Shown here piece by piece: positions 1-35,887 of a stretch of 35,887 nucleotides of DNA. This DNA is from a virus. Numbering within the stretch: the stretch's first letter is position 1; every line of letters starts with the position of its first letter. The notes beneath the pieces are model-generated. The model was not told the DNA's origin and searched no databases. It worked only from the letters and a program-made list of their open reading frames with translations. The DNA is taken from IMG/VR virus record IMGVR_UViG_3300045988_088904, positions 1 to 35,887 of that record. One strand, 5' to 3'. The position numbers and the translations under genes are program-made.

Positions 1-555
1 GCGATGGCCGAGGCGGAGCGTTCCGAACGCATACCGCTGTACATACAGGAGTCCGCCGGGATGACGGTGGACGACCTCCGGGCAGAGACGCTCTGCGGGC
101 AGTACGACGTAATCTTCATCGATTACGTTCAGCTCGTCCCCGGACGGAGCCGGGACAGCCGGTTTGAGACCGTGACGGCGACGTCAATGGCGCTGCACTC
201 GATGGCGCAGGAGCTCGGTGTGACGGTGGTCGCACTGTCGCAGGTGACGCCGCCGGAACCCGGAAAGGACGGCAAGCGCCGTCAGCTGCGCAAGGAGGAT
301 CTCCGAGAGAGCCGGCAGCTCCTCCAGGACGCCGAGGCGATCCTGATGATGGACCTCGCCGACCCGAAGGACTATAAGAGCCAGCGCGTTCTGATCGTCG
401 ACAAGAACAAGGACGGCGCACTCGGCAGCGTCCGGCTCGACTTCGACCCGGAGCACATGAGATTCACGACCGCGCAGCGCAGCGGCAAGCCCCCGCTGCC
501 GGATCAGGTGACGTTCAAAGAGCTGCCGGACAACGGCGACGAGCTCCCGTTTTAG
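1..555 (+). CDS. dnaB: DnaB-family replicative DNA helicase, C-terminal part (same ORF as 35074..35887, joined across the circular junction)
   Basis: Open from base 1 to TAG 553-555. Bases 1-55 equal 35833-35887 in the same codon phase as the ORF starting at ATG 35074. RecA-like C-terminal segment (IFIDYVQLV, ALSQV). Confidence 0.85.
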   Translation, partial: AMAEAERSERIPLYIQESAGMTVDDLRAETLCGQYDVIFIDYVQLVPGRSRDSRFETVTATSMALHSMAQELGVTVVALSQVTPPEPGKDGKRRQLRKEDLRESRQLLQDAEAILMMDLADPKDYKSQRVLIVDKNKDGALGSVRLDFDPEHMRFTTAQRSGKPPLPDQVTFKELPDNGDELPF

Positions 556-568
556 GAGGTGAGGCGCG

Positions 569-760
569 ACGAAGATCGGAGACAAAATCAGGTTTATCCC
601 CTCAGCATGGACACAGTTCAGCGACACGAATTCCCTCAGCTCTTACGGCGTCAAGGGTGACGTCGAGGGCGAGATAGTCGAGATCAACTATGCGCACCGG
701 TGGTACAGGGCACGGTACCAGGCGGGCGGCGCGACACTTTACGAAAGCTTCAAGTTTTAA
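569..760 (+). CDS. Small protein-like ORF with no canonical start codon (ACG at the SD-spaced position); possibly start-codon-inactivated
   Basis: Frame is open 563-757 with TAA at 758-760 and has no in-frame ATG/GTG/TTG. AGGAGGTG (554-561) lies 7 nt before ACG 569. Translation TKIGDKIRFIPSAWTQFSDTNSLSSYGVKGDVEGEIVEINYAHRWYRARYQAGGATLYESFKF looks like a real small globular protein. Confidence 0.35.
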   Translation, partial: TKIGDKIRFIPSAWTQFSDTNSLSSYGVKGDVEGEIVEINYAHRWYRARYQAGGATLYESFKF

Positions 761-787
761 CCAAAATCAGAGTCTGGAGGACCTACG

Positions 788-1519
788 ATGAGAACAACCG
801 CGATTATTAACCTCAAGGGCGGCGTCGCAAAGACGACGACAGCCCTGAACATGGCCGCGATACTGGCCAAGGACTACAAGCAGCGCGTCCTGCTGGTGGA
901 CGCTGACAGCCAATGCAACTGCACCGAGTTTTTCCAGCGCGGCATCGCGCACCCCGGCACCCTCGCCGACATGCTGCGCGGCCTCGCGCCGTGCATCGAG
1001 CACAGCCGGTTCGACGGCGTCGACCTCCTGCCGGGAGACGACAGCCTGATGGACCTTGACCTGACGAAGATCGAGACCGGCAGCGCCTCCGCCGTGTGCC
1101 TGCGTGAGCTGACCGCGGAGCTGGGCGACAGGTACGACCGGATGATCATCGACTGCCCTCCGGCGTTTAATGCGGCCTCCGCCGCGGCGCTGGTGGCGGC
1201 GGACGAGGTCATCATCCCGATCAAGCTCGACGCGTTCAGCCTGCGCGGGATGGCTAACATCATGCAGCAGGTCAGTAATATGCGCAAGATTAACGACAGC
1301 CTCACCGTCGCCGGCATCCTGCCGACGATGTGGTATAAGTCCGATAACATCATCGAGGCCGAGAAGATGCTGCGCGAGTTCGGGCTCCCGGTGCTGCCGC
1401 ATGTGCGGCGCACGAACAAGGTCGACGACATGACCTTTGCGCAGGAGCCGCTTGTTATCAGCTCGCCGAAGAGCGCGGCGGGCGTCGATTACCGCCGCGT
1501 CGTCGCGGCGCTTATGTGA
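788..1519 (+). CDS. parA: ParA/Soj-type partition ATPase
   Basis: GGAGG 774-778 upstream of ATG 788. N-terminus MRTTAIINLKGGVAKTTT is the deviant Walker A KGGxxK[ST]. 243 aa; parB follows 12 nt later. Confidence 0.88.
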   Translation: MRTTAIINLKGGVAKTTTALNMAAILAKDYKQRVLLVDADSQCNCTEFFQRGIAHPGTLADMLRGLAPCIEHSRFDGVDLLPGDDSLMDLDLTKIETGSASAVCLRELTAELGDRYDRMIIDCPPAFNAASAAALVAADEVIIPIKLDAFSLRGMANIMQQVSNMRKINDSLTVAGILPTMWYKSDNIIEAEKMLREFGLPVLPHVRRTNKVDDMTFAQEPLVISSPKSAAGVDYRRVVAALM

Positions 1520-1531
1520 GGAGGTGCGGTC

Positions 1532-2848
1532 ATGGGATTCGATTTAGCATCGGTGCTCAAGAATGTGCCCGAATCGGGCACAAATGACGGCCGTGAGCGC
1601 ATCGAGTACATAGGGCTCGACAGGCTGCACGACGACCCGAATAACTTCTACTCCCTCGACGGCATCAAGGAGCTTGCCGAAAACATCGAGTTTGCGGGGC
1701 TCCAGCAGCCCGTCCGCGTCCGCCGCGATGCGGAACACAGCGGCGAGTACATCATCGTCAGCGGCCACCGCCGCACGGCGGCGATGCGCAAGATCGTCGA
1801 GGACGGCAACAAGGCCTTTGAGACGGTGCCCTGTATCGTCGAGGCCGACGGCGGCAGCGAGGCGCTGCGCGAGCTGCGCCTGATCTACGCTAACTCCGAC
1901 ACCCGCCGGATGTCCTCCGCGGATATCTCGAAGCAGGCCGAGCGCGTCGAGGCGCTGCTCTACCAGCTCAAGGAGGAGGGCGTCGAGTTCCCCGGCAGGA
2001 TGCGCGACCACGTCGCCGAGGCCTGCAAGGTGAGCAAGTCGAAGCTGTCCCGCCTGAAGGTCATTCGCGATAAGCTCGCGCCGGATATCTACGCCGGGTA
2101 CTATGAAAAGGGCAAGCTACCAGAGGACACGGCCTATACGCTCGCTAAGCTTCCGGTCGAAGTCCAGCGTGACATTGTTGACCGCGCGACGCGGGATGGG
2201 CGGCAAAACATCCAGTATCTTTACGCGGCCAAAGTCGAAGATCAGGGCAAGGACATCGCGCGTTTCAGCAAAATGGCCTGCCGCTGCGAGCAGGGCGGAA
2301 TCTGTATCAATGTTCCAAACCTGATGGATAAACTCTATGACACTCGCGGATGGCGAGGCTATACGCACTGCGGCTCCGGCTGCTGCTACGACTGCGTCGA
2401 GCTTGCGACCTGCTCAAAGTGCTGCTCCCGCATGGCGGTAGTCAAGGCGCAGAAAAAGGCCGAAAAGAAAGCGGCCAAGGCCGCGGAAGCTGCGGTGCAG
2501 GCCGAACGCGACAGGCCGGTGATCGACGCGCTGCGGCTCCTCTGGAACCGGATGGGCGAGGCCTGTAAGAGGGCGGGCGTCGATTACAGCGAGGTCTGCG
2601 ACAAGGCCGGCATATACGCCACCCTGCCTCCCAAGGACGCGACCGTGCTGCTTGACGGCGGCGGCAAGCTGACGGCAGACACCTGGCCTCCGTTCGGCTG
2701 CGTCATAGGCCGAGACGATATATCGAGCCTCGTCAAGCTGGCCGATCTGCTCGGCTGCTCGCTGGATTATCTCTTTGGCCGCGATGTGCCCGAATCGGGC
2801 ACCGGCACGAATTATTTTTGCGCCGACGGAGAAAGGAAGAACGGATGA
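1532..2848 (+). CDS. parB: ParB-family protein with Cys-rich insert and C-terminal XRE-like helix
   Basis: GAGGAGG RBS. ParB N-terminal domain motifs DDPNNFY and VSGHRRTAAM. Cys-rich block at 2273-2435. C-terminal LADLLGCSLDYLFG resembles the end of an XRE HTH. Confidence 0.8.
   Translation: MGFDLASVLKNVPESGTNDGRERIEYIGLDRLHDDPNNFYSLDGIKELAENIEFAGLQQPVRVRRDAEHSGEYIIVSGHRRTAAMRKIVEDGNKAFETVPCIVEADGGSEALRELRLIYANSDTRRMSSADISKQAERVEALLYQLKEEGVEFPGRMRDHVAEACKVSKSKLSRLKVIRDKLAPDIYAGYYEKGKLPEDTAYTLAKLPVEVQRDIVDRATRDGRQNIQYLYAAKVEDQGKDIARFSKMACRCEQGGICINVPNLMDKLYDTRGWRGYTHCGSGCCYDCVELATCSKCCSRMAVVKAQKKAEKKAAKAAEAAVQAERDRPVIDALRLLWNRMGEACKRAGVDYSEVCDKAGIYATLPPKDATVLLDGGGKLTADTWPPFGCVIGRDDISSLVKLADLLGCSLDYLFGRDVPESGTGTNYFCADGERKNG
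1564..1582. repeat. Dispersed palindrome copy 1 (TGTGCCCGAATCGGGCACA), inside parB 5' end
   Basis: 9-bp arms around a single central base. In-frame, encodes VPESGT. Confidence 0.95.
2786..2802. repeat. Dispersed palindrome copy 2 (GTGCCCGAATCGGGCAC), inside parB 3' end
   Basis: Exact 17-nt core, in the same codon phase as copy 1; again encodes VPESGT. Confidence 0.95.
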
Positions 2849-3354
2849 AAGCGGCTTTAATCAGCATACGCCCGGAGTGGTGTGCGAAGATCGCGAGCGG
2901 CGAGAAGACAATCGAGGTGCGGAAAACGCGCCCGAAGCTGGAAACGCCGTTTAAGTGCTATATCTACTGCACGAAGGACGCGAAGAAACAGTTTTGGACA
3001 GGGCCGAAGTATTCCTATGCGGACGACCACAGCCATAACGCGTTTGATAAATGTGGGAGCGGAAAGGTCATCGGCGAGTTTCTTTGCAATCAGATTATTG
3101 AGGATCACACGTTCGGTCTCAATGAAAAGTTTTACACAGCGGCTTGCATGAGCGCATGCGATGCGGCGGCGTATGCATTGCAGTCACCGATGTACGGCTG
3201 GAATATCTCCAATCTTAAAATTTATGATGTACCACGCGAACTGGCCAGTCTTACCGGCCTACGCGCTACGAGGTTCGGCGCGGCACCGTATGATATCAAG
3301 CGCGCCCCGCAAAGCTGGTGCTATGTGGAGGAGGCAGACAATGGCAATAAGTAA
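2845..3354 (+). CDS. ASCH (PUA-like) domain protein
   Basis: ATG 2845 after GGAGAAAGGAAG. N-terminus MKAALISIRPEWCAKIASGEKTIEVRK is typical of phage ASCH-domain proteins (recollection). Confidence 0.6.
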   Translation: MKAALISIRPEWCAKIASGEKTIEVRKTRPKLETPFKCYIYCTKDAKKQFWTGPKYSYADDHSHNAFDKCGSGKVIGEFLCNQIIEDHTFGLNEKFYTAACMSACDAAAYALQSPMYGWNISNLKIYDVPRELASLTGLRATRFGAAPYDIKRAPQSWCYVEEADNGNK

Positions 3355-3685
3355 AAAGACCCGTGAGGCTGTCTATCAGAAATACGCCGGGCACTGTGCA
3401 TATTGCGGCCGGCCGCTCGCCTACAAGGACATGCAGGTCGACCACTTTAGACCGCTGCGAGCATGGGACGCGGAGGATGCAGGAACCGACGATATCTCGA
3501 ACCTCATGCCGGCGTGCCGGATGTGTAACCATTATAAGCGGGCAAACAGCATTGAAACGTTTCGCAGATACATCCGGGAAATCCCGCAAAAGCTCCGAGA
3601 CAATTACATCTACAAGGTTGGCCTTGCTTATGGCACCGTCACAGAGCGCGAAAAGCCGATAGTGTTTTATTTTGAATTATTTTGA
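3341..3685 (+). CDS. HNH endonuclease
   Basis: ATG 3341 after GGAGGAGG (3327-3334). CAYCG...VDHFRP...NLMPACRMCNHYK is an HNH/zinc-finger motif set. Confidence 0.8.
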   Translation: MAISKKTREAVYQKYAGHCAYCGRPLAYKDMQVDHFRPLRAWDAEDAGTDDISNLMPACRMCNHYKRANSIETFRRYIREIPQKLRDNYIYKVGLAYGTVTEREKPIVFYFELF

Positions 3686-3693
3686 GGAGGAAA

Positions 3694-3912
3694 ATGTCAA
3701 TGGATGCTCAAGCTTCTGATGTTGCGCCGGTGAATAGCTATTGGGAAAGTTATTCGTGTTTGCAGTTTATGGGGACAGATGAATGGGGCGAACCGAAATG
3801 GCGCGCTGGTAGGTTTTACGTCTGCCACAACTACAAATGCCGATGGAAAACGGTTGTAAAAAGTAACTTCTGCCCCAACTGCGGCGCGAGAATGGACGGT
3901 GAAGAGCCGTGA
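3694..3912 (+). CDS. Small zinc-ribbon protein
   Basis: GAGGAGG RBS 5 nt before ATG 3694. C-terminal CHNYKC...CPNCG Cys pairs. Confidence 0.6.
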   Translation: MSMDAQASDVAPVNSYWESYSCLQFMGTDEWGEPKWRAGRFYVCHNYKCRWKTVVKSNFCPNCGARMDGEEP

Positions 3913-4124
3913 AAACAGACAGAGCACTTCACGCGCCCCTCACGATAGACCTGTCTGACATTACATGGGATACTCCGATTTTGCTTCGAATTCCCATCCT
4001 CCCCGGTTTCCCGGGCATCATGGAGTACAAGGGCTATATTTCAGATCTTGAGTTCAACTCTGGGGCGAAACAGTTGTCCTTGACGTTCGACATACCCGGC
4101 TCGGAGAAAAAGCGGCATGAGTAA
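3909..4124 (+). CDS. Hypothetical protein
   Basis: GTG start overlaps the upstream stop (GTGA). Same strand, packed operon. No recognisable motif. Confidence 0.45.
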   Translation: MKTDRALHAPLTIDLSDITWDTPILLRIPILPGFPGIMEYKGYISDLEFNSGAKQLSLTFDIPGSEKKRHE

Positions 4125-4458
4125 GAGCGGATTACTCGCCCGGCAGAAGGCCGAGCGCGAACTGTGGACGATCAAGGTGATCGCCTATACCGAGCAGCAG
4201 ACGCTCGATGCGGTCTGCCTCGCACTTGCCGAGGGCTTCGGGTTCGGTGAGGAGCGGCTGAAACGCTTCCACGATGCGTTCAATGCCAAGTACGCGGAAA
4301 TCCGAGAACTTGAAAAGGGCGATACCAAGGATAACGAGTACGCCATCGCCAAGCAGGAGGCCGCGCTCAAGGCGGCCTGTGGTAAGTACTATTCGCCTCG
4401 CGAGGTGCGGTATGATATCAAGATCGTCACGCGAGACGGTAAACAGCACAAATTGTGA
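4117..4458 (+). CDS. Hypothetical protein
   Basis: ATG overlaps the end of the previous ORF. 113 aa with protein-like composition. Confidence 0.55.
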   Translation: MSKSGLLARQKAERELWTIKVIAYTEQQTLDAVCLALAEGFGFGEERLKRFHDAFNAKYAEIRELEKGDTKDNEYAIAKQEAALKAACGKYYSPREVRYDIKIVTRDGKQHKL

Positions 4459-4475
4459 TAAGGAGGAAGTTAACA

Positions 4476-4736
4476 ATGCTTTGTCCATTTAAGCGCGTAA
4501 CCACCCGCCTCCCCAGCGGTCAGACTAATGGTCAGGCCTTTGGCCTTTGCAGTGAGGACAACTGCATGGCCTACTATGTAAAAAACGAGTACGACACCAA
4601 GCCGCCGTTTTCGGTAATTGGCAGTCGTCCCGCTTGCCGGCTCATAGAGCATCCGTATGCCGCACCGATAGCGTACTGCTCCATGTTCGGCTCGGACGAC
4701 GAGGGGGCAAACCCGGAGGCGCTGGATGATGAATAA
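4476..4736 (+). CDS. Hypothetical protein
   Basis: AAGGAGGAAG RBS 6 nt before ATG 4476. Confidence 0.6.
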   Translation: MLCPFKRVTTRLPSGQTNGQAFGLCSEDNCMAYYVKNEYDTKPPFSVIGSRPACRLIEHPYAAPIAYCSMFGSDDEGANPEALDDE

Positions 4737-4977
4737 ACCTGGCATTAACTATCTTCCAGATGTGGAGTTTCGAGGCCATATCAGCGATACGAACAACTGC
4801 GTTTGCTCCGGTTGTCACAAGATGGACTTCGTCTTCAAACTAACAGTACCAGACACAGGGTATCACGATGGTAAGCGCCTTTCAACGAAGTATCACGGAT
4901 ACTGGATGTGCGTCGATTGCGTTGCGAAGGTCGCGAGGTGTTCTGATGCAGCGGTAAGGGAGCTGTACAAACTGTAA
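4726..4977 (+). CDS. Hypothetical Cys-rich (CxxC...CxxC) protein
   Basis: Start overlaps the upstream stop. CVCSGC and CVDC pairs suggest a zinc ribbon. Confidence 0.55.
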   Translation: MMNKPGINYLPDVEFRGHISDTNNCVCSGCHKMDFVFKLTVPDTGYHDGKRLSTKYHGYWMCVDCVAKVARCSDAAVRELYKL

Positions 4978-5036
4978 ATAACAATTCTTCCGCCGGGTGA
5001 GCCAGACTCCACGGGCTATGATTCAGGAGGTAAAAC

Positions 5037-5788
5037 ATGCCCGAGAGCATAGCCCTTAACTGTGACTGCATGGAGTACATGCGGTCACTGCCCGACAAGG
5101 CGTTTGACCTTGCCGTGGTTGACCCGCCGTATGGTGGCGGATGTTCACAGTCTGTTAAAGAAGAGAGAGAGACGGGCTCCACGGCGGAGCTGCTGACTAC
5201 GAAAGCAAACCTCGGTCGCGATTCGGCGGCATCTTCGACCGCTACTATATCGGCAGCCCGGACAGGTGGGACATGGGCGGCGAAGTACCGCCAACGAACA
5301 CTGGGGCTGATATCCGTCATTGGGATATCGCCCCGATTCAAGAATACTTCGATGAGCTTGCCCGGGTGAGCAAGAGCCAGATAATCTGGGGCGGGAATTA
5401 TTTCAACCTCCCGCCGACGCGCTGCTTTCTGATATGGCGCAAGCTAAATATTCCGCTTGAGGGGTTCAGCATGGCTCCTGTGGAGTATGCGTGGACATCT
5501 TTCAATCTTAACGCCGCAATGTGCGAGTTTTTCTCCTCCGGCGGCAGCGGCCGCGGGGAACGATTTCATCCGACGCAAAAGCCCGTAGATCTGTATACAT
5601 GGATCTTCAAACACTATGCCAAGCCCGGCGACCGAATCCTCGACACGCACCTCGGCTCCGGCAGCAGCCGCATCGCGGCGTACAGTCTCGGCTTTGACTT
5701 CGTCGGCTGCGAAATCGACAAAACATATTTTGAACTTGAGGAGAAGCGCTTCGAGACCTTCGCCTCACAGCAAAGCTTATTTTACTAA
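5037..5788 (+). pseudogene. Beta-class amino-DNA methyltransferase (N6A/N4C, DPPY type), interrupted by at least one frameshift
   Basis: Frame A (5037-5369) carries motif IV VVDPPYGG and RTGGTWAAKY. Frame B (-1 relative to A, open from 5159) carries IIWGGNYF, HPTQKP and motif I ILDTHLGSGSS through to stop 5788. The switch must lie between 5289 and 5311. Confidence 0.75.
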
Positions 5789-5839
5789 TTAAACATTGCG
5801 GTCTATGGCCATGAGGCAGAGGACGTCAGGAGTATGCAC

Positions 5840-6562
5840 ATGGCTTACCGCAAAAAAATCATCTCGGCCGGGCCGCTGGTCAAGGAGATCATATACCCGT
5901 ATCGCTCAGGCGGCAGCAGCCCAAACGGCCGGCGGCGCACCGGGACGAGCTCGGAAGCGCAGCGCCGGATGAACGCTATTTATTCATGGCAGAAACTTGA
6001 GCTGCTGCTCGCGGCGAACCTCGTCAAGGGCGATGTCGTCGGGTGCCTGACCTTCGACGACTATCACCTCCCGGAGACCCGCGAGCAGGTCCGGAACAAA
6101 TTCAAGTGGTTTCTCGACAAGCTCCGGGCAGCGCGCGAGGAACGAGGACAGACCCTCGTCATGTTCTGGTCGATTGAGCACCTCCACGGCGAGGGGCGCT
6201 GGCATATACATATAGCGTGCAACGCTACCGGCAACGACTATGAAGAAATGCTCCGGCTATGGGGGCAAGGCGAGTGTGAGTTCAACGCGCTGCGTGTGGA
6301 TAAGAAGAAGAACTATGAGACCTTAGCCCGGTACATGGCCAAGGAGGAACGGGACAAGGTAGGGCAGCGCTCTTGGAGCTACACCCGCAACGCCAAGAAG
6401 CCGGAAGTTGAGAGCTTCTCCGTGCGGGAGTTCGCGCCGCTGCGCGTGCCGAAGGACACGACAGTGTTCGAGGACGTCCGCAGCCGCGGCGAATGGCAGT
6501 ACATCAAATACGCTTATAACAACGCGCTTAAGGTTCGGCGGCACCGCAGACGCCGGTCGTAG
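5840..6562 (+). CDS. HUH-superfamily Rep-like (rolling-circle initiator/relaxase-type) protein
   Basis: AGGAG 7 nt before ATG 5840. Motif I GCLTFDD, motif II HIHIAC (HIH codons 6203-6211), motif III YMAKE (Tyr codon 6332-6334). Confidence 0.6.
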   Translation: MAYRKKIISAGPLVKEIIYPYRSGGSSPNGRRRTGTSSEAQRRMNAIYSWQKLELLLAANLVKGDVVGCLTFDDYHLPETREQVRNKFKWFLDKLRAAREERGQTLVMFWSIEHLHGEGRWHIHIACNATGNDYEEMLRLWGQGECEFNALRVDKKKNYETLARYMAKEERDKVGQRSWSYTRNAKKPEVESFSVREFAPLRVPKDTTVFEDVRSRGEWQYIKYAYNNALKVRRHRRRRS

Positions 6563-6565
6563 ATT

Positions 6566-6582
6566 GTGCCCGATTCGGGCAC
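6566..6582. repeat. Dispersed palindrome copy 3 (GTGCCCGATTCGGGCAC), 3 nt after the Rep-like stop
   Basis: Exact core with central T (opposite orientation to copies 1, 2 and 4). Followed by CGGAAAATCTTTTTT. Confidence 0.95.
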
Positions 6583-6655
6583 CGGAAAATCTTTTTTATA
6601 AATTTTTTCTGGCTTGAAACCTATGTTATTAAAAGGAAAGGAGTGCTGAAAAGTA

Positions 6656-6856
6656 TTGCAATCCCAAGGTTTTTCTGGTAAACTAACAGTGAAAGACGGG
6701 TTCCTCCAGTGCCCGACCTGCCGCGGCAATAAAAAGCTGCTCAAGATCGAGCCGGACACAACGGCGACTAATCTGGTCGTCTTCTGCCGCTTCTGCAAAA
6801 CCGAACATCGGATCGACATCAGTCGGGGCCAGTGCTTTAAGAGCCGGGGCCAGTGA
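6656..6856 (+). CDS. Cysteine-rich KTR-like zinc-ribbon protein (moron)
   Basis: CPTCRGNKKLLKIEPDT...CRFCKTEHRIDI matches the CPxC..K..LKI..DT...CxxCK.E pattern of the Cys_rich_KTR family (recollection). TTG 6656 or in-frame GTG 6689 is the start. Lies in a low-GC island with its own terminator. Confidence 0.55.
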   Translation: MQSQGFSGKLTVKDGFLQCPTCRGNKKLLKIEPDTTATNLVVFCRFCKTEHRIDISRGQCFKSRGQ

Positions 6857-6898
6857 TAGACACATGAGTGTGTTTGTCGCTGGCCCCGGCTCTTTTTC
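6841..6898 (+). terminator. Rho-independent-type terminator hairpin
   Basis: 13-bp perfect stem GAGCCGGGGCCAG (6841-6853) / CTGGCCCCGGCTC (6880-6892), 26-nt loop, then a T run at 6893-6898. The stem overlaps the last codons of the KTR-like gene. Confidence 0.65.
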
Positions 6899-6961
6899 GT
6901 TTCCCGGACAGCGCCGAGGCGATAGCCGGCGCACGGGGAAGAAAAGGCCGGGTGTCCGCGT

Positions 6962-7276
6962 ATGAGTCAATCCTGGGCGAGAGGGTTCTACTCCGGCAAG
7001 GCGTGGCTGCGCTGCCGCGCTGCGTTCATCGCCAAGCGCCGCGCGATCGACGGCGGGATGTGCATGGACTGCGGCGAGAGGCTCGGCTACATCGCGCATC
7101 ACTGGCCGGTCATGCTGACGGCCGAGACTGTCAACGATCCGGACATCGCGCTTAACCATGCAAATCTACGGTGGGTCTGCAAAGAATGTCACGACAAGTA
7201 TCCCGGGCACGGCGTCGCGCCGTCGCTCACGCCGCTGATCCGCTTCGACGCTGACGGCGACCCTATCCCCCCGTAA
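6962..7276 (+). CDS. HNH endonuclease (terminase-associated type)
   Basis: CMDCG...IAHH...NLRWVCKECHDK motifs. Sits immediately upstream of the terminase small subunit, as in HK97-like cos phages. Confidence 0.75.
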   Translation: MSQSWARGFYSGKAWLRCRAAFIAKRRAIDGGMCMDCGERLGYIAHHWPVMLTAETVNDPDIALNHANLRWVCKECHDKYPGHGVAPSLTPLIRFDADGDPIPP

Positions 7277-7434
7277 TTTTTCTGCGGCTTCGGCCGCTCC
7301 TGACCGCCGCCCAGCCTCGGAAGAATACACAGGGTCGCGCAAGGCCCCCCACCGAAAGCGCAAAAATCGGGCAGAAGAAAAATATCAACAAAGACCCCGC
7401 GCACATGAGGAAAAGCCGCGAAAGGAGGGCGAAA

Positions 7435-7812
7435 ATGGGACGAAATGCAAAGCCAAAGACCAAAGCTGACCGGATAAAAGCCGAGAAAAAACGGCTTGAA
7501 TCCATCTACCAGGACATAGACCCCGTTCGCCAGAAACTCGCCGCTCCGCTCATCGAACGCGCCTCTTTCATGCGCATCGAGTGCGAGGATCTCGAAGCTG
7601 ACATCAAGGAGAACGGCTGGACTGAGATGTTTACCCAGTCTGCAAACGTTGAGCCTTATGCCCGTGCCCGTCCGCAGGGGCAGAGTTACCAGAGCCTGAA
7701 CGGGAACTACCAGAAGATTATCCGGCAGCTCGACTCCATGCTCCCCGCCGTTGCCGGCAACAGCGAGGACGACGGCTTCGGCAGTTTCGTCACGGGGCGT
7801 GATGACCCGTGA
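7435..7812 (+). CDS. terS: Terminase small subunit (P27-like)
   Basis: AAAGGAGGG RBS before ATG 7435. Basic N-terminus MGRNAKPKTKADR. Stop overlaps the TerL start (GTGA). Confidence 0.7.
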   Translation: MGRNAKPKTKADRIKAEKKRLESIYQDIDPVRQKLAAPLIERASFMRIECEDLEADIKENGWTEMFTQSANVEPYARARPQGQSYQSLNGNYQKIIRQLDSMLPAVAGNSEDDGFGSFVTGRDDP

Positions 7813-9554
7813 CAAAGCGCAGGTCGTATCCCCTCACTTTCGCCCCGATACGCGAGTACTGGACGAAAATCGAAAGCGGGCAGGAAGTCGTCTCGCAGAA
7901 AATTTACCGGACCTACCGGCACATAGTCCGCCGCATGGACGGAAAAGGCTCGGAGTACTTCTACGACCCGCGGCGCGCTAACCACGTGATCGAGTTCGTC
8001 GAGAACTACTGCCGGCACTCCAAGGGAAAGCTCGGCGGTCAGCTCATTCAGCTTGAGCTTTGGGAAAAAGCGATGCTCGCGACGGTGTTCGGCTTCGTCG
8101 ACATCGAGGGCAACCGCCAGTACCGCGAGGCGATCCTGATCGTCGGCAAGAAGAACGGCAAGAGCCTGCTCGCCTCGGCGATAGGCCTGTACATGCAGCT
8201 TGCCGATTCTGAGCCCGGCCCGGAGGTCTATGCAGTCGCTACCAAGCGCGACCAGGCTAAAATCATCTGGTCCGAGGCAAAGCGCATGGTGCAGAAGTCC
8301 CCGACGCTGCTCAAGCGTGTGCGGCCGCTCGTCGGCGAGATCGCCAGCGACTATAACGACGGCGTATTCAAGCCGCTGTCCTCTGACAGCGACACGCTCG
8401 ACGGCCTCAACGTTCACTGCGCGCTCCTCGACGAGATTCACCAGTGGAAGAACGGGCGGCAGCTGTACGACATCATCGCCGACGGTATGTCAGCCCGTGA
8501 GCAGCCGCTGCTGTTCATCACCTCGACCGCCGGCAAGATTCGTGAGGATCTGTACGACGAGAAGTACGAGGAAATCGAGCGGGTAATTAACGGCTATGAC
8601 GATCCTGACGGCTATCACGACGACCGCCTCATCGCGTTCGTCTACGAGCTCGACGCCCGCGCAGAGTGGACAGACCCCGCCTGCTGGAAAAAGGCCAATC
8701 CCGGCCTCGGCACCATCAAAAGCTACAGAACGCTCGCAGAGAAGGTCGAGAAGGCCAAGGCGAACCCCGCGCTTGTCAAGAATCTGGTCTGTAAAGAATT
8801 CAACATCCGCGAGACCAGCTCCGAGGCGTGGCTCACCTTTGAGGAGCTCGACTGCCGCGACACGTACAAGCTTAACCCCTCGGAGCGGATCTTCGTCTGG
8901 GTGCATGACGGTGTTGAAAAGGTGCTGCCGTATCCAACCTACGGCATCGGCGGAGTCGACCTGTCGAGCACGACCGACCTCACGGCCGCCCGTGTCATCT
9001 TCCAGGTTCCCGGGTGTGAGAAGATCTTCTCGATCTCTATGTACTGGCTGGCCGAGGATCTTCTCACCAAGCGAGTCAACGAGGACAAGATCCCGTATGA
9101 CAAGTGGCTCGACCGCGGGTTGGTTCAGCTCAGTCCCGGCAACCACGTTCACGCGAAGTATGTCAAGGAGTGGTTTGTCTACGTTCAGGAGGAGCTGGAC
9201 ATCTACATCCCCTACGTCGGATACGACAGCTGGAGCGCGACCTACTTCGTTGAGGACATGGCTGACTACTTCGGCAAGATGTCAATGATCCCGGTCGTGC
9301 AGGGCAAGAAGACGCTCAGTGAGCCTATGAAGCGCCTCGGCAATGACCTCGGCAGCAAGCGCATCATCTACAACAACAATCCGATCGACAAGTGGTGCCT
9401 GGCGAACACGGCTTACGACGAGGACGTTAACGGCAACATCCAGCCGCACAAGACCAGCAAGCCGACCCGCCGCATTGACGGCACGGCTGCGCTGCTGGAC
9501 GCGTACACCGTGTTCCTGGACAAGCAGGACGAATACCGCGACCTGATCGCATAG
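7809..9554 (+). CDS. terL: Terminase large subunit
   Basis: 581 aa. Walker A VGKKNGKS and LLDEIH Walker B-like motif. Position between TerS and portal. Confidence 0.9.
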   Translation: MTKRRSYPLTFAPIREYWTKIESGQEVVSQKIYRTYRHIVRRMDGKGSEYFYDPRRANHVIEFVENYCRHSKGKLGGQLIQLELWEKAMLATVFGFVDIEGNRQYREAILIVGKKNGKSLLASAIGLYMQLADSEPGPEVYAVATKRDQAKIIWSEAKRMVQKSPTLLKRVRPLVGEIASDYNDGVFKPLSSDSDTLDGLNVHCALLDEIHQWKNGRQLYDIIADGMSAREQPLLFITSTAGKIREDLYDEKYEEIERVINGYDDPDGYHDDRLIAFVYELDARAEWTDPACWKKANPGLGTIKSYRTLAEKVEKAKANPALVKNLVCKEFNIRETSSEAWLTFEELDCRDTYKLNPSERIFVWVHDGVEKVLPYPTYGIGGVDLSSTTDLTAARVIFQVPGCEKIFSISMYWLAEDLLTKRVNEDKIPYDKWLDRGLVQLSPGNHVHAKYVKEWFVYVQEELDIYIPYVGYDSWSATYFVEDMADYFGKMSMIPVVQGKKTLSEPMKRLGNDLGSKRIIYNNNPIDKWCLANTAYDEDVNGNIQPHKTSKPTRRIDGTAALLDAYTVFLDKQDEYRDLIA

Positions 9555-9565
9555 GGAGTGATGCT

Positions 9566-10747
9566 TTGAGCATATTCGACAGATTCATAAATAAGACAAT
9601 TTCCCGCGTCGACCTTGTGACTGAGCGCGGCAACGGCTTCTTTGCCTGGAACGGCAAAGCTTACCAAAGCGACATTGTCCTCTCAGCCATTCGGCAGGAC
9701 GTGAAAGCCGTCGGCAAGCTGACGCCGAAGCACGTCCGGGAAAGCTTCACCGCCGACGGCAAGCGCAAGATCGACATAAATCCGGAGCCTTACATCCGGT
9801 TCCTGCTTGAGGAGCCGAACCCGTGGATGACGGGCTCGGTGTTCCGCGAGAAGCTGATGACTCAGCTCAAGCTCAACCAGAACGCTTTCGCGCTGATCCT
9901 GCGCGATGACAACGGGCTGCCGGTCAATATCTATCCGATATCGGCCTCCGGATGCGAGGCAATCTATGACCGCAGCGGTGAGCTGTTCCTCAAGTTCTTT
10001 TTCAACAACGGCAAAATTTTTACTTTCAGGTACACGGACGTGATCCACCTGCGGGACAACTTCCACAAGGACGATATCTTCGGTACGCCGATATTCCCGG
10101 CGCTCGAACCGCTGATGCAGATCGTGTCCGTCACCGACCAGGGCATTGTAAAGGCCGTCAAAAACAGCTCGGTCATCCGCTGGCTGCTGAAGCTTAACAG
10201 CTCGATGCGGAAGAAGGACGTTGAAGAGCAGGCGAACAGCTTCGCCAAGGCGTTTCTCGACGTTGAGAACGGCCGCGGAGTGGCCGCCGTCGACGCGAAG
10301 GCGGACGCTGTGCAGGTCAATCCGACCGACTACGTGCCGAACGCCGCGCAGATGGACCGAACCACGAAGCGCATTTATTCGCTTTTCGGAACTAATCAGA
10401 AGGTCGTTGACACCTCACGCAGCGAGGCCGAGTGGGGTGCCCACTTCGACAGCGAGGTCGAGTGGGTGCAGAACCAGCTCAGCGAGGAGTTCACCCGGAA
10501 GCTGTTTTCCCGCAAGGCGCGAGCCTTCGGGAACAAGATCGTATTCGAGGCGAGCGCTTGGGACTGCGCAAGCATGCAGACCAAGCTCAATCTCGTTTCA
10601 CTCGTCGACCGCGGCGCTCTGACGCCGAACGAGTGGCGCGCTGCGTTCAACCTCGCGCCAGTCGACGGCGGCGATGAACCGATACGGCGTCTTGACACCG
10701 CGCCGACAAAGCAAATAGGAGAGGAGGCATCATCCGGTGAGAATTGA
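9566..10747 (+). CDS. Portal protein (HK97-family-like)
   Basis: TTG start after GGGAG. 393 aa. Lies between TerL and the prohead protease. Confidence 0.8.
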   Translation: MSIFDRFINKTISRVDLVTERGNGFFAWNGKAYQSDIVLSAIRQDVKAVGKLTPKHVRESFTADGKRKIDINPEPYIRFLLEEPNPWMTGSVFREKLMTQLKLNQNAFALILRDDNGLPVNIYPISASGCEAIYDRSGELFLKFFFNNGKIFTFRYTDVIHLRDNFHKDDIFGTPIFPALEPLMQIVSVTDQGIVKAVKNSSVIRWLLKLNSSMRKKDVEEQANSFAKAFLDVENGRGVAAVDAKADAVQVNPTDYVPNAAQMDRTTKRIYSLFGTNQKVVDTSRSEAEWGAHFDSEVEWVQNQLSEEFTRKLFSRKARAFGNKIVFEASAWDCASMQTKLNLVSLVDRGALTPNEWRAAFNLAPVDGGDEPIRRLDTAPTKQIGEEASSGEN

Positions 10748-11414
10748 TGTAAAGGGCACCATCGTCAGCAGCGATGAGGCCTGGATCTACGATTGGTTCG
10801 GAATCGAGAACACGAGCCCGAAGCCAATCAGGGACGCTCTGGCGAGGGCCAGAGGCGAGCCCGTTGACGTCTACATAAACTCCGGCGGCGGCGATATCTT
10901 CGCCGGGTCGGAAATATACTCTGAGCTCAGAGCCTACAAAGGGCCGGTCGCATTGCATGTGACCGGCCTTGCTGCATCTGCGGCCTCGGTGATCGCCTGT
11001 GCAGGCCCGTCGGACATCTCGCCGACGGGGATGGTCATGGTACATAACGTGTCCGGCAGCGCTGCCGGGGACTACCACACCATGGACAAGCACAGCGACG
11101 TCCTCCGCAAGGCGAACGAGACGATTGCCGCCGCCTATGTGGAGAAAACCGGCATGACGCTTGATGCGGCACTGAAGCTCATGGACGAGGAGACGTGGCT
11201 CTCCGCAGCTGACGCTGTGGAAAAAGGTCTGATCGACAAGGTCAGCGAGCCCGCCGTCCGCATCACAGCCGCCTGCTGCACGGTGCTGCCGGCGGAAGTG
11301 ATCAACAAAATGCGCAACTCGATCAAACCGCCCGAGGGCGAGCCCGCGGACGATCTGATAAAAGCCAAGGCCAAACTCAAATTTTATGAACTGAAAGGAA
11401 GATCTCTCACATGA
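10737..11414 (+). CDS. ClpP-like (S14) prohead maturation protease
   Basis: VYINSGGGDIFAG and TGLAASAASVIA serine-protease motifs. Confidence 0.85.
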   Translation: MRIDVKGTIVSSDEAWIYDWFGIENTSPKPIRDALARARGEPVDVYINSGGGDIFAGSEIYSELRAYKGPVALHVTGLAASAASVIACAGPSDISPTGMVMVHNVSGSAAGDYHTMDKHSDVLRKANETIAAAYVEKTGMTLDAALKLMDEETWLSAADAVEKGLIDKVSEPAVRITAACCTVLPAEVINKMRNSIKPPEGEPADDLIKAKAKLKFYELKGRSLT

Positions 11415-12625
11415 AGAAAGAAATTTATCTCCAGAAGCGCGGCGAGCTTATGAATCAGGCCCAGCAGCTTCTGGACGCCGGTGATACCGAGAAGTTCGAG
11501 GATGTCACCAAGCAGATCGAAAAACTCGACAACGAGTACGAAGAGTCCAGCAAGCGCCAGGCGAACCTTGACGCGCTCAAGGACCGTGTCGCCGGCCCTG
11601 ACTTCGCCGCCGCTGCCGCTAACCCGCAGTTCGGCAACGTGGTCGGCCGCTACGAGCAGGGCGCGCCCGACGATATGTACGACTCCGCCGAGTATAAGGC
11701 GGCGTTCCAGGCATACGTTTGCCGCGGCGTTCCCATCCCGGCGAAGTTCTCCAACGCCGACCAGAACACCAAAACCAGCGATGCGTCCGTAGTCATTCCG
11801 ACCACGACCGTCCAGAAGATCTATGAGGCGATGGAGCGCGTCGGCAACATCCTGCCGCTCGTCACCCGCACGAACTTTGCCGGCGGCATGTCCGTGCCCA
11901 CCTCCAGCGTCAAGCCGACTGCGACGTGGGTCGCTGAAGGCGCAGGCTCCGACACCCAGAAGAAGACCGTCTCTTATATCTCGTTCTCTTACCACAAGCT
12001 GCGCTGCGCAGTCCGTGTCAGCTACGAGATGGATAACATGGCTTACGGTTTCTTCGAGGCACAGCTGGCGCAGAACGTTGCCGAGGCGATCGTCAAGGCC
12101 GAGGAGACCGCCATCTTTAAGGGCACCGGCAGCGGCCAGCCCAAGGGCTTCCTGGCCGAGACCGCCACGGGCAACATCGACATCGCCAACACCAAGCACA
12201 TTTCTTACGCCGACCTCTGCAAGGCCGAAGGCCTTGAGGAAGACGACGAGGCCATCTGGGTTATGACCAAGGCGACCTTTATGAACGAGATTCAGGGCAT
12301 GGTCGATACCGACGGTCAGCCCGTCGCCCGCGTCAACTATGGCCTCAACGGCAAGCCCGAGTACTACATCTTCGGCCGCCGCGTCGAGATTGTCAACAAG
12401 GCTTACATGGATGACGCGAACCCTAACCCGACCGCCGACACCATCTGCGCCGCGCTCTACAACTTCCGCAACTACATTTTCAACAGCGGCGTCGCACTGC
12501 GCTTCCGCCGCTACACCGACGACAAGACCGACGATGAAGTTACCGTCGCGATCGAGGTCTGCGACGGCAGGAGCGTCCAGAATCAGAGCCTTATCACGCT
12601 GACCAACAAGAAGGCGGGCGGCTAA
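11411..12625 (+). CDS. Major capsid protein (HK97 fold family)
   Basis: 404 aa. Coiled-coil delta-domain-like N-terminus. Follows the protease with overlapping start/stop. Confidence 0.85.
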   Translation: MKKEIYLQKRGELMNQAQQLLDAGDTEKFEDVTKQIEKLDNEYEESSKRQANLDALKDRVAGPDFAAAAANPQFGNVVGRYEQGAPDDMYDSAEYKAAFQAYVCRGVPIPAKFSNADQNTKTSDASVVIPTTTVQKIYEAMERVGNILPLVTRTNFAGGMSVPTSSVKPTATWVAEGAGSDTQKKTVSYISFSYHKLRCAVRVSYEMDNMAYGFFEAQLAQNVAEAIVKAEETAIFKGTGSGQPKGFLAETATGNIDIANTKHISYADLCKAEGLEEDDEAIWVMTKATFMNEIQGMVDTDGQPVARVNYGLNGKPEYYIFGRRVEIVNKAYMDDANPNPTADTICAALYNFRNYIFNSGVALRFRRYTDDKTDDEVTVAIEVCDGRSVQNQSLITLTNKKAGG

Positions 12626-12644
12626 TGTGCCCGAATCGGGCACA
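12626..12644. repeat. Dispersed palindrome copy 4 (TGTGCCCGAATCGGGCACA), directly after the capsid stop codon
   Basis: Starts 0 nt after TAA 12623-12625. Confidence 0.95.
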
Positions 12645-12664
12645 AGTGCGTGGGAGGTGCTTAA

Positions 12665-12961
12665 ATGGCGATTCTCGATGATGTAAAGCTCTCCATCGGC
12701 GGGCTCTCCCACACAAGGCTCGACAGCGAGATCGAGGCGGCTATAAACGCGGCCTGCCTCGATCTCCACATCGGCGGAGCGGAGAGCGTGGACAATGCCT
12801 GCAACGCCGACCCCCTCGTCGTTCAGGCTATTAAGAACTACTGCCGTTACTGGTTCAACTATCAGGGAAACGGTGAGTTCTGGTTCAGCTCGTACAAGGC
12901 GCTGCGTGATTCGATGGCGCTGTGCGGGATCTATAACGGGGGTGACGACGATGAAGAGTAA
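12665..12961 (+). CDS. Head-tail connector (gp6-like) protein
   Basis: 98 aa. GGGAGGTG RBS. Position after the capsid gene. N-terminus MAILDDVKLSIG typical of this family (recollection). Confidence 0.65.
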   Translation: MAILDDVKLSIGGLSHTRLDSEIEAAINAACLDLHIGGAESVDNACNADPLVVQAIKNYCRYWFNYQGNGEFWFSSYKALRDSMALCGIYNGGDDDEE

Positions 12962-13268
12962 CCGGACACCGTTCACAGATCTGTGCAAGCTCATCGCGGT
13001 CAAAAAAACCTACGACGACGCGAACCACTATGAGACGGAGGACGTGCCGACCGAGGTGCTCTGTTCCGTCTCCCAGGGCGTCGGCCGCACAGAGTTTTAC
13101 GAAGCTCTCAAAGCCGGCGTCAGGCTGTCCGTGGTCGTTGAGGTCAACGAGTTTGACTACGACGGCCAGACCGTGCTGGAGCACGACGGGCACCGGTACA
13201 GCATCGAGCGCACGTATCCGACCGGGTACGGCACACTTGAGCTGAGCTGCGCGGAGGTGACGCGATGA
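12951..13268 (+). CDS. Head closure / head-tail adaptor protein
   Basis: ATG 12951 overlaps the upstream stop. About 105 aa at the conserved position. Confidence 0.6.
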   Translation: MKSNRTPFTDLCKLIAVKKTYDDANHYETEDVPTEVLCSVSQGVGRTEFYEALKAGVRLSVVVEVNEFDYDGQTVLEHDGHRYSIERTYPTGYGTLELSCAEVTR

Positions 13269-13600
13269 CGATAGATGAACGCATCACCGCGGCCGTGACG
13301 CCGGTCATGCCGGAGGTCGCGCCGCAGATCTATGAGGGCAGCGCCCTCACCTACTGCACCTACAACTACGACGAAATGCCCCAGCTGCACAGCTCCGGAA
13401 AGCCTCGGCGCATCACCTATCTGTGTCAGCTGCACCTCATGCTCCCGCTGGGCGCTGCTTCCGTAACGCTCCGCCGTGAGCTCTGCCGGGCTCTGTGGCA
13501 CGCGGGCTTCACTTGGCCGCAGATCACCGACGCCTACGACGGCGACGGGCAGCACTGGGTATTTGAGTTCGAGGGCAAGGAGGCGCTGGGGGATGGCTAA
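13265..13600 (+). CDS. Head-tail joining module protein, family unassigned
   Basis: ATGA overlap with the upstream gene. 111 aa. Confidence 0.55.
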   Translation: MTIDERITAAVTPVMPEVAPQIYEGSALTYCTYNYDEMPQLHSSGKPRRITYLCQLHLMLPLGAASVTLRRELCRALWHAGFTWPQITDAYDGDGQHWVFEFEGKEALGDG

Positions 13601-14072
13601 GTTCTCCTCCGACGTCGGCCAGCTCATGCTGGACATGCAGCAGATCGCAGAGATTCCGGAGGACGTGATCGACGAGATGCTGCAGGCCGGCAGCAAGGTC
13701 GGCGTTGAAGCGATGCGCCGGTCGCTGCGCCGGATGGGGCTCGTCAAGACCGGGCAGCTGATGAACAGCATCGTTGCAGTGCGCAAGACCGGGAAGGACG
13801 GGCGCATCTACTATCTGGCCTACCCTAAGGGGAGGCGCAAGGCCGAGCCGCACGTGCTCTCGGTCTCCAATGTTAACCGGGTAAATCCGCTGCACACCTA
13901 CGCCAAGCCGCCGACCAACAACGACGTCGGCTTTGTGTGGGAGTTCGGCGCCCCGAAGCGCGGCATACAGCCGCGGCAGTGGATGCGCACGGCTAACGAA
14001 GAAAGCGCGGACGACGTAGTCGCCGCGGAGTTCAAAGTTTATGATGATTGGCTCAAATCCAAGGGATTTTAG
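13593..14072 (+). CDS. HK97 gp10-like tail component
   Basis: ATG 13593 overlaps the upstream stop. GLVKTGQLMNSI resembles the TG.L..SI motif of the gp10 family. Confidence 0.6.
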   Translation: MAKFSSDVGQLMLDMQQIAEIPEDVIDEMLQAGSKVGVEAMRRSLRRMGLVKTGQLMNSIVAVRKTGKDGRIYYLAYPKGRRKAEPHVLSVSNVNRVNPLHTYAKPPTNNDVGFVWEFGAPKRGIQPRQWMRTANEESADDVVAAEFKVYDDWLKSKGF

Positions 14073-14085
14073 AAAGGACTGACAC

Positions 14086-14709
14086 ATGGCTAACGAAAAA
14101 CATTATGTACCGTATGGCCTGAGGGACATCTGGTTCGGAGAGTATTCGTACTCTGACGGTGCGATATCCTACGCCAACCAGCAGGTTCTCGGCCGCGGCA
14201 TCACGGCGACGTTCGACCTCAAGTTTGCCGAAGGCCGTCTCTACTCCTCCGGCGCGCTGAGCCGGTACAAGAAGAAGCTCACCGGCGGTTCGATCTCGCT
14301 CAACGTCGAGGATCTCCCGCAGAGCATACAGAAATCCATTTTCGCCGCGACCGAGTACAGCCGCAATGTTGGCACCGGCAGCAGCACCGCAGTCAAGAGC
14401 ATCGGCTACAACCGCAACAGCGGCGGCCGTTACGTGGGCATCGCAACCTACGTCCCGGCAGACGAGGCATCCGGCGACGGCTACATCGGCGTGTTCGTGC
14501 ACAAGGCGATGTTCGGCCCGCCGAGCATGTCTTACCAGACCGAAAACGACAGCATCCAGTGGACGACCCCGACCACGACGGGTGAGTTTGTCGACCCGGA
14601 CGGCACTCAGAGCGACGGCTCCCCGTGGTCTCAGATCGAAATCGCGGAGTTTGCCACCGAGGCCGCGGCGCTGGCATGGTGCAAGGCCTGTCTGGGGGTG
14701 ACCGGATGA
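14086..14709 (+). CDS. Major tail protein
   Basis: 207 aa, immediately upstream of the G/GT chaperone pair and tape measure. Confidence 0.7.
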   Translation: MANEKHYVPYGLRDIWFGEYSYSDGAISYANQQVLGRGITATFDLKFAEGRLYSSGALSRYKKKLTGGSISLNVEDLPQSIQKSIFAATEYSRNVGTGSSTAVKSIGYNRNSGGRYVGIATYVPADEASGDGYIGVFVHKAMFGPPSMSYQTENDSIQWTTPTTTGEFVDPDGTQSDGSPWSQIEIAEFATEAAALAWCKACLGVTG

Positions 14710-15071
14710 GCGACATCCGCAGCGTGGTCATGCCCAGGACGATCAACGGCAAGGTCTACCCCCTGACCGTTAACTACAACGTCATCGCCGATATACAGGC
14801 GGAGCTCGGTAACCTCCGGGAACTGCTCAAGCCCTCGAATTACCTCAAGGTCGCTTCCGTCGCGCTGGCAGCAATGCTCAACGAGGCCGCTTATCAGATG
14901 GAGTGCCCGGAGCGCTTCGACTCCCGCAGCGTCGCGCAGTATTTCCCGCCGATCACGGACATGGCAGCGGCGACCACCGAGGCCGTCAAGATCGTCAAGT
15001 TCGTGCTGGATGCGATGATCGACCCGGAAGAGGCCGGGGACGCGCCCGAAGGGAGCGCCGAAAAAAACTGA
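14706..15071 (+). CDS. Tail assembly chaperone (gpG-like)
   Basis: ATG 14706 overlaps the major tail stop. Ends at TGA 15069-15071, right after the slippery run. Confidence 0.8.
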   Translation: MSDIRSVVMPRTINGKVYPLTVNYNVIADIQAELGNLRELLKPSNYLKVASVALAAMLNEAAYQMECPERFDSRSVAQYFPPITDMAAATTEAVKIVKFVLDAMIDPEEAGDAPEGSAEKN

Positions 15072-15286
15072 GCTCCGGCGCACTGCCGGAGCTGAAAATT
15101 GATTTTGCGCAGGCGCTCGCGGTCTGGCTGATGCGGTTCAACGGCACGGAGGAGAGCTTCTGGCACGGGCTCTGCCCGCGCCGCCTGAACGCTCTGTGCA
15201 AGGTGCTGCTGCCGCAGCAGCGCCCCCAGCCGCTCCAGAACCGCGATAAACCGTCGGCGCGTGAGTTCTTCCTCGGAGGTGATTAA
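14706..15286 (+). CDS. Tail assembly chaperone -1 frameshift fusion (gpGT-like)
   Basis: The -1 frame is open from the slippery site to TAA 15284-15286, directly abutting the tape measure start. Confidence 0.75.
15062..15068 (+). promoter_or_regulatory. -1 programmed ribosomal frameshift heptamer A_AAA_AAC
   Basis: Zero-frame codons are GAA AAA AAC TGA. This is an X_XXY_YYZ slippery pattern, placed 1 nt before the stop. Confidence 0.8.
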
Positions 15287-17074
15287 GTGGCGACACGCAA
15301 AGTAAATACCGAGTTCACGGTCACCGGTGAAGAGAAGCTCAGACGGGCAATAACCGAGATCAACAACGGCGCGAAGGTGCTCAAGTCCGAGATGAATAAG
15401 CTCACTGCCGAGTATGACGGCAACACCGACAGCGCCGAATTTTTAACCCAGAAATACGACATCCTCGAACGCCAGATGCTGACGCAGAAGGACAAGGTCG
15501 GGGCTCTCAAGCAGGCCGTCGCCGACTCCGCCGAGGCTTACGGCGAAGCTGATTCCCGGACGCAGAACTGGATAATCCGGCTCAACAACGCCGAGGCCGC
15601 CCTCGCCAAGACCTACGGCGAGATGGGGCGGACGCAGACGGCCATTGAGGGCATGGACGGTGCCTTAGACGATGTGTCCGGCTCGACCGGCTCGGCCGCC
15701 GAGGGCATGACTTCTCTCGGCGACGTGCTCGACACCGTCGCCGATAAGCTCGGCATTAAGCTGCCGGACGGTATCTCTAAGTTCACCGGCGGGCTCGGCA
15801 AAATCCCGGCTTCCACCGCCGCAGCAGCCGCCGGCGTTGCCGCGGTCGTCGCGGTCGTCATTAAGCTCGAGAAAAAGCTTATGGACGTCACCAAGGAGAC
15901 CGCGGCAGCGGCTAAGGAGCTTGAGGCGCTGTCCTTGCGGACCGGCGTCAGCACGACGGACTTGCAGGCCTTCCAGTATGCCGAGGATTTTATCGGCGTC
16001 AGTTCCGACCAGCTCGCTGATTCCCTTAAGGACTTAACCACAAAGATGTCCGACGCGGCGAACGGCAACGAGGAGACCGCCGCAAAGTTTGACCAGCTCG
16101 GCATGTCCATCTACGACGCACAGGGCAACCTTCGCAGCTCCTATGACGTGTTTCTCGACGTGATAGACGGACTCGGTGAGATGAGCAACCAGGCAGAGCG
16201 CGACGCGCTGGCCATGAGCCTTATCAACGAAAGTGCGCAGCAGCTCAACCCGCTTATCGAGCAGGGTTCCGGTTCTCTGAAAAAGTACGCAGCCGAGGCC
16301 GAAAACGTCGGTTACATCCTAAGCAATGACCAGCTAAAGGCGCTGACTGACGTCGACGAAGCACAGAACCGGCTGCTTAAGTCTCAGGAGGCCGTCAGCA
16401 AGCAGATCAGCGCAGAGTACGCGCCGTATATGTCCGACGCTCTCAATGAGACACGCGAGCTCATAGAGAAGGTCGGCACAGCGCTTATCGACTCCGGCGC
16501 GGTCGAGGCGTTCGGTTCGATACTGGACAGCGCTGTCTCCCTGCTTGAGCCGCTGGGCGATCTCACCGCTGATATCCTCCCCCCGTTGGGGACTCTGCTG
16601 CAAGGCATTGCCGGGACGCTGGCATGGGCAGCAGATACAATCAATCTGATCGTCGGCCTGCTGACGCTCAACGGCGACCGGATCAGCACCGCGCTCGGGC
16701 TCAACCCGAACAAGGCATCGAACATTCAGAAGGCGCTCTACGGCGCGGACTATAAGACCGAGAGCTACTACGACTCGACCGGCAACTACTACGACCCGAC
16801 GACCGGCCAGTGGACAGGCAACTACTTCCACAACGCCGGGGGCAACGACAACTTCCCCGGAGGGCGCACGAGGGTCGGCGAGAATGGCCCGGAGACCGTC
16901 TACCTGCCGCAGGGTACGGTCATCGCCAACGCGCAGGAGACGCGCGCTGACGGCGGCTACGACGCGCCTGTCAACGTCTACATTGAGGCGCGGACGATTC
17001 AGGAGTTTAACGACATTATTGAGATAGTGCGTGACGCCCAGCGCGTCCGCCGGATGAAGGGAGCGCCGAGATGA
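15287..17074 (+). CDS. Tail tape measure protein
   Basis: GTG after GGAGGTG. 595 aa, coiled-coil and Ala/Gly-rich. Position after G/GT. Confidence 0.85.
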   Translation: MATRKVNTEFTVTGEEKLRRAITEINNGAKVLKSEMNKLTAEYDGNTDSAEFLTQKYDILERQMLTQKDKVGALKQAVADSAEAYGEADSRTQNWIIRLNNAEAALAKTYGEMGRTQTAIEGMDGALDDVSGSTGSAAEGMTSLGDVLDTVADKLGIKLPDGISKFTGGLGKIPASTAAAAAGVAAVVAVVIKLEKKLMDVTKETAAAAKELEALSLRTGVSTTDLQAFQYAEDFIGVSSDQLADSLKDLTTKMSDAANGNEETAAKFDQLGMSIYDAQGNLRSSYDVFLDVIDGLGEMSNQAERDALAMSLINESAQQLNPLIEQGSGSLKKYAAEAENVGYILSNDQLKALTDVDEAQNRLLKSQEAVSKQISAEYAPYMSDALNETRELIEKVGTALIDSGAVEAFGSILDSAVSLLEPLGDLTADILPPLGTLLQGIAGTLAWAADTINLIVGLLTLNGDRISTALGLNPNKASNIQKALYGADYKTESYYDSTGNYYDPTTGQWTGNYFHNAGGNDNFPGGRTRVGENGPETVYLPQGTVIANAQETRADGGYDAPVNVYIEARTIQEFNDIIEIVRDAQRVRRMKGAPR

Positions 17075-19098
17075 GCTCGACACTGACACTGACCGCGAAC
17101 AAGTCGGCGGCGGTGGCTAAAGTCTGGGGTGACACCAATGTGCATACCGGTGACATCTTTGACTTCCCATGGTACTCGGATGATAGTACCTACCCGGACG
17201 CCAACTATTATATCTATCTCGGCTTCAACGCCCCATCGGAAGCTTACAAATACCGCCCCATTCTCTCGGCGATCTTCAAGTGCGGAGCCGGGAAGAGCCT
17301 TTCGTATTGTCAAACTTTCCTGAAAGGTTTGCAGCAAAGCTTCAACGAAGACAGCGTCAATTACTCAAATCAACCTGCCATAGATTCAACACTTCAGGGC
17401 TCCTTTCATGTCGGCTCATACACGACCATAGAGTGGAACCAGACTGATTTGAAACCGGATGGAGCCGCTCTTGCCGCAGTATACGGGCTCCGTTTGGATT
17501 GCCGAGTATCCCGAATGAGCGGAGCTTCCTCAGCAATTGCTCGCTTTGCAAGTTCGAGACATGCCGAGAAAGCCCCCGTTATCATTGCAACCCTCGGCGA
17601 CTCGGACGTCACCGCTGTAGTATCTCCGGTTTCCCCCGCCGCAGGCAGCTTTGTTAACAGGGCCGAAAAGGTCTCGTTTATGGCCAGCGTTGGGAATAGT
17701 GCCATATCGTTCGCGGCGCTTTCCGCCCAGAGTGCCACTCTTGAATATCGCACCGCAGGCGCGACCGCTGTCACCAGCAAAACTGCCGTTGTTTCTTCTT
17801 CCGGCATAAGTTATACCGCCCCGGCCAACCTGTTCGCGTCCGGCAACTATGAATATCGGTTCAAAATAGTCGACAATTTAGGCCGCGCTGCATATTCGGC
17901 GTGGACGGCATTTACAACCGCCGACACCATTCCTGTCGCGACGCCGCTCAGCCCCGACAGCTCCCTCGAAGACGGCACACAGGCACTCACATTCCGCTGG
18001 ACTCACAGCAACGAGAGCGGCAGCGCTCAGACCAAGGCAGAGCTACAGAAGAGCGCTGACGGCAGTGCATGGACAACACTCGGCACTGTGACGGGCGCAG
18101 CCAATGAGTACGCCGCCCCGGCCGGTACATTCACCTCCGGGACATGGTACTGGAGAGTACGCACCTACAACCTCGACGGCGCTGCCGGAGAGTGGAGCAC
18201 CGCGCTGTCGTTCGTAGTCGTCGCAGGCCCGACCAAGCCCGTGATCGTAGTCAAGGACGCCTCCCCGCGGCCTCGCATAAACTGGCAGACCAGCGAGCAG
18301 AGCGCCTCTCAGCTACAGCTTGACGACATCATCGACGTCACCGAGTACGGCAGTGAGAAGACGTGGCGCTGCCCGGTCTACCTCGACGACGGGGCGCATA
18401 CATTCCGCGTCCGCAGCCAGAACAGCTATGGACTGTGGAGCGAGTGGGGCAGCGCGACCTTTACCGTCAGCCACACCGCGAGCGGGGCCGTCGTACTCAC
18501 GGTCGACGCGGATCACCGCGCGGAGCTGTCATGGAATTACGCCGGGAGCTGGACTGAGTTTGTGGTCTATCGCGACGGCGTCGCGATAGCTAAAACGACG
18601 GACTACAGCTATACGGACGATTACTCCGTCGGCACCGTGAGGTATCAGGTGCGCGCCTGCGCATCGGACGGGACGTATAACTATTCCCTCTCGAATGAGG
18701 TCACGGTGTCCGTCATGCCTAAGACCGTCATGCTGTCGGCTTTAGGCTCCGGAGAATGGCTGTTTTTAAGGCTCTCCACGGCGCAGCACAGGACGAATAC
18801 CGTCAAGGCATCGCGCACGTTCAGCCTGACGCATCTGTCCGGGCGAAAATTCCCGGAGGCGGAGCTGACAGAGTTCTGCGACCGGTCGATATCCGTCAGC
18901 TACGCGACGGACGACGAGGCCGAAAAGGCCGCGCTGGAGGCCCTGATGGGCTCCCCCGTCTGTCTCAAGACGCCGGGCGGCAAGATGGTCATAGGAATCC
19001 TCGACACGCTCAGCGAGACGGAGAGCATGTTCTACAGCTCTTACAACTTCGCCGTGAGCCAGATGCACTATCCGGAGGAGGTCGACCTCGATGCGTGA
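17071..19098 (+). CDS. Tail tip protein with Fn3-like repeats (distal tail protein candidate)
   Basis: 675 aa. ATGA overlap with the tape measure gene. Repeated W..W/Y..R beta-sandwich-like segments. Confidence 0.6.
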   Translation: MSSTLTLTANKSAAVAKVWGDTNVHTGDIFDFPWYSDDSTYPDANYYIYLGFNAPSEAYKYRPILSAIFKCGAGKSLSYCQTFLKGLQQSFNEDSVNYSNQPAIDSTLQGSFHVGSYTTIEWNQTDLKPDGAALAAVYGLRLDCRVSRMSGASSAIARFASSRHAEKAPVIIATLGDSDVTAVVSPVSPAAGSFVNRAEKVSFMASVGNSAISFAALSAQSATLEYRTAGATAVTSKTAVVSSSGISYTAPANLFASGNYEYRFKIVDNLGRAAYSAWTAFTTADTIPVATPLSPDSSLEDGTQALTFRWTHSNESGSAQTKAELQKSADGSAWTTLGTVTGAANEYAAPAGTFTSGTWYWRVRTYNLDGAAGEWSTALSFVVVAGPTKPVIVVKDASPRPRINWQTSEQSASQLQLDDIIDVTEYGSEKTWRCPVYLDDGAHTFRVRSQNSYGLWSEWGSATFTVSHTASGAVVLTVDADHRAELSWNYAGSWTEFVVYRDGVAIAKTTDYSYTDDYSVGTVRYQVRACASDGTYNYSLSNEVTVSVMPKTVMLSALGSGEWLFLRLSTAQHRTNTVKASRTFSLTHLSGRKFPEAELTEFCDRSISVSYATDDEAEKAALEALMGSPVCLKTPGGKMVIGILDTLSETESMFYSSYNFAVSQMHYPEEVDLDA

Positions 19099-20122
19099 GA
19101 CGCGATACAAACTCAACGCGCTGCGCAATGGGGCGTTTCTTGCGGAGCTGCTCTTCTCCCCGGACGACGCGCCGAACATCAAGTTTGCCGCTGACGGTGA
19201 AATAAAGGGCAGCTTCTCCGGAGAGATCGTCCCCGACGCGGACTTTGACCTGCTGCGCGACGAGCTCCAGCCGATGATCTTCACTGACACCGGTTGGAAG
19301 AGCCTGGGCATTTTCCGCCCAACAACTCCGACGCTGCAAGGCAGCACGACCGGAGAACGGCAGCAGATCACCGCCTACGACCGCGGCTGGATACTGAAGA
19401 ATGACCGAATTGAAAGCCGCCTGTTCATCGCGGCCGGGACGAACTATATAACCGCAGCTGAGCAGCAGCTCGCTGCGGCAAACATAGCCCGGACGCGCAT
19501 CATCCCCAACGCCTCTACGCTTCCGGCTGACCGTGAGTTTGAGCCGGGAACAACGAGGCTCGACATTATCAACACTCTGATGGGCGAGATCGTATACCGC
19601 GAGGTCTGGTTTGACGGAGACGGGCTGGCGCATCTTGAGCCTTATGCAGCGCCCGCCGTCGAGCGGATCAAGCACCGGTACAGCTCTCGCAACATCCTGC
19701 GAGAGCCTATGGCCCCGGATTACAGCGCTGGGACGGACATCTTTTCCGCGCCTAACGTGTTCATCTGCACCTGCGCTAACGCCGACCGGAGCGCGACTCT
19801 GACAGCGACCGCAGTCAACGACTCCCCGGTGTCTTCCAAAAGCACCATCAGGCGCGGGATGCGCATCTGTCAGCAGGTCAAGGTCAACGAGATCGCCGAC
19901 CAAGCAGCGCTTGACGCTTACGCGAAGAGGCTCGTTACAGAGTCTCAGCTGAGCACACAGACGGTCGAGTTTTCCACACTGGCCGAAGCCGGGCACGGAG
20001 TCGGGGACATTATCGCGATAGATCACCCGACCATCGGGGGAATTTATGAGGAGACCGGCTGGAGCCTCACGCTCCGCGCCGGTGAGCTCATGAAGCACAC
20101 TGCGAAAAGGACGGTGCTGTAA
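19091..20122 (+). CDS. Tail-associated / baseplate hub-like protein
   Basis: 343 aa at the second position after the tape measure gene; overlaps the upstream stop. Confidence 0.55.
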   Translation: MRETRYKLNALRNGAFLAELLFSPDDAPNIKFAADGEIKGSFSGEIVPDADFDLLRDELQPMIFTDTGWKSLGIFRPTTPTLQGSTTGERQQITAYDRGWILKNDRIESRLFIAAGTNYITAAEQQLAAANIARTRIIPNASTLPADREFEPGTTRLDIINTLMGEIVYREVWFDGDGLAHLEPYAAPAVERIKHRYSSRNILREPMAPDYSAGTDIFSAPNVFICTCANADRSATLTATAVNDSPVSSKSTIRRGMRICQQVKVNEIADQAALDAYAKRLVTESQLSTQTVEFSTLAEAGHGVGDIIAIDHPTIGGIYEETGWSLTLRAGELMKHTAKRTVL

Positions 20123-20364
20123 TGGATGAGTTCTTCAACCTGTCCGCCGCCGAGGCGGAGCGTCCGCAGTTCCTGATCGCCACTGTCGGCGCTGTCGCGA
20201 CCGACGGCGTGACGCTGATCTTCGCGGGCGAATCCGCACCGTCGACAAAAAAGTACAAAGGCAACGCCGCTCTTACGCTGAAGGCCGGGGATCGTGTGAA
20301 GCTGTCCTACGACAGCGGCACGTACCTGATCGACTACGTGATCGGTGTGCCGAAGTCCGGATAA
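20122..20364 (+). CDS. Hypothetical tail-module protein
   Basis: TAATG overlap with the upstream gene. 80 aa. Confidence 0.5.
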   Translation: MDEFFNLSAAEAERPQFLIATVGAVATDGVTLIFAGESAPSTKKYKGNAALTLKAGDRVKLSYDSGTYLIDYVIGVPKSG

Positions 20365-20375
20365 GGAGGTACACT

Positions 20376-20687
20376 ATGCTGACTATCCTTCAGGGGGACG
20401 CGCTGAGCGTCCCGATATCCATCAAACTCAACGGCATAGAAGTGACTGACGCCGATATACAGGCGGTCAAGGTCACGATGGGCGGCATTGAGAAGCGTTA
20501 TCCCGGAGAGATCACATACGACTCCGGCCGATTTCTCTTCCCACTGACGCAGGAGGAAACGCTGGGCATGACGCCGGGCGTCAACGAGGCGATAATCCGC
20601 CCGAAGTTTTCCGCCGAAAGCCTCCGCGGGGCGAGGATAAAAACCGCCTTCAGCGTGATCGCCTCTCCCGACAAGGAGGTGCTGTGA
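20376..20687 (+). CDS. Hypothetical tail-module protein
   Basis: AAGGAGG RBS. 103 aa. Confidence 0.55.
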   Translation: MLTILQGDALSVPISIKLNGIEVTDADIQAVKVTMGGIEKRYPGEITYDSGRFLFPLTQEETLGMTPGVNEAIIRPKFSAESLRGARIKTAFSVIASPDKEVL

Positions 20688-20947
20688 TGGGCTGCTGCGG
20701 GCTGACCGTCGAGCTGATAGACGAGGCCCTGACCGTTGAGCTCGGCTCCGCCATCGTCAGCAGCGGCGGGAGCATCCATGACTATTATGACGGCGCGTAT
20801 GACGTCGAGCCGCTCCGGACGGCACAGGTGCTGGAGACCGAGGGGCTCGTCATGCGCAAGGACGTGAACGTCCGGGGCGTCACCTTTCAGCAGACCACCA
20901 ACGCCGCCGGAGGAAAGACCTGCAACATAGGAGGTGCAGATAACTAA
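20687..20947 (+). CDS. Hypothetical tail-module protein
   Basis: ATG overlaps the upstream TGA. C-terminal TTNAAGGKTCNIGG motif is shared with the next protein. Confidence 0.5.
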   Translation: MGCCGLTVELIDEALTVELGSAIVSSGGSIHDYYDGAYDVEPLRTAQVLETEGLVMRKDVNVRGVTFQQTTNAAGGKTCNIGGADN

Positions 20948-21522
20948 TGGGAAACAGTAAAATCATTTTTTACGGCGAGACCCTGATGGATCTCACCGGC
21001 GACACCGTAAGCAAGGAGAAACTGCTCAAGGGGATCACCGCGCACGACAAGGCCGGTGATCCCGTCATCGGCACGTGTGAGTTTGATAGCGACACGAGCG
21101 ACGCCACCGCGAACGTGGACGATCTCCTCGCCGGGGAGACCGCTTACGCGCGCGGCGCGAAGCTTACCGGCACCATGCCAAACCGCGGCGCTGCGGCCGG
21201 GGAGATCGCCTCCAAGGACGGCGAGTACACCATTGAGCTCGGCTACCACGACGGCAGCGGCAAGGTCGGCATAGCCGCCGCGGAGAAGCTGAAGCTCGTC
21301 GCCGGGAATATCAAAAAAGATGTGACGATCCTCGGCGTCAAGGGTACCTATGGCGGCGAGAGCGTCAACGCACAGAGCAAGAACGCGACCCCGGCCAAGA
21401 CGGCACAGACGATCCTCCCCGACGAGGGCTACGACTACCTCTCTGAGGTCGTTATTGCCGCCGTGCCGTACACCAGCGCTGCGAACGCTGCCGGAGGTAT
21501 GACCGTCACGATCGGAGCCTGA
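20947..21522 (+). CDS. Tail fibre / receptor-binding candidate, paralog A
   Basis: N-terminus MGNSKIIFYGETLMDLTGDTVSKEKLLKGITAHDKAGDPVIGT is shared with the next gene. Confidence 0.6.
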   Translation: MGNSKIIFYGETLMDLTGDTVSKEKLLKGITAHDKAGDPVIGTCEFDSDTSDATANVDDLLAGETAYARGAKLTGTMPNRGAAAGEIASKDGEYTIELGYHDGSGKVGIAAAEKLKLVAGNIKKDVTILGVKGTYGGESVNAQSKNATPAKTAQTILPDEGYDYLSEVVIAAVPYTSAANAAGGMTVTIGA

Positions 21523-21524
21523 GC

Positions 21525-22340
21525 ATGGGCAACAGTAAGATCGTCTACTATGGCGAGACGCTGATAGACCTCACCGGCGACACCGTCGAGGCCGCGAAGC
21601 TCCTCAAGGGCATCACGGCGCACGACAAGAAGGGTGAGACGATCACCGGCACGTTTGAGGCGGCCGACCCCTACGCGGCCATCGGGGTGACATACCCCTC
21701 GGGGAGCGTCTGCACCTGCACGAACGGCACACTGACGCTGACGGCGAAAGACACGAGCGGCAAGGCGATATTCGTTATCCCCTCCGCCGGGACGTGGACG
21801 GTCACGGCGGTCAGCGGCAGCAAGAGCACGAGCAAAACGGTGTCAATCACAGCTGAGGGGCAAGTTGAGACTGTGACGCTGATGTTTGAAACGATACTCT
21901 GGGAGGCAGGCTCCGATCAGAACACGTCCTTAACAGGCGGCTTTGCTGTAAATGACACGAACTATGTCACGGTGGGCGACAGCACAGTAACCATAACTGG
22001 TAACAGGACATACTTCGGTGAGGGCAGTAACAATTGGTCATACAGTGGCAACTTTTACACCAAGAAGAAAGTGACCAAAGGTGAGTTCGAGTATTTCTGC
22101 GCCAACATCATAACGAATACCGGCACCAACGCCGACAATAAAGCGTGGCTTTACGCAGCAGACCAATATAATTTTACCGAGGGCAATACGATTACAAGAC
22201 TTGAAATTCCGGTCACTACTGGCGAAACAGGCATATTCAGGATGCCCCTTACTGGGGTAACTTCTGCTGTTCTCGGCATCCGAGTCTATGGTTCCATGGA
22301 CAAGCAAACGATCGTCACAGACAAGATTTGGCTTGAATAA
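21525..22340 (+). CDS. Tail fibre / receptor-binding candidate, paralog B
   Basis: N-terminus MGNSKIVYYGETLIDLTGDTVEAAKLLKGITAHDKKGETITGT. C-terminal half is markedly lower in GC. Confidence 0.6.
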   Translation: MGNSKIVYYGETLIDLTGDTVEAAKLLKGITAHDKKGETITGTFEAADPYAAIGVTYPSGSVCTCTNGTLTLTAKDTSGKAIFVIPSAGTWTVTAVSGSKSTSKTVSITAEGQVETVTLMFETILWEAGSDQNTSLTGGFAVNDTNYVTVGDSTVTITGNRTYFGEGSNNWSYSGNFYTKKKVTKGEFEYFCANIITNTGTNADNKAWLYAADQYNFTEGNTITRLEIPVTTGETGIFRMPLTGVTSAVLGIRVYGSMDKQTIVTDKIWLE

Positions 22341-22351
22341 GGAGGGGTAAC

Positions 22352-22663
22352 ATGAAAATCTACATCGACACAAATGACGGATTCAAGTGTTATCCCACAG
22401 ATACCGGCGGTCTACTCGAATATGAAGAACCGTTTTTCAACGGCAAATGCTCTGAGTTTATAGAAAGCTATCGGTGCAAACCTGTTGGGTACAGGTGGGT
22501 ATCTGAAAACGGCGAATTTGTCCGAGCAGATTGCAAGCTTGTAGCTCCGTGGAAAGACTTAAGTGAAGCGTACGCGGCACAGGCTGCATACGTAACGGCG
22601 CAGAATAAGCAGTACGAAGCAGCCCTGACCGCCATTGAAAACGCGCTGGAGGTGACGACATGA
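22352..22663 (+). CDS. Hypothetical protein (low-GC, follows the fibre gene)
   Basis: GGAGGGG RBS. 103 aa. Confidence 0.55.
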   Translation: MKIYIDTNDGFKCYPTDTGGLLEYEEPFFNGKCSEFIESYRCKPVGYRWVSENGEFVRADCKLVAPWKDLSEAYAAQAAYVTAQNKQYEAALTAIENALEVTT

Positions 22664-22800
22664 CCATTGAAGAAAGAGCAGAACGGTGTTTGACCCGCAT
22701 AGCGGAGATTAAGCAGGGCGGCAGTTCTGCCGAGATAGAGGATATGCGCGCCGCCCTCGCCGTGTTGGGCGTCACCGACGAAGAGGAGGGCAACGAATGA
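22660..22800 (+). CDS. Small (46 aa) translationally coupled ORF
   Basis: ATGA overlaps at both ends (22660-22663 and 22797-22800). MTIEERAERCLTRIAEIKQGGSSAEIEDMRAALAVLGVTDEEEGNE. Below the ORF-track length cutoff. Confidence 0.45.
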   Translation: MTIEERAERCLTRIAEIKQGGSSAEIEDMRAALAVLGVTDEEEGNE

Positions 22801-23207
22801 GCTACCTCAAAAACGCGCAGAAGCTCCGCAACGACATCGATAGTGCCGGTGCAATGCTGACAGATGAACAGGCCGTAACCGTACCGGCGATATACTGGCC
22901 ATGGGACGGAGACGGTGTGAAATACGCTGCCGGGGACAGGCGCACGGATGACGGCGTACTGTACCGCTGCATCACGGCGCATACGTCGCAGCCGACGTGG
23001 AAACCCGCCGATTCTCCGAGCCTTTGGGCAAAGGTGCTGATACCCACGCCGGGAGAAATCCCTGAATGGGAGCAGCCGAGCAGCACTAACCCCTACGCCA
23101 AGGGCGACAAGGTCAAGCACAACGGAAAGATATGGATAAGCACGATAGACAACAACGTATGGGAACCCGGCGTATATGGATGGACGGAGGCGACGAGTGA
23201 TGCCTGA
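22797..23207 (+). CDS. Carbohydrate-binding (CBM5/12-like) repeat protein
   Basis: Two Trp/Tyr-rich repeats: YAAGDRRTDDGVLYRCITAHTSQPTWKP and YAKGDKVKHNGKIWISTIDNNVWEP. Confidence 0.5.
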   Translation: MSYLKNAQKLRNDIDSAGAMLTDEQAVTVPAIYWPWDGDGVKYAAGDRRTDDGVLYRCITAHTSQPTWKPADSPSLWAKVLIPTPGEIPEWEQPSSTNPYAKGDKVKHNGKIWISTIDNNVWEPGVYGWTEATSDA

Positions 23208-23304
23208 CGACGATAAGACCGACAGCGGCTTGCTGACGGAAGACGCACGCGAGAGCGTAGACCCGACAGGGTGGCTGCTCTCAAGATTTACGACAGTGAC
23301 ATGA
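23200..23304 (+). CDS. Possible 34-aa ORF
   Basis: GGAGG (23187-23191) 8 nt before ATG 23200. Fills the gap before the endolysin gene. No further support. Confidence 0.25.
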   Translation: MPDDDKTDSGLLTEDARESVDPTGWLLSRFTTVT

Positions 23305-23314
23305 GGAGGGCACC

Positions 23315-24037
23315 ATGGGAATCATCGACAATGCCGTGGCCCGCGCACTTGAGATAGCGGCGGACGACAGCCACGGCTACGACCAGACAAGCCGCTGGGG
23401 ACCTGACTACGATTGCAGCAGTCTGGTGATCTCCGCTTTCAGAAAAGCAGGGGTTCCCCTCAGCTGCACTTACACCGGCAACATGCGCGGGGACATGCTG
23501 CGCTGCGGCTTTGAGGACGTGACCGGCAGCGTCGACCTTGCGACAGGCGCGGGGCTTGAGCGCGGCGACGTGCTCTTGAACCACGTCCACCACACTGCAC
23601 TGTATATAGGCGGCGGGCAGCTCGTGCAGGCAAGCATCAACGAATATGGCACTACGACCGGAGGGCAGACCGGCGACCAGACCGGGCGCGAGATATACAC
23701 GCGCGGGTACTATAACTATCCGTGGGACTGCGTGCTCAGATACTCAGGGGGAGACAGCGCGGACGATCCGGAGAGCACGCCGGCCGCCGCGTACTGGCCG
23801 CCCCGGCTGCTCCAGTACACGCCGGGGCTCCGGCTCATGGTCGGCCCGGACGTGCGTGCGGTGCAGGCGCTGCTCCTCTGCCGCGGGTATAACCTGGACG
23901 TCGACGGAGAGTACGGTCCTGCGACTGCTGCGGCGGTCGGGCGCTTCCAGACGGCCTCCATGCTCAATACGGACAGCGAGTGTGGCCCTCGGACATGGGC
24001 GGCGCTGCTGACACTTCCGGGAGGTGGTGCGGCATGA
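23315..24037 (+). CDS. Endolysin: NlpC/P60-type cysteine peptidase plus PG_binding_1 domain
   Basis: GPDYDCSSLV (catalytic Cys context) and HHTALYIG. C-terminal GPDVRAVQALL...VDGEYGPATAAAVGRFQ peptidoglycan-binding repeat. Confidence 0.85.
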   Translation: MGIIDNAVARALEIAADDSHGYDQTSRWGPDYDCSSLVISAFRKAGVPLSCTYTGNMRGDMLRCGFEDVTGSVDLATGAGLERGDVLLNHVHHTALYIGGGQLVQASINEYGTTTGGQTGDQTGREIYTRGYYNYPWDCVLRYSGGDSADDPESTPAAAYWPPRLLQYTPGLRLMVGPDVRAVQALLLCRGYNLDVDGEYGPATAAAVGRFQTASMLNTDSECGPRTWAALLTLPGGGAA

Positions 24038-24083
24038 GATAGGATTACCGGGCAGTTCAACCACAAAACGGAGGACATCTACA

Positions 24084-24341
24084 ATGTCAGAAGCAATAGT
24101 TTGCGCCATTATCGCCGGAATCTTTTCAGCACTTGGCGCCTGGCTCGCGAATCGCAGGAGTCAGGCCGTCTTTCAGGCGGTCATTGAAACTAAATTCGAA
24201 GAACTCAGCAAGCATGTTGAGAAGCACAATCAGGTCATCGACAGGACCTATGCGCTGGAGACTCAGGCTGCCCTCATGGACGAGCAGATCAGAGTCGCCA
24301 ACCACCGCATAGCCGACCTGGAGGCTTTTCACAAACCGTAA
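24084..24341 (+). CDS. N-terminally membrane-anchored coiled-coil protein of the lysis module
   Basis: ACGGAGGA RBS. Transmembrane helix IVCAIIAGIFSALGAWLA followed by a coiled coil. Confidence 0.6.
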   Translation: MSEAIVCAIIAGIFSALGAWLANRRSQAVFQAVIETKFEELSKHVEKHNQVIDRTYALETQAALMDEQIRVANHRIADLEAFHKP

Positions 24342-24342
24342 A

Positions 24343-24361
24343 TGTGCCCTATTCGGGCACA
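24343..24361. repeat. Dispersed palindrome copy 5, degenerate (TGTGCCCTATTCGGGCACA)
   Basis: One arm mismatch (G to T). Starts 1 nt after TAA 24339-24341. Confidence 0.85.
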
Positions 24362-24380
24362 AATTGAAAGGAGTCAAAAC

Positions 24381-24647
24381 ATGGAAATAGTAGGCATAGC
24401 GAGCGTGGCGGCGATCACCGTCATCGCATATCTTATCGGCGAGATCGTCAAGGCGACCGGCCTTGACAACAAATGGATCCCCGTTATCTGCGGGGTCTGC
24501 GGCGGCGCGCTGGGAGTCGTGGGCATGATGATCATGCCGGAGTTCCCGGCGACGGACTACATAACCGCCGTCGCCGTCGGCATCGTGTCCGGCCTCGCAG
24601 CTACCGGCGCTAATCAGATTGTTAAGCAGCTGGGCCGGTCCGAATAA
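24381..24647 (+). CDS. Holin (Hol44 / superfamily V-like)
   Basis: GAAAGGAG RBS. 88 aa with three hydrophobic segments. DNKWIPVI motif typical of this holin family (recollection). Confidence 0.75.
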   Translation: MEIVGIASVAAITVIAYLIGEIVKATGLDNKWIPVICGVCGGALGVVGMMIMPEFPATDYITAVAVGIVSGLAATGANQIVKQLGRSE

Positions 24648-24696
24648 CTATTAACAGGGCCTGACGCAAGCCGCGTCAGACCGCACAGGAGGAGCG

Positions 24697-24978
24697 TTGC
24701 CGCGCTCCGGGCTTGCCGACCGGTATGATATGACGATATCGGCAGAGCTGCGCGAGCAGCTCACCACGCCCGGCAGGAGGGCGTCCTTGCAGTTCCCGCG
24801 AGAGCTGCGCGAGCAGCTGGAACGGGACTGCGGGTTTACCGACGAAGAGGTCGAGATCCTCCGGCTCCGCGGCCGGGGATGGAGCTACAAGCAGATAGCA
24901 GACGAGTGTCACGTATGTGAAGAGACCGTCCGGAACCGCATCCGGAGGATCAAAAACAAAATAGCCACATTGATATGA
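24697..24978 (+). CDS. Small sigma-70 region-4-like / LuxR-type HTH regulator
   Basis: EILRLRGRGWSYKQIADECHVCEETVRNRIRRIKNKI. Start is uncertain (TTG 24697 or ATG 24730). Bounded by hairpins at 24661-24679 and 24979-25011. Confidence 0.65.
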   Translation: MPRSGLADRYDMTISAELREQLTTPGRRASLQFPRELREQLERDCGFTDEEVEILRLRGRGWSYKQIADECHVCEETVRNRIRRIKNKIATLI

Positions 24979-25011
24979 CAAGGGCAGCGCCGACCGCGCT
25001 GCCCTTGTTTT
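24979..25011 (+). terminator. Rho-independent terminator
   Basis: 12-bp stem CAAGGGCAGCGC / GCGCTGCCCTTG, 5-nt loop, then TTTT at 25008-25011. Confidence 0.8.
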
Positions 25012-25120
25012 GCCGCTTCCCTGCCGTTTACGTGCCGGTCTGGGAGGCGGTTTTAGATTAGAATATAAGCAGGAAGCCCGGAGCGCTACGGGCTGAAAAA
25101 ACATGACAGGAGGAAAACGC

Positions 25121-25651
25121 ATGGAATATGCAAGCAAGGCCACAGCTGACGCCGGCCTGACCACCGGCATCATCGGCACCGCGCTCGGTGCTCTGAACTC
25201 CGGCATCTTCAATGGCGGACTCGGCAATCTCTTCGGCGGCAACGCCTCCGCGGCTGATCTCTCCGGCATGGCAGCCGGCGCTGCTCTCGCCGCTGCTTTC
25301 GGCGGAGGTCGCACTGTTCCCAGCGAGGACAAGCCCGTCAGCCGCTACGAGCTCGGTCTCGTCCAGGAGAACGCCATCCTTAAGGCGCAGGCTGATGTCG
25401 ACAAGAAGCTCGTTGATGTCTATAACAACATCAACGGCCAGGTCGGAGCGCTGAAGGATCGATTCAGCGACTTTGAGAAGCAGCAGCTCGTTTACAACGG
25501 TGTCAACAACGCCGCTGTCAGCGTGCTTCAGTCTCAGGTCGCGGCTCTCATGGGTCTGACTAAGACCGTCATTCCTAACGGGAACGTCTGCCCCGGCTGG
25601 GGTGACGTCAAGGTTCAGATCGTGACGCCCGCCGCCGGTGCGACCACCTAA
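25121..25651 (+). CDS. Gly/Ala-rich N-terminus plus coiled-coil protein, unknown function
   Basis: AGGAGGA RBS before ATG 25121. 176 aa. Followed by a GGGGAGGC/GCCTCCCC hairpin at 25666-25685. Confidence 0.65.
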   Translation: MEYASKATADAGLTTGIIGTALGALNSGIFNGGLGNLFGGNASAADLSGMAAGAALAAAFGGGRTVPSEDKPVSRYELGLVQENAILKAQADVDKKLVDVYNNINGQVGALKDRFSDFEKQQLVYNGVNNAAVSVLQSQVAALMGLTKTVIPNGNVCPGWGDVKVQIVTPAAGATT

Positions 25652-25709
25652 GCCATAGCAAACCGGGGGAGGCGTATGCCTCCCCTGCTGTAATGAAAGG
25701 ATTTGAAAC

Positions 25710-26048
25710 ATGGTCAGTATAGACAAAGTGCAGACCGGAATCTCTCGGTACCTCGACAATGAGGTCGTACCGAAAATGTCCGGAGCTAATAGGTGGCTCT
25801 TCTCTGCCGCTGCGGCTGCCTATGTGGCAGAAGCCCCGAAGCTTGTGAAAAAGCTGAACGAGAACAAAGCACTCGCGGCGCTGAACCTCGTGGATGAGGC
25901 AGGCAACGTGGATGTTGAAAAGATATATCAGTATATTAAACCTGCTGCCGAGAAAGGACCGGCACCGATCACGCTGCCGATCATCGGGACGCTGACGTTT
26001 ACGGCAGCAGATGTGGACAGCTTATATGCCCACATTATGCAGGCTTAA
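25710..26048 (+). CDS. Hypothetical protein
   Basis: AAAGGA RBS. 112 aa. Confidence 0.6.
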   Translation: MVSIDKVQTGISRYLDNEVVPKMSGANRWLFSAAAAAYVAEAPKLVKKLNENKALAALNLVDEAGNVDVEKIYQYIKPAAEKGPAPITLPIIGTLTFTAADVDSLYAHIMQA

Positions 26049-26062
26049 GAAAGGAAAGCAAG

Positions 26063-26557
26063 ATGAACAAAGAACATATATCCGATTATAAAGCCCGGCT
26101 TGAAAAAGAGCTGGCCGAATTCATGAAGCTGCCCGTCACCGAGGGCTCCGCCGAGGCAGTCAAGAGCATGATCGAATGCCTGGACGCTGTCGAGCATCTG
26201 AAGCACTGCGCCGGGATTGAGGACGACGCCCACACCAGCGAGCGCCTGACCGACATTGAGCTGCGCGCATGGCTCCAGCACATGGACAATGCCGACGGCT
26301 CGACCGGCCAGCACTGGACGGAGGATCAGACCTCCAGCATCGCCGCAGCGATCGGTGTGACGTTCGACCATGTAACGGCCGAGGAGTTCTGCGCTGCGAT
26401 GAACATGATGTATTCGGATTACTTCCCCGTTGGCGTCAAATACGGCGTCGACCGGCCGGAGTTTTACGCGGATCTCGCCAAGGCGTTCCTGTTCGATAAG
26501 GACGGCCCGGCTCCCTCGGAGAAGCTCGCCGAGTACTATCACAAGGTCGTGAAATAG
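26063..26557 (+). CDS. Hypothetical protein (NADGSTGQHWT...MNMMYSDY motif family)
   Basis: AAAGGAAAG RBS. 164 aa. I have seen this motif pair in other Firmicutes prophage proteins of unknown function (recollection only). Confidence 0.6.
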   Translation: MNKEHISDYKARLEKELAEFMKLPVTEGSAEAVKSMIECLDAVEHLKHCAGIEDDAHTSERLTDIELRAWLQHMDNADGSTGQHWTEDQTSSIAAAIGVTFDHVTAEEFCAAMNMMYSDYFPVGVKYGVDRPEFYADLAKAFLFDKDGPAPSEKLAEYYHKVVK

Positions 26558-26565
26558 GGCGGTTC

Positions 26566-26619
26566 ATGCCCCCCATTATGCCCCCCAAAGGGCTTTTACG
26601 CCCCCCATTATGCCCCCCA
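26566..26619. repeat. Four direct 10-mers A(T/C)GCCCCCCA (candidate integrase/Xis arm-type sites of attP)
   Basis: Copies start at 26566, 26578, 26598 and 26610. They form a 22-bp unit GCCCCCCATTATGCCCCCCAAA repeated at 26568 and 26600. Confidence 0.7.
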
Positions 26620-26665
26620 AAATCTGGGCAAATTTGGGGCGTTTTGAGACCGTTTGACTAAAAGG

Positions 26666-32405: not shown

Positions 32406-32674
32406 TGGACGACAAGCTTATATCGAAGCTGGACGCCGCCGATATGCTCGGGGTCTCCGTCTCGACCGTCGAGCGGCTGATCGCCGACGGCGACCTGCCC
32501 ATGTACAAGATACGCGGGCAGTGCAGGCTGATGACGTCCGACATTAAGACGTACATAGCGGGCTGCCGCAGAGTTGCGGCTAAGGCAGCCCCCGTCCCCG
32601 CGCGCAGACAGCCCGCCCGACGCGGCTCGAAGCTCGTCGGCTGCGGGTATTACCCGGGGATGAAAGTGGTATAA
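32405..32674 (+). CDS. Excisionase-family / MerR-like HTH DNA-binding protein
   Basis: LDAADMLGVSVSTVERLIADGDLPMYKIRGQCRLMTSDIKTYI matches the HTH_17/excisionase pattern. Confidence 0.6.
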   Translation: MDDKLISKLDAADMLGVSVSTVERLIADGDLPMYKIRGQCRLMTSDIKTYIAGCRRVAAKAAPVPARRQPARRGSKLVGCGYYPGMKVV

Positions 32675-32714
32675 CGGGCGCACTGCGCCTGAAATTTAGA
32701 CAAGGAGGCTAATT

Positions 32715-33080
32715 ATGATCAAATGCGACGCTATGAAGCTCAACCCTCGCGGCCATGTGGTAGCCGAGGGCGGCCCTTTGCAGATTCTTTCAGAGGCAAA
32801 ACTCTTGTTCTGTGAGCTTATTAATCGCGAGAAGCTTTCTCCCGTTGCGGCGCGCTTCGCAGTAGAGGCGGCTATCGAGGTATGCAAGCTCGGCAACAGA
32901 GAGCTCAGCTTTTCAGAATACGCCGCCGCTTGTGATATCGCCGAGAAAAGAGTCGGATTCGACTGGAGCAAGTTCGTCGAAGAATGCACCGGCACAGATT
33001 TCCCCGGACGCACCGCTGGTAAGGACGACGGCGCGCCGACGGGCGACCGCTCGGTCGAGGTCTACGTTATCAAGCTCTGA
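32715..33080 (+). CDS. Hypothetical protein
   Basis: AAGGAGG RBS. 121 aa. Confidence 0.6.
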   Translation: MIKCDAMKLNPRGHVVAEGGPLQILSEAKLLFCELINREKLSPVAARFAVEAAIEVCKLGNRELSFSEYAAACDIAEKRVGFDWSKFVEECTGTDFPGRTAGKDDGAPTGDRSVEVYVIKL

Positions 33081-33161
33081 GCGCTTTGGAACCTGCGGCA
33101 TCGGGACCGGTGCCGCATATCGAGAGCGCTCGCGTCTCGAAAAATTAAAGGAGGTCTATCA

Positions 33162-33452
33162 ATGTTTGAGAACAAGTATGTAATCGTCCGCGGCGATCAC
33201 TCCGGCGTATTTGCCGGGCATCTCAAGAGCAAGGAGGGCAGAGAGGTCACGCTGACCGACTGCCGCCGTATCTGGTATTGGGACGGTGCAGCCAGCATAT
33301 CCGAGCTTGCCAACATAGGCACCAAGAAACCCCAGTCCTGTAAGTTCCCCGCACCGGTCGCCGAGATCTGTATAACGGACGCGATCGAGATCATCCCCTG
33401 CACCGAGGCCGCAGAGGCGAGCATCAAGGCGGTTCGCGTATGGACAGCTTAA
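33162..33452 (+). CDS. Hypothetical conserved phage protein
   Basis: AAAGGAGG RBS. VIVRGDHSGVFAGHL...CRRIWYWDGAASISELA resembles a recurrent phage family of unknown function (recollection). Confidence 0.6.
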   Translation: MFENKYVIVRGDHSGVFAGHLKSKEGREVTLTDCRRIWYWDGAASISELANIGTKKPQSCKFPAPVAEICITDAIEIIPCTEAAEASIKAVRVWTA

Positions 33453-34246
33453 CAGTTCAGGAGTTCCTGAAGGTCGAATTTAACGGCTACGGCTCCGGCT
33501 GCGGCGACGGCTCCGGCGACGGCTACGGCGACGGCTCCGGCGACGGCTACGGCGACGGCTCCGGCTACGGCTACGGCGACGGCTACGGCTCCGGCTACGG
33601 CTACGGCGACGGCTACGGCTACGGCTACGGCTCCGGCGACGGCTACGGCGACGGCTCCGGCGACGGCTACGGCGACGGCTCCGGCTACGGCTACGGCGAC
33701 GGCTACGGCTACGGCGACGGCTCCGGCGACGGCTACGGCGACGGCTCCGGCTCCGGCGACGGCTACGGCTACGGCTCCGGCTTAAAGAGCCTCTGTGGAG
33801 AACCTGTCTATATGATCGACGGTGTGCCGACGATCATCACCGGGCTCCGCGGCTCTGTCGCGATGGGGTTTATCGTGATGATTGATCTGTCGAAGCGTAA
33901 GACATTCGTCGTCAAGGGCGGCGGGAAGTTCGCGCACGGTGAGAATCTCCACGCAGCACAGGCAGCACTGGAGGAGAAGCTTTTTGACGATATGCCCGTC
34001 GAGGAGAAGCTTGAAGCGTTCCGGGAGCAGTTCACACCGGGCGAGTCCTACACCGTCGCGGACTTCTACGACTGGCACCATCGCCTCACGGGCAGCTGCA
34101 CGCAGGGGCGCGATGCCTTCGCGCAGGATCATGAGCTCAGCATGAACGACGCTATGACCCCGGAGGAGTTCATCGACCTGACTAAGGACGCATTTGGCGG
34201 CCGGATCATTCGCCAGCTTGCGGAGCACTACGGTATTGATCTCTGA
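33440..34246 (+). CDS. Protein with (Gly-X)49 low-complexity region (X = Tyr/Asp/Ser) and a globular C-terminal domain of unknown function
   Basis: ATG 33440 overlaps the upstream gene. 268 aa, with residues 16-114 a strict Gly-X alternation. Confidence 0.7.
   Translation: MDSLTVQEFLKVEFNGYGSGCGDGSGDGYGDGSGDGYGDGSGYGYGDGYGSGYGYGDGYGYGYGSGDGYGDGSGDGYGDGSGYGYGDGYGYGDGSGDGYGDGSGSGDGYGYGSGLKSLCGEPVYMIDGVPTIITGLRGSVAMGFIVMIDLSKRKTFVVKGGGKFAHGENLHAAQAALEEKLFDDMPVEEKLEAFREQFTPGESYTVADFYDWHHRLTGSCTQGRDAFAQDHELSMNDAMTPEEFIDLTKDAFGGRIIRQLAEHYGIDL
33485..33781 (+). repeat. Perfect hexanucleotide tandem array GGC-(TAC/GAC/TCC), 49 units
   Basis: Only four hexamer types occur: GGCTAC x20, GGCGAC x16, GGCTCC x12, GGCTGC x1. 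An 82-bp internal duplication, 33509-33590 = 33629-33710. Confidence 0.97.
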
Positions 34247-34309
34247 TGTTTTGGCTACAAGGCTCAGGCGCTGAGCCTTGTTACGAGAGCATTTAGAGAG
34301 GGTGGTAAC

Positions 34310-35083
34310 ATGGGAGTAATTCGCGTTGAGCACACGCGGGACTTCACTGTCATGAGCAATGTTCACCTGCGTGACGACAGGCTCAGTCTCCGAGCAATCG
34401 GGCTTATGAGCAAGATGCTGAGTAATACTGACGATTACCAGTACACTGTTTCAGGATTGGCAGCGCGATGTAAGGAGGGCAGGGACGCGGTGCGGAAGGC
34501 ACTGCAAGAGCTTGAGGCGGCAGGGTACCTCGTGCGTGAGCAAGGACACGGGGCGTGCGGCAAATTCAGCGGCTACGACTACACTCTGTACGAAAGCCCT
34601 CGAACGCCTTGCAATAGTGAGGGGGTGCCGTTGACTGAAAAGCCGACGACGGCAGAACCGTTGACGGAGAATCCGCCACAAAGAAGTACTAATCTTGAAG
34701 AAATACTAAATATACCCCCTATAGTCCCCCATGAGGGGGACGGTGTGGGTGAAGGAAAGAGAAAGCGGAAGCGCGTTCCGAAGTCGGTTCCAGACTGGGA
34801 GCCGGAAATGTTTGAGCGATTCTGGAAGGCCTACCCACGCGGCAATGATCGTCAAGGGGCAGTACGTGAATGGGACAACCTGAAGCCTTCCCGCAAACTC
34901 ATGATGATTATGAGTGCTGCGCTCCTCCGTCAAAAGGACAGCGAGGACTGGCAGCGCGGGATCGGTATACCATACGCCTGCCGGTGGCTCTCGAAGCGTC
35001 GGTGGGAAGATGAAGACAGGGCGCAGCCCGAACCGCGGACGAGCGGTGCGGGTGACGGAGGGGAGCGCGAAGAATGGACCTGA
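34310..35083 (+). CDS. Replisome organizer / replication initiator with N-terminal winged-helix domain (DnaD-like context)
   Basis: GAGGGTGG RBS. N-terminal FTVMSNVHLRDDRLSLRAIGLMSKMLS...GLAARCKEGRDAVRKALQELEAAGYL. Stop overlaps the helicase start. Confidence 0.65.
   Translation: MGVIRVEHTRDFTVMSNVHLRDDRLSLRAIGLMSKMLSNTDDYQYTVSGLAARCKEGRDAVRKALQELEAAGYLVREQGHGACGKFSGYDYTLYESPRTPCNSEGVPLTEKPTTAEPLTENPPQRSTNLEEILNIPPIVPHEGDGVGEGKRKRKRVPKSVPDWEPEMFERFWKAYPRGNDRQGAVREWDNLKPSRKLMMIMSAALLRQKDSEDWQRGIGIPYACRWLSKRRWEDEDRAQPEPRTSGAGDGGEREEWT
34628..34741. other. Candidate replication origin inside the organizer gene
   Basis: 18-bp iterons CCGTTGACTGAAAAGCCG (34628-34645) and CCGTTGACGGAGAATCCG (34658-34675). 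An AT-rich tract at 34681-34715. A 7-bp hairpin GTCCCCC/GGGGGAC at 34724-34741. Confidence 0.4.
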
Positions 35084-35887
35084 CCGACTACTCAGCCTAC
35101 TACGACGCTCAGACGGCAGTCCTCGGCTCGCTGCTGATAGAGCCGGAGAAGCTCGCGGGACAGATCATGCACGTGGTCAGGCCGGAGGACTTCTCCGACC
35201 CCGTCAAGCGAAACCTCTTCACCGCGGCGCGGGAGATATTCCTCAAGCGCGAGACTCTCGACGCCGTGACGCTCGTGGAGCATGTCGGCGCTGCGTATTC
35301 GCAGCAGGTGCGCGAGATACTCCAGCTGACTCCGACGGCGAATAACTGGCGCGAGTATGTGAAGCTCCTTAAGAACGGCGCGATGCTGACACGCATCCGC
35401 GATCTGGGGCAGGCGCTCACAGAGGCGGCCAGCGCGGAGGACGGGCGGAGGCTCCTTGTCGAGGCACAGGGGATGCTGAGTGTGAGGCCCGGGCGGCGAG
35501 TCCGGAACTACACGGAGATCCTCGCGGACTTCTTCGACCGCATGAACGACCCGACACCGCCGGACTTCCTCAAGTTCGGGATCGAGGCGCTGGACAAAAA
35601 GGTCAGGATCAGCCGCGGCAGCTTCGTCGTCATAGGCGCGGACAGCTCCGTCGGCAAGACGGCATTCTCCCTGCAGCTCGCGTATAACATCGCAGCCGGC
35701 GGGAGCCGGGTCTGCTTCTTCAGCTACGAGACGAGCCTTGAGGCGTCGGCCGACCGCACGATCGCGAACACCGCAGATGCGCGGCTGTCGGACATCAAGG
35801 CGAAGAATATATCCGAGCACGTCGCCCGCCGGGCGATGGCCGAGGCGGAGCGTTCCGAACGCATACCGCTGTACATACAGGAGTCCG
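35074..35887 (+). CDS. dnaB: DnaB-family replicative helicase, N-terminal part (runs off the window end and continues at 56..555 via the circular junction)
   Basis: ATG 35074 overlaps the upstream stop. TAVLGSLLIEPEKL is a DnaB N-terminal motif. Walker A GADSSVGKT. No stop before the window end. The joined length is 437 aa. Confidence 0.85.
   Translation, partial: MDLTDYSAYYDAQTAVLGSLLIEPEKLAGQIMHVVRPEDFSDPVKRNLFTAAREIFLKRETLDAVTLVEHVGAAYSQQVREILQLTPTANNWREYVKLLKNGAMLTRIRDLGQALTEAASAEDGRRLLVEAQGMLSVRPGRRVRNYTEILADFFDRMNDPTPPDFLKFGIEALDKKVRISRGSFVVIGADSSVGKTAFSLQLAYNIAAGGSRVCFFSYETSLEASADRTIANTADARLSDIKAKNISEHVARRAMAEAERSERIPLYIQES
35833..35887 (+). repeat. 55-nt exact duplicate of bases 1-55 (circular assembly overlap)
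   Basis: Direct comparison shows GCGATGGCCGAGGCGGAGCGTTCCGAACGCATACCGCTGTACATACAGGAGTCCG at both ends. Confidence 0.97.

Follow-up and report, generated by a model that had tools for sequence, protein, structure and literature searches.

A predicted HUH Rep nickase and a conserved candidate nick site at the early/late boundary of a gut siphovirus genome

The rep gene lies in a circular phage genome with a second replication module

The window, by which we mean the whole stretch of 35,887 nucleotides analysed here (IMG/VR record IMGVR_UViG_3300045988_088904), is a circularly closed contig of 35,832 bp in which bases 1-55 are identical to bases 35833-35887. Megablast of 25 kb against phage records returned fragment matches only. 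As the first-pass annotation of this DNA had described, the genome contains an integrase, a replisome organizer with a DnaB helicase, and ParA- and ParB-like genes, all of which were located by annotation:

26790-28004, minus strand: integrase
34310..35083, plus strand: HTH_36/DnaD-like replisome organizer or helicase loader (PHROG 270, 186 and 9327; PF13730 in homologous loci)
35074..35887, plus strand: 5' part of a DnaB-type helicase gene, from the circular translation (PF00772 and PF03796 in syntenic loci)
4..555, plus strand: 3' part of the DnaB-type gene, whose reading frame crosses the circular junction
788-1519: ParA-like gene
1532-2848: ParB-like gene
5840..6562, plus strand: rep gene, predicted 240-aa HUH rolling-circle-type initiator (ORF, PF23343, PHROG 3584, AF2 model and fold matches)
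6962 onward: HNH, TerS and TerL genes

A search of the organizer gene for iterons found a single weak pair of 18-nt direct repeats (34628-34675), so that the existence of a theta origin is an assumption. GC skew was uninformative as an origin indicator in the window because it tracks gene orientation. The methyltransferase gene neighbouring rep shows an apparent frameshift.

Rep has the profile, fold and conserved residues of a HUH nickase

The rep reading frame, which ends with the TAG at 6560-6562, is open from an ATG at 5834 (5834..6562, plus strand, 242 aa), but translation more likely begins at the ATG at 5840 and yields a protein of 240 aa. This second ATG is preceded, at a distance of 8 nt, by GGAG (5828-5831), and the closest homologues start with MAYRKKII, which matches it. 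Residues are numbered here on the 242-aa frame, so Y165 of the 240-aa protein is our Y167. The 240-aa ORF with its three motifs, at the codons originally reported, was confirmed:

6041-6061, plus strand: motif I, GCLTFDD, with L72 and T73 nearly invariant
6203-6211, plus strand: the H-I-H codons (H124-I-H126) of the HUH motif RWHIHIACN
6332..6346, plus strand: Y167-M-A-K170-E171 of motif III, ARYMAKE, with the candidate catalytic Tyr at codon 6332-6334

The first-pass annotation had proposed profile searches and structure prediction as checks on its reading, and both bear it out. The Pfam profile PF23343 (REP_ORF2-G2P) matched residues 70-171 over profile positions 4-98 of 99 with 39.7 bits (E = 6.1e-10), above its curated gathering cut-off of 27.8 bits, and PHROG 3584, 'replication initiation protein', matched the full length of Rep with E = 1.7e-39. 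PF23343 is carried by all 120 homologues among the matches listed. The family comprises 3454 clusters at 50% identity, and among the best 150 of these the lengths are mostly 230-270 aa. An NCBIfam scan of Rep gave zero matches and a sequence search of the PDB nothing meaningful.

The AF2 model of Rep is confident (pLDDT 85.9, pTM 0.84) and has the order strand-helix-strand-strand-helix-strand-helix, with the HUH residues on a strand and the Tyr on the next helix: L72-T73-F74 falls on the first core strand (68-74), H124-I-H126 on strand 122-129, and Y167-M-A-K170, C-terminal to HUH, on helix 161-168 and the residues after it. The top Foldseek match among solved structures was the SIRV1 ORF119 Rep (probability 1.00, TM 0.65 on the target), and further PDB matches were the Rep nucleases of AAV, circovirus and vientovirus, with E-values that are modest (best 2.4e-3, ranging to 1e-1). 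Matches in BFVD went down to 5.7e-15 and were siphovirus 'ORF2/G2P' and 'Replication gene A' proteins, followed by microvirus initiators.

The original reading had also been made to depend on conservation of the motif residues, and the catalytic His and Tyr are conserved down to 24-28% identity. In an alignment of 36 Rep homologues H124, H126, Y167, K170 and E171 are invariant, and L72 and T73 of motif I are kept in at least 90% of the sequences; in the distant homologues of 24-28% identity H126, Y167 and K170 are still invariant, while residue 171 is always acidic (E or D). One of these distant proteins, the Rep of the Latilactobacillus phage TMW 1.46 P2, has N-H-H at the HUH motif. The initial choice of Y165 (our Y167) as the catalytic Tyr holds: it is conserved in the most distant homologues, unlike the alternative, Y161. 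On profile, predicted fold and residue conservation, then, Rep is a genuine HUH nickase of the Rep class, with HUH before Tyr as first proposed.

Rep belongs to the ORF2/G2P family, which is common to microvirus Reps and, going by the Pfam name, also takes in gene II-type (G2P) Reps. The family was already known: many tailed phages of the gut carry annotated members, which in the Flavonifractor phage Cormatin and the Clostridium phage PhiS63 go by the name 'replication initiation protein'. The surprise first expressed at a HUH Rep in a tailed phage was thus overstated. The Reps of Cormatin, PhiS63 and TMW 1.46 P2 share only 24-28% identity with that of the window. Cormatin matches the window in its gene order (organizer, DnaB, ParA, ParB-like, Rep, Zn-ribbon, HNH, TerS, TerL), whereas in PhiS63 and TMW 1.46 P2 rep lies in the early region of genomes with no DnaB or ParAB. 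In these two complete genomes, the latter derived from isolated virions, Rep is the sole recognisable replication gene. Literature searches on PF23343 and on siphovirus HUH Reps found nothing specific, and none of the literature found gave experimental evidence on a member of the Rep family.

A tblastn search of Rep against 72,556 plasmids found no homologue. The idea that Rep was captured from a plasmid and has close relatives there was therefore set aside, and the protein falls in a Rep subfamily without a proven autonomous rolling-circle replicon. That the gene is the decaying, functionless remnant of a Rep captured from a plasmid or an ssDNA phage is extremely improbable. The second replication module of the genome and the apparently frameshifted methyltransferase gene next to rep would fit such decay; against it, the ORF is full-length, length and catalytic residues are kept across the 3454 clusters, synteny is strict in dozens of phage lineages, and the evidence of purifying selection is already strong.

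A conserved AT-rich element accompanies rep

Downstream of rep, before the HNH gene, the window contains the following features:

6566-6582, no strand assigned: palindrome copy 3, GTGCCCGATTCGGGCAC, with a 7-bp stem and a 3-nt loop, starting 3 nt after the rep stop
6589..6640, plus strand: Rep-associated element, candidate double-strand origin or nick site, from the alignment of 40 loci
6656..6684, plus strand: TTGCAA-N17-(TG)G-TAAACT, a sigma-A-like promoter motif that shares its sequence with the 5' end of the following ORF
6656..6856, plus strand: Cys-rich zinc-ribbon ORF of 66 aa, in the phage group of the window always directly downstream of rep
6839..6900, plus strand: strong intrinsic terminator with 26-nt arms and a T-run, overlapping the stop of the Zn-ribbon ORF

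The element was delimited in an alignment of 40 loci whose Reps share 35-100% identity. It consists of a T-rich tract (6590-6609), TTTC-T-G-G and the core CTTGAAACCTATGTTATT (6613-6630), and in the window it lies about 50 nt past the rep stop, on the same strand as the gene. The first-pass annotation had mentioned the T-rich tract but missed that it is part of a conserved, Rep-linked element. The core defines an 18-nt motif, CTYG-N7-TRTTAWY (CTTG-N7-TGTTATT in the window, where it is single-copy), which has 80 matches in 1.2 Mb of sequence from 85 loci, with about 4 expected. All except 3 of these matches are on the Rep strand and at most 400 nt from rep (77/80, in 77/85 loci).

In the Oscillospiraceae group, the window included, the motif stands downstream of rep, and in PhiS63, TMW 1.46 P2 and the two loci L081/L082 it stands 70-290 nt upstream of it. 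It is also found with distant Reps from other host genera, including very distant ones that lack a ParB or Zn-ribbon neighbour. In Cormatin a relaxed motif, with A as the last base, matches the genome only once, on the Rep strand where the rep operon begins.

Two other explanations of the element were rejected. As a standard sigma-70 promoter it would have TTGAAA and TATTAT only 4-5 nt apart, and there is no -35 sequence 17 nt upstream; as a conserved hairpin or RNA structure it would be expected to pair, and the consensus energy was -0.77 kcal/mol, with no compensatory pairs. The likely target of Rep is this AT-rich element past the hairpin, and not the hairpin itself.

The dispersed palindrome does not follow Rep

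The palindrome that starts 3 nt past the rep stop is followed by the T-rich tract at 6590-6609, exactly as first noted, and occurs in 7 copies in the window, compared with 0.25 expected by chance. It belongs to a family, GTGYCC-N4-5-GGRCAC, whose copies are in excess in many phages that carry Rep (84, with 0.6 expected). These observations are the basis for an idea put forward in the first-pass annotation, namely that Rep acts on the dispersed GTGCCC...GGGCAC hairpins, processing or spreading them like TnpA or RAYT, or uses the copy after its stop codon as an origin. The position of that copy, about 30 nt before the element, would suit the idea, and at pC194-type origins a nearby palindrome does serve initiation (PMC7072734).

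The distribution of the palindrome makes this very unlikely. The post-Rep copy is limited to the clade of at least 94% Rep identity and to one 66% relative, L031, whereas most of the diverged loci have Rep and the element with no palindrome after rep, and PhiS63 and TMW 1.46 P2, whose complete genomes encode Rep but no annotated ParB, lack GTGYCC-N4-5-GGRCAC altogether. The palindrome family follows instead the ParB-bearing phage group: in many loci a copy lies about 30 nt inside the ParB-like gene, and copies also occur within coding sequence, as would fit a ParB/parS-type site. The loop, moreover, varies among near-identical phages (GATTC, TATTC or GAATC). Rep shares HUH chemistry, and a genome with a dispersed palindrome, with the IS200/IS605 TnpA and RAYT enzymes; unlike theirs, the palindrome of the window does not track the enzyme. 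Rep is also larger than they are, with extra N- and C-terminal beta elements, and matched neither Y1_Tnp (no match at E <= 10) nor other transposase families.

We conclude that Rep probably does not act on the palindrome at 6566-6582. The probable role of this palindrome is to end the early transcript in combination with the T-run, or to serve as a ParB-type binding site; folds for a terminator hairpin in the 3' end of rep in palindrome-less loci were inconsistent. Giving up the link from Rep to the hairpin, which was appealing but wrong, leaves a defined 50-nt substrate for biochemistry in its place.

A promoter-terminator cassette separates rep from the packaging genes

In the phage group of the window the element lies at a roughly fixed distance upstream of the promoter-like motif and the Zn-ribbon ORF. 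A motif of the form TTGnnn-N14-16-TGnTAnnnT follows the rep stop at a distance of 52-93 nt in most of the diverged loci, and of 38 nt in Cormatin. Within the ORF the third-codon positions that form TG and TAnAAT are invariant, which argues for selection at the DNA level. The ORF itself matches Pfam Cys_rich_KTR just above the cut-off (26.5 bits; cut-off 25.5) and is found 690-1100 nt after the start of the Rep match in nearly all loci that extend that far. The terminator stands just before the HNH and terminase genes; an equivalent hairpin (RNAfold MFE < -25 kcal/mol) is present in 42/42 loci in which the ORF was located, and is followed by a T-run in the sequences inspected. Throughout the group rep is the gene immediately before this cassette, where the early and late regions meet, and Rep, element and Zn-ribbon ORF stay linked while the packaging module downstream is swapped, even within the clade of at least 94% Rep identity (L014, L017, L027). 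The palindrome, the Rep site and the promoter-terminator cassette, which can now be told apart, are three separate signals within 350 nt.

This arrangement raises the possibility that Rep binds, and perhaps nicks, the element mainly as regulation, either of its own gene or by coupling late expression to replication. The element is about 40 nt upstream of the conserved promoter, with the Zn-ribbon ORF, the strong terminator and the late genes beyond, in a layout reminiscent of lambda Q-PR'-tR' or of P2, in which late transcription depends on replication and involves the Zn-finger Ogr; the DNA-level conservation of the promoter motif TTGnnn-N17-TGnTAnnnT inside the 5' end of the ORF, the terminator in every locus and the constant place of rep at the early/late boundary point the same way. 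In L041 and L049, which have extra DNA after rep, the element adjoins the Zn-ribbon ORF and not the rep stop, so it could be a regulatory site. PhiS63, TMW 1.46 P2 and L081/L082 speak against this, since they have the element with no Zn-ribbon gene immediately downstream of rep, and their rep is an early-region gene, kilobases ahead of the terminase genes. The invariance of the catalytic His and Tyr in a family of thousands of clusters argues for chemistry over mere binding, and we know of no HUH protein that acts as antiterminator or activator. We regard a mainly regulatory role as unlikely.

A proposed role in rolling-circle replication

Of the three functions originally offered for Rep (initiation of rolling-circle replication, mobilisation and action on hairpins), the first is the best supported, and the other two found no such support. 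With moderate confidence we favour the reading that Rep nicks the conserved element to start rolling-circle replication, in cooperation with DnaB. In this scheme Rep, as a predicted single-Tyr HUH endonuclease, would recognise the AT-rich site at 6590-6630 and nick the strand of its own gene, with CTTG or a position adjoining it as the probable place if pC194 and phiX174 are a guide; the similarity of the element to their nick sites is short and AT-rich. Rep would then be covalently joined to the 5' end via Tyr167, and the free 3'-OH would prime rightward rolling-circle (sigma) synthesis, in the direction in which almost all genes are read. The DnaD-like loader and the DnaB of the phage may then aid unwinding and lagging-strand synthesis, and the product would be double-stranded concatemers for the HNH/terminase packaging machine. 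Rep could initiate replication alone, or it could act late, to switch replication from an organizer-dependent origin from theta to sigma; since the organizer and DnaB could suffice for theta replication, Rep may be dispensable for initiation.

Mobilisation would make Rep a relaxase-like protein that nicks an oriT for conjugative transfer of the prophage. HUH chemistry is common to relaxases, and ParA/ParB-like genes and Cys_rich_KTR proteins are also found on Firmicutes conjugative elements. In relaxases, however, the Tyr is N-terminal to HUH, and the order in Rep, HUH then Tyr, is that of Rep proteins. Relaxase families went unmatched in the profile searches, coupling-protein, T4SS or other transfer genes were not seen in the annotated parts of the 35.8-kb genome or its relatives, and the contexts are all complete siphovirus genomes, with neighbourhoods made up of phage genes only. 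We give this explanation almost no weight.

Known Firmicutes phages rely on recombination-dependent restart, as in SPP1 and the Sak/Sak4-dependent staphylococcal phages. How tailed phages produce packageable concatemers after a start with organizer and DnaB is understood in few models, in which it is recombination-dependent (PMC3485210, PMC5499656). If Rep gives a programmed nick, it would provide a simple alternative route to concatemers in thousands of gut phage lineages, and the 18-nt motif would be a ready marker for the origins of Rep-bearing gut phages. More tentatively, and with considerable doubt, we suggest that a widespread lineage of gut Clostridia siphoviruses might solve the theta-to-sigma transition by a dedicated 240-aa HUH nickase acting at one fixed site at the early/late boundary. 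As this site is about 40 nt upstream of the promoter-terminator cassette that guards the packaging genes, the nick could also time late-gene expression to replication.

Comparison with known HUH initiators

Rep resembles the class of initiators of pC194 RepA (RepH) and phiX174 gpA in having HUH and a Tyr on the following helix. The Tyr of pC194 RepA is paired with a Glu, and the window Rep has an acidic residue four positions from its Tyr that recalls this pair. The layout of the candidate site, ATCCTTTT and then a pyrimidine/T-rich run and CTTG, parallels the pC194 origin AATCCTTTTCTTTCTTATCTTGATAATAAGGG (PMC7072734), and the site lies in AT-rich DNA without a conserved hairpin, like pC194-type origins. 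Unlike that class, the window Rep has no detectable Rep_1 or Rep_2 match and no plasmid homologues, it coexists with a DnaB helicase in the 36-kb dsDNA genome of a tailed phage, and a single-strand origin is neither needed nor seen in the window.

A tailed temperate phage that starts rolling-circle replication with a HUH nickase has a precedent in gene A of P2 and 186, phages that also encode a helicase-loading function. One BFVD structural neighbour of Rep is labelled 'Replication gene A protein', while Pfam Phage_GPA gave no match to Rep. P2 gpA has about 760 aa and two Tyr and cuts its origin inside its own gene; Rep, by comparison, has 240 aa, one conserved Tyr and a candidate site outside the gene. 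The VP4/ORF2 proteins of Microviridae (gokushovirus-type) share the Pfam family by name and match in BFVD with E-values of 1e-5 to 1e-4, but they are the sole initiators of ssDNA genomes of 4-6 kb, whereas the window Rep is one gene of a dsDNA siphovirus.

A predicted HUH Rep and its distant relatives

The first-pass annotation had described a 240-aa ORF carrying the motifs GCLTFDD, HIH and ARYMAKE, with a palindrome 3 nt past its stop codon and then a T-rich tract. All of these positions were confirmed in the sequence:

5834-6562, + strand, ORF open for 242 codons
6041-6061, + strand, motif I, GCLTFDD
6203-6211, + strand, H-I-H codons of the HUH motif
6332-6334, + strand, Tyr codon of ARYMAKE
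6560-6562, + strand, Rep stop codon TAG
6566-6582, palindrome copy 3, GTGCCCGATTCGGGCAC, 3 nt past the Rep TAG, with the T-rich tract next

Because GGAG (5828-5831) is 8 nt upstream and the closest homologues start MAYRKKII, Rep probably begins at ATG 5840, which would give the 240 aa; residue numbers used here follow the 242-codon ORF. Judged by profile searches and a structure model, which agree with the identity first proposed, the protein is a real HUH Rep. It matched Pfam PF23343 (REP_ORF2-G2P) with 39.7 bits (cut-off 27.8) and, end to end, PHROG 3584 'replication initiation protein' (1.7e-39). The search for homologues returned 250 at E <= 1e-3, and PF23343 was present in 120 of the 120 listed. 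The profile search against 1.84 billion cluster representatives recovered 3454 clusters (E <= 1e-3), and most of the best 150 of these are 230-270 aa long.

In an alignment of 36 sequences (47-98% identity), no variation was found at H124, H126, Y161, Y167, K170 and E171, and almost none at L72 and T73. After adding the proteins of phages Cormatin, PhiS63 and TMW 1.46 P2 (24-28% identity), H126, Y167 and K170 were still invariant and position 171 was always acidic, while Y161 was lost. The retention of Y167 and the loss of Y161 therefore indicate that the first-pass annotation had picked the right catalytic tyrosine, Y167. The AlphaFold model generated from the alignment was confident (pLDDT 85.9, pTM 0.84), and its predicted elements follow the order of the Rep type: motif I strand, helix, two strands (HUH on the second), helix, strand and Tyr helix. 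Its top match among solved structures was the SIRV1 ORF119 Rep (probability 1.00, with weak E-values, 2e-3 upward), followed, with the same weak E-values (>= 2e-3), by the Rep nuclease domains of AAV, circovirus and vientovirus. Among predicted viral structures, strong matches (from 5.7e-15) were obtained to metagenomic siphovirus proteins labelled 'ORF2/G2P domain' or 'Replication gene A protein', with the microvirus initiators ranking after them.

Rep belongs to a family already annotated in tailed phages

The window genome is of the temperate siphovirus type. Since bases 1-55 recur at 35833-35887 as an exact 55-bp terminal redundancy, the contig is circularly closed, with 35,832 bp. Its recognised genes include:

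26790-28004, - strand, integrase
34310-35083, HTH_36/DnaD-like organizer
35074 to 555, DnaB, crossing the circular junction
788-1519, ParA-like
1532-2848, ParB-like

The ParB-like gene is followed by a split methyltransferase, Rep, a small Zn-ribbon (Cys-rich) ORF, HNH, TerS and TerL; by synteny with annotated relatives, the place and length of the ORFs past TerL fit portal, protease and capsid genes. The methyltransferase is divided between two overlapping ORFs in different frames, 5037-5369 (N-terminal, DPPY) and 5273-5788 (C-terminal), a split that may reflect a frameshift, decay to a pseudogene or a programmed shift, and its C-terminal part is found at two different distances from Rep among relatives. 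Downstream of the head and tail genes, the adjoining ORFs 20947-21522 and 21525-22340 share a 5' region of ~135 nt (80-84% identical), and are therefore tandem paralogues with a common N-terminus. Directly upstream of the organizer, 12- and 18-nt tandem repeats form a long array (33423-33836) that codes for a Gly/Asp/Ser/Tyr-rich, low-complexity product (ORF 33440-34246) with no PHROG match.

Rep is not rare in tailed phages: it adds a new member to a family that is known and already annotated. Using tblastn we found homologues in Clostridium phage PhiS63, Flavonifractor phage Cormatin and Latilactobacillus phage TMW 1.46 P2, all three already carrying a replication-protein annotation, and in several faecal phage contigs; none was found on plasmids in 72,556 records. 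Gene order around Rep was highly consistent in 71 IMG/VR loci and in several metagenome contigs: organizer (HTH_36), DnaB, ParA, ParB_N protein, small ORFs, Rep, a Cys-rich ORF of 55-70 aa, HNH/TerS (variable) and TerL. In three related loci (L014, L017 and L027) the packaging module is swapped directly past the Cys-rich ORF, even at 94-98% Rep identity; their TerL is 26% identical, versus 99% in loci L009-L030, and the Zn-ribbon genes are alike at 94-98%. This exchange places Rep in the left-hand, early/replication module, and the unrelated terminase modules beside near-identical Reps locate a recombination breakpoint immediately past the Zn-ribbon terminator.

PhiS63 and TMW 1.46 P2, the latter sequenced from virions, lack DnaB, the organizer and ParAB. 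Rep is their only recognisable replication gene, and the ten unknown proteins neighbouring it gave no Pfam replication match. These two phages provide the best indirect evidence that the Rep family can initiate the replication of a tailed phage.

A conserved single-copy site accompanies Rep

We aligned the DNA following Rep from 40 loci (35-100% Rep identity), and found a sharply conserved element after the stop codon, CCTTTTTATTtAaTTTTTC(T/A)GnCTTGRAAnnnRTATTAT, which in the window is:

6589-6640, conserved element, with the core CTTGAAACCTATGTTATT at 6613-6630

The core pattern CTYG-N7-TRTTAWY occurs once in the window and 80 times in the 1.2 Mb of 85 loci; 77 of these 80 occurrences are within 400 nt of Rep and on its strand, with ~4 expected by chance. 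In the most distant Reps the core is upstream of the gene: GGCTTGTAATAGGTATTATCTTAAG, 73 nt before the Rep start, in PhiS63; GTGCTTGTATGCTGTATTATCTTTACG, 134 nt before it, in TMW 1.46 P2; and CTCGTAATGGGTATTAAC in L081/L082. In Cormatin, relaxing the last position of the motif gives a sole genome-wide match, CTTGATGGTTTTATTATA, which lies on the Rep strand in intergenic DNA heading the Rep-containing operon. Secondary structure is not conserved in the element (consensus energy -0.77 kcal/mol, 0 compensatory pairs), nor does it have the form of a sigma-70 promoter.

Rolling-circle cassettes are built in this way, from a Rep gene and a neighbouring conserved site that is strand-specific and single-copy. 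CTTG is cut after its G by the pC194 and phiX174 initiators, a likeness that offers a lead, not a test. Like the pC194 origin, printed as AATCCTTTTCTTTCTTATCTTGATAATAAGGG (PMC7072734), the element has ATCCTTTT, a T-rich run and then CTTG. The conserved Rep-linked site is the useful new point, providing a defined candidate substrate.

The dispersed palindrome occurs in ParA/ParB-bearing phages

The first-pass annotation had pointed to the adjacent hairpin and suggested, as one option, that Rep might act on the dispersed hairpins, a link that the comparison of loci contradicts. The window carries seven palindrome copies (1565, 2786, 6566, 12627, 24344, 28030 and 28960; 0.25 expected). All phages whose Rep is at least 94% identical have a copy after the Rep stop, with a loop that differs among them (GATTC, TATTC, GAATC), and one 66% relative has the variant GTGCCCATCTGGGCAC there; in the remaining diverged loci the T-rich tract directly abuts the Rep stop codon, with no palindrome. 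The wider family GTGYCC-N4-5-GGRCAC has 84 copies in the diverged loci (0.6 expected), with at least two in 26 of 37; loci with copies beyond the window include L031, L035, L037, L054, L056, L060 and L086.

One copy lies ~30 nt into the ParB-like gene in the window, L031, L039, L054, L056 and L060, reading V-P-E-S-G-T or V-S-K-L-D-T across lineages, and another near the end of this gene in the window clade, L035 and L036; in the window, both of these copies are intragenic and read V-P-E-S-G-T. The complete genomes of PhiS63 and TMW 1.46 P2, with Rep and without ParB, have no copy. The family therefore tracks the ParA/ParB-bearing group, not Rep. By analogy with the dispersed centromere palindromes that plasmid-prophages carry, we infer a parS-like role for the palindrome, as a candidate site of the phage ParB. 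Since a T-run comes next, copy 3 is also compatible with the stem of an early-operon terminator. The association of Rep with the hairpin is a coincidence, confined to some lineages, between two separate signals.

Proposed mechanism and the downstream control cassette

Most likely, Rep would nick the + strand within the conserved element and attach via Y167, and the freed 3'-OH would prime rightward rolling-circle synthesis; the DnaD-like loader and DnaB would support the fork, yielding concatemers for the HNH/terminase system. The nick could be the sole initiation event or could come later, as a switch added to an organizer-dependent origin; such an origin is hinted at only by one weak 18-nt direct repeat pair (34628-34675) inside the organizer gene. 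These repeats, CCGTTGACTGAAAAGCCG and CCGTTGACGGAGAATCCG, 30 nt apart, are possibly theta-type origin iterons. The early ORFs that were scanned included no recognisable recombinase or exonuclease, negative evidence compatible with a nickase replacing recombination-dependent sigma initiation. The complete DnaB module counts against the model.

So do observations on the DNA downstream, where we found:

6656-6684, promoter-like motif TTGnnn-N17-TGnTAnnnT, sigma-A-like, overlapping the first codons of the Cys-rich ORF
6839-6894, terminator hairpin, shortly before the HNH and terminase genes

In most diverged loci the promoter-like motif lies 52-93 nt past the Rep stop; in Cormatin the distance is 38 nt. 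The third-codon positions forming its TG and TAnAAT never vary, which indicates a constraint at the DNA level. The Cys-rich ORF matched Pfam Cys_rich_KTR (26.5 bits, cut-off 25.5). In 42 of the 42 loci in which this ORF could be placed, its stop codon falls within a very strong terminator hairpin (RNAfold MFE -33 to -67 kcal/mol over a 110-nt segment), with a T-run next in the sequences shown. Motif, ORF and terminator before the packaging genes together resemble a gate to the late operon, as in lambda PR'-tR', in which Rep could have a part; the layout (6656-6900) recalls lambda PR'-6S-tR', and would imply antitermination or read-through control of late genes. The distance from the element to the promoter-like motif is roughly constant in the window's group, and in L041 and L049, with extra DNA after Rep, the element stays on the promoter-like side; both count against the rolling-circle model. 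Conversely, the site is present in phages without the cassette (in PhiS63 and TMW 1.46 P2 the Zn-ribbon ORF was not found directly after Rep), which argues that it is Rep's own. A 76-aa ORF (3682-3912) with a weak, sub-threshold match to the Ogr/Delta zinc finger (E = 4.5e-4, 20.5 bits, cut-off 26.3) may be relevant to late-gene control.

Follow-up and report, generated by a model that had tools for sequence, protein, structure and literature searches.

A hexanucleotide array encoding a Gly-X polymer in a conserved two-gene DUF6948 cassette of phages

Introduction

Prion-like low-complexity domains of the FUS family contain [G/S]Y[G/S] repeats. Acidic disordered tails are found in the SSB protein of Escherichia coli, where a Gly-rich linker is combined with an acidic tip, as well as in T7 gp2.5 and T4 gp32. 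Glycine-rich coding repeats with polymorphic length are represented by the mycobacterial PE_PGRS proteins (Gly-Gly-X) and by the Gly-Ala repeat of EBV EBNA1.

In the phage phiPLPE, a GC-rich repeat designated '(KMGCCG)35' was described as non-coding and as a possible att site (Comeau et al., 2012; PMC3391216, Table 3). This table was the only relevant item retrieved by our searches of the literature on peptide motifs, glycine-tyrosine phage repeats, phage microsatellites and 'fibroin heavy chain' phage proteins. The phiPLPE repeat is the hexamer GGCKMC, reverse-complemented and cyclically permuted, i.e., the same unit as in the array described below, and it occupies the same position, immediately behind the DUF6948 homologue gp84. 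Its Gly-X frame encodes MSRLVNNKN(G-Y/D/S)n; in contrast to the locus studied here, no orf was annotated there and a C-terminal domain is lacking.

In this work we analyzed the window, i.e., the whole stretch of 35,887 nucleotides that makes up IMG/VR virus record IMGVR_UViG_3300045988_088904, and the gene that carries such an array in it. A previous sequence-only reading of the window had stated that no characterised phage protein of this type was known. The DNA repeat itself, however, had been seen once before, in phiPLPE.

Results

The array is located in the second gene of a pair that belongs to a rightward early operon. The operon is headed by a perfect sigma-70 consensus promoter, and the pair lies directly before the genes for the replication initiator and DnaB, in agreement with the position just upstream of the replication genes that had been read from the sequence. 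The features are as follows:

26790-28004, minus strand: integrase gene, 5.5 kb from the tract
29883-30185, minus strand: divergent gene for a CI-like HTH protein
30272-30300, plus strand: promoter TTGACA-17-TATAAT, head of the rightward early operon
33162-33452, plus strand: DUF6948 gene, 96 aa (Pfam PF22253, E=4.6e-29), its last 13 nt overlapping the start of the Gly-X gene
33440-34246, plus strand: Gly-X protein gene from the orf listing, 268 aa and a stop codon, comprising the N-peptide, the tract and the C-terminal domain
33440-33484, plus strand: N-terminal peptide MDSLTVQEFLKVEFN, 15 aa, conserved, predicted amphipathic helix
33485-33781, plus strand: hexanucleotide array (GGC-KMC)49 plus GGC, encoding (Gly-Tyr/Asp/Ser)49.5
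33507-33590, plus strand: exact 84-bp internal duplication, copy 1, part of a 120-bp tandem duplication
33627-33710, plus strand: the same 84-bp duplication, copy 2, from sequence comparison
33782-34243, plus strand: C-terminal globular domain of an unnamed family, 154 aa, five beta-strands followed by six helices
34310-35083, plus strand: replication initiator, from domain and profile matches (HTH_36; phrog_270)
from 35092 across the contig junction into 1-555, after the replication initiator: DnaB-type helicase

Recounting of the array confirmed 49 in-frame hexamers at positions 33485-33781, namely GGCTAC (20), GGCGAC (16), GGCTCC (12) and GGCTGC (1). The earlier estimate of about 98 residues has to be extended by the terminal GGC, which gives 49.5 units and 99 residues; TRF placed the array at 33483-33782. 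The tract is in frame within the orf 33440-34246. The duplicated block noticed previously is exact, being 84 rather than 82 bp long, and the 120-bp tandem copies to which it belongs are identical at 116 of 120 positions. Each amino acid is encoded by one codon, as had been pointed out, and 99 of 99 tract codons end in C. Elsewhere in the genes of the window, GGC, TAC, GAC and TCC make up 58, 64, 79 and 24% of the respective codons, so that the uniformity of the tract has a log10 P of about -24.8 (P ~1e-25) under the phage's own codon usage. The C-terminal domain of the same gene is written in mixed codons. The tract has a net charge of -16, with 20 Tyr, 16 Asp and zero basic residues. A blastn search of the region against the INPHARED phages gave no match.

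The start of the Gly-X gene, read from the sequence, is an ATG that sits inside the Val-Trp codons of DUF6948. The N-peptide MDSLTVQEFLKVEFN is the same or almost the same across 85 close homologues, defined by C-terminal domains that are 91-98% identical. The whole family has an N-terminal pattern M-E/D-x-hydrophobic followed by (Gly-[Tyr/Ser/Asp])n, and the window protein fits it. AF2 predicts a helix at residues 3-10 of the N-peptide (pLDDT about 76). A possible resemblance of this peptide to double-glycine bacteriocin leaders was dropped and is not claimed.

We next considered the DUF6948 partner. A DUF6948 gene is situated directly upstream of the Gly-X gene at every related locus for which upstream DNA is available, down to 43% identity of the C-terminal domain. 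Conversely, a Gly-X tract orf lies directly downstream at 74 of 80 independent DUF6948 loci in IMG/VR. Forty-one of these 74 have the C-terminal domain, 20 have the tract alone, at 10 the contig ends in the tract and three have other sequence following the tract. Thus, the Gly-[Tyr/Ser/Asp] tract is a near-obligate partner of the upstream DUF6948 gene. Two further observations join these elements: in the fusion P0260, DUF6948 is joined with the C-terminal domain, and the phrog_18306 profile matches a Gly-X tract and then DUF6948. A scan with the DUF6948 profile matched at least 599 stretches in IMG/VR, with at least 534 confirmed DUF6948 loci. DUF6948 (about 96 aa) and the translationally coupled Gly-X protein constitute a conserved two-gene phage cassette.

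At about a quarter of the DUF6948 loci, a stand-alone tract represents the entire protein. Such genes were found in Ralstonia NK-7, Pectobacterium Sabo, Iodobacter phiPLPE, Vibrio IKEMa6-1, Chlorobiaceae CV-1-33 and a freshwater podovirus. Since the tract often occurs without the C-terminal domain, it is the core element rather than a mere linker, and the (Gly-[Tyr/Ser/Asp])n polymer is the hallmark of the second gene. The Pectobacterium copy of the tract had no match in E. coli genomes. The DUF6948 profile had no match in the PDB, and no paper mentioning DUF6948 was found in the literature. A possible likeness of DUF6948 to Sm-like folds was abandoned and is not claimed.

In gut Clostridia (Oscillospiraceae-type) phages, the present one included, the second gene ends with a domain of 145-154 aa of unknown fold family. 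Homology searches yielded 1042 protein clusters at 90% identity, and a profile search 728 at 50%; among the listed members of the 1042 clusters the same architecture of N-peptide, tract and domain was observed; gut metagenomes thus hold more than 1000 clusters of this form. The motifs FAHGxT..A and WHxxLTGSCxxGRxxF are near-invariant in the family and both are present in the window protein. A folded domain of roughly 150 residues fused to the tract had been proposed, and AF2 supports it with a pLDDT above 90; the models have a pLDDT of 86-90 overall and above 93 within the domain. No match was revealed in Pfam, PHROG, NCBIfam or PADLOC, nor in the PDB, either by sequence profile or by Foldseek with two models, and searches of BFVD gave uncharacterised phage proteins only. 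The sole Pfam match, under the cut-off, was to a low-complexity stretch of TrAA12.

It should be mentioned that matches of family members to phrog_18306 and phrog_10432 were placed on the low-complexity tract, not on the domain, and were discarded; phrog_11232 was likewise matched by family members. The names sulfur globule protein, colicin E9 and lamprin are attached in nr and UniProt only to MAG-derived Caudoviricetes entries. We rejected these identities because the C-terminal domain has no match in Pfam, the PDB or NCBIfam.

The length of the tract was then compared between phages. In-frame length polymorphism had been predicted from the single sequence, and this is what was found: all 85 close homologues have differing tracts of 13-83 aa that change by whole-dipeptide steps, with a common parity of tract length, and the length equals 6n+3 in 26 of 26 complete loci of the close clade. 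Loci with flanks 100% identical over 750 nt nevertheless have tracts of 129, 177 and 201 bp, and in another set with identical flanks of 750 nt the tracts of 183 and 159 bp are one 24-nt indel apart. Such whole-unit changes between near-identical flanks agree with the proposed turnover by slippage or recombination. The notion of a recent expansion stands as far as turnover is concerned, but not as a one-off event, the array being one member of a large family. We conclude that whole hexamers, singly or in blocks, are added to and lost from the array via slippage or unequal recombination, and that its turnover outpaces point substitution in the flanks. This turnover homogenises synonymous sites and thereby produces lineage-specific codon 'dialects' as well as changes in length. 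With a unit of 6 nt a shift of frame is impossible, and in NNC/NNT codons no change of the first or second position creates a stop. A phase-variable contingency locus, in which the unit is not a multiple of three, was thus rejected, as 85 of 85 homologues and 26 of 26 complete loci are in frame.

A search for homologues of the C-terminal domain family showed that they do carry variable Gly-X tracts. The tract is kept in ~90% of the family representatives having an N-terminal region, and no true absence was found in the close clade. Homologues of 144 aa that seemed to be tract-less, and could have been taken as a sign of dispensability, are scaffolds with N-gaps inside the tract.

Despite this variation, composition is stable. 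In the 85 close homologues the X residues are Tyr (33.7%), Ser (32.8%) and Asp (28.9%), with Ala at only 0.3%, although its codon GCC requires the same types of transversions that interconvert Tyr, Asp and Ser. Across the family G accounts for 41-45%, S for 13-15% and Y for 12-15%; 93% of 92 family representatives have net-negative tracts. This composition is kept across phages of Firmicutes, Proteobacteria and Chlorobi. X residues are arranged almost at random, and neighbour statistics were inconsistent between sets, so that the idea of charge or sticker patterning was dropped. These data strongly indicate that the target of selection is the composition, with about 50% Gly and similar shares of Tyr, Ser and Asp, and that Ala, His, Cys, Asn, Phe, Lys and Arg are purged. 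Residue order and exact tract length are unconstrained.

The best surviving alternative is that the tract is a tolerated, near-neutral runaway microsatellite that only spaces the N-peptide from the domain. It would account for lengths of 13 to 99 aa in otherwise near-identical proteins and for the near-random order of X. We consider it rather unlikely, since the tract is retained by the great majority of representatives and never truly lost in the close clade, forms the whole protein at about one in four DUF6948 loci, and preserves its composition from Firmicutes to Chlorobi phages with mutationally accessible residues purged.

The prediction that the tract is a disordered low-complexity region was borne out by AF2, which gave a pLDDT below 50 for the tract of a short-tract homologue. 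A second alternative, in which the tract is a structural or ion-binding repeat, i.e., a (Gly-X)n beta-sheet or fibril as in silk, or an Asp-Gly array that binds Ca2+, is unlikely. It draws on the strict period-2 glycine shared with silk fibroin, on the names given by annotators in the databases ('fibroin heavy chain-like', 'sulfur globule protein', 'lamprin') and, for ion binding, on the 16 Asp and the missing basic residues of the window tract. Against it are the low pLDDT, the bulky or charged X residues (Tyr, Asp) in place of Ala/Ser, the random order of X, which is at odds with a defined fold, and the sequence itself, which contains neither an RTX nonapeptide nor a period-3 collagen or PPII pattern. 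In a check for a silk-type beta-crystallite the period was 2 and the tract pLDDT below 50, AF2 being a poor test for fibrils. More specific candidates were rejected: an RTX or beta-roll Ca2+-binding repeat (GGXGXDXUX), as the period is 2 rather than 9 and the hydrophobic U residue is missing, and a collagen-like or polyproline-II Gly-X-Y bundle, as glycine occupies every second and not every third residue. A diversity-generating retroelement was also dismissed: no RT domain was detected in the subset of window orfs scanned, and the variable positions are the T/G and A/C of each hexamer and the copy number, not template adenines.

Can the repeat be a functional DNA or RNA element, such as an attachment or recombination site, origin- or partition-type iterons or a DUF6948-binding array, with translation being incidental? 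Such a role was suggested by the description of the repeat in phiPLPE as GC-rich and non-coding and, speculatively, as an att site (Comeau et al., 2012; PMC3391216). Furthermore, any (GGCKMC)n array is by its very construction open in each of the three forward frames, so that an orf alone is no proof, and the 6-nt unit keeps the frame automatically. Finally, Gly is encoded by GGC in most lineages whatever the GC content of the genome, even with flanks of 23-35% GC. This GGC bias is not predicted by a purely protein-level model, and a constraint at the DNA or RNA level may therefore act as well.

However, other observations point to the protein. The same polymer is spelled by four codon sets, GGC+KMC, GGC+KMT, GGT+KMC and GGG+KMC, and these dialects with the same composition imply that selection keeps the protein. 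The third base of the X codon tracks the GC content of the flanks (r=0.64), while its first two bases, positions 4-5 of the unit, remain TA, GA or TC; decayed, mixed-codon arrays still keep the Gly-X periodicity. The 'I/LKSxxGxxV' segment before the C-terminal domain is conserved and has no start codon of its own, and the Met of 'YMIDG' is not conserved across the family; hence, the domain can be reached only by reading through the tract. A structured RNA or DNA role was dropped because the tract RNA folds worse than all 200 of 200 shuffles (z=+7.1). A phage attachment site was rejected as well, given that the tract lies inside a conserved orf at 5.5 kb from the integrase and that the protein is conserved across dialects. 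A DNA or RNA element with incidental translation is thus very unlikely, and the array, as judged from these sequence comparisons, appears to be a genuine translated coding microsatellite that forms the central part of the second gene of the cassette.

The first 55 nt of the window are identical to its last 55 nt, and it therefore resembles a circular contig assembled with k=55. The tract contains, besides the 84-bp exact repeat, 30 repeated 55-mers, and 9 of the 35 loci of the close clade break off or have N-gaps inside it. The array's existence and nature are secure; the exact number of units depends on read threading and is uncertain, because assemblies of short reads are frequently interrupted there, and assembly error could be behind part of the apparent length polymorphism. 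It is extremely unlikely that assembly created the array, or even just its length and internal duplication: the k=55 overlap, the internal repeats, the many contigs that stop or are gapped in the tract and the length of the window tract, the longest seen (297 bp; the next-longest is 285 bp), would fit it, but in-frame arrays of the same type are known from more than 1000 independent protein clusters, from cultured phages with complete genomes and from the phiPLPE genome as published, and the 120-bp copies differ at four positions, which may allow a unique minimal path in the de Bruijn graph.

Discussion

Taken as a whole, the data are best explained by a translated, fast-turnover Gly-X array in a DUF6948 cassette that serves as a disordered multivalent binder; we assign this explanation a probability of roughly 60%. 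The tract would be a 'sticker-spacer' chain that is intrinsically disordered, strongly acidic and studded with Tyr. Produced early in infection along with DUF6948, this chain would most likely serve as a flexible, multivalent binder, possibly as a scaffold or condensate, or by mimicking single-stranded nucleic acid as a polyanionic, aromatic molecule. It would be directed at a component of the host or the phage that handles nucleic acids or takes part in defence. In this phage, the tract may in addition be a tether between the N-terminal helix and the C-terminal domain. Judging from composition and genomic context, our best guess is a multivalent binder or mimic, disordered, polyanionic and aromatic, that acts with DUF6948; the databases searched gave no homology or structural match that points to a biochemical function of the tract, DUF6948 or the C-terminal domain.

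More tentatively, it can be hypothesized that the cassette is an unrecognised mobile unit, whose active component would be a genetically self-renewing polymer, disordered, polyanionic and aromatic. This polymer would serve as a nucleic-acid mimic, decoy or condensate scaffold that neutralises a defence factor or nucleic-acid-binding factor of the host, or else would organise early replication. If this were true, the tailed phages with the cassette would include those of Firmicutes, Proteobacteria and Chlorobi, and probably those of other phyla; 6-nt slippage together with NNY codons would ensure that its own hypermutability never inactivates the gene, and the length and composition of the tract would be tuned by an arms race.

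The cassette of DUF6948 and the Gly-X protein is widespread and so far uncharacterised. It has been overlooked because assemblers break in the tract and annotators miss the orf, misname it or call it in a wrong frame (e.g., MAMAMALAMA in phage CV-1-33). Names borrowed from silk, colicin and sulfur-globule proteins, and a single published mention as non-coding DNA, have contributed to this. Variability is built into the gene and is nevertheless safe with respect to frame and stop codons, with composition and not sequence kept by selection. The cassette thus offers a natural system for studying the evolution and function of low-complexity disordered proteins in bacteria and phages. Cultured carriers, including Pectobacterium phage Sabo and its relatives, Ralstonia NK-7, Vibrio IKEMa6-1 and Iodobacter phiPLPE, provide experimental access. 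In addition, the tract is a ready strain-level length marker for these gut phages, as well as a known weak point of short-read assembly.

Among known systems, silk fibroin (Gly-Ala/Ser)n shares with the tract a glycine at every second residue and long codon-homogeneous arrays, and one phage homologue is annotated as 'fibroin heavy chain-like'. In contrast to silk, X is Tyr, Asp or Ser, the tract is predicted to be disordered, and the protein is small and intracellular. Contingency loci are similar in having slippage-prone coding repeats that change rapidly between near-identical genomes; however, with the 6-nt unit of the tract the length and composition vary and the gene is never off.

Like FUS domains, the tract is dominated by Gly, Ser and Tyr and predicted to be disordered, and the order of its residues is unimportant relative to composition. 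Unlike them, it has a strict period-2 glycine, with about 30% Asp at X and no Gln, Asn or Arg partners, which makes it strongly polyanionic, and it is encoded by a pure microsatellite. The resemblance to SSB-type tails lies in a Gly-rich flexible region between a folded domain and a short, conserved peptide at the terminus, in the acidic and aromatic character of the tract and in the vicinity of replication and recombination genes. The differences are that the tip is N-terminal, that no OB fold was detected and that the tract can be the whole protein. Finally, the tract has in common with PE_PGRS and EBNA1 the GC-rich, codon-homogeneous in-frame arrays, the isolate-dependent length and the conserved N- and C-terminal flanks, but its repeat is Gly-X with Tyr, Ser or Asp, it has no PE domain, and it belongs to an early or accessory phage cassette with DUF6948 as the obligate partner.

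The hexamer array and its gene

The array at positions 33485–33781 (plus strand) contains 49 in-frame hexamers, GGCTAC (20), GGCGAC (16), GGCTCC (12) and GGCTGC (1), followed by a terminal GGC, which gives 49.5 Gly-X units; Tandem Repeats Finder placed it at 33483–33782. The tract is Gly-X throughout, as the sequence-only reading had it, at 99 residues rather than about 98. That reading also reported an exact internal duplication, which is present at a length of 84 bp (33507–33590 = 33627–33710) instead of 82 bp and is part of a 120 bp tandem duplication with copies identical at 116 of 120 positions. The claim of one codon per amino acid agrees with the hexamer counts and with codon usage. All tract codons end in C, and since the other genes of the window use mixed codons (GGC 58%, TAC 64%, GAC 79%, TCC 24%), such uniformity would arise by chance with a probability of ~1e-25. 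The C-terminal half of the Gly-X gene has mixed codons, unlike the tract.

Main features of the window
33162–33452: DUF6948 gene, 96 aa (Pfam E=4.6e-29), 5' of the Gly-X ORF and overlapping its ATG by 13 nt
33440–34246 (+): Gly-X ORF, 268 aa, composed of a 15-aa N-peptide MDSLTVQEFLKVEFN, the tract and a 154-aa C-terminal domain (C-domain)
3' of the Gly-X gene: replication initiator (HTH_36, phrog_270)
35092 to the window end, then 1–555: DnaB-type helicase gene, spanning the contig junction
788–2848 (+): ParA-like ATPase and ParB_N protein, downstream of DnaB
28060–28932 (−): Ltp-type surface lipoprotein gene adjoining the integrase (Pfam PF07553, E=5.8e-27)
Minus strand: integrase and CI-like repressor, besides the Ltp-type lipoprotein gene above
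30272: perfect promoter TTGACA-17-TATAAT, heading the rightward early operon
Other genes: TerL, portal, HK97-type capsid, tape-measure-like protein, endolysin

The terminal 55 nt of the window are identical (1–55 = 35833–35887); therefore the contig is circular (~35,832 bp) and probably comes from an assembly of the k=55 de Bruijn type. The window comprises a temperate tailed phage in its entirety, with relatives in human-gut metagenomes and among Eubacteriales and Oscillospiraceae MAGs. Ltp proteins form a superinfection-exclusion family. The position of the Gly-X gene bears out its description as an early gene a short way ahead of the replication genes.

Three further elements should be mentioned. 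A probably trivial 21-bp tandem repeat (2.1 copies, 16756–16800, TRF score 62) lies within the tape-measure-like ORF 15287–17074. A candidate ribozyme-like element of the twister-P1 type (Rfam RF03160) is located at 31325–31379 (+) in the early operon, between ORFs 30933–31331 and 31609–32097. It matches the full-length model at 44.3 bits versus a gathering score of 67.2 (E=1.2e-7 to 7.6e-9), keeps the core nucleotides with one optional stem down to 1 nt, and is conserved at 98–100% in 12 close relatives. Finally, a close relative (locus L001, 4329–4583) has a weak match to the anti-Thoeris family Tad2 in the early operon that contains the DUF6948/Gly-X gene pair (the cassette), which hints that the cassette region may house counter-defence genes.

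The C-terminal domain

The roughly 150-residue globular C-terminal domain proposed earlier is well supported at 154 aa: AlphaFold2, with 45 homologues, gave a pLDDT of 86–90 overall and >93 inside the domain, modelled as five strands followed by six helices. No match was found in Pfam, PHROGs, NCBIfam or PADLOC, among PDB sequences, or among PDB structures by Foldseek. Matches in BFVD were uncharacterised phage proteins only, the best of them owing the name ‘Lamprin’ to a Gly-rich tract of its own. When 1.84 billion representatives were searched with a profile, 728 clusters at 50% identity were retrieved. The near-invariant motifs FAHGxT..A and WHxxLTGSCxxGRxxF suggest a possible His/Cys/Arg site.

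In rare members the tract is replaced by another N-terminal module, namely DUF6948 itself (P0260), leucine-rich repeats (P0263, Riemerella phage CRP6) or an Ant KilAC domain. The CRP6 gene is placed between Erf, an SSB-tail protein and DnaB. In this phage (L040, OQ789245) positions 3366–3662 encode a 98-aa protein with an SSB-like acidic tip (...DDDDLPF), and the C-domain homologue with the leucine-rich-repeat N-terminus lies just 3' of it (3809–4417), annotated ‘ribonuclease inhibitor’, presumably on account of these repeats.

Distribution of the cassette

DUF6948 is located immediately 5' in every related locus with upstream DNA, down to 43% C-domain identity. Sixteen records of the cultured and curated phage collection carry DUF6948; in all six of those inspected, by DNA or annotation, the next ORF is a near-pure Gly-[Ser/Tyr/Asp] polymer with no C-domain.

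Gly-X ORFs downstream of DUF6948 in the six inspected records
Ralstonia phage NK-7: 137 aa, annotated ‘fibroin heavy chain-like’
Pectobacterium phage Sabo: 73 aa, hypothetical protein
Iodobacter phage phiPLPE: present, unannotated
Vibrio phage IKEMa6-1: present, record without annotation
Chlorobiaceae phage CV-1-33: present, wrong-frame call ‘MAMAMALAMA...’
Freshwater podovirus: 98 aa, hypothetical protein

In CV-1-33 (L085, MT192033) gene_25 (2783–3028, ‘MAMAMAMALAMALAMA...’) was called in the wrong frame on a GGC-KMT hexamer array, whose Gly-X frame (2767–3021, MDGINYGYGDGDGSGDGSGYG...) directly follows the DUF6948 gene. In phiPLPE (L089, EU876853) an unannotated 78-codon Gly-X ORF (1173–1406) follows gp84, the DUF6948 homologue. 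The repeat ‘(KMGCCG)35’ was reported in phiPLPE at 46,046–46,255 as non-coding, and its authors speculated that it might be an att site (Comeau et al., 2012, Table 3; PMC3391216). This is the cyclically permuted reverse complement of GGCKMC, and it coincides with the Gly-X ORF. Our literature search found no paper treating (KMGCCG)35 as coding, linking the repeat to DUF6948 or describing the C-domain family.

A profile scan of IMG/VR confirmed at least 534 DUF6948 loci. Among the best 80, 74 have a downstream Gly-X ORF, with the tract starting within about 300 nt (mostly ≤120 nt): 41 with the C-domain, 20 tract-only, 10 with the contig ending in the tract and three with other sequence after it. 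Of the other six, most either show a short Gly-X stretch or break off too soon. The phrog_18306 profile, which matches a Gly-X tract at 53–145 and then DUF6948 at 155–238, suggests that fusions of the two exist.

The cassette occupies early or accessory regions, frequently in the vicinity of genes for recombination or replication (Erf, RecE, Sipho_Gp157, DnaB). Pectobacterium phages carry it as a lone plus-strand pair surrounded by tail genes on the minus strand. Judged from this placement, it looks like a mobile accessory module.

Length variation of the tract

A search with the C-domain alone matched 1042 protein clusters. Among the matches listed, 85 clusters with 91–98% domain identity (the close clade) all share the N-peptide, yet no two have the same Gly-X tract (13–83 residues). 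All 85 lengths are odd; therefore they differ only by whole dipeptides (6 nt). At the DNA level, the tracts of all 26 complete close-clade loci measure 6n+3, from 33 to 297 bp, and 94.5% of pooled hexamers are GGCTAC, GGCGAC or GGCTCC. Between 750-nt flanks that are 100% identical, tracts of 129, 177 and 201 bp were found in one group and of 183 and 159 bp, one 24-nt indel apart, in another pair; in other pairs the tracts are identical. Therefore array changes outpace nearby single substitutions, though not at every passage. The in-frame length polymorphism predicted from the window alone is thus present across related genomes, and the Gly-X tracts of C-domain relatives are variable.

Could the array have been produced by assembly? 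For the feature itself this is excluded; for the exact length it is not, since 9 of 35 close-clade loci break off or have N gaps within the tract and many contigs end there, the 84-bp repeat exceeds the apparent k of 55, and 297 bp is the longest complete tract observed (the next is 285 bp). Scaffold N runs lie exactly inside the tract at L041 1262–1362 and L042 1296–1416. Because gene callers start at an internal Met after such gaps, spurious 144-aa ‘tract-less’ proteins appear (P0086, P0116), which we rejected as tract-less homologues.

Translation and selection as protein

The conserved ‘I/LKSxxGxxV’ segment before the domain lacks its own start codon and the ‘YMIDG’ Met is not conserved across the family; therefore the domain is made only by read-through from the N-peptide ATG. 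This argues against the array acting as a DNA or RNA element, as do its codons. One polymer is written in four codon dialects, GGC+KMC (the window), GGC+KMT (phages with 23–35% GC flanks), GGT+KMC and GGG+KMC, and any single array keeps to one of them. In the X codon the third, synonymous base tracks flank GC (r=0.64) and bases 1–2 remain TA, GA or TC; arrays whose DNA repeat has decayed still show Gly-X periodicity. The tract RNA also folds worse than all shuffles (z=+7.1). In favour of such an element stands the Gly codon, which is GGC in most lineages whatever the genome GC and is the remaining oddity. Overall, a DNA or RNA element is disfavoured and has a low probability.

In the close clade the X residues are Y 34%, S 33%, D 29% and Ala 0.3%. 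Ala is scarce though GCC is reachable by the transversion types interconverting the Tyr, Asp and Ser codons; His and Cys, the transition products, are likewise rare. The tracts of 92 representatives at ≤50% identity contain G 41%, S 13%, Y 12% and D 9%, with Lys, Arg and Pro almost absent, and 93% are net negative. The order of X is near random. AlphaFold pLDDT is <50 in the tract, consistent with the disordered low-complexity region expected by the sequence-only reading, and ~76 in an N-terminal helix (residues 3–10). On comparative sequence evidence, the tract is a translated sequence under selection at the protein level. A role as neutral linker is disfavoured, since entire proteins can consist of the tract alone and tract composition is conserved between phyla. 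A folded silk-like or Ca-binding repeat finds no support in motif tests or AF2 and is left with a low probability.

Proposed mechanism and significance

The array is a coding microsatellite in which gain and loss of hexamer blocks homogenise codons and vary tract length. The array cannot frameshift because its unit is 6 nt, and no stop codons arise by first- or second-position changes because the codons are NNY; selection keeps the Gly/Tyr/Ser/Asp composition. Taken together, we give this reading a probability of about 0.9.

The product would be a disordered, acidic, Tyr-studded chain, made in a presumably fixed ratio to DUF6948 because their starts overlap. It may be a multivalent flexible binder, for example as a scaffold or condensate, or by mimicking single-stranded nucleic acid as a polyanionic aromatic chain; in the window lineage it would also link the N-helix with the C-domain. 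Precedents are the acidic tails of SSB, T7 gp2.5 and T4 gp32. Any specific version of this mechanism is doubtful.

The feature is real and belongs to an abundant and all but undescribed phage cassette whose core is a hypervariable, frame-safe Gly-X polymer. It is more interesting than one odd gene, and cultured phages make the cassette testable as a system. Length-polymorphic coding repeats and low-complexity disordered proteins are kinds already known, and the Gly-X cassette is a variant of both.
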